From a phage: DNA of 39,720 nucleotides. The first letter of the stretch is position 1. Every line of letters begins with the position of its first letter. Where the stretch lies: sequence record PZ618370.1. One strand, given 5' to 3'. Under the pieces are notes generated by a model. The model made no database searches, had not been told where the DNA came from, and saw only the letters and a program-made list of their open reading frames with translations. Positions 1 to 39,720 of this stretch are shown here, piece by piece. The position numbers and the translations under genes were made by a program.

Positions 1-211
1 ATCGGATGACGACCAGTGAACCAATCAGTAGGTAGACCATAGGTTAGCCTGAATGGTGTTACCTAAAGTCCTTGACTACAGTAGCTAAGGTCAGTAGAGT
101 GAGTCTTTATCCACGTACTGACCTTAGCTACTGTAGTCAAGGACTTTAGGTAACACCATTCAGGCTAACCTATGGTCTACCTACTGATTGGTTCACTGGT
201 CGTCATCCGAT
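1..211. repeat. terminal foldback palindrome: arms 1-96 and 116-211 are exact reverse complements, 19-nt spacer 97-115
   Basis: Reverse complement of 1-96 written out by hand equals 116-211 base for base. Hairpin-end read-through or assembly artefact are both possible. Confidence 0.9.
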
Positions 212-242
212 GGTCTCAGACCTACGGTCCTTGACCTACAGT
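116..242 (+). repeat. left copy of direct terminal repeat (at least 127 bp)
   Basis: Identical to 39594-39720 at the window end; T7-like genomes carry direct terminal repeats. Confidence 0.8.
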
Positions 243-484
243 AGCTGAGACCTTAAGGTAGGGACGATGAGTTTTGGACCAAAAGTTTGAGACCACATCT
301 CACAGTTCAAGAACCTCAAGTCTCCCCATAGGCCTACTTCAGTCCAGACCAAAGGCCATACCCCAGTCTATCATAAGGTTGGACAGATGGTCAATACTTC
401 AGGTCAACGATAGGTCATGACGATAGGTGGTGGTGGAGACGATAGGTAGGGACTATGGGTCTGTCTCTGAGTCTCTATCTGTAT

Positions 485-613
485 AACCATAAGTCACTAA
501 CCATAGGTCCTACAACCATAGGTCCTACAACCATAGGTCCTACAACCATAGGTCCTACAACCTACAGTCTCAACCATAAGACACCAACACCTACAGTCAT
601 AGACCTACAGTTA
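485..613 (+). repeat. tandem array of 15-bp unit AACCATAGGTCCTAC (4 perfect copies 499-558, degenerate copies on both sides)
   Basis: Direct reading of sequence; sits in the non-coding left leader, analogous to the repeated motifs in the T7 left end. Confidence 0.85.
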
Positions 614-722
614 ATAGACACACAGCTATAGACTTAAGGACAAAGACATGATAGTCAAAGACTATATCCTCTTACACCATGAGGCCGACGATAGCTTAAT
701 CAATATTATTTCAAATTACCTA

Positions 723-752
723 TTGACTATAGGTCTAGACTATGGCCTAATA
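723..752 (+). promoter_or_regulatory. host sigma70-type early promoter (T7 A1-like)
   Basis: -35 TTGACT at 723-728, about 17-nt spacer, -10-like CCTAAT/CTAATA around 746-752; flanking sequence resembles the T7 A1 promoter context. Confidence 0.45.
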
Positions 753-863
753 GCTTCCGTCAACACGACACGGCAACAACCGGATAGTGAAGACGCCGGG
801 TCATCCCGGTTAAGTAGACAGCCTGATAAGTCATACGAACAACAGGCAGATGACAGAAAGTAG

Positions 864-893
864 TTGACAAGATGTACCGACTTAAAGTAGTAT
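864..893 (+). promoter_or_regulatory. host sigma70-type early promoter (T7 A2/A3-like)
   Basis: -35 TTGACA at 864-869, 18-nt spacer, -10 TAGTAT at 888-893, followed by GTACCACAT as in T7 A3. Confidence 0.5.
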
Positions 894-1004
894 GTACCAC
901 ATCGAAACAACAGTGATGACCAACACTGAAATGGTCTACCTGAAGTCCTCTGACTGAAGGGAATGCTCTTTAACAATCTGGATAACTCTTAATGTGCGCC
1001 GATA

Positions 1005-1100
1005 GCGACTAACTACAGGGTCTTTGAGTCTACCGCGAGACGGGCTTGACTTGAGCGACTGAAGGCCCTGACTGATAGTCACTACTAACTAACTAACTAA
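1005..1100 (+). promoter_or_regulatory. putative RNase III-type processing element upstream of gene 0.3, ending in the three-frame stop TAACTAACTAACTAA
   Basis: Shares ACTACAGG(G)TC(C)TTTGA and GACTGAAGG(C/G)CCTGACTGAT(A/T)GTCAC blocks with the element at 1936-1985; position matches T7 R0.3. Confidence 0.3.
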
Positions 1101-1112
1101 AGGATACACATC

Positions 1113-1565
1113 ATGATTTACACTAACGAACCAGCCAACGTCTTCTATGTGCTCGTGTCTGCCGCTCGTGCTGAACATAGCGATACGCAAAACATGGTAC
1201 GCCAGTTAGACCTTAAGGCGCTGCTGCAAGCCGAACCTGAATACTACGGCGTACTTGAGTGTACGGGTCTTGAGGGATGCTACCGCGAAGAGGGTCAGGA
1301 CGCTGTAAGCACTGAGCGGACCTACCGTGTGCGCTGTGAGAAGCGCGCTCAGGCAATCAACGTGGCTCGTCTGGCCTGTAACGACTTTGAGCAAGACTGC
1401 GTGATGGTCTACAAGTCTCAGACTCACACGGCTGGACTGATGTTCTGCAAGGGGCAGGACGGCTACAAGACTACACGTCTGAACGGGACATTCCAGCAGG
1501 TCGATGCGCCTAAAGGTGAATGCTACACGAAAGATGCTGAAGGTCGCTTCTGGGAGGTGGTGTAA
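1113..1565 (+). CDS. 0.3: S-adenosyl-L-methionine hydrolase/lyase, T3 gene 0.3-type anti-restriction protein
   Basis: 150-aa ORF, first gene after the leader; aligns along its length with T3 SAMase as recalled (PANVFYVLVSA, GCYRE, RVRC, AQA.NVARLACN, QDCV.VYKSQTHTAGL). Confidence 0.8.
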   Translation: MIYTNEPANVFYVLVSAARAEHSDTQNMVRQLDLKALLQAEPEYYGVLECTGLEGCYREEGQDAVSTERTYRVRCEKRAQAINVARLACNDFEQDCVMVYKSQTHTAGLMFCKGQDGYKTTRLNGTFQQVDAPKGECYTKDAEGRFWEVV

Positions 1566-1792
1566 TGTCTAAGGTCAAAGACGTAGTGTCCTCTCGCACT
1601 CACAAGCTGGCTGAGAGCTGGCTTAGTGTCAGAATTGAGACGGATGTAGATAATTGCAAGTGGGTGACGATAGTCTCTCACATCCACCTAAATCAGGAGA
1701 CTCTCCTGCCGCACTGTTACAGCCATGAGTTCACAGACTCTGAGATACTGCGTGACAGTGACTTCCTGAAATACTATGCGAGGTTCCGCTAA
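1565..1792 (+). CDS. hypothetical early protein (75 aa)
   Basis: ORF with SD GGGAGG at 1552-1557; start overlaps the stop of 0.3 (TAATG); no recognisable motif. Confidence 0.5.
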   Translation: MSKVKDVVSSRTHKLAESWLSVRIETDVDNCKWVTIVSHIHLNQETLLPHCYSHEFTDSEILRDSDFLKYYARFR

Positions 1793-1793
1793 T

Positions 1794-1919
1794 ATGTACA
1801 CGATAAGCTATAGCAGCGAGCAGGCGTTCTACGATGGTCTCGTGGAGCTGATGAAGCGCGGGGCCTGCTACACGGCTAACCACCATGCGCTGACCATAAC
1901 GCTGACAGGTGGATACTAA
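1794..1919 (+). CDS. hypothetical small early protein (41 aa)
   Basis: ATG 2 nt after the preceding stop, fills the gap before the 0.7 leader; no SD; hand-translated MYTISYSSEQAFYDGLVELMKRGACYTANHHALTITLTGGY. Confidence 0.3.
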   Translation: MYTISYSSEQAFYDGLVELMKRGACYTANHHALTITLTGGY

Positions 1920-1935
1920 TAGGTTTACGAGTGCC

Positions 1936-1985
1936 AGACTACAGGTCCTTTGACTGAAGGGCCTGACTGATTGTCACTTAACCAC
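1936..1985 (+). promoter_or_regulatory. putative RNase III-type processing element upstream of gene 0.7
   Basis: Second copy of the conserved blocks seen at 1005-1085; position matches T7 R0.5. Confidence 0.3.
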
Positions 1986-2004
1986 ATGAGAAGGAAACAA
2001 CCGT

Positions 2005-2739
2005 ATGAACGCACACGATAAAGTAATCATGAACAACCTTATGTCTCAGCTTCACGCTATCATCTGCGAGGAGTGCTACAAGATTGAAGCCTCTTGCGCT
2101 GGCATAGCAGGTCAGCCACGCTGGAGAGCCTTTGAGATACTGGCACGGGAACATGGTTACAAGCTGTTAGGCTTAGGGCATTTCGCTGCCGCCTTTGAGC
2201 ATGAGGACCTTCCGGGATATGCAATCAAGGTGGGCTTTAAGAAGGACGACTCAGGCGCTGCATATGCGGCATTCTGCCGAGAGAATGAGGGAATGGCTGG
2301 ACTTCCAGTCATCCATCTTGTCAAGCGATTTAGCAGGGCGTACATGGTGGCTATGGATAAGTACCGCTCACTGGATGAAATTGGCGGGGACTACTGCCGG
2401 GACGGTGAGACCTATGAACAGCGAGTCTTAAACGTGTCGTGGCGTGTAGTAAACGCGGTGATAGACCACTGCGAGATGCCGTCAACCGCGCTGTATTGGT
2501 GGCTGGATAGTGCGGCCCGCTCTGAGTTCGCTTACTTAGAGGCCCAGTACATTAAAGACCTTGCGCAGACTGCACGTAAGATTCATACGTTCTTCTACGG
2601 TCTGGCATCGTTCGACACGCACCGGGCTAACGTGATGGTAGATAACAGCGGGCGCTTGATAATCACTGACCCAGTGTCTTGGGCTCAGGCAGACCATCAA
2701 GACGAGTTGCAAGGCATACTCAACACAATAGCTGAGTGA
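2005..2739 (+). CDS. 0.7: serine/threonine protein kinase (T7 gp0.7 kinase domain only, 244 aa)
   Basis: KVGFKKDDSGAAY, catalytic-loop-like FDTHRANVMV and ITDPVS match T7 gp0.7 as recalled; about 115 aa shorter than T7 gp0.7, so the C-terminal host-shutoff domain appears absent. Confidence 0.8.
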   Translation: MNAHDKVIMNNLMSQLHAIICEECYKIEASCAGIAGQPRWRAFEILAREHGYKLLGLGHFAAAFEHEDLPGYAIKVGFKKDDSGAAYAAFCRENEGMAGLPVIHLVKRFSRAYMVAMDKYRSLDEIGGDYCRDGETYEQRVLNVSWRVVNAVIDHCEMPSTALYWWLDSAARSEFAYLEAQYIKDLAQTARKIHTFFYGLASFDTHRANVMVDNSGRLIITDPVSWAQADHQDELQGILNTIAE

Positions 2740-2805
2740 TAGACGAGAGGCCACTACATCTAGTGGTCTCAAAGATTATTTCTCACAACATATAGGAGCG
2801 TCGCC

Positions 2806-2967
2806 ATGAAAGCATTGTTAACTTACATCACAATCATCGCACTCTGGGTTACTGCTGTGGCTACCGATGGCAATGCTGGTCACTGGGGCTGGCTGGCGGT
2901 CGACATCATTATGTCGCCTGTAGGAGTGGTGCGCGGCCTGCTGATTCTCTTCGGGCTTGCGGGATGA
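2806..2967 (+). CDS. hypothetical small membrane protein (53 aa, two hydrophobic segments)
   Basis: ATG at 2806 with SD AGGAG 2795-2799; hand-translated MKALLTYITIIALWVTAVATDG...LLILFGLAG; below the 60-aa cutoff of the ORF track. Confidence 0.4.
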   Translation: MKALLTYITIIALWVTAVATDGNAGHWGWLAVDIIMSPVGVVRGLLILFGLAG

Positions 2968-3164
2968 TTATGGGCTGGGCACTTCTGGTCATCGGCTACG
3001 GGTTAATACTCGCAGTCCTCACGAAAGACATCGTGAAAGCACGTAAAGTCTACCGCTTCCAGTATGTATCGCTGGGGCGCTGGACTGTACGTCAACCTAA
3101 CGGACGATTCATGCGCAACCTCGCGAACGTCTGGGATATAGCAACTCTTGGGAGCAAACTGTAA
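2964..3164 (+). CDS. hypothetical small membrane protein (66 aa, N-terminal TM helix)
   Basis: ORF start overlaps the preceding stop (ATGA), end overlaps the next start; hydrophobic N-terminus GWALLVIGYGLILAVL. Confidence 0.4.
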   Translation: MIMGWALLVIGYGLILAVLTKDIVKARKVYRFQYVSLGRWTVRQPNGRFMRNLANVWDIATLGSKL

Positions 3165-3490
3165 TGAACAAGGCATACGGGATTAATCTGGTACACTCTA
3201 TGGACGCAGACCTTAATCTGCTTTCAGCACTGGCTACGGGCTACCGTCACGGGACCTCAAGTCACACCATTCGTCAACAGCAGGAGCGCGACCGGGTGCT
3301 ACAAGTAAGACTCCGGGCTGAGGGCCATAAGTCCGAGCTGATGTGTCTGGCGTATGGTGGACGACCAATCACCGACGATGGTAAACTTCTGGTCTCAGGC
3401 TGGAAGGCGATAGACCAACGGTCAACCATCAAGCACACGACTCGCGGTGACTTCAGTCATCTTCACGCTAACCCTCTGATATGCAAGTAA
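3164..3490 (+). CDS. hypothetical early protein (108 aa)
   Basis: ORF with SD GGAG; no recognisable motif; no T7 counterpart between 0.7 and gene 1. Confidence 0.5.
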   Translation: MNKAYGINLVHSMDADLNLLSALATGYRHGTSSHTIRQQQERDRVLQVRLRAEGHKSELMCLAYGGRPITDDGKLLVSGWKAIDQRSTIKHTTRGDFSHLHANPLICK

Positions 3491-3495
3491 TTCTG

Positions 3496-3518
3496 ACTTA
3501 ACTATCACTATAGGACTC
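3496..3518 (+). promoter_or_regulatory. phage RNAP promoter (ACTTAACTATCACTATA-GGACT), upstream of the RNAP gene
   Basis: 15/17 match to the promoter family consensus; +1 G at 3513; initiating GGA rather than GGGA. Confidence 0.6.
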
Positions 3519-3587
3519 AAGGTCTAAGACTCCAAGTGAAAGACCAAAGAGACTTTAAGTGAAAGACTAATAACAAGGACTTTAAGT
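3519..3587 (+). promoter_or_regulatory. repeat-rich leader of gene 1 (AAGTGAAAGAC x2, GACTTTAAGT x2); possible RNase III/R1-like site
   Basis: Direct repeats at 3534-3544/3557-3567 and 3551-3560/3578-3587; begins with GACTCAAGGTC shared with the RNase III-like family. Confidence 0.3.
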
Positions 3588-6269
3588 ATGAGCGTCATCT
3601 CTATTGACAAACACGACTTCTCTGACGTGTCGAATGCCATTGAGCCATTTAACCTGCTGGCTGACCACTACGGGCAAGACCTTGCAGTCAAGCAGCTTCA
3701 GCTTGAGCATGAGGCATACACTGAAGGCGAGCGACGTTTCATCAAGAACCTTGAGCGCCAGACTGAGCGCGGGGAACTGGCAGACAATCAGGTCGCCAAG
3801 CCTTTGATGCAGACTCTGGTCCCTAAGATTGCGCAAGCCGTCAAGGAGTGGCACGAAGGAAAAGACGGGAAGCTGTCAACCTCTCGCCCAAGCGTAGCGT
3901 TTACCATGCTGAGCACTGATGAGAAGGCTGTCAAAGACCGCTCTCTGCTCATCTCCTGTGGGTCTGCTGCGGTTATCATACTGAAGGTCATCCTCTCCAA
4001 GCTGGTCAAGCCTGAAGGGATACCGATTACACCGATGGCCTCAGCGATAGGCCGCACACTTGAAGATGAAATCCGCTTCGGTCGCATTCGTGACAAGGAG
4101 CGGGAGCACTTCAAGAAGGCGATAGCTGAGAACCTGAACAAGCGAGCCGGGGCATCCTACAAGAAAGCCTACATGCAAGCGGTTGAAACCTCCATGCTGG
4201 AGCAGGGTCAACTGGAAGATGCGTGGGGAAATTGGAGTCCTACCGAGGCGGTACACGTTGGCATCAAGATGCTTGAGATTGTCATCCAGTCTACACAACT
4301 TGTCGAGCTTAAGCGTTATGGTGCTGGCAATGCATCGGCTGACGTTGAGATGGTCCACCTGTCAGACTTCTGGGTAAAGAAGATGGCACAACGTGGATTC
4401 AGCCTCGCGGGTATCGCGCCAGTATATCAACCTTGCGTAGTACCACCTAAGCCGTGGACTGGTGTCGTGGGTGGTGGGTATTGGGCCAAAGGTCGCAGAC
4501 CGTTGCCGCTGATTCGATTAGGGTCTAAGTCTGCGGTGGCACGTTACGAAGACGTGTACATGCCTGAAGTCTACGACGCTGTGAACATCATTCAGAATAC
4601 ACCTTGGAAAGTGAACAAGAAGGTTCTGGACGTGGTGAACATGGTCGAGAAGCTGAACAACACACCTATTAAAGACATCCCGCAAATGGAACCACTGAAG
4701 CCTGAGGACTATGCAGGTGAGACTGAAGAGGAACTCAAGGCATGGAAGAAAGCTGCTGCTGGTATCTATCGTCGCGAGAAGGCCCGAAAGTCACGCAGAT
4801 TGTCACTGAGCTTTATCGTTAACCAAGCGAACAAGTTTTCTCAGTTTAAGGCCATCTGGTTTCCGTACAACATGGATTGGCGAGGTCGCGTCTACGCTGT
4901 ACCGATGTTCAACCCTCAGGGTAACGACATGCAAAAAGGCCTCCTGACTCTTGCGGTCGGCAAGCCTATTGGTTCCGATGGCTTCAAATGGCTGAAGGTA
5001 CACGGTGCAAACTGTGCGGGTGTAGATAAAGTAACCTTCGAGGAGCGCATTAAGTGGGTGGAAGACAACCATGACAACATCATGGCTACCGCTAAAGCAC
5101 CGATGGATAGCATTGAGTGGTGGGGCAAGTTAGGCTCCCCGTTCTGCTTCCTTGCGTTCTGCTTCGAGTATGCTGGCGTAATGCATCACGGATTGTCTTA
5201 CTCATGCTCGCTGCCGATAGCGTTCGATGGGTCATGCTCTGGGATTCAGCACTTCAGCGCGATGCTTCGTGACCACATCGGTGGACATGCAGTAAACCTG
5301 ACGCCTTCCGGTAAGGTCCAAGACATCTACCGCATCGTGTCTGACCGCATTGAGGAGGAACTTAAAGTCCTGCTGGTTAACGGTACGGACAACGAGATGG
5401 TGACTCAAGAGGACAAGAAAACAGGTGAGATTACCGAGCGTCTTAAGCTGGGGACACGAGAGCTTGCGCGCCAGTGGCTTACCTATGGTATGTCACGAGA
5501 GGTCACTAAGCGTTCGGTCATGACTCTGGCATACGGGTCGAAAGAGTATGGATTCGCAGACCAAGTGTACGAGGATATCGTGATGCCAGCGATTGACTCA
5601 GGGTCTGGCGCTATGTTCACCGAGCCAAGCCAAGCATCTCGCTTCATGGCTAAGATGATTTGGGAAGCTGTTAGTGTGACCGTAGTTGCTGCGGTTGATG
5701 CGATGAAGTGGCTTCAAGGTGCTGCCAAGCTGCTGGCTGCTGAAGTGAGTGACAAGAACACAGGCGAAATCCTGAAGCCGTGCCTTCCTGTACATTGGGT
5801 CACACCCGATGGTTTCCCGGTCTGGCAGGAATACCGAAAGAAAGATACCACTCGTCTGAACCTGATGTTCTTAGGGTCATTCAACCTTCAGCCTACCGTC
5901 AACAGAGGCACGAAGAAAGAGTTGGACAAGCACAAGCAGGAGTCAGGCATTAGCCCGAACTTCGTCCACTCACAAGATGGTAGCCACCTCCGCAAGACTG
6001 TAGTCCACACGCACCGCAAGTATGGCGTGATGTCCTTCGCAGTGATTCACGATAGCTTCGGGACCATCCCGGCTGACGCTGAGTATCTGTTCCGTGGCGT
6101 CCGTGAGACGATGGTAGAGACCTACCGCGACAACGATGTGCTGCTTGACTTCTACGAGCAGTTTGAATACCAGCTTCACGAGAGCCAGCGCGACAAGTTG
6201 CCTGAGCTTCCGAAGAAAGGTAAACTGAATATCGAAGACATCTTGTCTTCAGACTTTGCATTTGCTTAA
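3588..6269 (+). CDS. 1: single-subunit DNA-directed RNA polymerase (T7 gp1 family, 893 aa)
   Basis: Full-length collinear similarity to T7 RNAP as recalled (SREVTKRSVMTLAYGSKE, HWVTPDGFPVWQEY, NFVHSQDGSHLRKTVV, IHDSFGTIPADA, C-terminal FAFA). Confidence 0.97.
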   Translation: MSVISIDKHDFSDVSNAIEPFNLLADHYGQDLAVKQLQLEHEAYTEGERRFIKNLERQTERGELADNQVAKPLMQTLVPKIAQAVKEWHEGKDGKLSTSRPSVAFTMLSTDEKAVKDRSLLISCGSAAVIILKVILSKLVKPEGIPITPMASAIGRTLEDEIRFGRIRDKEREHFKKAIAENLNKRAGASYKKAYMQAVETSMLEQGQLEDAWGNWSPTEAVHVGIKMLEIVIQSTQLVELKRYGAGNASADVEMVHLSDFWVKKMAQRGFSLAGIAPVYQPCVVPPKPWTGVVGGGYWAKGRRPLPLIRLGSKSAVARYEDVYMPEVYDAVNIIQNTPWKVNKKVLDVVNMVEKLNNTPIKDIPQMEPLKPEDYAGETEEELKAWKKAAAGIYRREKARKSRRLSLSFIVNQANKFSQFKAIWFPYNMDWRGRVYAVPMFNPQGNDMQKGLLTLAVGKPIGSDGFKWLKVHGANCAGVDKVTFEERIKWVEDNHDNIMATAKAPMDSIEWWGKLGSPFCFLAFCFEYAGVMHHGLSYSCSLPIAFDGSCSGIQHFSAMLRDHIGGHAVNLTPSGKVQDIYRIVSDRIEEELKVLLVNGTDNEMVTQEDKKTGEITERLKLGTRELARQWLTYGMSREVTKRSVMTLAYGSKEYGFADQVYEDIVMPAIDSGSGAMFTEPSQASRFMAKMIWEAVSVTVVAAVDAMKWLQGAAKLLAAEVSDKNTGEILKPCLPVHWVTPDGFPVWQEYRKKDTTRLNLMFLGSFNLQPTVNRGTKKELDKHKQESGISPNFVHSQDGSHLRKTVVHTHRKYGVMSFAVIHDSFGTIPADAEYLFRGVRETMVETYRDNDVLLDFYEQFEYQLHESQRDKLPELPKKGKLNIEDILSSDFAFA

Positions 6270-6281
6270 CAGGAGATAGTT

Positions 6282-6482
6282 ATGAAATTTGCACACAAGC
6301 AGACTGGCGTTAATGGTGGGACTCAAATCGTGACCGTAACAGAACACAACGGGAAGGGTCTGGTGAAGACCACGGTCATCCCCACCGAGATGTCAAAGCA
6401 GCTTAACGTCCCGTTCAAGTGGCTGGTTAAGCAGGTTGAGCAGACACACGAGCAAGCTCTTAAAGAGGCGGCAACCAAATGA
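6282..6482 (+). CDS. hypothetical protein (66 aa)
   Basis: ORF with SD AGGAG; lies between gene 1 and the phi1.1 promoter where T7 has no gene (T3-like phages carry extra genes here). Confidence 0.5.
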   Translation: MKFAHKQTGVNGGTQIVTVTEHNGKGLVKTTVIPTEMSKQLNVPFKWLVKQVEQTHEQALKEAATK

Positions 6483-6556
6483 CAGACCTACAGTTACTGG
6501 CCCTGTGGCTGGGAGCACTAGCAGTATTCACTCTAATCCAACGCAGAAGAGGTTAA
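6479..6556 (+). CDS. possible 25-aa hydrophobic peptide
   Basis: ATG overlaps the preceding stop (ATGA); hand-translated MTDLQLLALWLGALAVFTLIQRRRG; very short, speculative. Confidence 0.2.
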   Translation: MTDLQLLALWLGALAVFTLIQRRRG

Positions 6557-6560
6557 CCCT

Positions 6561-7040
6561 ATGTTTGGTAAGTCAAAACTCAAAGCACAAATCAAAGAGT
6601 TGAGCATGAAGGCGGCATACTTGGAGCGAGTAGTAATAGTCATGGATAAGGACAACGAGAGGCTGAAGGTTAAACTTGCTGAATCAGAGCGTAAGCGCCT
6701 AACACCACCAGCGGCTGTATTTAGCAAGCGTATGGTAGGCATCAAGTTCAAGGCACTGTTCAACGGGATGTACCAACCGACTGAGTTCAAGACTGGACCG
6801 GGTAACTGCGGTAAGAACGTTAAGCACTTCACAACATCGAAGACTGAGCGCACTATTACCATTCACCAGCACCACGTACACGGGTCTCAGAAAGACTTTG
6901 AGTATCGACTGAGCGACATCGACGGTCGAATCCAGTATGACTACGAGCTGGTTAAGGTCTATGGTGAGGAGGCTGAACAGGAACGTATAAACCAAGACTA
7001 CCGCAACAGACAGCGCTTACACCCTAAACTATCACTATAG
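6561..7040 (+). CDS. hypothetical protein (159 aa, N-terminal coiled-coil-like segment, His-rich centre)
   Basis: ORF with SD GAGG; stop codon TAG lies inside the phi1.1 promoter core; no confident homology. Confidence 0.55.
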   Translation: MFGKSKLKAQIKELSMKAAYLERVVIVMDKDNERLKVKLAESERKRLTPPAAVFSKRMVGIKFKALFNGMYQPTEFKTGPGNCGKNVKHFTTSKTERTITIHQHHVHGSQKDFEYRLSDIDGRIQYDYELVKVYGEEAEQERINQDYRNRQRLHPKLSL

Positions 7041-7045
7041 GATTA
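7023..7045 (+). promoter_or_regulatory. phage RNAP promoter (phi1.1-like)
   Basis: CCTAAACTATCACTATA-GGATT; +1 G at 7040. Confidence 0.8.
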
Positions 7046-7087
7046 GACTCAAGGTCATGACTAAAGTCGTGGCCTTCATGATTAACC
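7041..7087 (+). promoter_or_regulatory. RNase III-type processing hairpin (R1.1-like)
   Basis: Conserved element TAGACTCAAGGTCAT...GTGGCCTTCATGATTA; 5' AAGGTCAT can pair with 3' GTGGCCTT (including G-U pairs); same element before genes 5 and 18.5. Confidence 0.5.
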
Positions 7088-7116
7088 CTAACGTAAACTA
7101 CTGGAGATTCAACCAT

Positions 7117-7296
7117 ATGTATCAGAACACTATCAACTTCGAGCGCATCCGTGAACGTCAGAAGACTGAAGGTTATATTCCGAAGGGACGCAAGCTGAAC
7201 AAGACCAAGCGTGGCGGTGGTGTCAAGGGAGCTTTCCGTAATGCTGAGGGTAAAGACTCTCTGGTAAACCAAGAGAAGTATTTCGTAGGAGCGTAA
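7117..7296 (+). CDS. gp1.1-like small basic protein
   Basis: GRKLNKTKR motif as in T7 gp1.1 as recalled. The track ORF starts at 7057 inside the RNase III-like hairpin; the in-frame ATG at 7117 after GGAG is more plausible. Start uncertain. Confidence 0.45.
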   Translation: MYQNTINFERIRERQKTEGYIPKGRKLNKTKRGGGVKGAFRNAEGKDSLVNQEKYFVGA

Positions 7297-7298
7297 AC

Positions 7299-7586
7299 AT
7301 GAGCATGTTCTCAAGAGCGCATAGCGGCAACCTGAACACTCTTCGTACAGCCATCCACAACTGGCAGACCGAGACGGACTACAATGCAGAGGTCAGCACT
7401 TGGTTTGACCAAGTGATGCACAGGACTTGTATCAAAGCTGTAATAGTCCACGTTCACACACGAGAGGTCCTCATTGAGAAGGACTTCACGGAGTACCCGA
7501 ATATCCACGACGAAGATGTGCAGACCGTAGCGGTTGCCACTTGGTTTAACAAACAGTTCAACGACTACACTGGTCGATTCCTTTAA
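7299..7586 (+). CDS. gp1.2-like protein (host dGTPase inhibitor family by position)
   Basis: 95-aa ORF directly upstream of ligase, SD AGGAG; limited recalled similarity to T7 gp1.2 (SGNL, HDEDV). Confidence 0.55.
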   Translation: MSMFSRAHSGNLNTLRTAIHNWQTETDYNAEVSTWFDQVMHRTCIKAVIVHVHTREVLIEKDFTEYPNIHDEDVQTVAVATWFNKQFNDYTGRFL

Positions 7587-7603
7587 TTCTGGAGACATTA
7601 ACG

Positions 7604-8689
7604 ATGATAACTATTAAAACTAACCCGCACCGCGCTGTAGATTACTCTGAGTCTGGCGTTAAGAAGGCTCTGGAAGCTGCCGGGTCGCTGGAAGCTGAAG
7701 TGAAGTACGATGGTGTCCGGTTGAATCTTCTGGTCTTCCCTACTGGTGAGACTCAATGGTTGAGTCGTGAGTCTAAACCTCTCCCAGCTCTTGAGTGGCT
7801 GTCAGTCCTTACCAACATCGACAACATCGTTGATGACCAGCAAAAAGCTAGCGACTGGCGGTGGTTCCTTAAGCAGGCGGGCTACGAAGGCATGGGCCTG
7901 ATGATTGATGGTGAGGTCATGGTTCCTGCAACCGACTTCAACACTTCCTCAGGTCTAGTCCGTACCATGTGGTCAGACACTAAGAACTACGCTTGGAATG
8001 GCAACCCAGATGCTGACATCGACACCAAGAAGAAGCATAAGGTCCCTTTCCATCTGGCAACCGACCACATCCGCGTGGTTGTCTACGGTATCGTTGACCT
8101 TAACGTCATCAACGACCCGAAAGCCGAAGGTCCTATCCATAGCGTCACACGCCTGAAGGCCGAAGCTATCGTCCCTCTCCTCCAGAAATACTTCCCGGAA
8201 ATCGACTGGGTTCTGTCTGAGTCACACACGGTCTATGACCTTGAGTCGCTCAACTCCCTGTACGAAGAGAAGCGTCTGGAAGGACACGAGGGTCTGGTAG
8301 TCAAGGACCCACTGGGTAAATACAAGCGTGGCAAGAAGTCAGGAATGTGGAAGATGAAGCCTGAGGAGACCATCGACGGGACCGTATGTGGCCTCGTGTG
8401 GGGGACTCCTGGTAAGGCCAACGAAGGCAAGGTCATTGGCTTTGAGGTACTGCTGGAGGACGGCATGGTAGTGAATGCGTGCGGACTGACTGAGGAGCAG
8501 AAGGATGAGTTCACCGCTTCCGTTCTAAACTGGCGTAAGGGGTTATGCTCAAGCACTATTTATGGAAACCCGTTTGCGGGTAATCAGGTGGAAGTCCTAT
8601 TCATGGAGCGCATCCCTGATGGCTCCCTTCGTCATCCCAGCTTCAAGTGCTGGCGTGGAACGGAAGACAATCCAACCGTTAAGAGCTAA
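7604..8689 (+). CDS. 1.3: ATP-dependent DNA ligase
   Basis: 361 aa; IKTNP N-terminus, adenylation-site KYDGVR, EGHEGLVVKDP, KSGMWKMKPE, DGSLRHPSF all match T7 ligase as recalled. Confidence 0.95.
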   Translation: MITIKTNPHRAVDYSESGVKKALEAAGSLEAEVKYDGVRLNLLVFPTGETQWLSRESKPLPALEWLSVLTNIDNIVDDQQKASDWRWFLKQAGYEGMGLMIDGEVMVPATDFNTSSGLVRTMWSDTKNYAWNGNPDADIDTKKKHKVPFHLATDHIRVVVYGIVDLNVINDPKAEGPIHSVTRLKAEAIVPLLQKYFPEIDWVLSESHTVYDLESLNSLYEEKRLEGHEGLVVKDPLGKYKRGKKSGMWKMKPEETIDGTVCGLVWGTPGKANEGKVIGFEVLLEDGMVVNACGLTEEQKDEFTASVLNWRKGLCSSTIYGNPFAGNQVEVLFMERIPDGSLRHPSFKCWRGTEDNPTVKS

Positions 8690-8698
8690 CTAAACGGC

Positions 8699-8731
8699 AA
8701 CCCAGTGGTCTTCGGACTGCTGGGTTTCTTT
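8699..8731 (+). terminator. intrinsic terminator (T7 TE-like) after ligase
   Basis: 12-bp stem AACCCAGTGGTC/GACTGCTGGGTT with UUCG tetraloop, followed by a T-rich tract TCTTTGCGTTTGG. Confidence 0.75.
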
Positions 8732-8753
8732 GCGTTTGGGGATCCAGCCTGAC

Positions 8754-8776
8754 CCTAATTTATCACTATAGGACAA
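8754..8776 (+). promoter_or_regulatory. phage RNAP promoter, divergent (CCTAATTTATCACTATA-GGACA)
   Basis: Two mismatches to consensus at -11/-10; +1 G at 8771. Confidence 0.6.
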
Positions 8777-8804
8777 CCATAACTTCGACCTAAGGAGGCC
8801 GACC

Positions 8805-9065
8805 ATGTTTAAGAACTTAATGTTCAACCGTTATTCCAATACCTTCCACCTGTCCAACAACCCGTTCGCTTGCATTAAGCGTAACGAGAAGCTGGGCTAC
8901 TTCGGGAAGGCCGTTAAGCTGTCACCTACAGTCTACGCTCTTATTACTCCCGGCAAAGCTGAAGAGGCTCGCCAGAAGCGTGAGACCAACGTACCTGTGG
9001 TCTACACTAAGTGGCCTCGAGTTCGTCTGTTCGTTGAGTTCGTGAAGGAGGTGGTCAATGATTAA
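8805..9065 (+). CDS. hypothetical protein (gene 1.6 position, 86 aa)
   Basis: ORF with strong SD AAGGAGG; positional assignment only. Confidence 0.55.
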   Translation: MFKNLMFNRYSNTFHLSNNPFACIKRNEKLGYFGKAVKLSPTVYALITPGKAEEARQKRETNVPVVYTKWPRVRLFVEFVKEVVND

Positions 9066-9507
9066 CCATAAACCAACTGCTGCCCAAGAACTTCTGGAAC
9101 TTAACTTTAACGTAAGAGACGAAGCTAGCTGCGGTAAGGGGATAATCTGCAAGGGACTATCATGTGATCGATGTCCAATGGTAGGTCAGCTGTCAGGTGA
9201 TGGAGAGTACAAGACCCTTCGTGACTTACGGGCCTCTGTGGGAACAGTGGGAACGTGCAGCGAAGACGATGGTGTACGCAAGCCTCCCCACTATCAGGTC
9301 TTTGACGGTGTGGAATCCATTGAGATTATCGCTCGGTCTATGACTGTCAGCGAGTTCCGTGGTTTCTGCATGGGCAACGTCCTGAAGTATCGACTACGAG
9401 CTGGTAAGAAGTCAGAGCTGGCGACTATGGAGAAGGACCTGAACAAAGCAACCTTCTATCAGGAGCTGTTCGACCTACATAAAGGTAAGTGCTATGCTGC
9501 CGAGTGA
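9058..9507 (+). CDS. hypothetical protein (gene 1.7 position; Cys-rich N-terminus CGKGIICKGLSCDRC)
   Basis: ORF with SD GAAGGAGG; C-terminal HY..F.GVE.IEI...F..GN.LKY motif resembles a phage domain of unknown function; not confirmed. Confidence 0.5.
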   Translation: MINHKPTAAQELLELNFNVRDEASCGKGIICKGLSCDRCPMVGQLSGDGEYKTLRDLRASVGTVGTCSEDDGVRKPPHYQVFDGVESIEIIARSMTVSEFRGFCMGNVLKYRLRAGKKSELATMEKDLNKATFYQELFDLHKGKCYAAE

Positions 9508-9585
9508 GTGGTGCCGGGAGATGTACGAGAAGACTCTCAACCCGGACTACATTACGTTATACAACCAATGGAAGGAGCGCGGTTT

Positions 9586-9744
9586 GTGACTGAGGTTGAG
9601 AAGAAATACATCGTGGAGCTTGAGGGTCGAGTTCAGTCCTTCGAGGTTCCGGTGTACGCAAAGTCTCTTGAAGAGGCTACCCTGAAGTCCCAAGAGTATG
9701 AGGACGCTGGGTTTGTGGTCGGACGGATTCGTCCTGAGACCTAA
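9586..9744 (+). CDS. 2: host RNA polymerase inhibitor (T7 gp2-like)
   Basis: [14 protein letters not shown]...[10 protein letters not shown] matches T7 gp2 SFEVPIYAETLDEA...AGFEVTRVRP as recalled. The track ORF starts at GTG 9508 without SD; GTG 9586 follows a perfect AAGGAG (9572-9577). Start uncertain (ATG 9568 also possible). Confidence 0.6.
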
Positions 9745-9762
9745 ACTATCACTGTAGGGCAG
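9740..9762 (+). promoter_or_regulatory. phage RNAP promoter (phi2.5-like)
   Basis: CCTAAACTATCACTGTA-GGGCA; G at -3; +1 G at 9757. Confidence 0.7.
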
Positions 9763-9801
9763 ACGTCCAGTTAGTAACTTTAAATTAGGAGATTTACACC
9801 A

Positions 9802-10500
9802 ATGGCTAAAGAGCAACTGAAGACTTTCACCACTCCGGTAGCTGGTATCGTTGAGCCTTACGCATGGCTAAACAAAGCAGACACCAAGTTTAACGATCGT
9901 GGTGAGCACAAAGTCAACCTGACATTCGACCTGAGCAACCCGAAGGTCCGTAAGATGATTGATGTCTTACAGAAGATTCATGACGATGCGTATGCGAAAG
10001 CACTCGCAGACCACGAGAAGAACCCACCTCAGGTTCAGCGTGGCAAGAAGCCTATTGAACCACGAGAAGGCGACATGCCGTGGATTGAGAATGGTGATGG
10101 TACTGTTACCCTGAAGTTTAAATGCTTTGCGTCTTACCTGAAGGATGGTAAGTCAGAGCCTATCGTATTACGGTTCTACGACACCGATGCTAAGTTAATC
10201 CGTGACGTCCCGAATATTGGTGCTGGCTCCAAACTGAAGGTCAAGTTTAAAGTCCTGCCGTTCAAGTGGAACGCTGCTACTGGTGCAAGCGTTAAGCTGC
10301 AGCTTGAGTCCTGCCTTCTGGTAGAGCTGAAGGAATGGAAAGGTGATGGTGCTGGTGGAGATGGTGGCTGGGGTGATGATGAAGACCTAGGCACTGGATA
10401 CAAAGCGTCAACCGATGGTGACTTCGGTGACGATGACTTCGGTGACGATGGTTCCGAAGGCAGTGACGACTCCAACTCTGGTGGCGATTACGACTTCTAA
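9802..10500 (+). CDS. 2.5: single-stranded DNA-binding protein (gp2.5)
   Basis: 232 aa as in T7 gp2.5; acidic C-terminal tail ending ...GGDYDF (terminal Phe as in T7); preceded by a promoter. Confidence 0.9.
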   Translation: MAKEQLKTFTTPVAGIVEPYAWLNKADTKFNDRGEHKVNLTFDLSNPKVRKMIDVLQKIHDDAYAKALADHEKNPPQVQRGKKPIEPREGDMPWIENGDGTVTLKFKCFASYLKDGKSEPIVLRFYDTDAKLIRDVPNIGAGSKLKVKFKVLPFKWNAATGASVKLQLESCLLVELKEWKGDGAGGDGGWGDDEDLGTGYKASTDGDFGDDDFGDDGSEGSDDSNSGGDYDF

Positions 10501-10952
10501 TGGCCCAATGGTCTGCAAAACGGGGGCACTCTGTGGGTGCCTACCGCTCTGGACTTGAAGCCAAGAACCAGCAGTGGCTGGAACAGAACGGCGTCAAAGC
10601 GGAGTACGAAAGCCATTATATCAACTATGTGATTCCGGCTTCCGACCACAAGTACACACCAGATTTTATCCTTCCTAACGGTATCATCGTGGAGACCAAA
10701 GGTATCTTCGACAGCGATGACCGTAAGAAGCACCTTCTGGTACGAGAACAGCACCCAGAGTTAGACATCCGGTTCGTGTTCTCAAGTTCACGCTCCAAGC
10801 TATACAAAGGGTCCCCGACCACGTATGGCGCATGGTGCGAAAAGAACGGCTTTAAGTTTGCCGATAAGTTCATCCCGGTTGAGTGGCTGCGAGAGGCGAC
10901 TGTACGTCTGCCTTCCGGTATCCTCATCCCCAAGAAAGGAGTTAAGAAATGA
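10500..10952 (+). CDS. 3: endonuclease I (Holliday junction resolvase, gp3)
   Basis: YVIPASDHKYTPDF, GIIVETKG, SDDRKKHLLVREQHPELDIRFVFSSSRSKLYKGSPTTYG, FCEK.G.KFADK match T7 endonuclease I as recalled. Confidence 0.92.
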   Translation: MAQWSAKRGHSVGAYRSGLEAKNQQWLEQNGVKAEYESHYINYVIPASDHKYTPDFILPNGIIVETKGIFDSDDRKKHLLVREQHPELDIRFVFSSSRSKLYKGSPTTYGAWCEKNGFKFADKFIPVEWLREATVRLPSGILIPKKGVKK

Positions 10953-11401
10953 CTCGTAAAGCAATCATTGTCGACCTTACCAATGGCGGCGCTTACACTG
11001 ATAACTTCAAGGAGGGCCAAGAGGTCTTCGTTAAGTTCTGCCGTAAGTCCCTATTCACACGAGATGGGGACCTGTGGCATGTGTCACATGACGGAGTTAA
11101 GTGGAGTGATACAATGTACGGTAAGCGCCTGAAGTTCGTGGACAGCCCTGCAAAACCTGAGGTAATCCCAGCTTCGAGCGTACAGCCTGTGACTGTGAAG
11201 CGTGAAGTCCTTACCATCGACAAGATTGGTGTAGGCCAGACGTTCATCGTCCACGGTAAACCTGAGGAAGTTTACGTTAAGATTAGCAACTCACACGTCT
11301 TCAACCATAAGCGTCTCCAGATGCACACCACGGACGCACAACGCTTCACCCAGCACCTGAATCTGGTGGTCGTAGAATTGGTGGTGTACAATGGTAAGTA
11401 A
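10949..11401 (+). CDS. hypothetical protein inserted between endonuclease I and lysozyme (150 aa)
   Basis: Strong SD AAAGGAG; start overlaps the gene 3 stop and the end overlaps the gene 3.5 start; no T7 counterpart and no recognisable motif. Confidence 0.55.
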   Translation: MTRKAIIVDLTNGGAYTDNFKEGQEVFVKFCRKSLFTRDGDLWHVSHDGVKWSDTMYGKRLKFVDSPAKPEVIPASSVQPVTVKREVLTIDKIGVGQTFIVHGKPEEVYVKISNSHVFNHKRLQMHTTDAQRFTQHLNLVVVELVVYNGK

Positions 11402-11849
11402 GGTACAGTTCAACCCACGGTCCCGGACTGACGCTATCTTCGTTCACTGTTCGGCTACCAAGCCAGAGATGAACATCGGGGTAGAGACCATCCGTATGTG
11501 GCACAAGCAGCAGGGCTGGCTGGACGGAGGCTACCACTTTATCATCAAGCGCGATGGTACTGTGGAAGAGGGTCGCCCGGTCAATGTCGTAGGGTCACAC
11601 GTTAAGGACTGGAACTCCAAGTCCGTAGGCGTCTGCCTTGTAGGTGGAATCAACGCTAAGGGTAAGTTTGAAGCTAACTTCACTCCAGCCCAGATGAACT
11701 CCCTGCGTAACAAGCTGGCTGACCTGAAGGCCCTGTATCCTCAGGCAGAAATCAAAGCACACCATGACGTAGCACCTAAGGCGTGTCCAAGTTTCGACTT
11801 GCAACGCTGGCTGTCTACCAATGAACTGGTCACTTCCGACCATGGATAA
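11391..11849 (+). CDS. 3.5: lysozyme / N-acetylmuramoyl-L-alanine amidase (gp3.5, RNAP inhibitor)
   Basis: KVQF..RS.TDAIFVHCSATKP, GYHFIIKRDGTVEEGR, VGVCLVGGI..KGKF.ANFTPAQM, HH.VAPKACPSFDL.RW, NELVTSD match T7 lysozyme as recalled. Confidence 0.92.
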   Translation: MVSKVQFNPRSRTDAIFVHCSATKPEMNIGVETIRMWHKQQGWLDGGYHFIIKRDGTVEEGRPVNVVGSHVKDWNSKSVGVCLVGGINAKGKFEANFTPAQMNSLRNKLADLKALYPQAEIKAHHDVAPKACPSFDLQRWLSTNELVTSDHG

Positions 11850-11934
11850 GATAGACTTTCTGCTTATCCTTCTGTTATCAGGAGCAATCACCTTCGTAGG
11901 ATGGTGGTTCTTCCCTGAACACTTTGAACTTTAA
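11842..11934 (+). CDS. possible 30-aa hydrophobic peptide
   Basis: ATG overlapping the lysozyme stop; hand-translated MDKIDFLLILLLSGAITFVGWWFFPEHFEL; speculative. Confidence 0.2.
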   Translation: MDKIDFLLILLLSGAITFVGWWFFPEHFEL

Positions 11935-11948
11935 AGGAGAACAACTCA

Positions 11949-12164
11949 GTGATTAAACTTATTGAATTTCTTGGTCGTCTGGTGGTGCGTGGCTATCGTC
12001 GTGCTGCGGTTATGGAACGAAAGGTAGCAGAGAAGGCTGCTGAAGGTGCGGCTGATGCTGCTGCTCTGGCTGACAAGCTGACCATCGAGTCACTGGAAGC
12101 TGGTATGAAGGCACGCCAAGCCGACACCAAAGCTGACCAGTTGGCTCAGTTCTTCAAAGCCTAA
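11949..12164 (+). CDS. hypothetical protein (71 aa, Ala/Lys-rich)
   Basis: GTG start after SD AAGGAGA; stop TAA is part of the following promoter. Confidence 0.45.
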   Translation: MIKLIEFLGRLVVRGYRRAAVMERKVAEKAAEGAADAAALADKLTIESLEAGMKARQADTKADQLAQFFKA

Positions 12165-12182
12165 ACTATCACCTTAGGGATG
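12160..12182 (+). promoter_or_regulatory. phage RNAP promoter, divergent (phi4-like)
   Basis: CCTAAACTATCACCTTA-GGGAT; mismatches at -4/-3; +1 G at 12177. Confidence 0.5.
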
Positions 12183-12229
12183 GGACCATGAGTCCTGTCC
12201 CTTTGTTAGCATTTATGATTAAGGAGTGA

Positions 12230-13933
<1,704 letters not shown>

Positions 13934-13944
13934 GGAGGAATACA

Positions 13945-14109
13945 TTGCTAAGAAAACTTAAAGCTCGCTACCATCGGTTCATGTACAAATGGTGGAGCGA
14001 TGAAGCAGCCTGCCTGTCTAACATTCTGGGAGACCAAAGGTTCGACTCTAAGGCATGGAAGAAAGCTAACCGGAAGTTTATGTATCACTTCTTGCGTACA
14101 GACTTCTAG
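13945..14109 (+). CDS. hypothetical small basic protein (gene 4.3/4.5 position)
   Basis: Track ORF 13912-14109 overlaps the gp4 end; an in-frame TTG at 13945 sits 6 nt after AAGGAGG (13932-13938). Start uncertain. Confidence 0.4.
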   Translation: MLRKLKARYHRFMYKWWSDEAACLSNILGDQRFDSKAWKKANRKFMYHFLRTDF

Positions 14110-14156
14110 GTCTAGACTCAAGGTCATTCACATCGAGTGGCCTTTATGATTAGACT
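14109..14156 (+). promoter_or_regulatory. RNase III-type processing hairpin (R4.7-like) before gene 5
   Basis: TAGACTCAAGGTCATTCACATCGAGTGGCCTTTATGATTAGAC: second copy of the conserved element. Confidence 0.5.
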
Positions 14157-14173
14157 AAAGCGGAGGATTAACC

Positions 14174-16345
14174 ATGTTTGACCTTAAGAGTATCTGGGGT
14201 TCTGACATCGAGACCAACGGTCTCCTTGATACAGTCTCCCAGTTCCACTGTGGGGTCCTGATTAACGCCGAGTCGAATGAGACCCTTAAGTACGGGGTAG
14301 CTCCGATGGTCGGTATCGTCGGTGGCTTCAAAGAGTATGTTCATAAAGTGGAAGAGATTGCCGCATCACCTGATGGTATGCTTGTCTTCCATAACGGTAT
14401 CAACTATGACGTCCCGGCTATAGACAAGCTGAAGCGTCTGTACTTTGGGAAACGTTTTAACTTCCCGAAACACAAGATGATTGATACCTTGGTGCTGGGC
14501 CGCTTGATGTATCCAAACATTAAGTTCTCAGACATAGGCGCGGTGAAAGCTGGTCGTCTGTCACCTAATATGATGGGACGTCAGTCTCTTGAGGCTTGGG
14601 GTTATCGTCTCGGTGAGATGAAAGGTGAGTACAAACACGATTACGTTGCCAAGTGCAAGGCTGAAGGTATCGAATATAAGGCCGGGGACGAATGGCTGTT
14701 CCCGTCTCAGGAGATGCTGGACTATAACGTTCAAGACGTTGTGGTCACACTGGCGTTGTTCAAGAAGTTCCTGACTGACAAGTATTACTTCCAGTCTGAA
14801 CAGTTCGCTTTCGACCAGATTTATGCGTTGCGTCTGGAACATGATGCTGCGTGGACCTGTGCGAAGATGGAACGTAACGGCTATCCGATGAACACCGAGA
14901 TGGTCGAAGGCTTATATCGTGAACTCACCGTCAAACGTGCAGAGCTGCTGGACAAGCTGCGTTCGACTTTCGGTAGCTGGTACGCACCAAAGGGAGGCAA
15001 GGAGTTCTTCAAGCACCCCCGGACAGGCAAGGACCTTCCGAAGTATCCGAGAGTCGTGTATCCTAAGGTAGGGTCAGTATTCAAGAAGCCGAAGAACAAA
15101 GCTCAACGCTTAGGTCTGGAGCCTTGCGAGTTCGACTCACGAGACATGATGGAGGGAGCACCGTTCACACCTATCACTTACGTTGAGTTCAATCCGGGGA
15201 GCGGAGACCACTTAGCGAAAGTCTTGATGGAGCGTGGCTGGGAGCCTGTAGACTTCACTGACACCGGGAAACCTGTAGTCGATGACGAGACGTTAGAACA
15301 CGTTAAGCTACCAGACGCAGAGGCTCAGGCTTGCGTAGAGCTAGTTCGTGAGTATCTGGAAGTCCACAAGCGCATCGGTCAGGCGGATGAAGGTAAGAAC
15401 GCATGGTTGAAACTTGTAGGTACAGACGGACGTATGCACGGTTCAATCAACCCATGCGGGGCAGTAACCGGACGTGCGACTCACAGTTCACCAAACATGG
15501 CTCAGGTCCCTGCTAACGGTGCTCCGTATGGTGAGATTTGCCGTGGAGCTTTCGGTGCAGCTTGGAACAAGACTAACGGTGAGCCAGACCCTTGGATTCA
15601 GGTTGGTGTGGATGCTTCAGGTCTTGAGCTGCGCTGTCTGGGGAACAGAGCGGCTCCGTTTGATGGTGGAGACTATGCGAAGACTGTGGTCGAAGGTGAC
15701 ATCCACTGGGCCAACGCAGTAAACGCTGGGTTAGCACCTAACGTCCCACGCGATAAGTCTAACCATGACCATGATGCTTTCCGTAACAACGCTAAGACGT
15801 TCATCTATGCGTTCCTGTATGGTGCAGGGGCCGCTAAGATTGGACTGATAGTTGGCGGTGGTAAGAAGGAAGGTGCTGCCCTGATGAAGAAATTCATTGA
15901 GGGTACACCAGCTATCAAGGATCTGCGAGAGGCTGTGCAGAACACGCTCATCTCAGAGTCCAAATGGGTAGACGGTGAGAACATAGTGAAGTGGAAACGT
16001 CGATGGCTGAAAGGTCTGGACGGTCGCCGCATTCACATCCGGTCGCCACACTCAGCACTTAACGCTCTACTTCAGGGTGATGGTGCGGTTGTCTGTAAGC
16101 ACTGGATTGTCGAGACCGAGCGTATGCTCGAAGAGGCAGGGTATGTCCACGGCTGGGAAGGAGACTTCGCGTACATGGCTTGGGTTCACGATGAGCTACA
16201 GATTGCGTGTCGTACTCAGGAGATTGCCGAAGAAGTCGTCAAGATTGCTCAACTTGCTATGCGTAAGGTGGGTGAGTTCTATAACTTTAAATGTGTCCTT
16301 GATACCGAAGGTAAGATTGGACCAACGTGGAAGGAGTGTCACTAA
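14174..16345 (+). CDS. 5: DNA polymerase (gp5, family A with 3'-5' exonuclease)
   Basis: 723 aa; VFHNG.NYDVPA, DTLVL.RL, EAWGYRLGEMKGEY, DYNVQDVVVT, RATHS.PN.AQ, DASGLELRCL, NAKTFIY.FLYGAG, YMAWVHDE match T7 gp5 as recalled. Confidence 0.96.
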   Translation: MFDLKSIWGSDIETNGLLDTVSQFHCGVLINAESNETLKYGVAPMVGIVGGFKEYVHKVEEIAASPDGMLVFHNGINYDVPAIDKLKRLYFGKRFNFPKHKMIDTLVLGRLMYPNIKFSDIGAVKAGRLSPNMMGRQSLEAWGYRLGEMKGEYKHDYVAKCKAEGIEYKAGDEWLFPSQEMLDYNVQDVVVTLALFKKFLTDKYYFQSEQFAFDQIYALRLEHDAAWTCAKMERNGYPMNTEMVEGLYRELTVKRAELLDKLRSTFGSWYAPKGGKEFFKHPRTGKDLPKYPRVVYPKVGSVFKKPKNKAQRLGLEPCEFDSRDMMEGAPFTPITYVEFNPGSGDHLAKVLMERGWEPVDFTDTGKPVVDDETLEHVKLPDAEAQACVELVREYLEVHKRIGQADEGKNAWLKLVGTDGRMHGSINPCGAVTGRATHSSPNMAQVPANGAPYGEICRGAFGAAWNKTNGEPDPWIQVGVDASGLELRCLGNRAAPFDGGDYAKTVVEGDIHWANAVNAGLAPNVPRDKSNHDHDAFRNNAKTFIYAFLYGAGAAKIGLIVGGGKKEGAALMKKFIEGTPAIKDLREAVQNTLISESKWVDGENIVKWKRRWLKGLDGRRIHIRSPHSALNALLQGDGAVVCKHWIVETERMLEEAGYVHGWEGDFAYMAWVHDELQIACRTQEIAEEVVKIAQLAMRKVGEFYNFKCVLDTEGKIGPTWKECH

Positions 16346-16533
16346 TGGGCCATTATGACATCGCATACGAAGAGTTCGCTGAAGAAACACGCAGGCGTGA
16401 AGAGCTACGTCAGTCGCGGTGCGAACATCCAGATTGGGTACTTGTCTACTGCACGCAGGATGGCAAGCCAAAAGTAACTCAGTGCAGACTGTGTGGAAAG
16501 ACCAATCACATTGAATCAAAAGGAGAAATCTAA
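16345..16533 (+). CDS. hypothetical Cys-rich small protein (62 aa)
   Basis: ATG overlapping the polymerase stop (TAATG) after SD GGAAGGAG; cysteines spaced C-x11-C-x10-C-x2-C. Track ORF starts at GTG 16327. Confidence 0.5.
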   Translation: MGHYDIAYEEFAEETRRREELRQSRCEHPDWVLVYCTQDGKPKVTQCRLCGKTNHIESKGEI

Positions 16534-16823
16534 TGGCTATGACCAAACGTATGCGAGTTTCGTTCTCGCTGGGTGCTGTGTTGTCAACTGAAAACGCGGA
16601 GAACTTCAAGAAGACTCTCTGCGAGCTGAGCCGTAAGGTCCTCAACGGAGAGAAGACCACTGGTTTTGAGCGTAAGGCGGTAGAGGTTGGTGTGACTGAA
16701 GGCCTGGAAGCTGTAGTCGAACTGGTTTTCAAGAAAGGCATCGTAGATGGGCTGAAAGAAGACCTGAGAAGTTACGCTGACCAGCCGAGCTTTGGTAACT
16801 TCCGGGTGGAGTTCAAGCAATGA
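16533..16823 (+). CDS. 5.5: gp5.5-like protein (H-NS-binding family in T7)
   Basis: 96 aa, MAMTK N-terminus and size/position as T7 gp5.5 (from memory). Confidence 0.65.
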   Translation: MAMTKRMRVSFSLGAVLSTENAENFKKTLCELSRKVLNGEKTTGFERKAVEVGVTEGLEAVVELVFKKGIVDGLKEDLRSYADQPSFGNFRVEFKQ

Positions 16824-17029
16824 GTGAATACATACGGGTCCTAGTGGCCCTTAAGTCCTGCCCGAAGACCTTTCAGTCAAACTATGTGCGCAACAACGCT
16901 GCACTTGTTGCTGAGGCTGCGAGTCGTGGACATCTAAGCTGCCTGTCTATGGATGGGCGTAACAACGGTGCGTGGGAAATTACGTCTGCTGGCACCAAGT
17001 TCCTAAATCAACATGGAGGCTGTCTATGA
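16820..17029 (+). CDS. 5.7: gp5.7-like protein
   Basis: LKSCPKTFQSNYVRNNA.LVAEAASRGH.SCL, GAWEIT..GT.FL match T7 gp5.7 as recalled. Confidence 0.8.
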   Translation: MSEYIRVLVALKSCPKTFQSNYVRNNAALVAEAASRGHLSCLSMDGRNNGAWEITSAGTKFLNQHGGCL

Positions 17030-17304
17030 ATCAAGACGTATCAGGACGCGAACTTAAGGTAGGACAGAAGGTTGCTTTCTGTCTGGCTGGAAAATCCTAC
17101 GCAATGTGTATAGGAGAAGTCGTCAGGGTAATGCCTAAGACGGTATCCATCAAGCATAAGACATTTATTCGCTGGAAAGGAGCTGCCGAGGAAGTCGAGA
17201 CGGTGCGTGCATTCTCTTCAGTGTGTATCGTTGAGGAGCCGAAAGTTTCCTTGATGCCAGCTACAGTCGCTATGGCTACAGGAGGTCTGGACGATGGGTG
17301 CTGA
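17026..17304 (+). CDS. hypothetical protein in the gene 5.9 slot (92 aa, not acidic)
   Basis: ATG 17026 after SD GGAGG, overlaps the 5.7 stop; T7 gp5.9 is a short acidic RecBCD inhibitor, this protein is basic/neutral (KVGQKVAF...GEVVRV). Confidence 0.5.
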   Translation: MNQDVSGRELKVGQKVAFCLAGKSYAMCIGEVVRVMPKTVSIKHKTFIRWKGAAEEVETVRAFSSVCIVEEPKVSLMPATVAMATGGLDDGC

Positions 17305-18166
17305 GAAGAAGAAGATAGCTCTTGTTCTTGATGGTGACTATCTGGTCTTCTCTTCTATGGCTGCTGCCGAGGACGAGACAGATTGGGGCGATGACATCTG
17401 GACCCTTATCTGCGACCACGAGAAGGCTCGCCGTATACTTGAGAACACCATCGCTGAAATCGTTAAGAAGCGCAAGGCGTGGAAAGACGCTAAGATTGTG
17501 ATGTGCTTTACTGACGATAATAACTGGCGTAAGGACGTGCTTCCTACCTATAAGGCCAACCGTAAAGGTTCTCGCAAGCCTGTAGGTTACAATAAGTTCG
17601 TAGCCGAAGTGATGGCCGACCAACGGTTCAACAGCTTCCTTCGTCCTACGCTTGAGGGTGATGACTGTATGGGTATCATCGGGACCCGACCTCAGATTGT
17701 CGGATGTGACCATGCGGTTCTGGTGTCCTGTGACAAGGACTTCAAGACCATCCAGAACTGTGAGTTCTTCTGGTTAACAACTGGTGAAATCCTGAGTCAT
17801 ACGACTGCCGAGGCAGACTACTGGCACATGGAGCAGACCATCAAGGGCGACACTACAGATGGCTACGGTGGTATTCCGGGGATGGGTGAGGACACCACTC
17901 GTGCGTTCCTTGACGAGCCGTACTACTTCGTGCAGGAGAGCCGTGAGCTTAAGACTGGTAAGAACAAAGGCCAGATTAAGACTGAGTGGAAGAAGTATCC
18001 TAAGCGTGAAGACATGACGCTGTGGGACTGCATGGTGACTCTGGCTGCTAAAGCTGGGATGACCGAGGAGGAACTTCTGGTCCAAGCTCAGGTAGCTCGT
18101 ATTTGTCGAGCATCTGACTATGACCCTAAGTCCAAGGAGGTCATCCTGTGGACACCATCCATGTAA
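17294..18166 (+). CDS. 6: 5'-3' exonuclease (gp6, FEN-like)
   Basis: 290 aa; position, size and acidic-cluster motifs (LVLDGDYLVF, CFTDDNNWRKDVLPTYKANRK, DGYGGIPGMG) typical of T7 gp6. Confidence 0.92.
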   Translation: MGAEKKKIALVLDGDYLVFSSMAAAEDETDWGDDIWTLICDHEKARRILENTIAEIVKKRKAWKDAKIVMCFTDDNNWRKDVLPTYKANRKGSRKPVGYNKFVAEVMADQRFNSFLRPTLEGDDCMGIIGTRPQIVGCDHAVLVSCDKDFKTIQNCEFFWLTTGEILSHTTAEADYWHMEQTIKGDTTDGYGGIPGMGEDTTRAFLDEPYYFVQESRELKTGKNKGQIKTEWKKYPKREDMTLWDCMVTLAAKAGMTEEELLVQAQVARICRASDYDPKSKEVILWTPSM

Positions 18167-18240
18167 TTTACTGGGTCGGACTTCTGGCCCTTTACTGCAT
18201 GTACAAGTGGTTTGGGTCAAACAACCGTCCTAAACACTGA
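18148..18240 (+). CDS. gp6.3-like small hydrophobic protein (30 aa, GTG start)
   Basis: GTG 7 nt after GGAGG (18136-18140); hand-translated VDTIHVIYWVGLLALYCMYKWFGSNNRPKH; position as T7 gene 6.3. Confidence 0.35.
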   Translation: MDTIHVIYWVGLLALYCMYKWFGSNNRPKH

Positions 18241-18292
18241 GTCTAACCGATAGTCATATCCTATCAATCCAACAGTCATCCATAGGTGAAAC

Positions 18293-18315
18293 ACTAAACT
18301 ATCACTATAGGGACT
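18293..18315 (+). promoter_or_regulatory. phage RNAP promoter (phi6.5-like)
   Basis: ACTAAACTATCACTATA-GGGAC; +1 G at 18310. Confidence 0.85.
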
Positions 18316-18376
18316 TTAGGACCTAAGATATGACTATAAGATAGACTTTAGTCTTAACTTAAAGAGGAGATTCAAG

Positions 18377-18649
18377 ATGGCGATTAATGCTATTGAAAAC
18401 GTTGTTAAGCAGTTACAGGAAGAAAGGCTTGATGTCCCGAACATCTCCCAGTCTGCCATCCAGTTCCTGCACGTATTGTTCAACGCAAGCTACGCTGAGA
18501 AGATGGGAGCTATTAGTCTCCTCAAGCAGCAGGGCTACAGCGATGCGTTCATTGCTGGATTCATCAAGGGTCTCCAGTATTGCTCTGACACTCTCGACGC
18601 TGCGATTGCTATGCGTCGTGAGCTGAAAGATACCGTTCAGTTTGATTAA
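18377..18649 (+). CDS. gp6.5-like protein
   Basis: 90-aa ORF with SD GAGGAG directly downstream of a promoter; positional assignment. Confidence 0.55.
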   Translation: MAINAIENVVKQLQEERLDVPNISQSAIQFLHVLFNASYAEKMGAISLLKQQGYSDAFIAGFIKGLQYCSDTLDAAIAMRRELKDTVQFD

Positions 18650-18663
18650 CTGTAGGAGGGACT

Positions 18664-18888
18664 ATGTGTTTCAGTCCAAAGATTAGCACTCCGAAGCCTT
18701 CGGTCCAAGCGCCTGAACCAGCACCTCTGAGTGAGGAAGTTGCGTCAGTTGACATCGGGGCTGAATCGGATGTGGATACCAACGAGACCAAAGGTATCAA
18801 AGACCTGAAGGTCAAGAAGGAGTCTGCACCTAAAGACAAATCGTCAGTAAGTCGCACGATGCGTAACTCTGGCGTCAACATGGGGTAA
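18664..18888 (+). CDS. 6.7: virion protein gp6.7
   Basis: MCFSPKI.TPK N-terminus and EPAPL motif as T7 gp6.7 (recalled); SD AGGAGG. Confidence 0.75.
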   Translation: MCFSPKISTPKPSVQAPEPAPLSEEVASVDIGAESDVDTNETKGIKDLKVKKESAPKDKSSVSRTMRNSGVNMG

Positions 18889-18892
18889 GACA

Positions 18893-19297
18893 ATGCTGCC
18901 ATATCTAAACTCACGCGAAGGTCGCCACATGTGCGCTTGTCGCCTCTGGGAAGACGGTCAGTCTAACTTCAAGTCATACGAGGACTTCAAGGCTCATACT
19001 TACCGTATGGCTGACGAGTTCGATGGTGAAGAGTACACAATCTACGATGTCTCAGGTCAACCAGTAGCGTACATCTACATGCTGGCTACCGCATCTTGGC
19101 ACCGACCGACTCCCGGTCTTGACCTTTCAATCGTCGCCATTCGTCGTGACTCGCAGTCCTCCAGCAAGGTTCTTGAGACTGTCAGGCACATCGTAAACGA
19201 AGAGTGCAAGCGTTGGGGTCTTGGCTGGTATTCTCGTGTCAAGCATGTTTCTGGGTCGGTAGACATCGTAACAACTAAGGAGATTAACCGTGGGTAA
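18893..19297 (+). CDS. gp7-like host-range/virion protein
   Basis: 134 aa (T7 gp7 133 aa) in the syntenic position; weak SD, alternative ATG about 36 nt downstream. Confidence 0.5.
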   Translation: MLPYLNSREGRHMCACRLWEDGQSNFKSYEDFKAHTYRMADEFDGEEYTIYDVSGQPVAYIYMLATASWHRPTPGLDLSIVAIRRDSQSSSKVLETVRHIVNEECKRWGLGWYSRVKHVSGSVDIVTTKEINRG

Positions 19298-19538
19298 ATC
19301 AATCAGTAAGGCTTTCAAGAAAGTAGTAAAAGGTGCGTTAGGGACAGTTGGTCTTGGAGCTAAGGAAGCACCTAAGGTTGTTGAGGCTCAGACCCCAGCA
19401 GCGCCAGTGGAAGTCCCGAACGACAAAGTGGAAGATGTGGATACTGAAGTGACCGCATCCGACGAGAAGAAAGTGAAGCGTTCCGGTAAGCGTAGCCTTC
19501 AGGTCTCTCGCACCTCTGGTGGCGGTATTTCTATTTAA
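19290..19538 (+). CDS. 7.3: tail protein gp7.3
   Basis: GTG start after AAGGAG; MGK N-terminus, Lys-rich, C-terminal SRTSGGGISI like T7 gp7.3 ...SGGGINI (recalled). Confidence 0.7.
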   Translation: MGKSISKAFKKVVKGALGTVGLGAKEAPKVVEAQTPAAPVEVPNDKVEDVDTEVTASDEKKVKRSGKRSLQVSRTSGGGISI

Positions 19539-19549
19539 GGAGGTGACGA

Positions 19550-21118
19550 ATGGCTGAACGTGAAGGGTTCGCTGCTGAAGGAGCCAAAGCGGTCTATGAC
19601 CGACTGAAGAACGGTAGACAGCCATATGAGACACGCGCTCAGAACTGTGCTGCTGTCACTATCCCGTCACTGTTTCCTAAGGAGTCCGACAACTCGTCCA
19701 CTGAGTACACAACTCCGTGGCAAGCTGTGGGCGCTCGCTGCTTGAACAACTTGGCTGCAAAGCTGATGTTGGCATTATTCCCTCAGTCACCGTGGATGCG
19801 ACTGACAGTATCCGAATATGAGGCCAAGACCTTGAGTCAGGACTCAGAGGCGGCTGCTCGTGTTGACGAAGGGCTGGCTATGGTCGAGCGTGTGTTGATG
19901 GCCTACATGGAGACTAACAGTTTCCGAGTCCCATTGTTCGAGGCGCTGAAGCAGCTTATCGTCTCAGGTAACTGCCTGCTCTACATCCCTCCACCAGAAC
20001 AAGGAACATACAGTCCTATGCGAATGTACCGCTTAGTGTCATACGTTGTTCAACGTGATGCTTTCGGTAACATCTTACAGATTGTGACTCTCGACAAGGT
20101 AGCGTTTAGTGCTCTACCGGAAGACGTGAAGTCTCAACTAAACGCAGACGACTATGAGCCTGACACAGAGCTGGAAGTGTATACGCACATTTACCGTCAG
20201 GACGACGAGTATCTGCGCTACGAGGAAGTGGAAGGTATTGAGGTAGCAGGGACCGAGGGTTCTTACCCACTGACTGCATGTCCGTACATCCCAGTACGAA
20301 TGGTTCGACTGGATGGTGAAGACTATGGTCGTTCTTACTGCGAGGAGTATCTGGGAGACCTGAACTCGCTGGAGACGATTACAGAAGCTATCACCAAAAT
20401 GGCTAAGGTAGCCTCCAAGGTGGTGGGCCTCGTTAACCCGAACGGTATCACGCAACCTCGTCGTCTGAATAAGGCGGCTACAGGTGAGTTCGTGGCTGGT
20501 CGAGTTGAGGACATCAACTTCCTGCAACTGACGAAGGGTCAGGACTTTACGATTGCCAAGTCGGTGGCTGACGCTATCGAGCAACGTTTAGGCTGGGCCT
20601 TCCTTCTTAATAGTGCTGTTCAGCGTAATGCCGAGCGTGTCACTGCTGAAGAGATTCGTTATGTTGCTGGCGAACTGGAGGCGACCTTAGGTGGCGTGTA
20701 CTCGGTACAGTCACAAGAGCTTCAGTTGCCTATAGTCCGTGTGCTGATGAACCAGCTTCAGTCTGCTGGCATGATTCCAGACCTTCCGAAAGAAGCGGTA
20801 GAGCCTACGGTATCCACTGGTCTGGAAGCGTTAGGTCGTGGTCAGGACTTGGAGAAGCTAACTCAGGCGGTTAACATGATGACTGGTCTTCAGCCGCTAT
20901 CTCAGGACCCTGACATCAACTTGCCGACCCTTAAGCTGCGACTCCTGAACGCTCTGGGTATCGACACAGCTGGCCTACTCCTTACGCAAGACGAGAAGAT
21001 TCAGCGCATGGCTGAGCAGTCGTCTCAACAGGCAGTTGTCCAAGGTGCTAGTGCTGCTGGTGCCAACATGGGTGCTGCTGTAGGTCAGGGAGCTGGTGAG
21101 GACATGGCTCAAGCCTAA
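19550..21118 (+). CDS. 8: portal (head-to-tail connector) protein gp8
   Basis: 522 aa (T7 536 aa), SD AAGGAGG, position before scaffold/capsid. Confidence 0.93.
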   Translation: MAEREGFAAEGAKAVYDRLKNGRQPYETRAQNCAAVTIPSLFPKESDNSSTEYTTPWQAVGARCLNNLAAKLMLALFPQSPWMRLTVSEYEAKTLSQDSEAAARVDEGLAMVERVLMAYMETNSFRVPLFEALKQLIVSGNCLLYIPPPEQGTYSPMRMYRLVSYVVQRDAFGNILQIVTLDKVAFSALPEDVKSQLNADDYEPDTELEVYTHIYRQDDEYLRYEEVEGIEVAGTEGSYPLTACPYIPVRMVRLDGEDYGRSYCEEYLGDLNSLETITEAITKMAKVASKVVGLVNPNGITQPRRLNKAATGEFVAGRVEDINFLQLTKGQDFTIAKSVADAIEQRLGWAFLLNSAVQRNAERVTAEEIRYVAGELEATLGGVYSVQSQELQLPIVRVLMNQLQSAGMIPDLPKEAVEPTVSTGLEALGRGQDLEKLTQAVNMMTGLQPLSQDPDINLPTLKLRLLNALGIDTAGLLLTQDEKIQRMAEQSSQQAVVQGASAAGANMGAAVGQGAGEDMAQA

Positions 21119-21136
21119 ACTATCACTATAGGAACA
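21114..21136 (+). promoter_or_regulatory. phage RNAP promoter (phi9-like)
   Basis: CCTAAACTATCACTATA-GGAAC; +1 G at 21131. Confidence 0.8.
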
Positions 21137-21226
21137 ACACAACTTGAGTGAGTGAACGCATAGCCAGCCGTAATGGGAGGGCAGGTTGTTGTGTTTCCCT
21201 ATTAACTACCAAAGGAGAATGACTCA

Positions 21227-22111
21227 ATGTCTCAATCAGTTTATGCCGAGTTCGGCGTTAGCTCTAATGCAATCACTGGTTCCGTTGAGGACCTGAACGA
21301 ACACCAGAAGTCTATGCTTGAACAGGACGTAGCTGTTCGTGATGGCGACGACGCTATTACCTTCAAGCAACTGGAAGCCGAAAACGAAGAGGCGACCGAA
21401 GAAGACGAGAACGTCGAAGAGACTGAAGGTGAAGAAGACCACGAGTCAGATGACGAAGAGTCTGAGACAGATGGTGAGCAGCCTGAGTTCATCGAACTAG
21501 GTGATGCACCAAAAGAGCTGACTGAAAGTGTCACCGCTCTGGATGAAAACGAAGCTGCATTCGACGACATGGTGTCTTCTGCTGTAGAAGCTGGCAAGGT
21601 CACTGCTGATGAAATTACCGCTATCAAGGCTGAATACGCCAAGGACGGTAAGCTGTCTGACGCATCCTACGCTAAGTTGCAGGAAGCAGGCTACACCAAG
21701 CGTTTCGTAGATTCGTTTGTCCGTGGTCAGGAAGCTCTTGCTGAACAGTATGCTGCTGGTGTGGTTCGCTACGCTGGTGGTGCTGAACAGTTTAACCGCA
21801 TCCTGTCACACCTTGAGTCCAACGACCCGTCAACTCGTGAAGCACTGGAAGCTGCTATCGTTCGTAAGGACATTGCTACTACCAAAGCTCTGCTGAATCT
21901 GGCTGGCAAGACTCTGGGTAAAGCTGTTGGTGTTAAACCTCAGCGTACCATCACCACTCAGGCTAAACCTGTGGTCACACCTAAGGCTCCTCAGGCCGAA
22001 GCATTCAGCTCTAAGGCTGACATGATTAAGGCTATGAGTGACCCGCGATACCTGCGCGACACTAAATACACGATGGAAGTTCGCGCTAAGGTAGCTGCCT
22101 CAAGCCTGTAG
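21227..22111 (+). CDS. 9: capsid assembly/scaffolding protein gp9
   Basis: 294 aa, highly acidic Glu/Asp-rich N-terminal half, located between portal and major capsid genes. Confidence 0.85.
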   Translation: MSQSVYAEFGVSSNAITGSVEDLNEHQKSMLEQDVAVRDGDDAITFKQLEAENEEATEEDENVEETEGEEDHESDDEESETDGEQPEFIELGDAPKELTESVTALDENEAAFDDMVSSAVEAGKVTADEITAIKAEYAKDGKLSDASYAKLQEAGYTKRFVDSFVRGQEALAEQYAAGVVRYAGGAEQFNRILSHLESNDPSTREALEAAIVRKDIATTKALLNLAGKTLGKAVGVKPQRTITTQAKPVVTPKAPQAEAFSSKADMIKAMSDPRYLRDTKYTMEVRAKVAASSL

Positions 22112-22112
22112 G

Positions 22113-22135
22113 ACTAAACTATCACTATAGGGAGA
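22113..22135 (+). promoter_or_regulatory. phage RNAP promoter, strongest consensus copy (phi10-like, class III)
   Basis: ACTAAACTATCACTATA-GGGAGACC; +1 to +6 GGGAGA identical to the T7 class III initiating sequence. Confidence 0.9.
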
Positions 22136-22237
22136 CCAAGAGACAGACTCAAGGTTTCCCTATTACTTCAGTCCATACGGATTGGGCATACAGTAAGTAA
22201 TAAACTTTATCTTTCAATTGAATAGGAGAATTATCAT

Positions 22238-23281
22238 ATGGCAAACGTTCCGGGTCAGAAAATTGGTACAGACCAAGGTAAAGGCAAATCCAGCTCCGAC
22301 GCTCTTGCGTTGTTCCTGAAGGTATTTGCTGGTGAAGTCCTGACCGCATTCACTCGCCGCTCTGTAACTGCTGACAAGCATATTGTCCGTACCATTCAGA
22401 ACGGTAAGTCTGCTCAGTTCCCGGTCATGGGTCGCACCTCCGGTGTGTATCTGGCTCCGGGTGAGCGACTGTCCGATAAACGTAAAGGTATCAAACATAC
22501 CGAGAAAGTGATTACCATTGATGGTCTGCTGACTGCCGATGTGATGATTTTCGACATTGAAGACGCGATGAACCACTATGACGTGGCTGGTGAGTATTCC
22601 AACCAGTTGGGTGAAGCTCTGGCTATCGCTGCCGATGGTGCGGTTCTGGCTGAAATGGCTATCCTGTGTAACCTCCCATCCGCATCCAACGAGAACATCG
22701 CGGGTCTGGGTACCGCGTCCGTACTGGAAGTTGGTAAGAAAGCTGACCTCGACACACCAGCTAAACTGGGTGAGGCAATCATCGGTCAACTGACCATTGC
22801 TCGTGCGAAGCTGACCTCCAACTACGTTCCTGCTGGCGACCGTTACTTCTACACCACGCCGGACAACTACTCTGCAATCCTCGCGGCTCTGATGCCGAAC
22901 GCTGCTAACTATGCTGCGCTGATTGACCCAGAGACTGGTAACATCCGTAACGTTATGGGCTTCGTTGTTGTTGAAGTTCCGCATCTGGTTCAGGGCGGTG
23001 CTGGTGAGACTCGTGGTGAAGATGGTATCTCTATCGCTTCCGGTCAGAAACACGCATTCCCGGCGACTGCTGCTGGCGACGTTAAAGTTGCTATGGATAA
23101 CGTTGTGGGTCTGTTCTCTCACCGTTCTGCTGTGGGTACTGTGAAGCTGCGTGATTTGGCGCTGGAACGTGACCGTGACGTCGATGCTCAGGGTGACCTG
23201 ATTGTTGGTAAGTACGCTATGGGTCACGGTGGTCTTCGTCCTGAAGCGGCTGGCGCACTGGTTTTCAGCTCAGCGGCGTAA
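22238..23281 (+). CDS. 10A: major capsid protein 10A
   Basis: 347 aa; long identical blocks with T7 gp10A as recalled (DALALFLKVF.GEVLTAF, GKSAQFPV, HTEKVITIDGLLTADV, DIEDAMNHYDV, ALMPNAANYAALIDPE, IRNVMGF.VVEVPHL, HRSAVGTVKLRDLALER, KYAMGHGGLRPEAAGA). Confidence 0.97.
   Translation: MANVPGQKIGTDQGKGKSSSDALALFLKVFAGEVLTAFTRRSVTADKHIVRTIQNGKSAQFPVMGRTSGVYLAPGERLSDKRKGIKHTEKVITIDGLLTADVMIFDIEDAMNHYDVAGEYSNQLGEALAIAADGAVLAEMAILCNLPSASNENIAGLGTASVLEVGKKADLDTPAKLGEAIIGQLTIARAKLTSNYVPAGDRYFYTTPDNYSAILAALMPNAANYAALIDPETGNIRNVMGFVVVEVPHLVQGGAGETRGEDGISIASGQKHAFPATAAGDVKVAMDNVVGLFSHRSAVGTVKLRDLALERDRDVDAQGDLIVGKYAMGHGGLRPEAAGALVFSSAA
23260..23266 (+). other. candidate -1 programmed ribosomal frameshift site G GUU UUC near the end of gene 10A
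   Basis: Heptamer GGTTTTC 5 codons before the 10A stop; the -1 frame stays open for 50 codons to TAA at 23410-23412. Confidence 0.55.
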
Positions 23282-23412
23282 GCACCTTTAGCCAACCTAA
23301 CGTCGCTACAGTAGCGGCTGCACCTGAAGAGGAGACTCTAACTCCTCAACAGAAAGCTGCGCGTACTCGTGCTGCGAACAGGGCCGCTAAACTGGCTGAG
23401 TCAAACAACTAA
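23260..23412 (+). CDS. 10B: C-terminal extension of minor capsid protein 10B (full 10B = 22238..23412 with a -1 shift at 23260-23266)
   Basis: -1 frame hand-translated with no stop: GFQLSGVSTFSQPNVATVAAAPEEETLTPQQKAARTRAANRAAKLAESNN; comparable in length to the T7 10B extension. Confidence 0.5.
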   Translation, partial: GFQLSGVSTFSQPNVATVAAAPEEETLTPQQKAARTRAANRAAKLAESNN

Positions 23413-23416
23413 TTGA

Positions 23417-23455
23417 AACCCCTTGGGTGCCTTCGGGTGCTTGAGGGGTTTTTTG
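23417..23455 (+). terminator. late intrinsic terminator (T7 Tphi-like)
   Basis: AACCCCTTGGGTGCCTTCGGGTGCTTGAGGGGTTTTTTG: imperfect long hairpin with UUCG loop and T6 tract, near-identical in design to T7 Tphi as recalled. Confidence 0.85.
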
Positions 23456-23475
23456 CTTAAAGTGAGAGGAGACTT

Positions 23476-24042
23476 ATGGCTCAATACATTCCACTGAATG
23501 CTAACGATGACTTAGATGCCATCAACGATATGTTAGCCGCTATCGGTGAACCAGCAGTCCTACAGCTTGACGAGGGGAACGCTGACGTCTCGAACGCTCT
23601 ACGTATCCTGCATCGCGTCAATCGTCAGGTCCAAGCTAAAGGCTGGAACTTTAACATCAACGAAGCAGCTGTCCTGACACCTGACATCCAAGACAATAGG
23701 ATTCGATTCTTGCCGTCATACCTTCGTGTAATGACCGCTGGGGCCACCAGCTACTACAGCAACATGGGTGGGTACCTGTACGACCTGTCCACCCAGTCAA
23801 CCACTTTCACCGACCCTATCACGGTAGAGCTTGTGGAGATGAAGCCATTCTCCGAGATGCCTGTGGTCTTCAGGGACTACATCGTAACTAAAGCTAGCCG
23901 TGAGTTCAACGCTAAGTTCTTCGGTAGCCCAGAGTCAGAGCTATACCTTCGTGAGCAGGAAGCAGAACTCTATCAGCAGGTTATGGAGTACGAGATGGAC
24001 ACTGGTCGCTACAACATGATGTCTGACATCGGGAGGGACTAA
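23476..24042 (+). CDS. 11: tail tubular protein A (gp11)
   Basis: 188 aa; A.ELSAVNDILA.IGEP, RIL..VNRQ.Q..GW.FNI, R.Y.VTKASR.FN..FFG.PE, MEYEMD.G.YNM match T7 gp11 as recalled. Confidence 0.9.
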   Translation: MAQYIPLNANDDLDAINDMLAAIGEPAVLQLDEGNADVSNALRILHRVNRQVQAKGWNFNINEAAVLTPDIQDNRIRFLPSYLRVMTAGATSYYSNMGGYLYDLSTQSTTFTDPITVELVEMKPFSEMPVVFRDYIVTKASREFNAKFFGSPESELYLREQEAELYQQVMEYEMDTGRYNMMSDIGRD

Positions 24043-24269
24043 TGGCTAGTCACAACCTGAAGATTCACCGCCAGCACTTTGGTCCGGTACAGCTAGGTCT
24101 AAAGACAGCAGAGCTGAGACTTAACGACCGGGACTTTAAGGTTGGCGATTGGCTTATCCTGAATGAATGGGACAACGGGTATACTGGACAACAGGTAGCA
24201 CGTAAGGTTGTCCACATTGCTGACGTTGGTGACATCGCTGAGGGATACGTTCTAATGAGTATGATTTAA
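24042..24269 (+). CDS. small ASCH/PUA-like domain protein (75 aa) inserted between tail genes 11 and 12
   Basis: Contains GLKTAELR, matching the ASCH signature GxKxxExR; ATG overlaps the gp11 stop; no counterpart in T7. Confidence 0.5.
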   Translation: MASHNLKIHRQHFGPVQLGLKTAELRLNDRDFKVGDWLILNEWDNGYTGQQVARKVVHIADVGDIAEGYVLMSMI

Positions 24270-24278
24270 GGAGGGCCT

Positions 24279-26636
24279 ATGCCGCTAATTACTCAATCAA
24301 TCAAGAACCTTAAAGGCGGCATTAGCCAGCAGCCTGACATACTGAGGTTCTCAGACCAAGGCGAGGCACAGATTAACTGCTGGTCATCCGAGAGTGATGG
24401 CCTCCAGAAGCGCCCACCTACAGTCTTCAAGCGCCGACTTAACATCGACGTGGGGAGCAACCCTAAGTTCCACCTTATTAACCGTGACGAGCAGGAGCAG
24501 TATTATATCGTATTCAATGGGTCCAACATTCAGGTAGTTGACTTGAGTGGTACTCAATACCCAGTGTCAGGTGCAGTAGACTACGTTAAGTCATCCAACC
24601 CACGGGATGAAATCCGTGTCGTTACCGTGGCAGACTATACGTTCGTAGTTAACCGTAAGGTTGTCGTCAAAGGTGGAAGCGAGAAGTCACACTCTGGCTA
24701 TAACCGCAAAGCACGAGCTTTAATTAACCTTCGCGGTGGACAGTACGGTAGAACCCTTAAGGTTGGAATCAACGGAGGAGTCAAGGTCTCGCATAAGCTA
24801 CCAGCAGGTAATGATGCCGAGAATGACCCACCTAAGGTTGACGCTCAGGCCATAGGTTCAGCTCTGAGAGACCTTCTTGTTGCTGCCTATCCAGACTTCA
24901 CGTTCGACCTTGGGTCTGGCTTCCTGTTAATCACGGCCCCTTCAGGGACTGACATTAACTCAGTAGAGACGGAGGATGGCTACGCTAACCAGCTAATCAG
25001 CCCAGTCCTAGACACAGTGCAGACAATCTCTAAGTTGCCTCTTGCTGCCCCTAATGGATATATCATTAAGATTCAGGGTGAGACCAACAGTAGCGCTGAT
25101 GAATATTACGTGATGTATGACTCCAACACTAAGACTTGGAAGGAGACAGTGGAGCCGGGAGTGGTCACTGGGTTCGATAATGCAACAATGCCACATGCTC
25201 TGGTGCGACAAGCTGATGGCTCCTTTGAGTTCAAGACGCTGGAATGGTCTAAGCGTGGTGCGGGTAATGACGACACAAACCCTATGCCTAGCTTCGTGGA
25301 TGCTGTGATTAACGATGTGTTCTTCTACAGGAACAGACTTGGGCTCTTGTCAGGAGAGAACGTAATCATGAGCCGTTCAGCCAGCTACTTTTCGTTCTTC
25401 CCTAAGAGTGTGGCGACATTGAGTGATGATGATCCTATTGACGTAGCTGTAAGTCACCCTAGAATCTCAATCCTTAAGTATGCCGTTCCGTTTAGCGAGC
25501 AGCTACTACTTTGGTCAGATGAGGTGCAGTTCGTGATGACAAGCTCAGGGGTCCTTACCTCGAAGTCTATCCAGCTTGATGTAGGCTCAGAGTTTGCCTT
25601 AGGTGATAATGCCAGACCGTTCGCTGTAGGACGCTCAGTCTTCTTCTCAGCGCCTCGTGGGTCATTCACCAGCATTAAGCGATACTTCGCTGTAGCAGAT
25701 GTGTCTGACGTGAAGGATTCTGATGATATCACGGGCCACGTGCTGTCCTATATCCCTAACGGGGTGTTTGACATTCACGGAACAGGGACTGAGAACTACA
25801 TCTGCGTCAACTCTACAGGTGCTTACAACCGAATCTACATCTACAAGTTCTTGTTTAAGGACGGCGTACAGCTTCAAGCCTCTTGGTCGCACTGGGAGTT
25901 CCCTAAAGCTGATAAGATTCTGGCGTCTGCGTCGATTGGCTCTACCATGTTCATTGTTCGTCAGCACCAAGGCGGCGTAGACCTTGAGCACCTTAAGTTC
26001 ATCAAGGAGGCAACTGACTTTCCATTAGAGCCATATAGACTCCACGTTGACTCCAAGGTGTCTATGGTAATCCCAATTGGCTCATATAACGCTGACACCT
26101 ATAAGACTACGGTCGACATCGGTTCTGCTTATGGTGGAAACGCCCCGTCTCCCGGTCGGTACTATCTGATTGACAGTCAGGGTGCCTATGTGGACCTTGG
26201 TGAATTGACCGACATCTCAACTGTGGTTATGCTCAATGGCGATTGGTCGGGACGTACAGTGTTCATCGGACGGTCTTATCTGATGTCCTACAAGTTCTCA
26301 CGGTTCCTGATTAAGATTGAAGACGAGAGCGGCACTCAGTCTGAGGACACTGGACGTCTACAACTTCGTAGGGCTTGGGTCAACTACAAGGACACTGGCG
26401 CTCTTAGACTCATTGTCAGAAATGGTGAGCGGGAGTTCGTGAACACCTTTAATGGGTACACCCTTGGTCAGCAAACCATCGGTACTACAAACATTGGTGA
26501 CGGGCAGTATCGCTTCGCCATGAATGGTAACGCATTAACCACGAGTCTAACCTTAGAGTCCGACTATCCTACCCCAGTGTCCATCGTTGGGTGTGGCTGG
26601 GAGGCGTCATACGCTAAGAAAGCTCGTTCCGTCTAA
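24279..26636 (+). CDS. 12: tail tubular protein B (gp12)
   Basis: 785 aa (T7 794 aa), SD AAGGAGGG, syntenic position. Confidence 0.9.
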   Translation: MPLITQSIKNLKGGISQQPDILRFSDQGEAQINCWSSESDGLQKRPPTVFKRRLNIDVGSNPKFHLINRDEQEQYYIVFNGSNIQVVDLSGTQYPVSGAVDYVKSSNPRDEIRVVTVADYTFVVNRKVVVKGGSEKSHSGYNRKARALINLRGGQYGRTLKVGINGGVKVSHKLPAGNDAENDPPKVDAQAIGSALRDLLVAAYPDFTFDLGSGFLLITAPSGTDINSVETEDGYANQLISPVLDTVQTISKLPLAAPNGYIIKIQGETNSSADEYYVMYDSNTKTWKETVEPGVVTGFDNATMPHALVRQADGSFEFKTLEWSKRGAGNDDTNPMPSFVDAVINDVFFYRNRLGLLSGENVIMSRSASYFSFFPKSVATLSDDDPIDVAVSHPRISILKYAVPFSEQLLLWSDEVQFVMTSSGVLTSKSIQLDVGSEFALGDNARPFAVGRSVFFSAPRGSFTSIKRYFAVADVSDVKDSDDITGHVLSYIPNGVFDIHGTGTENYICVNSTGAYNRIYIYKFLFKDGVQLQASWSHWEFPKADKILASASIGSTMFIVRQHQGGVDLEHLKFIKEATDFPLEPYRLHVDSKVSMVIPIGSYNADTYKTTVDIGSAYGGNAPSPGRYYLIDSQGAYVDLGELTDISTVVMLNGDWSGRTVFIGRSYLMSYKFSRFLIKIEDESGTQSEDTGRLQLRRAWVNYKDTGALRLIVRNGEREFVNTFNGYTLGQQTIGTTNIGDGQYRFAMNGNALTTSLTLESDYPTPVSIVGCGWEASYAKKARSV

Positions 26637-26643
26637 CTTATTG

Positions 26644-26693
26644 AAGGGCCTATAGATTTACCTTAACTATCACTATAGGGACTATAGGCCCTT
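26644..26693 (+). repeat. 12-bp perfect inverted repeat AAGGGCCTATAG / CTATAGGCCCTT bracketing the phi13 promoter
   Basis: Reverse complement checked by hand; arms 26644-26655 and 26682-26693; position matches T7 RNase III site R13. Confidence 0.7.
26661..26683 (+). promoter_or_regulatory. phage RNAP promoter (phi13-like)
   Basis: CCTTAACTATCACTATA-GGGAC; +1 G at 26678. Confidence 0.85.
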
Positions 26694-26712
26694 AAGGTTA
26701 TAAGGAGACTTT

Positions 26713-27183
26713 ATGTATATTCGCAAGGCTACGGAACCAGATGTCCAATACTTTCTGTGGCATCTTTCAGCAGATGATGTTAATGAGTGCAAAGCAAACT
26801 ATGGGTCAACAGTTGGTCTCTCTGAAAGACTGCTTAAGCACCTATCTCCGTCATCTGTGGTTTTAACGAACGGTGTAGGCGAACACTTCGCCTATGGTGG
26901 AAACCAAGGGGACAACGTATGGTTCTTGACTTCCGGTCTGGTCCACAAGCTGAGACCTAAAGAGAAGCGAGAGTTCATAAAGCGTATCTCTGAGTACAGG
27001 GACTTAATGTTAGACCAATACGGGACCATCTGGAACTACGTGTGGTCAGGCAATAAGTCTCACATTAAATTCTTGAAGTTACTTGGGGCTAAGTTCCATG
27101 ATGATTGGACTATCAGCCCGGTAACTGGTGAGCGTTTTCAATTATTCACTATCTCTAAGGGGGACGTATGTGTGAACCCGTAA
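26713..27183 (+). CDS. internal virion/assembly protein (gene 13 position)
   Basis: 156 aa ORF with SD AAGGAG after phi13; positional assignment, similarity to T7 gp13 not verified. Confidence 0.55.
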   Translation: MYIRKATEPDVQYFLWHLSADDVNECKANYGSTVGLSERLLKHLSPSSVVLTNGVGEHFAYGGNQGDNVWFLTSGLVHKLRPKEKREFIKRISEYRDLMLDQYGTIWNYVWSGNKSHIKFLKLLGAKFHDDWTISPVTGERFQLFTISKGDVCVNP

Positions 27184-27755
27184 GTATCGGCATGGGTATC
27201 ATGGCTGTAGCCGGGGCCACTATGTCCGCATCCCAACAGGCCAAGGCCGAAGGTGCAGCAATTGACGCTCAGAACCGACAGGCTCAGGAAATGGTTAAGC
27301 AGATGAACTACTCTGACGCCAACCTGAAGATGCAGGAGCGCGACCTGAAGGAGCAGCAGATGGCTGAACTGACAGAGACCACGCTTAACGGTATCCGCAA
27401 TCAGGGTATGGTCCGAGCTGCGGTGGCTGAGTCCGGTCTGGAAGGTAACTCTATGGACAGGATTGAACGTCAGGTCGAAGGAGATACAGTCAAGGAGCGA
27501 GCAGGGATTACCGAAAGTTACAACCGCGACTATGCGGCTATCTTCGGGAACCGTATAGCCAACATTGAGAACACCAAGTCTGCTATTCGTGGTCAAGGTA
27601 AAATCATCAAGACTAGCCCACTGGCTCATGCACTTAATGTTGCTAACGCCGGGATGCAGGGATACGCTGCTGGTAAGTCAATCTCTGGGGCATCAAGCTC
27701 TGGTGGTTCTGCACCGATTAGTGCTGCTAAAGGCACACCTACAGGTCATAGCTAA
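27168..27755 (+). CDS. 14: internal virion protein B (gp14)
   Basis: 195 aa (T7 196 aa); MC N-terminus, EGNSMDRI, NYNRDYAAIF, C-terminal AAKGT.TG match T7 gp14 as recalled. Confidence 0.85.
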   Translation: MCEPVSIGMGIMAVAGATMSASQQAKAEGAAIDAQNRQAQEMVKQMNYSDANLKMQERDLKEQQMAELTETTLNGIRNQGMVRAAVAESGLEGNSMDRIERQVEGDTVKERAGITESYNRDYAAIFGNRIANIENTKSAIRGQGKIIKTSPLAHALNVANAGMQGYAAGKSISGASSSGGSAPISAAKGTPTGHS

Positions 27756-27766
27756 GAGGAGGACTA

Positions 27767-30049
27767 ATGGCTAGTAATATTGAATCAGCTCTGGCTAATC
27801 GGACTATGGGTCGTGGCAGAGCTCCGGGTAAAACTATCGCCGTCAACTATCAAGCAGCCAGCGTTCAGGCTCCGACTGGTGACTCCGGTCTGGCTCGTGC
27901 ATTAACCAACTTCGTTGAGTCTGGGACTGGATTGTACAAGCAGTTCAAAGACGAGGAGAAGACACGGGCCGACGAGCGGTCTAACGAGATTATCCGTAAG
28001 CTGACACCTCAGCAAAGACGTGAGGCTATCCAGAACGGCACACTGCTGTATCAGGACGACCCTTACGCTATGGAAGCACTTCGAGTCAAGACTGGACGTA
28101 ACGCTGCCTTTGCGGTGGATGACGAGATTAACGTTAAGATTCAGAATGGTGAGTTCCGCACACGTCAGGAAATGGAAGAATATCGCCACCAGCGACTTCA
28201 AGACGCAGCTAAGTCCTATGCTGAAGAGGCTGGTATTAACCCTACCGATGAGTTCTTCCAGCGAGGGTTCAACGATAACATCACAGACCGCAACATCGCT
28301 ATCTATGGGTCCTTCAATAAGTATTTCAGTAAGCAGTCTGAAGAGACAGCAATGTTGAATACTCGTATTGAGATGAACTCATTCCTGAACGATGGAGACC
28401 TGATGCGTTCACCTGAGTCAGGTAAGACCTTCATGGCCTACCTTCGTGATGGACTGACTACAGCTGCTATCCCTTCGGACCAGCGAGCACGGGAGGTAAT
28501 TACCCAGACGGTCCGTGACGCAATCCAGAAGTCTGGTGGCTCAAACTTCCTACAGCAAGTACGAGGCGAGCGAATCACACTTAACGGTGTGGATGCTACA
28601 GTCGAAGAGATTGTAGGACCTGACGTCTTCAATGCTGCTATGGTAGAGGCTCAAGGCACTGAGTACAAACTGGTGGCTAAATATCAGGAAGACTTAGCGC
28701 TTGGAGTTCAGTCTGCTATTCTTCAGGATGACCCAACCATCGGTCTGGCCCAGATTCAGAAGCTCAAGGAGCAGAACAACCTGCTTCAACCGGGTGAAGA
28801 ACTCACACCTCAGCGTCAGATGCTTATTAATGCCGAAGCCAGCCTACTGGAAGCGGTCAAGCGTAAGTCTGCTGAACAGGCAAAAGAGAACACTAAGTTA
28901 ATCCAGACTCAGAACAAGCAACTGGTCATCGACCAAGTGTATCAGCGACGTCTGGCTGGGGACAACGTGTCAACCAACTATGAGGACCTTCCTGTCTCTG
29001 AGGCTACAGGAGAGTTCAAACGTTCAGACATGAACAACTATGCGTCTGCCAAGCTACAGCAGATTGACCAGATGGACATCCCTGAGGCAGCTAAGGACGC
29101 TCAGAAGGTGGCATTGTTAAGAGCTGACACTAACAACGGTCCGTTCCGTAATGCCTTCCAGACGCTGACTCAGGACGCTGCTGGTGAGTGGCAAGCTGCT
29201 GTCATCCGTGGACAGTACGACCCAGACAAGATGCAACGCTTCGAGTCTCTTCGTCGTGCCTACACTCAGGACCCTTCAAGTTTCGCTGCTCTGTATCCTG
29301 ACCAAGCTCAGTTGTTCTCTACGTTCGACCAGATGGACAAGATGGGTCTGGACCCTCAGACGATGATTGAAGCTGATAAGCAAGCTGCAAGTCAAAGCCG
29401 TGAGATGCGCATGGAGTCAGACAAGGCGTGGCAGGAGTTGAAGAACGACTCCAAGAACACCCAGTTGTCTCGTCTCCCAACGTCTCTTGACTCAAGTGCT
29501 CGTAAGGTCTGGGACTCATGGTACTATCGTACAGGTAACGCTGACGCTGCAACTCAGCAGACTCAACGCTGGCTGAATGAAAATACCGTAACGTTCCAGT
29601 CTGAAGGCTCTGACGGTAAGTCCATCGGCATGGTGTCAAAGCACCAGCTTATGGTTGGGGATAACCCAGAGTCGTGGCAGGTTGGTCGAGACATTATCGA
29701 CACAGCTCGTCAGCAGCTCATTAAGGCCAACCCTTGGGTAGTGAACTCTCAGTTGTCAGTTGTTGAGCAGAACGGCTCTATCTTCCTCCAAGACGCTACA
29801 GGGACTATTCGTATTCGCTACGATAAAGAACTTGTAGGTAAACTCTACCGTGAACAACAGCAGAAGGCACAAGATGCCGCATACGCTCAGGCAGAACGTG
29901 ACGCTAACAAGCGAGCGCGTATCGTCGGGACTAAAGCTGCTGGTGACAAACGTCGAGCTGACCGAGAGGCCACCATCGAGAAGCGCGGAGGGATGTACAA
30001 TGACGTCTCATTGGAGGGTATCGCAAACGTACTAATCGGTAAGGAGTAA
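27767..30049 (+). CDS. 15: internal virion protein C (gp15)
   Basis: 760 aa; DERSNEIIRKLTPQQRREAIQNGTLLYQDDPYAMEALRVKTGRNAAF nearly identical to T7 gp15 as recalled; many further collinear blocks. Confidence 0.92.
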   Translation: MASNIESALANRTMGRGRAPGKTIAVNYQAASVQAPTGDSGLARALTNFVESGTGLYKQFKDEEKTRADERSNEIIRKLTPQQRREAIQNGTLLYQDDPYAMEALRVKTGRNAAFAVDDEINVKIQNGEFRTRQEMEEYRHQRLQDAAKSYAEEAGINPTDEFFQRGFNDNITDRNIAIYGSFNKYFSKQSEETAMLNTRIEMNSFLNDGDLMRSPESGKTFMAYLRDGLTTAAIPSDQRAREVITQTVRDAIQKSGGSNFLQQVRGERITLNGVDATVEEIVGPDVFNAAMVEAQGTEYKLVAKYQEDLALGVQSAILQDDPTIGLAQIQKLKEQNNLLQPGEELTPQRQMLINAEASLLEAVKRKSAEQAKENTKLIQTQNKQLVIDQVYQRRLAGDNVSTNYEDLPVSEATGEFKRSDMNNYASAKLQQIDQMDIPEAAKDAQKVALLRADTNNGPFRNAFQTLTQDAAGEWQAAVIRGQYDPDKMQRFESLRRAYTQDPSSFAALYPDQAQLFSTFDQMDKMGLDPQTMIEADKQAASQSREMRMESDKAWQELKNDSKNTQLSRLPTSLDSSARKVWDSWYYRTGNADAATQQTQRWLNENTVTFQSEGSDGKSIGMVSKHQLMVGDNPESWQVGRDIIDTARQQLIKANPWVVNSQLSVVEQNGSIFLQDATGTIRIRYDKELVGKLYREQQQKAQDAAYAQAERDANKRARIVGTKAAGDKRRADREATIEKRGGMYNDVSLEGIANVLIGKE

Positions 30050-30053
30050 CATA

Positions 30054-33000
30054 ATGGCGACTCGTGGTATTCGCAATAACAATCCGGGTAACATCCGGGT
30101 AAGTAAGGACCAATGGGAAGGAATGACTGGGGATGATGGTGCATTCGTCACCTTTGATAGTCCAGAGTCTGGCGTCCGAGCTTTAGGTAAAAACCTGCTG
30201 TCCTACGGTCGCCAAGGTTATGACTCCATCGAGAAGATTATCAACAGATGGGCTCCTCCTAACGAGAACGACACTCAGGCTTATATTGACTCTGTGGTGG
30301 CTGCGACTGGTATTCCAGCTACCCAGAGTCTCGACCTCTCGAACCCGGACACCCTGTCTTCTCTGGCTCAAGCTATCAGCTTCCATGAGACAGGCTCCCG
30401 GTACAATCCTGAAGTATATCAGAAGGGAGTCGCACGAGCACTAAACGGTATCAGCCCAAAGACTCCACCAGTAAGCGCTAACGTATTTGACGCACTCACG
30501 GAAGGACTCAAGGCTAAACCTAAAGTAGCTCTGGGAGGGAACCTTCCGACCGCTGCTGGTCTGAACATTGAGGGTCAAGCACCTGAAGCTCCAAACGAAT
30601 CGTTCGGTGAGATGTTCTATAAGGCTACTGGCGAGACAATGCAGGAACGAGAGGACCGCTCTACGTGGTTCGGTTTCGGTGCTGCTACAGAAGCTGAAGT
30701 GAAGAACTCTATGGTCGGCGTGGCTATCCGCGCTGGTCAGACCGAGGACTCACTTGATGTAATTGGCGATGTGTACAACCCGACCCGCTGGAACAACCAT
30801 AAGTGGACTCGTGATGAGCTGGACCAGATTCGTAACGCTGGGGTTCTGCCTCAGTATTACGGAGTCATTACTGGTGGCTCTCCTCAGAACCTGACCGAGC
30901 TGATTAACTTGGCGCTTGAGAACCAGAAGTTGGATCAAGAGAAGGCCAAGGCCGGGATTGGTGCTCAGTTAGCTGCTGGCGTGATTGGTGCTGGTGTAGA
31001 CCCGCTGACCTACGTTCCTATCGCTGGACAGGTTGGTAAAGGTGGTAAGCTGGTCAACAAGATGTTCACCGTGGCTGCTCAATCTGGAGCGCTGGCTGGT
31101 GTGTCTGAGATGGCTCGTACCTCAGTGGCTGGCGGTGATGCTCATGTGGCTGAAGCTATCCTCGGAGGTGCTCTCTTCGGTGGCGGAATGACCGCTATCG
31201 CTGACGGCTTAGGAAGAGCCTTAGGTCGCAACACTAACGAGTTCGCTGGCCCGGCTACACGTCTGGAAGCTCGTGAGACTGCTCGTAACGTTGATGGTCA
31301 GGACCTGTCTCGTCTCCCTATTCAGGAAGGTGAGCAGACCTTTAGTCATCAAGGCGTTAAGTTCGCTGACGTTCAGAATGAGCCGGGTAGTGTACGACTG
31401 GAGGATGGTTCAATCCTGATTGGTGAGAACCCTCTGAACCCTAAGACACGTCAGGTCTTTGACGAAGTGATTGAGCCTGAACGTGCAGCCGCTGGTGTGA
31501 ACCTTGGTGGGCTGACTGAGATTGGACTGAAGCTGCTTCGGTCCGAGAACCCTGAGATTCGCGGAGTCGCTGCTGACTTAGTGCGTTCACCGACTGGTAT
31601 GCAGTCAGGAGCCTCAGGTAAAATTGGGACCACTGCGTCAGACGTGTTCGAGAGACTTCGTGCTGTGGACCATCGGTTCTACAACGACATCGACGATGCT
31701 GTTACTGAGGCACTCAAGGACCCCTACTTCCAGACAGCATTCTGGCGAGACTCTGCCGCATTCCGTCAGGACATCTACCAGCGTGTGTCTATGGCTATTG
31801 AAGATGGCAGTGGGAACCTGAAGGCTGAACTGACTCCGGGAGAACTGAAAGTCTATGGCCTGCTGAAGAATCAGTTTGACGCAAAGCGTGAGATGATGGA
31901 GAACCCAGCTATGTTTGGTCGTCCAGACGCTAAGTCTATCTTCCCCGGCAGTCGCTTCAAGGGAACCTACGTCCCGCATGTGTATAGCAATCAGATGAAG
32001 GAGCTGTACATCAAGGAGCTTGGAAGCCCAGAGGCACTACAGGAGGCCATCAAGAAGTCATGGTTGACCAGCTATGCGTCTCGACCTGAAGTCAAGAAAC
32101 GTGTGGACGAGGCACTCTTAGAGGCTGACCCTACGTTGACTGCAGATGGACTTGCGGCTGCGGTCGATAAGTACGCTAACGATAAGGCTTACGGTATCTC
32201 TCACACCGAGCAGTTCGAACGTTCATCCGTAATGGAAGAGAACATCAATGGTCTGGTGGGTCTGGAGAACAACAGCTTCCTTGAGGCTCGTAACCTGTTC
32301 GATAGCGACATGTCAATCGTCTTACCTAACGGTCAGACCTTCAGTGTCAACAATCTGCGTGAGTGGGACATGGATAAGATTGTCCCTGCTTATAACCGTC
32401 GAGTTAATGGTGACATTGCTATCATGGCTGGTACAGGAAAGACTACGAAGGACATGAAGGACTTGGTTGAGACCTTGATGAACAAGGCTGGGGATGACGG
32501 TAAGTTGAAAGGTGAAGTATCTACCTTACGTGACACCCTGAAGATTCTAACTGGTCGTGCTCGACGTGATGGCGCTGATGATGCGGCCTTCGCTACCGTG
32601 ATGCGCACGATGACAGACCTATCGTTCTTCGCTAAAAATGCCTACATGGGTGTGCAGAACTTAACGGAGATTGGTGGTATGCTGGCTCGTGGTAACGTTC
32701 GTGCATTGCTACATGGAGTTCCTATGTTCCGTGACCTAGCCTTCCGTAACAAGAAGGTAGGGGCCTCAGAGATTAAGGACCTGCACAATGTTATCTTCGG
32801 TAAGGAACTGGATGACTCAATCCGTCCGTCTAAACAGGATGTCATCGACCGTCTGCGGTCTTACAGTGACCTAGGTCGTGGTGCAGCCACAGCTCTGGGG
32901 ACTGCCAAGTATTACACTGGTGAACTTGCAGTACGCTCGCCGTTCACTAAAGTCCTCAACGGTACGACAAACTACCTGTTAGATGCTGGACGTCAAGGCT

Positions 33001-33941
33001 TCCTGTCTGACATCGTGGAGCATAGTCTGACTGGCAGTAAGCGTCGGTTCGATGACCGCTGGCTGAAGACCGCTGGTATCTCTGACGAGCAGTGGAAGGG
33101 CATTAAGTCCCTAATCCGTGAGTCAGTGACTCGTGGTCCAGACGGGAAGTACACCATCAAGGATAAGAAGGCGTTCAGTCAGGACCCAAGGGCTATGGAC
33201 TTATGGCGTATGGGTGACACCATCGCTGATGAAACGTTACTCCGGCCCCACAAGCTGTCTAACATGGACGCCAAGGCTTATGGTCCTCTCGCTAAGACTG
33301 TCCTTCAGTTTAAGAACTTCGTCATCAAGTCCATAAACGGTAGAACCATGCGTACCTTCTATAACGCCACGAAGAACAACCGAGCGATTGACGCTGCACT
33401 ATCGACCGTGATGTCTATGGGTCTGGCTGGTATCTACTACATGGCTCAGGCGCACGTCAAGGCTTATGCTATGCAGGATGGTCGAGACCGTGACTACCTT
33501 AAGCAAGCTCTGGACCCGACGATGATTGGTTATGCGGCTCTGTCTCGTAGTTCACATCTGGGTGGCCCACTCGGGGTAGCTAACATTCTGGGTGGCATCG
33601 CTGGGTATGAGGACACCAAGATGCTCCGTTCGTCTATCCTACCTCGTTCGCCTACAGAGAAGCCTGAACGTGCCATCTCGTATGGTGCAGCTACAAGTGG
33701 CCCTGTGATGAATGTTGTTGGTAACTTCTTGGAGCAGGTTCCAGCTTTTGGATATGCTGCTAACGTTGGTGCTTCGGCTTACAACTTGGCTGGCTACCTC
33801 AAGGCTGATACTCGGGTAAACGAGAGAGACTACATGACCGGGATGTATAACACCTTCCGTGAACTGGTTCCGAACGACCCGATTACTCAGAAGTTGCTAC
33901 TGGGAACGTTTGAGGAGCAAGGTATCCACATCAAGGACTAA
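30054..33941 (+). CDS. 16: internal virion protein D (gp16) with a non-canonical N-terminal domain
   Basis: 1295 aa; middle and C-terminal regions collinear with T7 gp16 (ETARN, SPTGMQSGASGK, NPAMFG, GTYVPHVY, SRPEVK, DKAYGISH, FFAKNAYMG.QN.TEI, RSP.TK.LNGTTNYLLDA, AMDLWR, LRPHK, NNRAIDAALS); first ~130 aa lack the SLT motifs of T7. Confidence 0.92.
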   Translation: MATRGIRNNNPGNIRVSKDQWEGMTGDDGAFVTFDSPESGVRALGKNLLSYGRQGYDSIEKIINRWAPPNENDTQAYIDSVVAATGIPATQSLDLSNPDTLSSLAQAISFHETGSRYNPEVYQKGVARALNGISPKTPPVSANVFDALTEGLKAKPKVALGGNLPTAAGLNIEGQAPEAPNESFGEMFYKATGETMQEREDRSTWFGFGAATEAEVKNSMVGVAIRAGQTEDSLDVIGDVYNPTRWNNHKWTRDELDQIRNAGVLPQYYGVITGGSPQNLTELINLALENQKLDQEKAKAGIGAQLAAGVIGAGVDPLTYVPIAGQVGKGGKLVNKMFTVAAQSGALAGVSEMARTSVAGGDAHVAEAILGGALFGGGMTAIADGLGRALGRNTNEFAGPATRLEARETARNVDGQDLSRLPIQEGEQTFSHQGVKFADVQNEPGSVRLEDGSILIGENPLNPKTRQVFDEVIEPERAAAGVNLGGLTEIGLKLLRSENPEIRGVAADLVRSPTGMQSGASGKIGTTASDVFERLRAVDHRFYNDIDDAVTEALKDPYFQTAFWRDSAAFRQDIYQRVSMAIEDGSGNLKAELTPGELKVYGLLKNQFDAKREMMENPAMFGRPDAKSIFPGSRFKGTYVPHVYSNQMKELYIKELGSPEALQEAIKKSWLTSYASRPEVKKRVDEALLEADPTLTADGLAAAVDKYANDKAYGISHTEQFERSSVMEENINGLVGLENNSFLEARNLFDSDMSIVLPNGQTFSVNNLREWDMDKIVPAYNRRVNGDIAIMAGTGKTTKDMKDLVETLMNKAGDDGKLKGEVSTLRDTLKILTGRARRDGADDAAFATVMRTMTDLSFFAKNAYMGVQNLTEIGGMLARGNVRALLHGVPMFRDLAFRNKKVGASEIKDLHNVIFGKELDDSIRPSKQDVIDRLRSYSDLGRGAATALGTAKYYTGELAVRSPFTKVLNGTTNYLLDAGRQGFLSDIVEHSLTGSKRRFDDRWLKTAGISDEQWKGIKSLIRESVTRGPDGKYTIKDKKAFSQDPRAMDLWRMGDTIADETLLRPHKLSNMDAKAYGPLAKTVLQFKNFVIKSINGRTMRTFYNATKNNRAIDAALSTVMSMGLAGIYYMAQAHVKAYAMQDGRDRDYLKQALDPTMIGYAALSRSSHLGGPLGVANILGGIAGYEDTKMLRSSILPRSPTEKPERAISYGAATSGPVMNVVGNFLEQVPAFGYAANVGASAYNLAGYLKADTRVNERDYMTGMYNTFRELVPNDPITQKLLLGTFEEQGIHIKD

Positions 33942-33959
33942 ACTATCACTATAGGAAAC
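33937..33959 (+). promoter_or_regulatory. phage RNAP promoter (phi17-like)
   Basis: ACTAAACTATCACTATA-GGAAA; +1 G at 33954. Confidence 0.8.
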
Positions 33960-34004
33960 GGAGACGCTACCATAGGTCTCCATTTAAATCACAAAGGAGG
34001 CATA

Positions 34005-36191
34005 ATGTCCACGATTACACAATTCCCTGCAGGAAACACTCAGTACAGGATTGAGTTCGACTACCTATCCAGAACGTTTGTTGTTGTTACGCTGGTGAAT
34101 AGCTCTAACCCTACCCTGAACCGTGTACTGGAAGTTGGTCGAGATTACCGATTCCTTAATCCAACGATGATTGAGATGTTGGTTGACCAATCAGGTTTCG
34201 ACATCGTTCGTATTCACCGTCAGACTGGAACTGACTTAGTGGTAGACTTCAGAAATGGCTCAGTGTTGACAGCCAGTGACCTGACCAATGCAGAGCTTCA
34301 GGCTATCCATATTGCAGAAGAGGGCAGAGACCAAACGGTTGACTTAGCGAAGGAATATGCTGATGCTGCTGGGACCTCTGCCGGCAACGCTAAGGATAGC
34401 GAGGACGAAGCACGACGAATCGCTGAGGATATCAAGGCATCTGGTCGAATTGGCTATATTACCCGTCGCTCCTTCGAGAAAGGCTTCAACGTTATAACAT
34501 GGAACGAGGTACTGCTATGGGAAGAGGATGGTGAGTATTACCGTTGGGATGGTACGCTTCCAAAGAACGTTCCTGCTGGTACAACTCCTGAAACTTCCGG
34601 TGGGATTGGGGTAGGTGCGTGGGTTCTCGTAGGCGATGCTTCACTTCGTATCGCACTAGCTTCTGAAGTAGGGGCATCAATGGTGTCCCGTAACGGCTCA
34701 CCCCTAGGCAGAATCATTCGTGCATCACTCTTCGAATACCTTACCGAATCAGATCAGCGAGCATTACTTACTACTTCTGGAGCAGTAGTTGCAGCGGATT
34801 ATGCGTTAAAAGCAGCTATAGCTGCTGGAGTTATGGTCCTTGATATACCACGGAACCTAGGGATTATTGAACTTGGTAGAGATCCAGCGACGCTTCCATT
34901 GGGGTTCTCGCTTATAGGATGGGGCTGCCGTCGACCTTATACTGTATCAGATGACAGTAGCTTCCTTAATTGCGGGGTAGTTATCCGCGTAGCAGCTGGG
35001 GCAAGTTTTCCTTTTTATTCAACTGGTCGTCATGTGTTCCGGGATATTGTTTTTGACGGGCGGGATAAAACAACGTATCTTTTTTATTCCACAGATAGGT
35101 ATGCTGAGTTCAACGGTACTCGACTAGAGGGGTGCGGAATTTACCGTTTTGCTATTGGTATTGGTTGGAATAAGGGAGGATCAGCAAGATACATCGCAAC
35201 AGTGAAAGCACACTTTTGTTCCCTATCTGGAAATGGGGACACAGTTAAAAATTTAATAGACTCTATGATGATTGGTTGCACAATCAATGCCAATGACCGA
35301 GGCGTAGCTCTTGTCGGCGGGGCAAATAGTAACTTTTTCGGAGAATGCCGGAACGAATGGAACGCTGGTGATAACTGGTATGCGCATGAATCAATAGAAA
35401 ACCAGATTTCAGGTGAACTGTGCGACAGGGCTGGGCGAGGCGGGGTAGTTGCTGGCAAGGATTCGTCATGGATTGTAACCGGAGTTGTCGTCGCTCGCAG
35501 TGGTGCTAATCAACCAATGAATGATAACTACTCAGCAAACTTTGTTATTATTGATAACGGTAAAATCGTAATCTCTGGGGTGAGAACCAGAAACGGAGCT
35601 AACGAGGGGGGTCAGGGTGGGACAAATTCTCCATCGTTTAACGTATCGGTTCTCGGTTCTGGTAATGGGACACTCCTGGTATCTGGAAGTGATATGACCG
35701 GTTTTGTTACTTCGGTAATTAACCAGAAGGCTCCTACATTAAATAAAGCTATAACCGGAAATCTCGGTATGGATGATGATGTAAATGTTGGAATGTCTCA
35801 GGTTATTAAAGGAAGACGGATTATTGGTTCACAGTCATCGGGTAGATTGCAAGACACTGTGGGAGCAACGTTATCATTCACTAAGCCCAATATTGCGCAA
35901 GATTTATATGCTACATACATCACCAGAGCCATATTGATTGAGTGTAGAATTGGCAATACTGCACAAGGTGATTATATAAAAATACCTATAGGGGTAAGGC
36001 ACGAAAACAATTTCTATCTTGATGTCATTACCAGTGGAATTGTCGCAAGCTCTGAAAGGATTGGTCTTTCAGGAACTGGGGTTACTGTTAGCTTATCTAT
36101 TGATAGTTCAACAGGTGACATCTCAGTTACGTTAACTAGCGTTGATGGGTTGGTGAGAGATGTTAATGTCTCTTTACTGCCATCAATTTAA
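34005..36191 (+). CDS. 17: tail fiber/tail spike protein gp17: T7-like N-terminal adaptor fused to a large beta-helix-like C-terminal domain (possible depolymerase)
   Basis: N-terminal ~150 aa resemble T7 gp17 (F.YL.R.FVVVTL, VDF.NGSVL.A.DL, Q..H.AEE.RD). The remaining ~580 aa are Gly/Asn/Ser/Thr/Val-rich with repeated G-x-G and NxxG segments, unlike the T7 gp17 C-terminus. C-terminal ~1 kb is visibly AT-richer. Confidence 0.9.
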
Positions 36192-36308
36192 GAGTGAGAA
36201 CGAAAGTCGAAACAGAACTGTGGTTGTGGAGGTAGAGGTTGACTACACGCTGACCAACGCATGTAATAACTTTGGGTCACGGACGACCCGCTTTAAACTG
36301 GAGGTTTT

Positions 36309-36503
36309 ATGATTGAGTTAGACTTCAAGAATGAGGTCCTTAAAGCCTCTCCTATCGTCGGGACCGCTGCGGCTGATGGTGCCAGTCGGTTCTTCTTCGG
36401 GCTCACACTTAACGAATGGTTCTACGTTGCAGCTATCGCGTACACCGTTGTCCAGATTGGTGTGCTAGTCTATAAAACGATTAAAGGAGGTGGTAAAACA
36501 TGA
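36309..36503 (+). CDS. 17.5: class II holin (gp17.5)
   Basis: LDF.NE..KA.PIVGT..AD...R.FFGL.LNEWFYVAAIAYTVVQIG match T7 gp17.5 as recalled. Confidence 0.88.
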   Translation: MIELDFKNEVLKASPIVGTAAADGASRFFFGLTLNEWFYVAAIAYTVVQIGVLVYKTIKGGGKT

Positions 36504-36763
36504 CGCAGATGGACTTAGAGAAGTTCCTCTTAATGCTGGATACTGAACGGGCTCGACTCATGCTGCAAGACCTGCGGGATGACTCTAAGCGTTCACCTCA
36601 GCTCTACAACGCCATTGAGAAGCTGCTTGCTCGTCATAACTTTGTGTTAAGCAAGGTGTCTGTTGACGAGAAGACGCTGGCTGATATGGAGGCCCTGAAC
36701 GCAGAGTACGATAAGGTGCTTTCAGCGACTGAGGATAATGACACAGGGTATGGCGTTCAATAA
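36500..36763 (+). CDS. 18: terminase small subunit (gp18)
   Basis: 87 aa (T7 89 aa), start overlaps the holin stop (ATGA), immediately upstream of the R18.5-like element. Confidence 0.8.
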   Translation: MTQMDLEKFLLMLDTERARLMLQDLRDDSKRSPQLYNAIEKLLARHNFVLSKVSVDEKTLADMEALNAEYDKVLSATEDNDTGYGVQ

Positions 36764-36814
36764 GTGTTAGACTCAAGGTCATTACTATATGTAGTGGCCT
36801 TTATGGTTAACACT
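36764..36814 (+). promoter_or_regulatory. RNase III-type processing hairpin (R18.5-like)
   Basis: GTTAGACTCAAGGTCATTACTATATGTAGTGGCCTTTATGGTTAAC: third copy of the conserved element. Confidence 0.5.
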
Positions 36815-36864
36815 AACTAGTGGAGGCGACTCTACGTGAAATCTGATAAACCGGGAGGGCAACT

Positions 36865-37314
36865 ATGCTCGAATTTTTAAAGAGAGCGGCTCCGTGGTTA
36901 CTTGCAGCAGTGATGTTTGCTGGTGGCTACCACACCGCTAACAATAAGTGGGAGGCTAAGGTCAATGCAGAATACACCTCGAATCTTAAGGCATCGGAAG
37001 ATACAAGGCTTGCTGTCCAAGCTGAAGTCAACAAAGTGTCCAAACGGTTTCAGGACGAAATGTCCTCGTTGGAAGGCAGCACTGATAGGATTATTGCTGA
37101 CCTTCAGTCTGACAATAAGCGGGTGCGCGTCCGAGTCAAACCAACGAGCGGAACCACGCAAAGTGACGGTCGATGCATCATTGATGGTTACGCCGAACTT
37201 GACGAACGAGATGCTAAACGTCTTATCGCCATCGGAGTGAAAGGAGACAAGTGGATTAAGGCCCTTCAGGACACTGTGAGAGCCTTGCAGCAAGATAAGG
37301 AGGTGACGCATTGA
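36865..37314 (+). CDS. 18.5: i-spanin (Rz-like, gp18.5)
   Basis: 149 aa; N-terminal TM segment [12 protein letters not shown], followed by a charged helical region; embedded o-spanin gene in the +1 frame. Confidence 0.8.
36965..37240 (+). CDS. 18.7: o-spanin (Rz1-like lipoprotein, gp18.7) embedded in gene 18.5
   Basis: [25 protein letters not shown]: signal sequence with lipobox ISG-C; C-terminal SLMV.PNLT.EMLNV matches T7 gp18.7 as recalled. Track ORF starts at TTG 36917; ATG 36965 chosen. Start uncertain. Confidence 0.7.
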   Translation: MQNTPRILRHRKIQGLLSKLKSTKCPNGFRTKCPRWKAALIGLLLTFSLTISGCASESNQRAEPRKVTVDASLMVTPNLTNEMLNVLSPSE

Positions 37315-39074
37315 GTAACGATTTAGTGGCGCGTCAGGCGCTAATGACTGCCCGTATGAAGGCAGACTTCGTGTTCTTCCTGTTCGTCCTGTGGAAAGCT
37401 CTGTCACTCCCAGTCCCGACTCGCTGTCAGATTGACATGGCGAAGAAGCTATCGGCTGGGGACAGCAGGCGCTTCATCCTGCAGGCGTTCCGTGGTATCG
37501 GGAAGTCCTTCATTACATGTGCCTTCGTGGTCTGGAAGCTATGGAACAACCCAGACTTGAGGTTCATGATTGTGTCGGCCTCAAAGGAACGAGCCGATGC
37601 GAACTCCATCTTCATCAAGCGAATCATCGACCTCATGCCACAGCTTCAGGAACTCAAACCTAAGCAGGGACAGCGAGATGCGGTTATCAGCTTCGATGTT
37701 GGGCCAGCAAAGCCAGACCACTCACCTTCGGTTAAGTCCGTTGGTATCACTGGTCAGTTGACTGGTAGTCGTGCTGACATCCTTATTGCAGATGACGTTG
37801 AGGTTCCAAACAACTCAGCGACTCAGGCTGCGCGAGACCGACTGTCAGAGCTTGTGAAAGAGTTCGACGCTATTCTGAAGCCGGGAGGTACAATCATCTA
37901 TCTGGGTACTCCTCAGAACGAGATGACCCTGTATCGTGAGTTGGAAGGCCGCGGGTACACCACTACTATCTGGCCCGCTCGTTATCCACGCGACAGGAAG
38001 GACTGGCAGTCTTACGGCGACCGTCTGGCTCCTATGCTTCAGGCAGAGCTTGAAGAGGACCCTGAGTCCTTCTACTGGCGTCCAACAGATGAGGTACGAT
38101 TCGAGGATACGGACCTGAAGGAACGTGAGCTGTCATACGGTAAAGCTGGCTTCGCTCTACAGTTCATGCTTAACCCGAACCTGAGTGATGCTGAGAAGTA
38201 TCCTCTGAAGCTCCGTGACCTTATCGTAGCCGACTTGGACCCAGAGTCCAGCCCAATGGTCTACCAATGGTTGCCAAACACTCAGAACAAGCGTGAGGAC
38301 GTTCCTAACGTTGGACTCATGGGTGACTCATACCACACGTATCAGACTGTAGGTTCTGCCTTCAGCTCGTACACCCAGAAGATTCTGGTCATTGACCCTA
38401 GTGGTCGTGGTAAGGATGAAACTGGTTATGCGGTACTGTACCAGCTCAACGGCTACATCTTCGCTATGGAAGTTGGTGGTATGCGTGGTGGATATGAAGA
38501 CTCTACGCTGCAAGCCTTGGCTAAGATTGGTCGTAAGTGGAAGGTCAACGAATACGTCATTGAGGGTAACTTCGGTGATGGTATGTACCTTGAGCTGTTC
38601 AAGCCTGTAGCGGCCCGTATCCATCCAGCGGCTGTAACTGAAGTGAAGAGTAAGGGTCAGAAAGAACTACGCATCTGTGACGTTCTGGAGCCTATCATGG
38701 GGTCTCACCGTCTTATCGTCAACGCTGCTGCTATCGTCCAAGACTACCAGACAGCCTCTGATAAGGATGGTGTGCGTAACCCTATCTACTCTCTCTTCTA
38801 TCAGATGACCCGTATCTCTCGTGAACGTGGAGCCTTGGCACATGATGACCGACTTGATGCGCTGGCTATCGGTGTACAGTTCTTCGTTGAGTCTATGGCT
38901 AAGGATGCCAACAAAGGTGAACGTGAAGTCACTGAGGAGTGGCTGGAGGAACAGATGGAGAACCCACGGAAAGGCTTCGAGTCCATCCACACTGAGTTCT
39001 GGGACAATGGGGTCAGGGTAACTCACGATACGGACGACGAGCTTGGATTAGGGTCATACGTTACGTTCCACTAG
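37311..39074 (+). CDS. 19: terminase large subunit (gp19)
   Basis: 587 aa (T7 586 aa); [131 protein letters not shown] match T7 gp19 as recalled; TTG start after AAGGAGG. Confidence 0.96.
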
Positions 39075-39084
39075 CTGAATGAAT

Positions 39085-39131
39085 AACTATAGGAGAAAGC
39101 TGCATGAATACGCAGTTAGTACCCTATAGTT
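39085..39131 (+). repeat. 9-bp inverted repeat AACTATAGG / CCTATAGTT with 29-nt spacer between terminase and phiOR
   Basis: Arms 39085-39093 and 39123-39131 verified by hand; arms resemble the promoter core. Confidence 0.6.
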
Positions 39132-39168
39132 ACTACCAGTCTAACCTACTGTTTTACAAGGAGTTTGG

Positions 39169-39191
39169 ACTTAACTATCACTATAGGGAAG
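39169..39191 (+). promoter_or_regulatory. phage RNAP promoter near the right end (phiOR-like)
   Basis: ACTTAACTATCACTATA-GGGAA; +1 G at 39186. Confidence 0.85.
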
Positions 39192-39370
39192 ACCCCCGGT
39201 TACTTATAGTATTACTGTAGTGAATATACATATGCAGACTTTATGCAAGACCTTAGGAGGCAGACTCCGAGTTCTTACCTAAGGCTTGCACCGATGGAAG
39301 GAGGGTGATATTAATCATAATCCCTCCAATACAGATAGTAAAGACCATAGATACAGGAGGTATGTAGCAT

Positions 39371-39529
39371 ATGGCAAAGACCAAAGCTGTGCTTAAAGCT
39401 CTGGTGACCAACCGAGCTACATACAGGTTTCTTGCTGCTGTTCTACTTGCTGCTGGCGTTACTGCTGGAAGTAAGTGGGTCGGGTGGGTCGAGACTCTCG
39501 TATGCTCTCTGGTCTCTCAGTGTAATTAA
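39371..39529 (+). CDS. hypothetical small membrane protein (gene 19.5 position, 52 aa)
   Basis: ATG 10 nt after AGGAGG (39355-39360); hand-translated MAKTKAVLKALVTNRATYRFLAAVLLAAGVTAGSKWVGWVETLVCSLVSQCN; downstream of phiOR as T7 gene 19.5. Confidence 0.3.
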   Translation: MAKTKAVLKALVTNRATYRFLAAVLLAAGVTAGSKWVGWVETLVCSLVSQCN

Positions 39530-39563
39530 TGCAATCATGGTAACGATTCATGAGCGGAAGACC

Positions 39564-39604
39564 TAAGGTCAGTACGTGGATAAAGACTCACTCTACTGAC
39601 CTTA
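39564..39604 (+). repeat. palindromic hairpin element at the inner boundary of the right terminal repeat (11-bp arms TAAGGTCAGTA / TACTGACCTTA, 19-nt spacer)
   Basis: Same arms as 86-126, but the spacer is the reverse complement of the left-end spacer. Confidence 0.8.
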
Positions 39605-39720
39605 GCTACTGTAGTCAAGGACTTTAGGTAACACCATTCAGGCTAACCTATGGTCTACCTACTGATTGGTTCACTGGTCGTCATCCGATGGTCTCAGACC
39701 TACGGTCCTTGACCTACAGT
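39594..39720 (+). repeat. right copy of direct terminal repeat
   Basis: Identical to 116-242; runs to the last base of the window. Confidence 0.8.

What the first reader, a model, noticed from the sequence alone, without database searches (positions are those of the whole stretch)
17026..17304. Gene 5.9 slot is occupied by a non-acidic 92-aa protein
T7 gp5.9 is a short, strongly acidic DNA mimic that inhibits RecBCD. The ORF in the same position here is longer and basic to neutral (MNQDVSGRELKVGQKVAFCLAGKSYAMCIGEVVRVMPKTVSIKHKTFIRWKG...), so it is unlikely to act as a DNA mimic. The phage may lack a gp5.9-type RecBCD inhibitor or use a different mechanism. The adjacent 62-aa Cys-rich ORF (16345-16533, C-x11-C-x10-C-x2-C) is a second unassigned protein in this block.
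Basis: partly seen in the sequence, partly recalled or inferred. Interest (0 to 1): 0.5.

Follow-up and report, generated by a model that had tools for sequence, protein, structure and literature searches.

The report
Small phage beta-barrel gene, function unknown
The gene sitting where phage T7 keeps its RecBCD inhibitor is real but ordinary: a common small beta-barrel protein of unknown function (Pfam DUF7205), not a DNA mimic, which here carries a 20-residue tail acquired by recombination with a different gene cassette.

Summary
The ORF at 17026-17304 is a real gene: 92 aa, pI 8.4, with a strong ribosome-binding site and ATGA overlap with gene 5.7. It lies between homologues of T7 genes 5.7 and 6 in a K1F-type (Kayfunavirus) genome. 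It is not related to T7 gp5.9, which is 52 aa with pI 4.1. No gp5.9-type gene exists anywhere in the window.

Residues 1-71 belong to a catalogued phage-only family of unknown function (Pfam DUF7205/PF23835, phrog_2251). The predicted fold is an SH3-like (KOW/Tudor-type) five-stranded barrel, and none of 100 sampled relatives is acidic.

Residues 72-92 are a disordered tail. It matches the C-terminus of an unrelated, very acidic 149-aa protein that fills the same position in sister phages. The join lies at GTTGAGGAGC (17230-17239), and the tail carries the ribosome-binding site and start codon of gene 6.

Across 86 related loci this position is a hypervariable cassette site. DUF7205 is the commonest occupant (26 loci), and 24 loci are empty. 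DUF7205 sits beside a true gp5.9 homologue in phage JSS2 and in locus L075, so it is an independent accessory gene rather than a gp5.9 substitute.

Function is untested. My best guess is a stoichiometric binder of a host factor. Interest is low.

The parts
17026..17304 (+). Complete ORF: 92 codons plus stop (TGA 17302-17304). The finding itself.
   Evidence: phrog_2251 E 1.7e-21; 95.6% identical to SP7_0027
17015..17019 (+). Shine-Dalgarno GGAGG for the ORF. The ATG at 17026 overlaps the gene 5.7 stop (ATGA), indicating translational coupling.
   Evidence: read directly
17026..17238 (+). DUF7205 core, aa 1-71: SH3-like five-stranded beta barrel
17230..17239 (+). Mosaic junction GTTGAGGAGC. To the left the sequence is EcoDS1-like; to the right it is vB_EcoP_F-like.
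   Evidence: DNA alignment; segment identities
17239..17301 (+). C-terminal tail, aa 72-92 (PKVSLMPATVAMATGGLDDGC). Predicted disordered. Shared with the unrelated 149-aa acidic protein of sister phages.
   Evidence: pLDDT below 50 for aa 75-92; tblastn of aa 69-92; 90.6% nt identity to vB_EcoP_F
17280..17296 (+). Gene 6 translation start embedded in the tail: SD AGGAGG 17280-17285 and ATG 17294-17296
16820..17029 (+). Left flank: gene 5.7 homologue (69 aa)
   Evidence: 74% identity to T7 gp5.7, E 2e-35
17294..18166 (+). Right flank: gene 6 5'-3' exonuclease (290 aa)
   Evidence: 51% identity to T7 gp6; Pfam 5_3_exonuc_N
16345..16533 (+). Rare.

Best explanation
SHOWN. The ORF is a genuine class II accessory gene. 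It lies between the phage promoters at about 12160 and 18294 and is translationally coupled to genes 5.7 and 6. It encodes a member of the phage-only DUF7205 family, a roughly 70-residue, mildly basic SH3-like beta barrel. It sits in a hypervariable cassette site just upstream of the exonuclease gene. In this genome the core (aa 1-71) is fused in frame to a 20-residue disordered tail. That tail is the 3' end of a different cassette, the 149-aa acidic protein of vB_EcoP_F-type phages. The join lies at the short shared sequence GTTGAGGAGC, and the tail contains the Shine-Dalgarno sequence and start codon of gene 6. The protein is neither a gp5.9 homologue nor a DNA mimic, and the genome has no gp5.9-type gene.

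INFERRED. The protein most likely acts as a stoichiometric binder that neutralises or redirects a host protein (host takeover or counter-defence) through its barrel surface, independently of gp5.9 and of RecBCD. The tail most likely serves mainly to carry translation into the gene 6 start. I put about 0.9 on the identity, architecture and recombination parts and about 0.4 on the binder mechanism. The confidence value given is for the mechanism.
For: Identity:
- phrog_2251 match at E 1.7e-21.
- 45 database clusters of homologues, nearly all carrying precomputed PF23835 = DUF7205.
- 618 representatives at 50% clustering, mostly stand-alone proteins of 60-90 aa.

Fold:
- The AF2 core has pLDDT about 90.
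- BFVD returns only uncharacterised phage proteins.

Not a DNA mimic:
- pI 8.41.
- Family median pI is 8.9, with none below 5.
- No gp5.9 homology.

Cassette site. Among 86 loci that have both 5.7 and 6:
- 26 carry DUF7205.
- 24 are empty.
- 16 carry a 58-aa basic ORF.
- 10 carry the F149-type acidic protein.
- 8 carry another acidic family.
- 8 carry the gp5.9 superfamily.

Such hypervariable accessory regions are reported to be enriched in anti-defence genes (bioRxiv 10.1101/2023.04.06.535777, read).

Independence from gp5.9: JSS2 has the order 5.7, then a gp5.9-like gene (61 aa, pI 4.1), then DUF7205 (69 aa), then gene 6. L075 also has both.

Mosaic origin:
- The core is 95.5% identical to EcoDS1 but only about 71% to vB_EcoP_F.
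- The tail is 90.6% identical to vB_EcoP_F.
- The first 300 nt of gene 6 are 94.6% identical to vB_EcoP_F but 86.1% to EcoDS1.
- Only SP7 shares the 92-aa form, and the exact sequence is absent from the 15-billion-protein collection.
Against: No experiment exists for any DUF7205 member, and no paper mentions the family. No binding partner is indicated by any result here. The SH3-like fold is functionally promiscuous and is equally compatible with nucleic-acid binding. Reasoning from gene position is weak: in other phages the family also sits next to gp2, next to replication genes, or near dCMP deaminase and ligase. The tail peptide is better conserved than a pure coupling spacer should be, so it may have a function of its own.
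Confidence: 0.4

Rival explanations
1. Nucleic-acid-binding protein. The mildly basic SH3-like barrel binds DNA or RNA directly, as Sso7d-type chromatin proteins, KOW domains or the ProQ C-terminal Tudor-like domain do. It would act on phage replication or recombination intermediates, or on transcripts, near the exonuclease.
For: SH3-like barrel with KOW/Tudor neighbours. Family median pI is 8.9, and 69% of members are above pI 8. K38 and R61 are nearly invariant. 31 of 100 relatives give sub-threshold hits to Pfam Phage_ProQ_C_like. Relatives are fused to C-terminal zinc ribbons or occur in tandem. The gene always lies in DNA-metabolism gene blocks.
Against: Net charge is only +1.6. Some members are neutral to mildly acidic (pI 5.0-5.8). 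The best-conserved positions include an invariant Asp and glycines rather than a basic or aromatic surface. No significant sequence match to any nucleic-acid-binding family was found.
Confidence: 0.25
2. Host-transcription binder. As a free-standing KOW/Tudor-like domain, it docks on host RNA polymerase or on a NusG partner (Rho, ribosomal protein S10). It would cooperate with the host-RNAP inhibitors gp2 and gp5.7.
Against: The adjacency rests on about three independent contexts. In Pakpunavirus and Lyrsu01 no RNAP inhibitor is nearby.
Confidence: 0.15
3. Non-mimic RecBCD inhibitor. The protein replaces gp5.9 functionally by binding RecBCD in another way, as P22 Abc2 binds RecC.
For: It occupies the position between 5.7 and 6, where T7 has gp5.9. 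The window has no gp5.9-type gene and no other small, strongly acidic candidate. Abc2 shows that non-mimic RecBCD modulators exist (PMC9836394).
Against: It co-occurs with a bona fide gp5.9 homologue in JSS2, where the two genes are adjacent, and in L075. 24 of 86 related phages have nothing at all in the slot. The family is also present in Pseudomonas myoviruses and at other genome positions.
Confidence: 0.08
4. Chance ORF, or a mis-called start with no protein product.
For: None beyond its small size. The ORF listing also offers an upstream GTG start at 16972.
Against: Strong SD and ATGA coupling. Conserved in 215 phage records. Homologues start at the same MNQD/MSQD residues. The fold is predicted confidently.
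Confidence: 0.01

Closest known systems
DUF7205 (Pfam PF23835) / phrog_2251, e.g. EcoDS1 AS9_0028 (ACF15807.1, 72 aa), Peacock gp32, PAK_P2 gp160
   Same: Same family. The first 71 residues are 93-97% identical to the 72-aa Kayfunavirus proteins and 42-45% identical to the Pakpunavirus ones. The conserved positions are shared (D4, G7, G13, V16, K38, V40, R61), and in T7-like phages the position upstream of gene 6 is the same.
   Different: This copy has 20 extra C-terminal residues, taken from another cassette. Only SP7_0027 (QLF80640.1) shares this form. No family member has a known function.
T7 gp5.9 (RecBCD and MukBEF inhibitor, DNA mimic)
   Same: Same neighbourhood: after gene 5.7 and before gene 6, in the class II region. 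Small and non-essential-looking.
   Different: No sequence similarity (best window hit E 0.14, on the wrong strand). pI is 8.4 against 4.1. The predicted fold is a beta barrel against an acidic parallel coiled-coil dimer (PMC9836394). The two genes coexist in JSS2 and L075.
vB_EcoP_F gp33 (YP_009789104.1), the 149-aa acidic protein in the same slot
   Same: Its last 24 residues (IEEPKVPLMPYAVAMATGGLDDGC) are 83% identical to the tail here, and the DNA is 90.6% identical. Both overlap the gene 6 start in the same way.
   Different: The N-terminal 125 residues are unrelated and very acidic (whole-protein pI 4.26, net -19). It is itself uncharacterised.
KOW domains (NusG/Spt5) and Tudor domains (SMN, TDRD3, Sgf29)
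   Different: No detectable sequence relationship. It is a stand-alone domain with no NGN or other partner domain. There is no conserved aromatic cage.
Pfam Phage_ProQ_C_like (PF24203)
   Same: 31 of 100 DUF7205 relatives give weak hits (best E 1.6e-4), suggesting a distant relationship among small phage Tudor-like barrels.
   Different: All hits seen fall below the curated cut-off of 27 bits, and the window protein itself does not hit.

Membership tests
T7 gp5.9 family (DNA-mimic RecBCD inhibitor) | Sequence homology to gp5.9 | tested here: not met
   tblastn of T7 gp5.9 against the window gives a best E of 0.14, on the minus strand. An HMM built from 8 gp5.9-superfamily proteins, searched against all six frames, gives a best E of 4.7.
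T7 gp5.9 family (DNA-mimic RecBCD inhibitor) | Small and strongly acidic (pI about 4) | tested here: not met
   pI 8.41, net +1.6, against gp5.9 at pI 4.08, net -8.5
T7 gp5.9 family (DNA-mimic RecBCD inhibitor) | Helical coiled-coil dimer braced by an N-terminal strand | tested here: not met
   The AF2 model is an all-beta barrel with no helix of 4 or more residues. gp5.9 architecture is taken from PMC9836394.
T7 gp5.9 family (DNA-mimic RecBCD inhibitor) | Located between genes 5.7 and 6 | tested here: met
   However, DUF7205 lies downstream of a true gp5.9 gene in JSS2.
T7 gp5.9 family (DNA-mimic RecBCD inhibitor) | Binds and inhibits RecBCD | not testable with these tools
   Needs a nuclease assay, a T4 gene 2 mutant plating test, or a retron Ec48 trigger test.
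DUF7205 (PF23835) / phrog_2251 | Profile match | tested here: met
   phrog_2251 at E 1.7e-21 over aa 2-71. Homologues 76-93% identical carry precomputed PF23835.2. The local Pfam copy holds only version 1, which does not reach the window protein.
DUF7205 (PF23835) / phrog_2251 | Stand-alone domain of about 70 aa with the conserved D-x2-G...V-G-D-x-V...G...P-K-T-V...R pattern | tested here: met
   D4, G7, G13, V16, K38, V40 and R61 are all present in the window protein. Each is conserved in 83-100% of 100 relatives.
DUF7205 (PF23835) / phrog_2251 | Phage-only distribution, in early or DNA-metabolism gene blocks | tested here: met
   Every context seen lies on a phage contig: about 40-kb T7-like, about 93-kb Pakpunavirus, or 47-kb Lyrsu01.
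KOW domain family (NusG/Spt5/uL24) | SH3-like five-stranded barrel | tested here: met
KOW domain family (NusG/Spt5/uL24) | KOW sequence motif detectable by profile | tested here: not met
   No Pfam KOW hit for the window protein or for 100 relatives. uL24 appears only at E 0.4-0.5.
KOW domain family (NusG/Spt5/uL24) | Attached to an NGN domain or part of a ribosomal protein | tested here: not met
   Stand-alone 72-92 aa protein
Phage_ProQ_C_like (PF24203) | Profile match above the curated cut-off | tested here: inconclusive
   31 of 100 relatives hit weakly (best E 1.6e-4, below the 27-bit cut-off). The window protein does not hit.

The most novel reading that the evidence does not exclude
This reading has two parts.

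First, DUF7205 would be a new class of small phage inhibitor that disables a host hub by SH3-type docking rather than DNA mimicry. The hub could be RecBCD, RNA polymerase or its partners, or a defence system.

Second, the conserved tail (P-K-V-x-x-L-P-A-T-[VL]-A-M-A-[KT]-G-G) would be a portable C-terminal docking peptide rather than a coupling spacer. It would deliver unrelated effector domains to a common partner such as the gene 6 exonuclease. The effector domains are the two DUF7205 subtypes and, through a related second tail type, two acidic protein families.
Probability: 0.12. Interest if true: 0.6.

Novelty: new member of a known kind. Interest (0 to 1): 0.22.

Why it matters
The practical value is modest. 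The result shows that, in K1F-type and many other T7-like phages, the position between genes 5.7 and 6 is a cassette site with at least five unrelated small proteins. Most of these phages have no gp5.9, so conclusions about RecBCD evasion drawn from T7 should not be carried over to them.

DUF7205 is widespread: 618 clusters at 50% identity, 215 cultured phage genomes, and both podoviruses and Pseudomonas myoviruses. It is completely uncharacterised, so it is a reasonable candidate for screens of phage host-takeover or anti-defence proteins. The shared tail is a small, clean example of in-frame cassette exchange next to a translationally coupled essential gene.

Tried and rejected
- **gp5.9 homologue hidden elsewhere in the window:** rejected by tblastn and by a superfamily HMM on six frames.
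- **Other known slot families in the window** (PWSDELP acidic, 58-aa basic): absent. The F149 family hits only through the tail.
- **Another small, strongly acidic protein as an alternative DNA mimic:** none convincing. The acidic small ORFs are gp2, a 71-aa phrog_30192 protein with net charge only -5.3, the small terminase and similar.
- **Tail conservation explained by an RNA structure around the gene 6 start:** rejected; the fold of 17225-17320 has z -0.31.
- **Tail as a frame-shifted remnant of the N-terminal extension that gp6 has in T7 and Klebsiella phages:** rejected; there is no similarity in the gene 6 frame.
- **Sequence-level link to solved structures:** nothing below E 0.1.
- **Sequence-level link to KOW:** none.
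- **NCBIfam:** no hit.
- **Local Pfam:** only a sub-threshold CusF_Ec hit.
- **Literature on PF23835, phrog_2251 or the peptide sequence, and the supplements of the accessory-gene screen:** nothing.
- **afdb50 fold library:** unavailable.
- **The search for related loci:** failed with the 100-sequence alignment and gave one locus with P0043. The survey of non-5.9-slot contexts therefore rests on a few metagenomic contigs.
- **Sigma-70 promoter or intrinsic terminator inside the block:** none above chance.

Full report
**What is there.** The window is a complete T7-type genome of the K1F group (Kayfunavirus). Its closest GenBank relatives are 91-95% identical, and none is the same phage.

All genes run on the + strand. 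The local order is:
- primase-helicase, 12233-13933
- DNA polymerase, 14174-16345
- a 62-aa Cys-containing ORF, 16345-16533
- a gene 5.5 homologue, 16533-16823 (Pfam Phage_T7_55)
- a gene 5.7 homologue, 16820-17029 (74% identical to T7 gp5.7)
- the 92-aa ORF, 17026-17304
- the gene 6 exonuclease, 17294-18166 (51% identical to T7 gp6)

The ORF has a GGAGG Shine-Dalgarno 6 nt upstream. Its ATG overlaps the 5.7 stop as ATGA, and its last 11 nt overlap gene 6. Phage promoters of the type CTAAACTATCACTATAGG lie at about 12160 and 18294, so the ORF is inside the gene 4-to-6 class II transcription unit.

The protein has pI 8.41 and net charge +1.6. T7 gp5.9, read from NC_001604, is 52 aa with pI 4.08 and net charge -8.5. 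The one error is the cysteine spacing of the 62-aa ORF, which is C-x9-C-x10-C-x2-C.

**What the protein is.** Residues 2-71 match phrog_2251 at E 1.7e-21. The large protein database returns 45 clusters of homologues. Nearly all carry the precomputed Pfam accession PF23835, which the contig look-up names DUF7205. The local Pfam copy holds an older, narrower version that does not reach the window protein.

A profile search of 1.84 billion cluster representatives finds 618 relatives at E up to 0.001. Most are stand-alone proteins of 60-90 aa, with a few in tandem or fused to other domains. Among cultured phages, 215 records have a match. These include 130 Pseudomonas records, the sampled ones being Pakpunavirus myoviruses at 42-45% identity. 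All contexts seen are phage contigs.

The viral structure library returns only uncharacterised phage proteins. Thirty-one of 100 relatives give sub-threshold hits to Pfam Phage_ProQ_C_like, so the family probably belongs to a loose group of small phage Tudor-like barrels.

Across 100 relatives the median pI is 8.9 and none is below 5.0. The best-conserved positions are D4, G7, G13, V16, K38, V40 and R61. No paper mentions the family.

**The extra length is a borrowed tail.** Most close homologues are 72 aa and end ...CIVEEA, directly followed by gene 6. EcoDS1 is an example.

In the window the protein continues as ...CIVEEPKVSLMPATVAMATGGLDDGC. These last 24 residues are 83% identical to the C-terminus of a completely different protein in the same position in vB_EcoP_F, Pipis and many other phages. 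That protein is 149 aa, with pI 4.26 and net charge -19.

| Segment | Identity to EcoDS1 | Identity to vB_EcoP_F |
|---|---|---|
| Core | 95.5% | about 71% |
| Tail | not comparable (10 of 53 nt aligned) | 90.6% |
| First 300 nt of gene 6 | 86.1% | 94.6% |

The switch lies at GTTGAGGAGC (17230-17239), a stretch that both parental types share. In EcoDS1 the corresponding GAGGAGG sits just before the gene 6 ATG and probably serves as its ribosome-binding site. The tail contains the gene 6 Shine-Dalgarno (AGGAGG, 17280-17285) and ATG (17294).

Only phage SP7 has the same 92-aa form. The exact window sequence is absent from the 15-billion-protein collection. The simplest reading is an in-frame recombination between two cassette types, which left the DUF7205 core reading through the old 3' end into the gene 6 start.

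**The position is a cassette site, and DUF7205 is not a stand-in for gp5.9.** I collected 80 IMG/VR loci by their gene 5.7 and added the GenBank references and the window. That gave 86 loci with both 5.7 and 6.

| Occupant of the interval between 5.7 and 6 | Loci |
|---|---|
| DUF7205 (10 of these carry a tail) | 26 |
| Empty | 24 |
| 58-aa basic ORF | 16 |
| F149-type acidic protein | 10 |
| Second acidic family (PWSDELP...GDHWQGYETEF) | 8 |
| gp5.9 superfamily (T7, T3-like and GVDNWEGY-type) | 8 |

Five loci carry two or three occupants, which is why the column sums to more than 86.

Locus L075 carries DUF7205, the basic ORF and a gp5.9-type gene together. Salmonella phage JSS2 (Berlinvirus) has the order 5.7, gp5.9-like, DUF7205, gene 6. 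Its gp5.9-like protein is 61 aa with pI 4.09, and its N-terminal 30 residues are 47% identical to T7 gp5.9. Its DUF7205 protein is 69 aa with pI 9.6.

DUF7205 is therefore an independent accessory gene that tends to sit just before gene 6. In other T7-like clades it sits elsewhere:
- directly after the gp2 RNAP-inhibitor gene (L089, L095, L097), or one to two genes from it (L098, phTUNSm)
- in Lyrsu01, between polymerase fragments
- in Pakpunavirus, near dCMP deaminase and ligase

No member of the gp5.9 superfamily, nor of the other slot families, is encoded anywhere in the window in any frame. No other small, strongly acidic ORF stands out either.

**How it most likely works.**

*Shown:*
- It is a real, translationally coupled class II gene.
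- It is an SH3-like barrel of a phage-only family.
- It is not acidic.
- It is unrelated to gp5.9 and can coexist with it.
- It sits in a hypervariable accessory site.

*Inferred:* sites of this kind are described as enriched in anti-defence and host-takeover genes (bioRxiv 10.1101/2023.04.06.535777). The neighbours gp5.5, gp5.7 and gp5.9 all bind host factors (PMC5569994, bioRxiv 10.1101/262279, PMC9836394). My best guess, at about 0.4, is therefore a stoichiometric binder of a host protein acting through the barrel surface.

The rivals are:
- direct nucleic-acid binding (0.25), supported by mild basicity, conserved K38 and R61, and zinc-ribbon fusions
- a specific host-transcription target (0.15), supported by the KOW-like fold and adjacency to gp2 and gp5.7 in separate contexts
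- a non-mimic RecBCD inhibitor (0.08), weakened by the co-occurrence with gp5.9

None of these can be decided with sequence tools.

**An unexplained detail.** The tail is better conserved than its surroundings. The motif P-K-V-x-x-L-P-A-T-[VL]-A-M-A-[KT]-G-G recurs on both DUF7205 subtypes and on the acidic 149-aa protein.

A related tail (KLLAATVPAMSKAKAVSDE) is shared by DUF7205 and the second acidic family. Locus L084 keeps APKVAPLPATLAMAKVG, with synonymous third-position changes, even though its gp6 is only 49% identical.

The last nine or so codons are dictated by the gene 6 ribosome-binding site and start codon. The PATVAMA part is not. RNA structure does not explain it (z -0.31). It is also not a displaced gp6 N-terminus. 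It may be a functional peptide, or only a constrained coupling spacer.

**Verdict.** It overstates how unusual this is. The gene is a new member of a catalogued family of unknown function, and it is the commonest occupant of a known-variable region. Its one peculiarity is a recombination-derived tail.

Noticed in passing
window 17239-17301; also L003 1504-1572, L005 1690-1758, L084 about 2900-2970: A conserved C-terminal tail peptide (PKVxxLPAT[VL]AMA[KT]GG...) ends unrelated N-terminal domains just upstream of gene 6. It is kept, with synonymous changes, even in a phage whose gp6 is only 49% identical. RNA structure, and the gene 6 SD and start alone, do not explain it.
   Followed up: partly
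window 16345-16533: A 62-aa ORF with a helix followed by a zinc-ribbon-like sheet (C26, C36, C47, C50). It is present in only 3 of 50,697 phage records. In SP7 it is unannotated, and an antisense ORF is annotated instead.
   Followed up: partly
L003 1126-1575 (vB_EcoP_F gp33); L014 2707-3042; L066 2707-2991: Sister phages carry uncharacterised, strongly acidic proteins in the same slot. One is a 149-aa protein (pI 4.3, net -19) found in 174 phage records. The other is a 91-121-aa 'PWSDELP...GDHWQGYETEF' family. Both are plausible DNA-mimic candidates.
   Followed up: no
L099 1319-1710 (Salmonella phage JSS2): A gp5.9-like gene annotated as a RecBCD inhibitor lies directly next to a DUF7205 gene, upstream of gene 6.
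   Followed up: yes
window 24042-24269: A 75-aa ASCH-like 'RNA-binding' ORF (phrog_986, E 3e-35) is inserted in the late structural-gene region, directly before a 785-aa ORF (24279-26636).
   Followed up: no
window 116-242 and 39594-39720: A perfect 127-nt direct terminal repeat. The left copy begins 115 nt inside the window, so the deposited ends may not be the true genome ends.
   Followed up: no
window 499-573: A 15-nt tandem array, AACCATAGGTCCTAC, of about 4.5 copies near the left end.
   Followed up: no
GenBank MT350292 (hit H131): 'Enterococcus phage EFA-1' is 92% identical over 90% of the first 25 kb of this enterobacterial Kayfunavirus, so the Enterococcus host label looks doubtful.
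   Followed up: no
window 1113-1565: The early-region ORF (150 aa) matches phrog_2226, which is annotated 'SAM-dependent methyltransferase'; from memory this looks like the T3-type 0.3 gene. No strongly acidic Ocr-like ORF stands out in the ORF list, though no direct Ocr search was run.
   Followed up: no
proteins P0033, P0034, P0038, P0112; L015 2707-3042; P0058, P0068, P0126: DUF7205 relatives occur fused to C-terminal CxxC zinc ribbons, or as two to three tandem copies. P0071, P0131 and P0173 add a conserved N-terminal domain.
   Followed up: partly

Follow-up and report, generated by a model that had tools for sequence, protein, structure and literature searches.

K1F-type promoters and their RNA polymerase in a Kayfunavirus genome

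The eleven copies of a 23-bp element in the phage DNA analysed here (record PZ618370.1; the whole stretch of 39,720 nt is referred to as the window) are almost certainly the class II/III promoters of a K1F-like Kayfunavirus of the T7 group, read by the phage's own RNA polymerase (3588-6269). The specificity of promoter and polymerase is already known: it is of the K1F/Kayfunavirus type, which has been described, tested and used in synthetic biology. This departs from a sequence-only reading of the same DNA, which had implied an undescribed specificity. K1F, CR44b and Ro45lw have the same consensus and the same base-contact residues, and the specificity that they share has been published and tested. 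Nor did the premise that no characterised phage carries this consensus survive a database and literature check, which found K1F and Ro45lw; K1F has been exploited as an orthogonal pair since 2012 (PMC3458549).

Promoter sites in the window

We found eleven plus-strand copies of (A/C)CT(A/T)AACTATCACTATAGG (Table 1), at exactly the starts that the sequence-only reading had listed. Their occurrence is not random: a 21-nt consensus allowing up to three mismatches gave 10 plus-strand matches, all at these starts, compared to an expectation of 0.00 from 100 shuffles. The copy at 8754 is the eleventh member and was found through a 14-nt core with two mismatches. In a weight matrix over -17 to +3, built from the 11 sites and scored on both strands, the sites themselves reach 29.3-35.2 bits, and no other position exceeds 13.2 bits; the promoter family therefore has exactly 11 members. 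Neither further or weaker members (nothing scored between 13.2 and 29.3 bits) nor a phiOL-like copy at the left end was found with this matrix on either strand.

Over -17 to +6, the consensus in the window is (A/C)CT(A/T)AACTATCACTATAGG(G/A)A, with ACTA at -12 to -9. The published consensus element, CTWAACTATCACTATAGG, is present in eight exact copies and in three with one or two mismatches. Three copies deviate: the one at 8754 has TT at -12/-11, the one at 12160 has CT at -4/-3, and the one at 9740 has G at -3. The first two had been singled out before, and the third had gone unflagged. The full GGGAGA at +1 to +6 had been noticed at 22113, and this is the only copy that has it.

All 11 copies are co-oriented with the genes and lie at gene ends or between genes, upstream of gene blocks as the sequence-only reading had it. 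Overlap with the preceding stop codon, which it had called frequent, is seen in five of the 11, with the stop codon inside the promoter: the TAA within CTAAAC terminates ORFs at 9744, 12164, 21118 and 33941, and ORF 6561-7040, of the gene 1.05 family, stops at the TAG within TATAGG of the 7023 copy. The positions of the copies correspond to phi1.1, 1.6, 2.5, 4, 6.5, 9, 10, 13, 17 and OR of T7, T3 and K11. The general features of T7-group promoters are all present: a 23-bp element with a CACTATAG-type core, sites at gene boundaries in the same orientation as the genes, and a Tphi terminator downstream of the capsid gene.

Separately, a degenerate promoter-like sequence with 13.2 bits (CCTAAGATATGACTATAAGATAG, 18322-18344) lies 29 nt after the phi6.5 copy and is kept in K1F (17206) and CR44b (15920). 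The fold of this region was no better than that of shuffled sequence (z = 0.0).

Table 1. Promoters, RNA polymerase gene and terminators in the window, with matching sites in K1F and CR44b.
Feature	Position	Strand	Sequence	Score (bits)	Remarks
Promoter before gene 1	3496..3518	+	ACTTAACTATCACTATAGGACTC	33.6	92 nt upstream of RNA polymerase gene start; identical to K1F 2474 and CR44b 1814 (annotated 'predicted promoter')
Gene 1, single-subunit RNA polymerase, 893 aa	3588..6269	+			Full-length alignment to T7 RNAP structures, E = 0
phi1.1-equivalent promoter	7023..7045	+	CCTAAACTATCACTATAGGATTA	35.2	Identical to K1F 5552 and CR44b 4876
TE-like intrinsic terminator	8699..8736	+			Directly after ligase gene (1.3); 12-bp stem, T-rich tail
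phi1.6-equivalent promoter, deviant	8754..8776	+	CCTAATTTATCACTATAGGACAA	29.3	Just after TE-like terminator
phi2.5-equivalent promoter	9740..9762	+	CCTAAACTATCACTGTAGGGCAG	32.5	G at -3; overlaps stop of ORF 9508-9744
Promoter before gene 4 (primase/helicase), deviant	12160..12182	+	CCTAAACTATCACCTTAGGGATG	29.7	
phi6.5-equivalent promoter	18293..18315	+	ACTAAACTATCACTATAGGGACT	35.0	Identical in K1F 17177 and CR44b 15891
phi9-equivalent promoter	21114..21136	+		35.2	Overlaps gene 8 stop; identical in K1F 19998 and CR44b 19106
phi10-equivalent promoter before major capsid gene	22113..22135	+	ACTAAACTATCACTATAGGGAGA	35.0	Identical in K1F 20997 and CR44b 20112
Tphi-like terminator, gene 10/gene 11 gap	23415..23455	+			Terminator scan; 17-bp stem, T6 run, z = -3.4
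phi13-equivalent promoter	26661..26683	+		34.2	Identical in K1F 25321 and CR44b 24684
phi17-equivalent promoter	33937..33959	+		34.8	Overlaps gene 16 stop; identical in K1F 32597
phiOR-equivalent promoter downstream of gene 19	39169..39191	+		33.8	K1F 38852 differs after +2 only

Relatives and classical phages

The genome is that of a Kayfunavirus. Hundreds of phage records matched when the first 25 kb of the window served as query, and 92 of them span 80% or more of that length. Identity is about 88-95% for the best, and many have been assigned to Kayfunavirus. With the polymerase region alone, 174 records show 90-95% identity, and the genes are arranged as in the T7 group.

In phage K1F (NC_007456; Studiervirinae), the type phage of Kayfunavirus, the same core is matched 11 times, in the order seen in the window. 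The copies before genes 1, 1.1, 6.5, 9, 13 and 17, six of the 11, do not differ between the two genomes at any of their 23 bp; the phi10 copies were compared over 22 bp and are identical there. K1F even shares the two most deviant spellings, ACTGTAGG before gene 2.5 (K1F 8499) and CACCTTAGG before gene 4 (K1F 10866), which CR44b also has (7470 and 9838, respectively). Differences from K1F are few: the phi1.6 copy reads AATTTATC in the window and AAGCTATC in K1F (the site is CCTAAGCTATC in both K1F and CR44b), and single-base changes occur at -17 or +3 in three copies. Unrelated to the promoters, the tail spike and several early genes also differ.

CR44b has the same promoter pattern in the first 24.7 kb, and its record marks each 23-bp site as 'predicted promoter'. 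The Ro45lw record likewise annotates the corresponding sites as promoters and calls one of them phi1.6; the minimal promoter of Ro45lw, ACTTAACTATCACTATAGGGA, is identical to the window copy at 39169 and fits the consensus. In IMG/VR, about 25 contigs of 39-40 kb each contain the 18-nt consensus several times. Three other contigs, whose lengths are unlike those of T7-type phages, contain it once or twice: L044 (IMGVR_UViG_2698536640_000010, 72.9 kb), L071 (29.3 kb) and L081 (29.1 kb). These matches could be due to chance, chimeric bins or fragments.

We drew the classical promoter consensuses from annotated records. Over -17 to +6, the T7 consensus is TAATACGACTCACTATAGGGAGA, with CGAC at -12 to -9; the T3 consensus is AATTAACCCTCACTAAAGGGAGA, with ACCC; and the K11 consensus is AATTAGG(G/A)C(A/C)CACTATAGGGAGA, with GG(G/A)C. 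The SP6 consensus (-17 to +4) is ATTTAGGTGACACTATAGAAG, with GGTG. The ACTA of the window falls outside all four specificity classes, and a 15-nt K1F core has no match in the T7, T3, K11 or SP6 genomes. The sequence-only reading had therefore been right to see promoters of the phage's own single-subunit polymerase whose -12 to -9 is unlike T7, T3, K11 and SP6. It had given the correct tetramers for the window and for T7, while its 'CCCT' for T3 and 'GTGA' for SP6 are really -11 to -8. This one-base register slip leaves the conclusion that the specificities differ unchanged.

Compared to T7, likenesses and differences can be separated along the element. From -8 to +2 the window reads TCACTATAGG, which equals the consensus of the annotated T7 record and bears out the earlier statement that -8 to -1 are the same. 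From -17 to -9 it reads (A/C)CT(A/T)AACTA, whereas T7 has TAATACGAC; the difference at -17 to -13 was absent from the sequence-only reading. The window also resembles T7 in the 23-bp architecture, in where the promoters lie along the genome, in having a Tphi-type terminator and in the fold of its polymerase (64% identity in a full-length alignment). On the other hand, the window has 11 promoters versus 17 in T7, without phiOL and with a copy directly before gene 1, and its polymerase differs at key residues described below.

The RNA polymerase

The polymerase is nearly that of K1F: 871 of 893 residues are identical (98% by BLASTP; 97.5% in the multiple alignment). In the same multiple alignment, identity is 93.6% to Ro45lw and 63.6% to T7. 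The T7 residues in base-specific contact are R746, N748, R756 and Q758 (PMC11880802), which correspond to R756, N758, N766 and Q768 of the window polymerase. At these four positions the window, K1F and Ro45lw all have R/N/N/Q, compared to R/N/R/Q in T7, R/D/R/Q in T3 and R/K/N/K in K11. With T7 position 754 included, the residues at 746, 748, 754, 756 and 758 are the same in the window, K1F and Ro45lw, the glutamine of T7 at 754 being a serine in the K1F group.

Along the whole hairpin, the sole difference between the window and K1F is a conservative one, R for K at window residue 773 (T7 763); between the window and Ro45lw two residues differ, at T7 750 (L for M) and T7 765 (S for T). The sequence-only reading had pointed to the polymerase stretch TVNRGTKKELDKHKQ as the determinant of specificity. 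This stretch exists (window 770-784, equivalent to T7 760-774) and the hairpin does differ from that of T7, but as a determinant it is misplaced because it forms the distal half of the hairpin and shares only two residues with Q744-I761. The relevant hairpin change relative to T7, at the base-contacting residues, is R756 to N. Outside the hairpin, the N-terminal loop region (T7 93-101) is unlike that of T7 and is followed by an 11-residue insertion, which fits the different -17 to -13 segment of the promoters.

The copy at 3496 lies upstream of gene 1, so that the polymerase could transcribe its own gene. A promoter directly before gene 1 is also present in K1F (2474), CR44b (1814, annotated) and Ro45lw (2401, a TAAAGG variant), which makes it a trait of the genus rather than a novelty. 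In the T7, T3 and K11 records, no phage promoter is annotated between the leftmost one (phiOL) and gene 1.

Published function of the K1F type

Function of this promoter and polymerase type has been established in several systems. Temme et al. (2012) put the K1F hairpin (the equivalent of T7 Q744-I761) into T7 polymerase and the K1F-subfamily -12 to -7 into the T7 promoter; the pair was active, with 17-fold induction, and was described as highly orthogonal (PMC3458549). The Q744-I761 swap alone sufficed to transfer K1F specificity to T7 polymerase (PMC3458549). In the cross-talk measurements of Segall-Shapiro et al. (2014), K1FR gave 2448 on PK1FR, where the T7 fragment gave 19 and the T3 fragment 6.7; K1FR itself gave 260 on PT7 and 43 on PT3 (PMC4299498 supplement). 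These engineered T7(K1F)/K1FR pairs have the same hairpin segment as the window polymerase, TTRLNLMFLGSFNLQPTV, together with the K1F-subfamily -12 to -7, and are orthogonal to T7 and T3 (PMC3458549, PMC4299498). They are chimeras, with a T7 scaffold and a T7 promoter background, such that -17 to -13 and the N-terminal loop are those of T7 and not of K1F. The PK1F promoter of Temme and colleagues reportedly reads TAATAACTATCACTATAGGGAGA.

Native components have been used as well. Takatsuki et al. (2025) worked in vitro with purified Ro45lw polymerase, defined the minimal promoter given above and determined by sequencing that +1 is G; initiation is at the G of ACTTAACTATCACTATA-GGGA (PMC12272871). 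In E. coli and Halomonas, native K1F polymerase and PK1F are used together for orthogonal expression and mutagenesis (PMC12218169). For another Kayfunavirus genome, published in 2026, eight repeats of the element CTWAACTATCACTATAGG were reported and read as promoters (PMC13298934), and a covariation study of T7-like polymerases has K1F as one named specificity cluster (PMC11880802).

Predicted transcription programme

From homology to T7, we infer how the window promoters are bound and where RNA starts. The polymerase would bind -17 to -5 as duplex DNA. Its N-terminal loop would read -17 to -13, which is (A/C)CT(A/T)A here and TAATA in T7, and its C-terminal specificity hairpin would read -12 to -7 in the major groove. 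ACTA at -12 to -9 would pair with the R/N/N/Q of the hairpin, the arginine that reads -9 in T7 being an asparagine here. TATA at -4 to -1 would then melt, and RNA would begin at the first G of GG(G/A). Judged by departure from consensus alone, the deviant copies at 8754, 9740 and 12160 may be weaker than the others.

The signals around the promoters support an ordinary T7-style programme. The strong TE-like terminator marks the end of the host-transcribed early region, and TE is annotated at the same position in T7 and T3. Host polymerase would transcribe this region as far as the terminator near 8700. The phage polymerase would then transcribe the replication genes from the putatively weaker, deviant copies before genes 1.6, 2.5 and 4, and the virion and lysis genes from the consensus copies before genes 6.5, 9, 10, 13 and 17. 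The transcript from phi10 (the copy at 22113) has a T7-like 5' stem-loop at its start (leader fold, z = -3.1). The hairpin at 23415-23455, at the position of an annotated terminator in T7, T3 and K11, would cause partial termination, such that phage-polymerase transcripts started at phi9 and phi10 end there or are attenuated. A stable hairpin also follows the phi1.1-equivalent copy, where T7 and T3 have an RNase III site.

Alternative readings

Could the specificity nevertheless be new, distinct from that of every characterised phage? Both -12 to -9 and the polymerase hairpin do differ from those of T7, T3, K11 and SP6, but neither the consensus nor the base-contact residues differ from those of K1F, CR44b and Ro45lw, and the specificity of K1F and Ro45lw is published and tested; we consider this extremely improbable. 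A narrower proposal is that the phage has a sub-specificity of its own, in which the K-to-R change at the hairpin tip or changes in the N-terminal loop region (for example K92 or G124, where K1F has P and E) shift the preference relative to K1F and the TT of the phi1.6 copy reflects that shift. It is true that 22 of 893 polymerase residues differ from K1F and that the phi1.6 copy differs from those of K1F and CR44b at -12/-11. However, 10 of the 11 promoters are unchanged from K1F across -16 to +2, so the preferred sequence has not moved, and the differing hairpin residue lies outside the specificity-carrying Q744-I761. We regard a sub-specificity as very unlikely. Taken more loosely, as either a slightly shifted preference compared to K1F or a self-amplifying polymerase loop through the copy before gene 1, the proposal still earns very little credence from us: the features in question are shared with described relatives or differ from them only marginally.

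The repeats might also be something other than promoters, such as RNase III sites, replication origins, packaging signals or homing-endonuclease targets. Stable hairpins follow some of the copies, and T7 promoters of the phiOR and phi1.1 type also prime replication. Yet the element itself forms no hairpin, contains the T7 TCACTATAGG core and is strictly co-oriented with the genes. It also drives in vitro transcription by the Ro45lw polymerase (PMC12272871), and replication priming would be an additional role rather than an alternative one. On the strength of core, orientation and in vitro transcription, we rejected RNA-processing or replication elements as the primary function, and we give a non-promoter role a vanishingly small chance. 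The reading as K1F-type promoters for the phage's own polymerase is the one that we retain.

The value of these results lies mainly in the correct annotation of the genome as a Kayfunavirus, with an 11-site promoter map and an early and a late terminator. The K1F-type pair is a standard orthogonal part already, and what the genome adds is a natural variant, in which the polymerase departs from that of K1F by 22 substitutions and one promoter, phi1.6, also varies. This variant could feed covariation datasets such as that of PMC11880802, and it opens no new question.

Other features of the genome

The ends of the window carry repeats. Positions 1-127 are the exact reverse complement of 39563-39689, the first 211 bases are 94% self-palindromic, and 116-242 are an exact direct copy of 39594-39720. 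Related genomes start at about window position 298, and the K1F terminal-repeat motif, CCTCAAGTCTCCCCATAGG, is at 314. Given these terminal repeats, the palindrome and the start of the relatives, the window looks like a circularly closed, permuted assembly. Its first 115 bases are probably a fold-back artefact and not phage sequence.

Several early genes are also of note. Like T3, the window encodes a protein of the S-adenosylmethionine lyase family at the gene 0.3 position (1113-1565; Pfam E = 2e-39), whereas gene 0.3 of K1F is labelled 'ocr-like anti-restriction' in its record. A 244-aa early ORF at 2005-2739 lies approximately at the place of the gene 0.7 kinase of T7 and T3 but is much shorter; it had no Pfam match, and K1F has no ORF of such size there. 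Between gene 1.05 (6282-6482) and the phi1.1-equivalent promoter, ORF 6561-7040 encodes 159 aa and belongs to the T3 gene 1.05 family (Pfam); the equivalent gap has no annotated gene in K1F or CR44b.

The K1F endosialidase is absent from the window, and gene 17 (34005-36191) encodes a modular tail spike. Its first ~650 nt match the N-termini of Kayfunavirus tail fibres, whereas nt 656-2187 share 89-94% identity with tail spikes of the unrelated Escherichia phage SP5M (72.9 kb) and Klebsiella phage SBP (49 kb). Only two phages, Escherichia phage SP7 and Klebsiella phage SEA1f, gave matches over the full length (97%). This pattern of matches points to horizontal exchange of the putative receptor-binding or depolymerase module of gene 17.

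Follow-up and report, generated by a model that had tools for sequence, protein, structure and literature searches.

A T7-type -1 frameshift site predicted to give a minor capsid protein 10B in a further Kayfunavirus genome

In T7, the synthesis of two capsid proteins through a -1 shift is a textbook case. For gene 10 of T7, PMC1635266 describes -1 shifting of about 10% at the sequence GGTTTTC, giving the 10B protein; the 10A/10B frameshift is credited to Condron, Atkins and Gesteland (1991), as cited in PMC1635266 and PMC5009743. The G_GU found at the X_XX positions of this site is a recognized peculiarity of T7, and frameshifting is reported to be influenced, by an unexplained route, by a CCCC of the terminator that lies over 200 nt 3' of the site (PMC5009743). 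In gene 10 of T3, an Ig-like capsid extension is made by -1 frameshifting (PMC5009743). Likewise, gene10b of K1F, the type species of the genus Kayfunavirus, is a -1 frameshift product that adds 44 codons, and fusions of GFP, SpyTag or an adhesin at its end lead to stable, labelled virions (PMC6277420; bioRxiv 10.1101/2024.10.11.617866; PMC13370021). The GenBank record of EcoDS1 carries the remarks "may be translated via slippery sequence" and "region of similarity to gp10B".

The genome in the whole stretch of DNA analyzed here (39,720 nt, hereafter the window) is that of a T7-like podophage belonging to the genus Kayfunavirus. In the capsid region, DNA identity amounts to 98.7% with vB_EcoP_SP7, 97.4% with Citrobacter phage SH3 and 95.9% with EcoDS1, while the closest database genomes reach only about 91 to 95% across the first 25 kb. 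On these sequence grounds, the window phage is classed as a further isolate or species of Kayfunavirus. The capsid locus is framed by the following features:

22113..22135, + strand: phage-RNA-polymerase promoter (phi10 equivalent) upstream of gene 10, sequence actaaactatcactatagggaga
22238..23281, + strand: gene 10A, major capsid protein, 347 aa, 36.25 kDa, stop codon TAA at 23279-81
23415..23454, + strand: Tphi-like intrinsic terminator, formed by a UUCG-loop hairpin of 17 pairs and a U-run after it
23476..24042, + strand: gene 11 (tail tubular protein A), the downstream neighbour, which bounds the locus

The promoter was placed by means of the EcoDS1 "promoter phi" annotation, which maps to these positions (L001 314-336, offset 21799). 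The product of 10A matched the Pfam family Gp10A-like (PF21703) over residues 60-342 with an E value of 2e-105, and the gene is 96 to 99% identical at the DNA level to other Kayfunavirus capsid genes.

We consider it about 93% probable that this capsid gene yields both 10A and a minor 10B protein through a ribosomal -1 slip at GGUUUUC. The features on which this reading depends are the following:

23260..23266, + strand: slippery heptamer G GUU UUC (Val-Phe), in phase, identical and homologous to the shift site of T7 gene 10
23245..23278, + strand: permissive window for the shift, with the -1-frame TGA at 23242-44 upstream and the end of the 0 frame at 23279-81
23266..23412, + strand: 10B-specific tail in the -1 frame, QLSGVSTFSQPNVATVAAAPEEETLTPQQKAARTRAANRAAKLAESNN, with TAA at 23410-12
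23338..23379, + strand: most conserved block of the tail, LTPQQKAARTRAAN, common to T7 and other T7-type 10B tails

The 10A frame ends with GCA CTG GTT TTC AGC TCA GCG GCG TAA (protein ...GALVFSSAA), and the heptamer lies in phase within it, with GTT at 23261-63 and TTC at 23264-66. Four sense codons (AGC UCA GCG GCG) separate UUC from the stop, which is thus the fifth codon after UUC. Since the -1 frame is closed upstream by the TGA, a shift is possible solely within 23245-23278, and GGTTTTC is the only slippery motif in that interval. In the alignment of related loci, the heptamer occupies invariant columns 30-36. The strict X XXY YYZ pattern does not hold for G GUU UUC, in which X_XX is G_GU.

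The heptamer is not enriched in the window as a whole (3 copies versus 3.78 expected). Among the 13 in-phase slippery heptamers located in 43 putative genes, the one in 10A has the longest shifted frame (48 codons) and is the sole one from which this frame runs past the stop codon of its own gene. The combination of heptamer and open -1 frame is not a chance occurrence, the decisive evidence being evolutionary and compositional. A second in-phase GGTTTTC, at 16724, has a shifted frame that is shut after 16 codons, within its own gene, and was judged to be there by chance. An open frame of 48 codons is by itself not rare.

In the proposed mechanism, most ribosomes would translate 22238..23281 and release 10A. 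A minority, with tRNA-Val in the P site (GUU) and tRNA-Phe in the A site (UUC), would move one base back on 23260-66. In this tandem -1 slip, tRNA-Phe would re-pair perfectly on UUU and tRNA-Val at two of the three positions on GGU. The slipped ribosomes would then read CAG and 47 further codons before terminating at the TAA at 23410-12, just ahead of the Tphi-like terminator. The resulting 10B would comprise the whole 10A fold with a 48-residue tail and would co-assemble into the capsid as a minor species. From T7 and K1F we infer that the slip is ribosomal and takes place in roughly a tenth of translations. By the same analogy, 10B would be built into virions with its tail exposed, and it is probably dispensable.

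Translation of the -1 frame from 23260 gives GFQLSGVSTFSQPNVATVAAAPEEETLTPQQKAARTRAANRAAKLAESNN, followed by the TAA at 23410-12, and contains 50 sense codons. The 48 new residues after Phe replace the last four residues of 10A, which amounts to a net gain of 44. The full 10B, join(22238..23266, 23266..23412), is 391 aa long with a calculated mass of 40.92 kDa, 4.66 kDa above that of 10A. Its junction reads AAGALVF/QLSGVSTF, and the tail includes SQPNVATVAAAPEEE and TLTPQQK and ends in AESNN; it is mildly basic (calculated pI, 8.6) and rich in Ala, Glu, Gln and Thr. These results bear out the preliminary description, which had placed G GUU UUC five codons before the 10A stop, had read the -1 frame as open for 50 codons up to 23410-23412 and had put the size of the predicted extended protein at about 5 kDa above that of 10A.

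Searches with the tail itself returned little. The tail had no match in Pfam, and tblastn of its 50 aa against the phage collection gave none either, most likely owing to low-complexity masking. A search of the tail with 15 upstream residues against a set of 5.8 billion proteins was also without a match; this outcome is uninformative on conservation, because gene callers do not output frameshift products.

The -1 frame is open just from 23245 to 23409, and ATG, GTG and TTG are all absent from this interval. As the frame has no start codon, the tail can be reached solely by a shift from 10A. This bears on the alternative that the tail is made as a separate small peptide or through readthrough of the 10A stop. 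A separate peptide is contradicted by the missing start codons and by the fact that no open reading frame is listed there, and readthrough by the next 0-frame stop, which follows about 10 codons past the TAA, as well as by the poor codon usage of the 0 frame (-31.8 bits over the tail). Both versions are effectively refuted by the sequence, and we assign them practically no probability.

Codon usage over the tail was scored with a model trained on the other genes of the window phage. The -1 frame scored +23.1 bits and the +1 frame -48.4 bits. For comparison, the other genes scored 23.0 +/- 8.3 bits in their true frames and -37.7 +/- 15.2 bits in off-frames, and none of the off-frame windows scored as high as the -1 frame of the tail.

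The pattern of substitutions points in the same direction. In a frame-blind DNA alignment, the wobble phase flips at the slip site from the 0 frame to the -1 frame. Upstream of the site, substitutions fall at position 3 of the 0 frame (e.g., 4/1/0 versus T7). In the tail, substitutions between the window and T7 are distributed over the -1-frame codon positions as 14/16/28 overall and as 5/5/18 within 23330-23409 (binomial p = 8e-4). Comparisons with L010 and L032 showed the same wobble-phase behaviour as that with T7. Ratios of dN/dS lay between 0.10 and 0.43 for the -1 frame and exceeded 1 for both other phases, in alignments that were guided by -1-frame peptides and therefore favour that frame; the frame-blind alignment used for the wobble-phase test is free of this bias. 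In its evolution, the 10B tail thus behaves like a protein-coding sequence, and it does so in no frame other than -1.

Related loci were gathered through the 10A protein (78 loci) and through a degenerate AARTRAAN pattern (49 loci). Of the loci with a measurable gap, 41 carry a slip motif (N GTT TTY or A AAG) within the final codons of 10A, and in every one of these the 10A stop and gene 11 lie 193 nt or more apart. A -1 open reading frame of at least 42 codons is present in 42 of the 44 loci that bear the motif. Among the relatives without the motif, a gap of at least 193 nt was found in 1 of 32. In these motif-less relatives, the Val-Phe codons are the silent variants GTC TTC (Val GTC is found, for example, in the tail-less L030 and L033), GTA TTC or GTG TTC with no A AAG site, the terminator mostly follows directly after the stop, and the gap measures 59 to 113 nt in all but two. 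The linkage of slip motif and gap is strong (Fisher p = 8e-20, with relatives counted without phylogenetic correction). Furthermore, 41 T7-type tails with the conserved block were recovered; with the exception of L091, each of them lies in the -1 frame of 10A (40/41).

Two relatives retain the heptamer and have a disrupted tail, one through a 1-nt deletion (L008/L091) and the other through a TAG within the tail (L111). Either 10B has been lost naturally in these cases, or the assemblies contain errors. They are compatible with the view that the 131-nt spacer from the 10A stop to the terminator is what remains, untranslated, of an ancestral 10B tail, or that it is a 3' untranslated region preserved for a role at the RNA level, such as in mRNA stability or in the function of the terminator, the heptamer being simply the Val-Phe codons of 10A. 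The absence of heptamer enrichment in the genome agrees with such a view, as does the folding of the 201-nt region, which exceeds that of shuffled sequences (z = -3.6), mostly owing to the terminator. However, the third-position periodicity of substitutions in the -1 frame, dN/dS values well below 1 in that frame only and the gene-like codon usage of the tail all argue against an untranslated spacer. About 40 genomes, among which synonymous divergence reaches saturation, keep the tail open reading frame intact, and the whole spacer is deleted in relatives without the slip site. Moreover, in K1F, fusions to the -1 frame are expressed on virions. We therefore regard an untranslated remnant as extremely unlikely and retain translation of the tail through a -1 shift as the preferred reading.

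Variation at the slip site among relatives is informative about the nature of the shift. The base preceding GUU UUC in the 41 T7-type tails is mostly G, with A in two and C in one. Such variation in the first base of the heptamer suggests that pairing in the P site is less important than the ability of tRNA-Phe to re-pair on U UUC. In L100, G GUA AAG takes the place of GUU UUC at the same codons, and the tail is retained. Sites of this kind are relevant to the alternative that the phage RNA polymerase slips on the T-run during transcription, so that 10B is made from a fraction of mRNAs lacking one U. Such slippage is formally compatible with the run of four T and with the distant-3' dependence seen in T7, although none of our analyses lent it support. 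For polymerase slippage to be productive, about 7 or more A/T in a row are required, whereas only four T are present here. Neither the G GUA AAG of L100 nor the A AAG of other relatives is a homopolymer run; both belong to the classical sites of ribosomal slippage, and the field treats the T7 event as ribosomal, following X_XXY_YYZ logic (PMC5009743). The probability that we would give to transcriptional slippage is close to nil, and a ribosomal slip remains the favoured explanation.

The terminator that bounds the tail is well defined. Its stem spans 23415-23452, with a G+C core from 23419, and folds with -25.2 kcal/mol (z = -4.95). The EcoDS1 annotation "terminator phiTE" maps to 23416-23451, and the element was also found by a terminator scan. 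The hairpin is conserved with T7 and partly covaries in the alignment. Depending on where the stem is taken to begin, 2 to 6 nt separate the 10B stop from the hairpin; an initial estimate of 4 nt had thus been right to within 2 nt, given a stem from 23415 and a core from 23419. A CCCC is present within the terminator at 23419-22, about 150 nt 3' of the slip site.

Local stimulators of frameshifting were not apparent. Folds of 23267-23330 and 23267-23300 gave no proximal stimulatory hairpin beyond shuffled sequences (z = +0.46 and +0.02, respectively, for pseudoknot-free folds), and no SD-like element was found about 10 nt before the slip site. Likewise, no Rfam frameshift element was found at the locus, where a sub-threshold, terminator-like match to NsiR1 (E = 0.85) was obtained. 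As no local stimulator is predicted, the efficiency of frameshifting cannot be inferred from the sequence. If the shift is stimulated at all, distant 3' sequence, the terminator included, is probably involved, as in T7. The dnaX cassette of E. coli (A AAA AAG) resembles the present site in that tandem -1 slippage of bacterial ribosomes gives two products from one gene. However, dnaX has a strict heptamer, an upstream SD-like element and a hairpin 5 to 9 nt downstream, and none of these is found at the site in 10A.

An additional candidate for a stimulatory structure was considered and rejected. RNAalifold predicted an interrupted helix of 11 bp in which 23252-66 (GGCGCAcuGGUUUUC) pairs with 23352-62 (GAAAGCUGCGC), some 86 nt further 3'. 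K1F-type and T7-type clades differ by a double change from C-G to U-A at the only pair that is fully free (wobble-wobble). Over 22 distinct sequence combinations, this pair is complementary in 12 and mismatched in 10. This covariation was judged too weak, and classical stimulators do not take in the slip site itself. The helix is probably coincidental, because both arms are constrained by protein coding, and it seems very unlikely that it adds to the conservation of the block or to the distant 3' stimulation of frameshifting known from T7 gene 10.

The site corresponds to the 10A/10B arrangement of T7, to which the preliminary description had ascribed the same kind of Phe-codon slip site; the T7 sequence agrees with this, as do PMC5009743 and PMC1635266. 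In both phages, G GUU UUC lies at homologous Val-Phe codons (T7 reads gtg gtt ttc aaa gtg gag taa), and a non-Ig tail sharing the LTPxQKAARTRAAN block stops shortly ahead of a homologous Tphi hairpin with a CCCC in it. The tails are homologous, most strongly over TLTPxQKAARTRAAN, and share TVAAxPEE...(E)TLTPxQKAARTRAAN. In contrast, the N-terminal half of the tail has diverged, and the tail comprises 48 new residues here versus 57 in T7, so that 10B is 391 aa long versus 398 aa in T7. The run of GGGGG that follows the T7 site is absent in the window phage, and the distance from slip site to terminator is about 150 nt, compared with more than 200 nt in T7.

Within the genus, K1F shares with the window phage a 347-aa 10A, the heptamer and a net gain of 44 codons. 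Its tail is identical at 48 of 50 positions, the differences being L to P and A to D, and its terminator hairpin is identical, with a trailing T-run that is one T shorter in K1F. Ig-like (Big_2) extensions of the T3 type are alike in that they follow a -1 shift at the end of gene 10 and are bounded by a terminator, some of them with GGTTTTC; many of the genomes with such tails slip on A AAG instead. In other Studiervirinae, these Ig-like tails are 82 to 94 aa long, and in a few genomes 176 to 470 aa, in contrast to the T7-type tail of the window. Indeed, Big_2 matches were detected in the tails of the relatives L027, L031 and L049 (E = 1e-8 to 5e-15), while the tail of the window had none.

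As the 10A/10B arrangement is already known from T7, K1F and EcoDS1, the present finding is correct but ordinary and raises no new biological question. Its value lies mainly in annotation, that is, in a corrected coding sequence and a display site. The correct annotation would include a second CDS, join(22238..23266, 23266..23412), with the qualifier ribosomal_slippage, and the end of the tail (23409) would be the natural site for low-copy capsid display, as done in T7 and K1F. Most Kayfunavirus GenBank records contain only the 1044-nt 10A open reading frame and leave about 130 nt apparently non-coding, and some mislabel the 10A frame itself as "minor capsid protein 10B".

The stretch from the slip site (G GUU UUC, 23260-23266 in the window) to the terminator encodes, in the relatives listed below, -1 tails that are wholly unlike the 10B-specific extension of the window. 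At these capsid-gene loci, the tail follows one of two kinds of site:

Tail differing from that of the window after a GGTTTTC or CGTTTTC site: L012-L022, L025-L027, L069, L073, L074
Tail differing from that of the window after an A AAG site: L031, L035, L044, L047, L048, L050, L052, L053, L059, L064

These tails are approximately 82 to 94 aa long. Several of them match the Ig-like Pfam domain Big_2, and a recurrent 87-aa type had no Pfam match. Some of these relatives have Kayfunavirus-like genomes in which the major capsid protein 10A is 93 to 95% identical to that of the window. The tail of the capsid protein resembles an exchangeable cassette with its junction at the slip site.

The longest extensions were found at two further loci, in which the -1 frame remains open for 470 codons past G GTT TTT:

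L049: IMGVR_UViG_3300034349_000001
L060: IMGVR_UViG_3300034127_000003

In both, a Big_2 domain comes first and is followed by approximately 390 residues of unassigned sequence. For a T7-like capsid protein, a frameshift extension of this size would be unusually large.

At other loci, GGTTTTC is present and the tail is disrupted. In L008/L091 (IMGVR_UViG_2974615076_000001), a 1-nt deletion (GTAAGC to GTAGC) puts the tail in the +1 frame, and in L111 the tail is interrupted by an internal TAG. The disruptions reflect sequencing errors or mark natural variants lacking 10B; the latter case would accord with 10B being dispensable. L100 (IMGVR_UViG_3300013307_000032) carries G GUA AAG (Val-Lys) at the Val-Phe codon positions of the slip site and keeps a T7-type (non-Ig) tail in the -1 frame, an exchange of one slippery motif for another.

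RNAalifold predicted an 11-bp pairing between the slip-site region (23252-23266) and the beginning of the conserved block in the tail (23352-23362). The sole wobble-wobble pair of this helix shows a C-G to U-A double change between the K1F-type and T7-type clades; other clades have a mismatch there (10 of the 22 distinct combinations).

A second in-phase GGTTTTC was observed elsewhere in the window:

16533..16823: gene-5.5-like ORF, containing GGTTTTC at 16724-16730
16820..17029: gene-5.7-like ORF, in the -1 frame relative to the former, with an ATGA overlap

Following this site, the -1 frame is closed after 16 codons, short of the gene-5.7-like ORF, and the motif is probably a chance occurrence. 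A "possible gene 5.5-5.7" fusion is annotated in T7, but its site differs from that in the window.

In GenBank, the product names given to the 1044-nt 10A ORF are "minor capsid protein (10B)," "hypothetical protein," and "capsid and scaffold protein" (PQ133619, OM867676, and related PRF-SP/STP-SP/CRW-SP Salmonella phages; MT682707; OM937123). A frameshift CDS was annotated in none of the four records inspected, namely, those with accession numbers.

A further observation concerns the opposite strand:

22214..23227, minus strand: 337-aa ORF antisense to nearly all of gene 10

Most likely, this ORF is not a gene and arises as a by-product of strong codon bias in the capsid gene.

Follow-up and report, generated by a model that had tools for sequence, protein, structure and literature searches.

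A Kayfunavirus-type tail spike with an exchanged beta-helix module, probably a capsule depolymerase

In a 39,720-nucleotide stretch of phage DNA (sequence record PZ618370.1; hereafter the window), gene 17 very probably (roughly 85%) encodes the only spike of a Kayfunavirus-type phage, a three-part modular protein with an exchanged, capsule-cutting beta-helix module. The gene lies between gp16 (internal virion protein D) and the holin/terminase genes, the same order as in the annotated phages SP7, SEA1f and CLB_P1. Over its full length, its DNA is 97.0% identical to the annotated SP7 tailspike gene and 96.8% to that of SEA1f. SP7 (QLF80618.1) and SEA1f (WPH66108.1) agree with it in genus-level backbone, gene position and 728-aa architecture, and differ by a sequence divergence of about 3%. 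No second spike-like gene was found downstream of gene 17 or among the large plus-strand ORFs of the window, and the gene 17 product is the sole receptor-binding protein found in this complete Kayfunavirus-type genome. The SEA1f protein is annotated as “tailspike protein with depolymerase domain”. [quoted passage not shown]

Architecture of gene 17 and limits of the cassette

The features of the region are as follows:

33941-33959, plus strand: promoter-like site for the phage RNA polymerase, AACTATCACTATAGGAAAC, by resemblance to T7-type promoters
34005-36191, plus strand: tail spike gene (gene 17 equivalent), a single ORF of 728 aa plus stop
34005-34442, plus strand: T7 gp17-type tail-attachment (adaptor) domain and Ala/Asp/Glu-rich linker, aa 1-146, by PF03906 and PDB alignments
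34443-34658, plus strand: Tail_spike_N (TSP1/gp66-type) neck domain, aa 147-218, by PF18668 and PDB alignments
34630-34660, plus strand: 5′ recombination junction, codons ~209-219, by sliding identity, BLAST boundaries and alignments
34659-35813, plus strand: short helical cap, then right-handed parallel beta-helix (putative catalytic domain), aa 219-603
35259-35498, plus strand: conserved polar/charged cluster D419, N428, E451, D474, R498 (candidate active site or substrate groove)
35814-36188, plus strand: C-terminal beta-sandwich domain, aa 604-728, the lowest-GC part of the gene
36192-36221, plus strand: 3′ limit of the exchanged cassette, ~29 nt beyond the stop codon, common to SP5M, SBP and VLCpiS10a

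The site AACTATCACTATAGGAAAC overlaps the gp16 stop codon by the final base of that codon, and gene 17 starts 46 nt downstream of it. Its 15-nt core, AACTATCACTATAGG, occurs eight times in the window, always on the plus strand, with 0 copies expected from shuffles, and we infer a promoter role from the likeness to T7-type promoters. Scans of the gene 17 region for sigma-70 promoters and terminators gave scores at or below chance. ORFs on the minus strand within gene 17 (up to 105 aa) came without supporting evidence and were taken as mechanical.

Judging from solved homologues, approximately the first 146 residues would dock on the tail and trimerise, plugging the spike trimer into the virion. 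Pfam PF03906 (Phage_T7_tail) matches aa 10-114 with 58.4 bits (cut-off 25.2), T7 gp17 chains in the PDB (7boz and others) align to aa 6-116, and 9vvr_A, from an entry whose 18 chains represent one spike sequence, aligns to aa 1-226 (E-value 6e-131). The likeness to T7 gp17 comprises the N-terminal ~115 residues matched by PF03906 and the place of the gene after gp16; T7 gp17 then continues as a coiled-coil fibre that has a tip domain and no enzymatic function, whereas a neck domain and a beta-helix follow here. For the neck, Pfam PF18668 (Tail_spike_N) matches aa 153-211 with 68.3 bits (cut-off 25), and PDB chains of CBA120 TSP1/3/4 and others align to aa 147-228. Its DNA is ~93-95% identical to more than 100 Kayfunavirus records having other C-termini, as is nt 1 to ~640 of the gene (93-95%). 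By alignment, the neck is still within the part conserved in Kayfunavirus; a portion of it is also common to SP5M, whose DNA homology already begins at 34539, inside this domain. A sequence-only reading of the window had described the interval 34450-36191, i.e., the last 580 codons of gene 17, as part of a chimera in which only the N-terminal ~150 aa resemble T7 gp17. With respect to T7 likeness this was roughly correct, and the conserved N-terminal and foreign C-terminal parts were recognized, but residue ~150 is not the module boundary: the conserved neck follows, the junction lies at aa ~209-219, and the protein consists of three parts instead of two.

The K1F endosialidase, the type Kayfunavirus spike, is built on the same principle, in that a module degrading the capsule is joined to a conserved adaptor of the gp17 type. 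It differs in having a GH58 beta-propeller sialidase and a C-terminal intramolecular chaperone, signatures which were not detected in the gene 17 spike: neither GH58 nor Peptidase_S74 gave a Pfam match at E-values up to 1. The fold matches of the spike are beta-helices, not propellers.

The junctions are sharp. From 34630 to 34660, identity to the Kayfunavirus backbone in 30-nt windows drops from 80-97% to ~40%, and identity to SP5M rises to 83-90%. This 5′ junction coincides with a GDAxLR motif, which is kept in many unrelated spikes and precedes the module on many N-termini. Homology to CLB_P1 stops at 34643 and restarts at 36222; homology to the other carriers of the module ends at 36218-36220, and Kayfunavirus homology restarts at 36222. 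The ~29 nt after the stop codon are what is left of the beginning of a small ORF that follows the spike in SP5M, SBP and VLCpiS10a. SP5M, SBP and VLCpiS10a/S11a retain this ORF, which is seen intact (59-62 aa) in VLCpiS10a and one prophage of E. coli, whereas it is truncated in the window. The cassette, nt ~34650-36221, was exchanged by recombination with the GDAxLR-coding junction and a site ~29 nt beyond the stop codon as its end points.

Fold, relatives and putative target polysaccharide of the module

In a high-confidence AlphaFold2 monomer model (pLDDT 93.7, pTM 0.86), aa 219-728 are shown as a right-handed beta-helix followed by a C-terminal beta-sandwich. The input was an alignment of 62 sequences with homologues down to 23% identity; a shallow alignment of aa 147-728 (33 sequences with identities of 69% or more) gave a pLDDT of 49.8 and was discarded. 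The model contains 44% strand, mostly in strands of 3-6 residues, and a 23-residue repeat, in agreement with the repetitive short strands of a right-handed beta-helix that had been proposed from the sequence. The proposed richness in Gly, Asn, Ser and Thr was confirmed as well, these residues making up 35.5% of aa 219-728 vs. 24.0% in the other large ORFs taken together. The layout of the depolymerase group, with a central right-handed parallel beta-helix and a C-terminal beta domain, is present in the model.

No family in Pfam or NCBIfam matched aa 219-728, and PHROGs labels the spike only as “tail fiber protein”, so that the enzyme claim rests on the fold and on 33-35% identity to tested enzymes. 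With the module as query, tblastn detected 101 phage records, 95 of which are Klebsiella phages. Among them, S2-2 of phage K64-1 shows 35% identity (94% coverage, E-value 1e-65) and the FBKp24 protein 33.6% (E-value 1e-56). The latter is the K25-specific KP24gp300, and both are recombinant K25-specific depolymerases (DepoCatalog and its supplement, PMC13385381). The two active enzymes are similar to the gene 17 spike over 94-99% of the module (33-35% identity) and have the same central and C-terminal layout; they differ in being jumbo-myovirus proteins with other N-termini. DepoCatalog places them in one class, “classical depolymerase, pouf-like”, together with the structurally similar KLEO13gp10, 184_43 and FKANgp232, which are K22/K37/KL111-specific (PMC13385381). 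Further, phmmer matched 7xy1, the Kp9 gp42 protein (E-value 2e-37). This type A tailspike of a Przondovirus (PDB 7XY1/7Y1C) is only 25% identical to the gene 17 spike and has a T4 gp10-like branching domain holding a second spike (PMC12295037), a domain that was not detected in the gene 17 spike. Kp9 gp42 is trimeric (PMC12295037), by which the gene 17 spike would be a trimer too. A homologue 98% identical to Kp9 gp42 confers KL111 tropism (PMC12295037), a specificity that need not hold for the gene 17 spike. Based on model and sequence comparison, the gene 17 spike is most likely a capsule depolymerase spike. Its beta-helix would bind and cleave a host surface polysaccharide, allowing the virion to bore through to the outer membrane, and the module would therefore be the host-range determinant.

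With respect to the target, a K25-like substrate is hinted at by what the nearest typed relatives are called; for the closer relatives SF_KL25 (65%) and K25PH129C1 (46%), this hint comes from the name only. SP7 (Kayfunavirus) and SP5M (N4-like), which both carry the module, were isolated on the same ETEC strain, SP36 (PMC7471389). The isolation host was a porcine ETEC for SP7 and K. pneumoniae for SEA1f, whose spike is the same. E. coli WCHEC035148, carrier of a 76%-identical prophage spike, possesses a galF-wzi-wza-wzb-wzc-wcaJ...wzx-gnd-ugd locus, and the type-specific block of this capsule (cps) locus is found in 126 of 5426 E. coli genomes; 67 E. coli genomes are positive for the spike. 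Among the matches listed, at least 38 of 60 spike-carrying genomes are also among the cps-carrying genomes listed, an association that is confounded by clonality, many genomes carrying ST361-type strain names. The Wzy-like and Wzx proteins of the E. coli locus occur in K. pneumoniae and E. coli, and a cluster look-up of the cps proteins showed them to be common to K. pneumoniae and returned no K-type name. The substrate would most likely be a Klebsiella-type (group 1) capsule occurring in both Klebsiella and E. coli. The narrower reading, that the module targets one single capsule of this type with identical Wzy/Wzx in K. pneumoniae and ~2% of E. coli genomes, is tentative, and we consider it slightly less probable than its opposite.

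Instead of a capsule depolymerase, the module could be an O-antigen-specific endoglycosidase spike, directed, e.g., against the polymannose O8/O9 antigens of E. coli. By established serology, these are shared with O5/O3 of Klebsiella, and the occurrence of the module in both genera would follow just as well from an O antigen common to them. WCHEC035148 has an O8/O9-family manC-rfbK-wzm-wzt-wbd locus adjoining his, one prophage homologue (P0053) is named as from “E. coli O9,9a:H10”, and the fold matches include the beta-helix O-antigen spikes HK620, Sf6, CBA120 TSP2-4 and Det7. Nevertheless, we regard an O-antigen target as unlikely, since all experimentally typed members of the family act on Klebsiella capsules (K25, K22/K37/KL111; PMC13385381, PMC12295037) and the phages with the family are, as described, nearly all Klebsiella phages. 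Moreover, the same E. coli genomes carry the Klebsiella-type capsule locus, and the capsule would mask the O antigen.

Candidate active site

Within the predicted beta-helix, D419, E451, D474 and R498 are invariant in the 62 homologues, and N428 is kept in 98%. N428, E451 and D474 fall at one and the same position in three consecutive rungs of 23 residues each, and R498 lies on the next rung, offset by one residue. The cluster of D419, E451, D474 and R498 on successive rungs would be a likely catalytic or substrate-binding site.

This arrangement bears on whether the beta-helix might only bind its receptor, the spike being a non-enzymatic receptor-binding protein. Apart from the missing match to a catalytic family, such a role would agree with the Glu at position 534, where 94% of the family have Asp, and with the inactivity of Kp9 gp42 on K2, the one capsule tested (bioRxiv 10.1101/2024.05.19.594906). 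However, K2 was the wrong substrate in that test, because the homologue of Kp9 gp42 is KL111-specific. Four invariant charged residues stacked on successive rungs, conserved down to 23% identity, and the activity of the relatives S2-2, KP24gp300, 184_43, FKANgp232 and KLEO13gp10 as recombinant depolymerases argue against mere binding, which we consider very improbable.

Composition and exchange of the module between phages

The putative depolymerase module differs in composition from the remaining genome. The segment 35000-36190 has a GC content of 42.7%, compared to a window mean of 50.3% and 50-52% in neighbouring genes; just 0.05% of windows of this length reach so low a value, and the lowest one (42.6%) begins at 35001. 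In the last 500 nt of gene 17, GC falls to 38.6%, and the part coding for aa 219-728 (44.0%) is within the lowest 0.7% of equal-length windows. Codons 214-728 have a GC3 of 0.34 vs. 0.49-0.62 in 2000 length-matched in-frame control segments, and their RSCU distance of 0.65 exceeds the highest control value, 0.44. Nothing unusual is seen in codons 1-213 (GC3 0.46, GC 49%). Thus, sliding-window GC and codon usage, the checks proposed along with the sequence-only reading, show that the gene is not uniform and that the anomaly is limited to codons 214-728. The direction of the GC shift noted by eye was right, but its size was overestimated: the values are not 35-40% against 45-50%, as had been counted, and the overall contrast is ~6 points instead of 10. 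Most of the drop is synonymous, i.e., in third positions. In every carrier examined, the module has 44-47.5% GC, whatever the GC of the carrier genome; low GC in all of these carriers marks a foreign origin here without identifying the donor.

The module is found at the DNA level in unrelated phages. For nt 656-2186 of the gene, identity is 93.6% to SP5M, 88.8% to SBP and 76.6% to VLCpiS10a (75-77%); for the C-terminal 510 aa, the respective values are 93.5%, 88.7% and 76-78% (VLCpiS10a/S11a). SP5M is an N4-like Gamaleyavirus (Schitoviridae), SBP a Jedunavirus myovirus and VLCpiS10a an unclassified 60-kb Klebsiella phage. They share with gene 17 the C-terminal 510-aa module and the ~29 nt past the stop codon, and differ from it in wholly other N-terminal virion-attachment domains and virion types. 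In total, the module was found on at least 12 unrelated N-termini, including those of 694- and 720-aa prophage proteins of E. coli and K. pneumoniae. Among the matches listed, the only Kayfunavirus records with the full-length gene are SP7 and SEA1f (~97%), compared to more than 100 with its N-terminal third.

Sequence comparison therefore supports horizontal exchange of the C-terminal module between taxonomically unrelated phages, as had been proposed for this host-range module; the deviant composition, and the small number of Kayfunavirus records that carry the module, point to its import into this backbone. Ancient vertical inheritance as a rapidly evolving gene of Kayfunavirus, with low GC due to chance or amino-acid composition, would be in line with the richness in Asn, Ser, Thr and Ile and with a module GC independent of the carrier, by which composition alone is no proof of transfer, but it is next to untenable given the GC3 far below the control minimum, the full-length gene in just two phage-collection records and the abrupt boundaries including 29 non-coding/foreign nt past the stop, and vertical descent is already refuted by the 89-94% DNA identity to spikes of unrelated families. 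The exchanged module is a mobile cassette, in circulation between lytic phages (podo-, myo- and unclassified ones) and prophages in Klebsiella and E. coli.

A conserved tail-docking front and a swapped depolymerase in one gene is a textbook arrangement, real but ordinary and already known. That depolymerase domains are exchanged as modules on conserved adaptors is well known from the literature (e.g., PMC13385381, PMC12295037), and the findings on gene 17 leave current understanding unchanged. For annotation, gene 17 is better named a tailspike with a capsule-depolymerase module, with the module boundary at aa ~214-219, and precise cassette limits (nt ~34650-36221, GDAxLR junction) are what host-range engineering of Kayfunavirus requires. 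The link between the prophage homologue and the K locus in E. coli provides a testable prediction of the strains that the phage or the purified enzyme would attack. If the module does target one capsule, this phage, SP7, SEA1f, SP5M and SBP would be capsule-type specialists crossing the genus boundary, and their host range would be predictable from the K locus rather than from the species.

The spike gene and its junctions

The window comprises an entire T7-like, Kayfunavirus-type genome, the first 25 kb of which are 91–95% identical to SEA1f, SP7, P762 and many other phages. Gene 17, which encodes the tail spike, encloses the interval 34450–36191 to which the sequence-only reading had assigned a chimeric spike. 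The following features were considered:

30054–33941: internal virion protein D gene, before the spike gene
33941–33959, + strand: copy of AACTATCACTATAGG nearest the spike gene, just upstream of it
34005–36191, + strand: spike open reading frame, 728 aa
3500, 7027, 18297, 21118, 22117, 26665, 33941 and 39173, + strand only: the eight copies of the phage-promoter-like AACTATCACTATAGG (0 expected in shuffles)

The gene is followed by holin, small terminase, Rz and large terminase, an order identical in the annotated relatives SP7, SEA1f and CLB_P1. Neither the region 3′ of gene 17 nor the set of large plus-strand ORFs in the window contained a second spike-like gene. The eight copies of AACTATCACTATAGG are presumably promoters of the RNA polymerase of this phage, and late transcription of the spike gene would most likely start from its own phage promoter.

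Using Pfam, Phage_T7_tail was matched at aa 10–114 of the spike and Tail_spike_N (PF18668) at aa 153–211; no further Pfam domain and no NCBIfam match was found anywhere in the protein. Among PDB sequences, T7 gp17 aligned to aa 6–116, CBA120-type spikes to aa 147–228 and 9vvr_A to aa 1–226 (E 6e-131). Based on these alignments, the earlier statement that about 150 aa resemble T7 gp17 is fair as a description of T7 likeness, but wrong as the join of the chimera. The spike would dock to the tail via its gp17-type domain. In CLB_P1 (L005 3001–5279), two genes stand at this locus, one for a 325-aa gp17 adaptor and another for a 430-aa gp17.1, whereas the window's spike is fused; consequently, members of the genus use the same N-terminal block either within a fused spike or as an adaptor on its own.

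In megablast searches, nucleotides 1 to ~640 of the gene showed 93–95% identity to more than 100 Kayfunavirus records with other C-termini. Nucleotides 656–2186 matched Escherichia phage SP5M (Schitoviridae, 93.6%), Klebsiella phage SBP (Jedunavirus, 88.8%) and VLCpiS10a (76.6%), and the full-length gene matched only SP7 (97.0%) and SEA1f (96.8%). A 30-nt sliding comparison placed the crossover at 34630–34660, on a GDAxLR motif which sits before the module on many unrelated N-termini. Homology to CLB_P1 ends at 34643 and restarts at 36222, and homology to SP5M, SBP and VLCpiS10a extends to 36218–36220, approximately 29 nt past the stop codon. These sharp boundaries support a chimera, but its join had to be moved to codons ~209–219, and the Tail_spike_N domain is additional to the arrangement proposed earlier.

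About 9 nt after the spike, VLCpiS10a (L003 4541–4729) and an E. coli prophage (L007 21519–21698) have an annotated ORF of 59–62 aa (MEEETELTEPPFETW...), which weakly matches PHROG 519, of unknown function. The same downstream sequence is conserved in SP5M and SBP, but no gene is annotated there. In the window, only the first ~29 nt of this ORF are left (36192–36221) and its start codon is changed to ACG; thus, the 3′ junction of the cassette cut the downstream ORF. The cassette, from ~34650 to 36221, has been swapped by recombination at the conserved junction.

A conserved hairpin (GGGTC-ACGGAC-GACCC, 36274–36289) lies just 5′ of the holin ribosome-binding site and is also present in SP7 and CLB_P1. 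SP7 carries an annotated 39-aa "hypothetical protein" between spike and holin (L006 5190–5309), to which a mechanical 50-aa ORF at 36160–36312 is comparable; this stretch of the window is a junction remnant plus the conserved Kayfunavirus leader and is thus probably not a gene.

Base composition and predicted fold of the module

GC content of the window and of parts of the spike gene:
Whole window: 50.3%
Spike codons 1–215: 49.0%
Spike codons 219–728: 44.0%
Window 35000–36190: 42.7%
Last 500 nt of the spike gene: 38.6%

Measured against all windows of equal length in this genome, the stretch 35000–36190 lies at the lower extreme of GC; a value as low is reached by 0.05% of them. GC3 of codons 214–728 is 0.34 vs. 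0.49–0.62 in 2000 length-matched control segments, and their RSCU distance is 0.65 vs. a control maximum of 0.44. GC windows and codon usage therefore agree that composition is not uniform; the low GC claimed for the C-terminal part holds in direction and significance, although the figures given for it (35–40% vs. 45–50%) were too extreme and the contrast is smaller. The deficit is mainly synonymous. Module GC stays at 44–47.5% across all carriers examined, among them an E. coli prophage of 52% GC and SP5M at 43%; hence, low GC is intrinsic to the cassette and identifies no donor. Together, the DNA identity of 89–94% to SP5M and SBP, the sharp junctions and the deviant GC3 and codon usage support the interpretation of a horizontally exchanged module. 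The expected richness in Gly, Asn, Ser and Thr was likewise observed (35.5% in the module vs. 24% in other large ORFs).

An exhaustive profile-free search yielded only 184 clusters (50% identity) related to the module at E ≤ 1e-3. AlphaFold2 reached a pLDDT of 49.8 on a shallow alignment and gave a confident model (pLDDT 93.7, pTM 0.86) on an alignment of 62 of these homologs, down to 23% identity. In the model, a short helical cap is followed by the beta-helix that the sequence-only reading had anticipated, built of short strands that repeat every 23 residues, and by a C-terminal beta-sandwich. D419, E451, D474 and R498 are invariant in 62/62 homologs. N428, E451 and D474 are predicted to occupy the identical position on three consecutive rungs, with R498 on the next rung, offset by one residue; such stacking of conserved residues is what a groove or active site would be expected to show, and may mark one here. 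At aa 534 (35604–35606), the window encodes Glu in GANEGGQGG, as do the sequences closest to it, and 94% of the 62 aligned homologs have Asp (consensus GADDDG).

Probable capsule specificity and occurrence in E. coli and Klebsiella

Using tblastn, the family was found in 101 phage records, 95 of which are Klebsiella phages. Relatives of the module include K64-1 S2-2 (35% identity) and FBKp24 (33.6%). S2-2 and KP24gp300 are reported to be K25-specific depolymerases in recombinant form, and their structural twins KLEO13gp10, 184_43 and FKANgp232 to be specific for K22/K37/KL111 (DepoCatalog, PMC13385381). All five are classed as "classical depolymerase, pouf-like", for whose conserved motifs an inter-subunit active site has been proposed (PMC13385381). 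KL111 tropism of engineered phages is set by a 98%-identical homolog of the tailspike Kp9 gp42 (PMC12295037). The names of closer relatives, SF_KL25 (65%) and K25PH129C1 (46%), are only a hint at K25 hosts. The beta-helix would depolymerize capsule and so open the way to the cell surface.

SP7 and SP5M, although members of different families, carry the same module and were both isolated on ETEC strain SP36 (PMC7471389); the same spike is present in SEA1f, isolated on K. pneumoniae. Of 5426 complete E. coli genomes, 67–69 contain a prophage whose spike is 76% identical to the module at the protein level; it is also present in many genomes of K. pneumoniae. One spike carrier, E. coli WCHEC035148, has a Klebsiella-type group 1 capsule locus (galF-wzi-wza-wzb-wzc-wcaJ...wzx-gnd-ugd), the type-specific cps block of which is present in 126/5426 E. 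coli genomes. Among the matches listed, at least 38 of 60 spike-positive genomes were also cps-positive, compared with ~1 expected under independence, a ratio inflated by clonality. The Wzy-like and Wzx proteins of this locus occur in both species. A shared capsule would thus most simply explain why phages of both E. coli and Klebsiella use this spike. A minority alternative is that an O antigen common to both is the target; WCHEC035148 also has an O8/O9-type mannan locus.

Inside the WCHEC035148 cps locus, the stretch L009 21825–22949 codes for a "right-handed parallel beta-helix repeat-containing protein" of 374 aa. A partial match to module nt 117–494 (71% DNA identity) lies within another annotated beta-helix protein of E. 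coli CX08 (H82; NZ_CP073718.1 2457858–2458235), whose genome also has the cps block; this match may represent a prophage spike of the family that is more distantly related. A 66%-identical module copy (OR352954.1 104238–105752) is carried by Escherichia phage AV124, a myovirus of 145 kb (Mydovirus). The close relatives of AV124 all infect Klebsiella and its authors report a narrow E. coli host range; AV124 is another case of the module family crossing between the two genera.

The arrangement of an adaptor with an exchanged spike module is textbook knowledge. Near-identical genes have been deposited, and their annotation is that of a tailspike with depolymerase domain; the enzyme class, too, has been catalogued. 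The only modestly new angle is a testable prediction of a host range set by capsule type and crossing between genera.

Follow-up and report, generated by a model that had tools for sequence, protein, structure and literature searches.

Does the phage genome deposited as PZ618370.1 carry near its right end a DNA hairpin that serves in concatemer maturation, and does that hairpin abut the terminal repeat? The window analysed here is the whole record, 39,720 nucleotides of one strand, from a Kayfunavirus (K1F-like) phage of the T7 group (Studiervirinae), whose right end is 95–97% identical to many records. An initial annotation had described an 11-bp stem with a 19-nt loop at 39564–39604, lying exactly at the inner edge of the right terminal repeat, and had proposed it as the equivalent of the nick-and-hairpin signal that T7 is thought to use in duplicating its repeat. 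We re-examined the element itself, the ends of the record, the position of the terminal repeat and the corresponding regions of related phages.

The hairpin and its surroundings

By inspecting the right end of the window we find TAAGGTCAGTA-(19 nt)-TACTGACCTTA at 39564–39604, just as had been described. An additional outermost C-G pair lengthens the stem to 12 bp (39563–39574 paired with 39594–39605). The hairpin is located in a 246-nt non-coding interval, and the features that lead up to it and make it up are as follows.

37311..39074, + strand: large terminase subunit (gene 19) ORF, so annotated in relatives that are 95–97% identical over the region
39162..39193, + strand: phage RNA-polymerase promoter TTAACTATCACTATAGGGAAGAC, the phiOR equivalent, a match to the phage promoter consensus
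39371..39529, + strand: gene 19.5-like ORF of 52 aa, with its stop 33 nt before the hairpin; gene 19.5 is annotated likewise in T7, T3, K11 and BA14
39563..39574, + strand: hairpin left arm CTAAGGTCAGTA, a perfect 12-bp complement to 39594–39605
39575..39593, + strand: hairpin loop CGTGGATAAAGACTCACTC, 19 nt, with a small apical GTG/CAC stem in predicted folds
39594..39605, + strand: hairpin right arm TACTGACCTTAG, followed by a conserved AGTCAA box common to T7, T3 and K11

The promoter consensus CTAAACTATCACTATAGG has nine matches in the window (at 3507, 7034, 8765, 18304, 21125, 22124, 26672, 33948 and 39180). An exact-protein look-up with the gene 19.5-like product returned one metagenome contig, in which the junction is normal.

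The 39.6-kb genome has two inverted repeats with perfect arms of 12 bp or more and a loop of 3–30 nt, compared to 0.08 per genome expected by chance in first-order Markov simulations. The sole other one, AAGGGCCTATAG / CTATAGGCCCTT at 26644–26693, is also a perfect 12-bp repeat and flanks the phage promoter TTAACTATCACTATAGGGAC between the ORFs at 24279–26636 and 26713–27183. When folded as single-stranded DNA, the hairpin region of the + strand is predicted to reach −11.3 kcal/mol (z −3.6) and that of the − strand −12.8 kcal/mol (z −5.3).

Two transcriptional readings of the element were tried and discarded. Neither strand has a terminator-like site at the hairpin. GCTACTGTAG follows the right arm, with no U-tract, and an intrinsic (rho-independent) terminator was rejected since the T/U run is absent. 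A leftward σ70-like promoter, TTGACT-17-TAGAGT, can be drawn over the right arm and loop; such matches are not above chance (2 found, 1.3 expected).

The ends of the record are assembly overlaps

The window's final 127 nt (39594–39720) are identical to positions 116–242, and the right arm of the hairpin opens this duplicated stretch. Taken literally, the recurrence would put the start of the physical terminal repeat at 39594, the first base of the right arm, with the hairpin abutting it. Against this, the duplicate starts at position 116 and not at the left end of the record, and its length is that of the assembly k-mer (k = 127). At the left end itself, window 1–127 is the exact reverse complement of 39563–39689. 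The direct and the inverted end overlaps are thus each exactly 127 nt long. We also examined the 127-mers starting at positions 1–116: two of them, at 1 and 116, have a further copy in the record, and each of the 114 between occurs once. Positions 1–96 pair with 116–211 around a 19-nt loop, forming a 96-nt perfect palindrome at the left end that is absent from the initial annotation, and the loop of this palindrome is the reverse complement of the right-end hairpin loop. Alignments of the left end to relatives all begin at position 116. These observations define three further features.

39594..39720, + strand: k-mer overlap, the 127-nt duplicate of 116–242; no longer suffix of the record recurs at the left end
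1..115, + strand: fold-back (snap-back) extension, the reverse complement of 39575–39689, consisting of the flipped loop and inverted right-of-hairpin sequence
85..127, + strand: second hairpin copy with the loop flipped, the reverse complement of 39563–39605

Because both end overlaps are exactly 127 nt and the 114 intervening 127-mers are unique, the window is evidently a short-read de Bruijn contig built at k = 127, composed of a fold-back edge (1–242) and a genome cycle ending at the vertex 116–242. The overlap begins at the right arm because the fold-back and the genome differ in loop orientation only, so that the first shared 127-mer follows the loop. The apparent coincidence of the right arm and the repeat start is produced by assembly. 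A 12-bp repeat is far below any assembler k, and we therefore infer that the 114 unique k-mers come from real reads carrying the inverted junction.

A methods paper reports that, when T7-like phages are assembled from short reads, the contig is opened at an arbitrary point and the repeat ends up in its interior (PMC10438801). The window shares with the contig-end overlaps of other de Bruijn short-read phage assemblies an exact overlap, here of 127 nt, and a collapsed terminal repeat. Unlike an ordinary de Bruijn opening, which falls at an arbitrary point, that of the window is set by an edge at the hairpin along which the path switches strand (fold-back). The record of Salmonella phage ST3, to which we return below, uses the same vertex.

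The true terminal repeat lies to the right of the hairpin

We next located the terminal repeat by comparison with relatives in which it is defined. K1F has a 178-bp repeat at each end of its record, EPr2 an annotated repeat of 179 bp, and Morganella phage MopsHU1, whose hairpin is identical to that of the window, a repeat annotated as PhageTerm-predicted. All three repeats begin TCTCACAGTT / TCTCACAGTTCAAGAACC, and TCTCACAGTTCAAGAACC is found a single time in the window, at 298. The termini of these phages, at the TCTCACAGTT motif, lie 137–170 nt rightward of the arm boundary that had been claimed as the repeat start, and the T7 and T3 repeats open with nearly the same motif. Over window 298–476, identity is 87% with the K1F repeat and 94% with that of EPr2. 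Since the start motif occurs once, at 298, and the stretch that follows is homologous to these repeats, the true terminal repeat is, by homology, window 298–476, collapsed to one copy and starting 170 nt rightward of the stem.

128..297, + strand: spacer from the hairpin to the true repeat, 170 nt, non-coding and conserved, homologous to the pre-repeat right ends of K1F, EPr2 and MopsHU1
298..476, + strand: true direct terminal repeat in a single (collapsed) copy, assigned by homology to the K1F, EPr2 and MopsHU1 repeats
477..483, + strand: ATCTGTA, directly after the true repeat; K1F is identical there

The placement of the hairpin at the inner edge of the right terminal repeat is accordingly wrong. 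The right arm does open a 127-nt end duplicate, but that duplicate is a k-mer overlap and the repeats of the relatives map to 298–476; we give next to no credence to a physical repeat beginning at 39594. The record is mis-terminated, with 115 nt of palindromic artefact, an end overlap of 127 nt and the true repeat collapsed, and its ends are not usable as physical termini.

With the repeat so placed, the order of a phiOR-like promoter, gene 19.5, inverted repeat, spacer, repeat and ATCTGT matches that of T7. The ATCTGTA at 477–483 is placed like the ATCTGTT of T7, which we take to be the concatemer-junction pause signal.

Three further observations concern this region. The spacer holds an imperfect inverted repeat, 123–151 / 220–249 (equivalent to 39601–39629 / 39698 onward), with arms of ~29 nt that are ~90% complementary and 68 nt apart; it overlaps the last bases of the right arm, and K1F has one too. 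Just right of the true repeat, at 499–573, is a 15-nt tandem repeat, AACCATAGGTCCTAC, in three exact copies and a diverged fourth. Finally, positions 1–680 of the EPr2 record (OM256482.1) read repeat, right-end segment with the hairpin, and repeat again, giving three annotated copies, and this record looks mis-built at its left end.

The stem is conserved and the loop is replaced within Kayfunavirus

The initial annotation had suggested comparing the junction with related phages for conservation of the stem but not of the spacer between its arms. We selected IMG/VR loci by the downstream flank of the hairpin alone (n = 23) and compared them together with K1F, EPr2 and three relatives at a greater distance. 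Because the stem pattern reads identically on both strands, all sequences were set in one orientation for the conservation alignment. The stem is intact in all of these sequences, its outer 11 bp being identical, while the loops belong to three unrelated cassettes, with which the whole hairpin measures 41, 43 or 45 nt. Across the Kayfunavirus junctions examined the expected pattern of a kept stem and a replaced loop is thus what is seen. We considered whether one loop type might be the flipped form of another and rejected this, the three cassettes being unrelated in either orientation. A flipped loop was found in none of the 25 aligned Kayfunavirus junctions, which are all in one orientation with loops ending ACTC.

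The flank upstream of the stem is a mosaic: several unrelated sequences occur there, in free combination with the loop types. The block of conserved sequence starts ~5 nt before the stem and continues rightward to the terminal repeat, and the gene on the left is interchangeable. The stem is invariant within Kayfunavirus, and there is consequently no covariation inside the genus.

The differing loop lengths bear on the possibility that the two arms are not a hairpin at all but a duplex site and part of the packaging signal, with a dimeric protein such as the small terminase subunit bound to both arms. The conserved block running from the stem through to the terminal repeat is compatible with such a site, as is the requirement of T7 phagemids for a pac site besides the terminal repeat (PMC13236587). 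Among the loop types, though, the spacing of the arms shifts by 2 and 4 bp, which would change the rotational setting of one half-site against the other. Such changes of spacing are harmless to a hairpin, and this argues against a rigid duplex-binding site.

Other genera carry inverted repeats in the same slot

We then inspected the corresponding interval in other T7-like genera. T7 has an imperfect inverted repeat with 19-nt arms at 39568–39608, beginning ~30 nt after gene 19.5. The distance from the centre of the inverted repeat to the terminal repeat is 190 bp in T7, 184 in T3, 210 in YeO3-12, ~145 in K11, 168.5 in BA14, 192 in the window and 184 in K1F. The elements therefore occupy a slot after gene 19.5, 145–210 bp left of the terminal repeat, at a distance that is not fixed across genera. 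The repeats of T3, phiYeO3-12 and K11 are homologous to that of T7, and that of BA14 is unrelated. An AGTCAA box follows every junction inverted repeat compared. Two sets of weaker or additional repeats were also noted nearby: T7 and T3 have a second, different inverted repeat ~110–116 bp before the terminal repeat, and the window and K1F have weak further inverted repeats ~124 bp before it.

The junction repeats are nearly invariant within genera. Between T7 and T3, a pair table of equal length shows four double, pair-preserving (compensatory) changes, with the mismatch positions retained. RNAalifold run on the T7, T3 and K11 haplotypes scored one covarying pair, the apical part having been misaligned by MAFFT. 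All junction repeats fold as DNA, with z between −2.5 and −5.5.

The window element resembles that of T7 in its slot (centre at 192 and 190 bp, respectively), its AGTCAA box and its hairpin stability. It differs in its arms, which are perfect over 12 bp around a 19-nt loop, whereas those of T7 are imperfect over 19 bp around a 3-nt loop. The two sets of arms share no sequence; the AGTCAA box and the overall order are common to both. Since the arm sequences are unrelated, any homology between the two elements has to be argued from where they lie and what flanks them. The window hairpin is best read as the equivalent, in the K1F group, of the inverted repeat at the T7 junction.

The comparison across genera also bears on the duplex site. 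There, the arms have been replaced wholesale with their complementarity kept, which together with the four compensatory changes between T7 and T3 is a signature of pairing, and we regard binding of a dimeric protein to the unfolded arms as quite unlikely.

A DNA hairpin or an RNA element

Pairing could instead serve in a transcript. The hairpin would then act in rightward transcripts from the phiOR-like or late promoters, as a 3′ stabiliser or an RNase III-type site of the gene 19/19.5 message. Its position is in keeping with this: it lies 33 nt past the gene 19.5-like stop and downstream of the promoter at ~39180, and the inverted repeats of T7, T3, K11 and BA14 likewise begin 17–30 nt past gene 19.5. 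The gh-1 record, moreover, annotates a stem-loop in the corresponding interval as a putative RNase III site. Like the RNase III hairpins of the T7 group, the window element is an intergenic stem-loop after a gene. Those hairpins usually have a two-tier stem with an internal loop, whereas the window stem is short and perfect, 12 bp in all. The mapped RNase III sites of T7 are not known to include the position of its junction repeat.

Several other results speak against an RNA element. Neither a U-tract terminator nor an Rfam relative was found, Rfam 15 giving no covariance-model match at E ≤ 1 over 38900–39720 on both strands. The conserved block extends from the stem into the packaging region, and the gene on the left is interchangeable. 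In addition, the bottom strand folds better in five of the five genera tested, a weak point given that three of them, T7, T3 and K11, are related. At unpaired positions in these three, an A.C on the transcript-sense strand corresponds to a G.T wobble on the other strand. This strand asymmetry weakly favours a hairpin formed by the non-transcript strand, as DNA. On balance an RNA element seems unlikely to us.

Proposed role in concatemer maturation

The proposal that the hairpin is a T7-type maturation signal holds in part: a conserved hairpin does occupy the concatemer-junction slot, as in T7, T3, K11 and BA14, but it is not at the edge of the repeat. We put at about even the chance that it acts as DNA in concatemer maturation, as the turn-around for a hairpin-capped intermediate in the duplication of the repeat. 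Hairpin DNA containing the terminal repeat is described, in a secondary source, as occurring during T7 infection (PMC4281155). We suggest the following scheme for the window. A nick and/or strand displacement would create a strand end next to the terminal repeat, and that strand would fold onto its own arm and then be extended or ligated. In this way a hairpin-capped duplex would form that takes in the spacer, the terminal repeat and the next genome's left end, with the other copy of the repeat retained by the right end of the preceding genome. Finally, terminase would cut where the repeat begins on its left side, at window 298, and a hairpin stub of ~210 bp would be discarded. The nick, the priming, the terminase cut and an in-cell origin of the fold-back are what we infer.

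In T7, Chung, Nardone and Hinkle reportedly described in 1990 a 'hairpin end' intermediate with the tip of the hairpin ~190 bp left of the repeat, and we take the T7 repeat at 39568–39608 to be this turn-around. The hairpin model of repeat duplication is said to lean largely on that one study.

A palindromic fold-back junction with a loop that can be read both ways is shared with the concatemer junctions and flip-flop telomeres of poxviruses and with the rolling-hairpin replication of parvoviruses. There, both loop orientations are inherited, whereas Kayfunavirus genomes have one (25 of 25 aligned junctions), with no flipped junction in 212 records. A flip-flop hairpin telomere of the poxvirus or parvovirus type was rejected on these grounds. 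The single orientation fits a discarded hairpin stub better than a telomere.

Origin of the fold-back junction

The left end of the window reads inverted spacer, stem, loop, stem, spacer, repeat and left end. This is the sequence expected of the T7 intermediate of Chung, Nardone and Hinkle, that is, of a hairpin-capped 'spacer + repeat + left end'. We searched for further examples of such a junction, either in its Kayfunavirus form or as a synthetic T7-type equivalent, and found none in 212 Kayfunavirus and 184 T7-type records, in IMG/VR or in metagenome contigs.

One record from an independent study has a related break. That of Salmonella phage ST3 (OQ860986.1) starts exactly at the right arm (1–127) and has a 127-nt end overlap, using the same vertex as the window. 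A branch at the boundary of loop and arm, caused by a fold-back or a flipped loop, has therefore recurred in another library. In other ST-numbered Salmonella phage records the junction is internal and at scattered positions, and these records were thus opened elsewhere. Salmonella phage CHRF_10022 (PQ336901.1) has a 55-nt end overlap whose first base lies 7 nt into the hairpin loop. A fold-back would not account for this overlap, and its position may be coincidental.

Possibly, though we hold this only tentatively, the fold-back of the window and the break in ST3 capture the hairpin-capped left-end intermediate as formed in vivo, or a site-specific nick that produces it. The strand that folded could not be deduced from the orientation of the loop, an approach that was rejected since a hairpin strand and its complement yield both orientations. 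Alternatively, library preparation could have produced the fold-back, at what is the genome's most stable hairpin; chimeras of this kind at inverted repeats or stable hairpins are a known artefact of the procedure.

The artefact can be combined with a repeat that has no dedicated function and is simply carried in a conserved non-coding block, the fold-back of the window and the break in ST3 then both arising in library preparation or assembly. That the stem is invariant, without covariation in the genus, would agree with this, as would a fold-back unique among ~400 related records. Chance, however, hardly provides such a repeat within a 246-nt non-coding interval, given the frequency expected per genome. 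Both arms have also stayed intact through wholesale replacement of the loop, and other genera have different but complementary arms in the same place. We therefore consider it very unlikely that the hairpin lacks a function of its own, and return to a DNA hairpin at the concatemer junction as the preferred reading.

Implications for T7-like phages

A hairpin-forming repeat is kept at one position of the junction in several genera, with different sequences and with compensatory changes. The K1F-like version is unusually clean, its 12 perfect pairs and interchangeable loops making a well-defined target for mutagenesis. If the fold-back does derive from the intermediate, it would to our knowledge be the first support from sequencing for the hairpin model of 1990, and would come from outside the genus of T7. 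Public read sets of T7-like phages would in that case already suffice to place the turn-around and the nick at single-base resolution, and, should raw reads show fold-backs to be directional and frequent, the hairpin model would become testable by re-analysing existing libraries.
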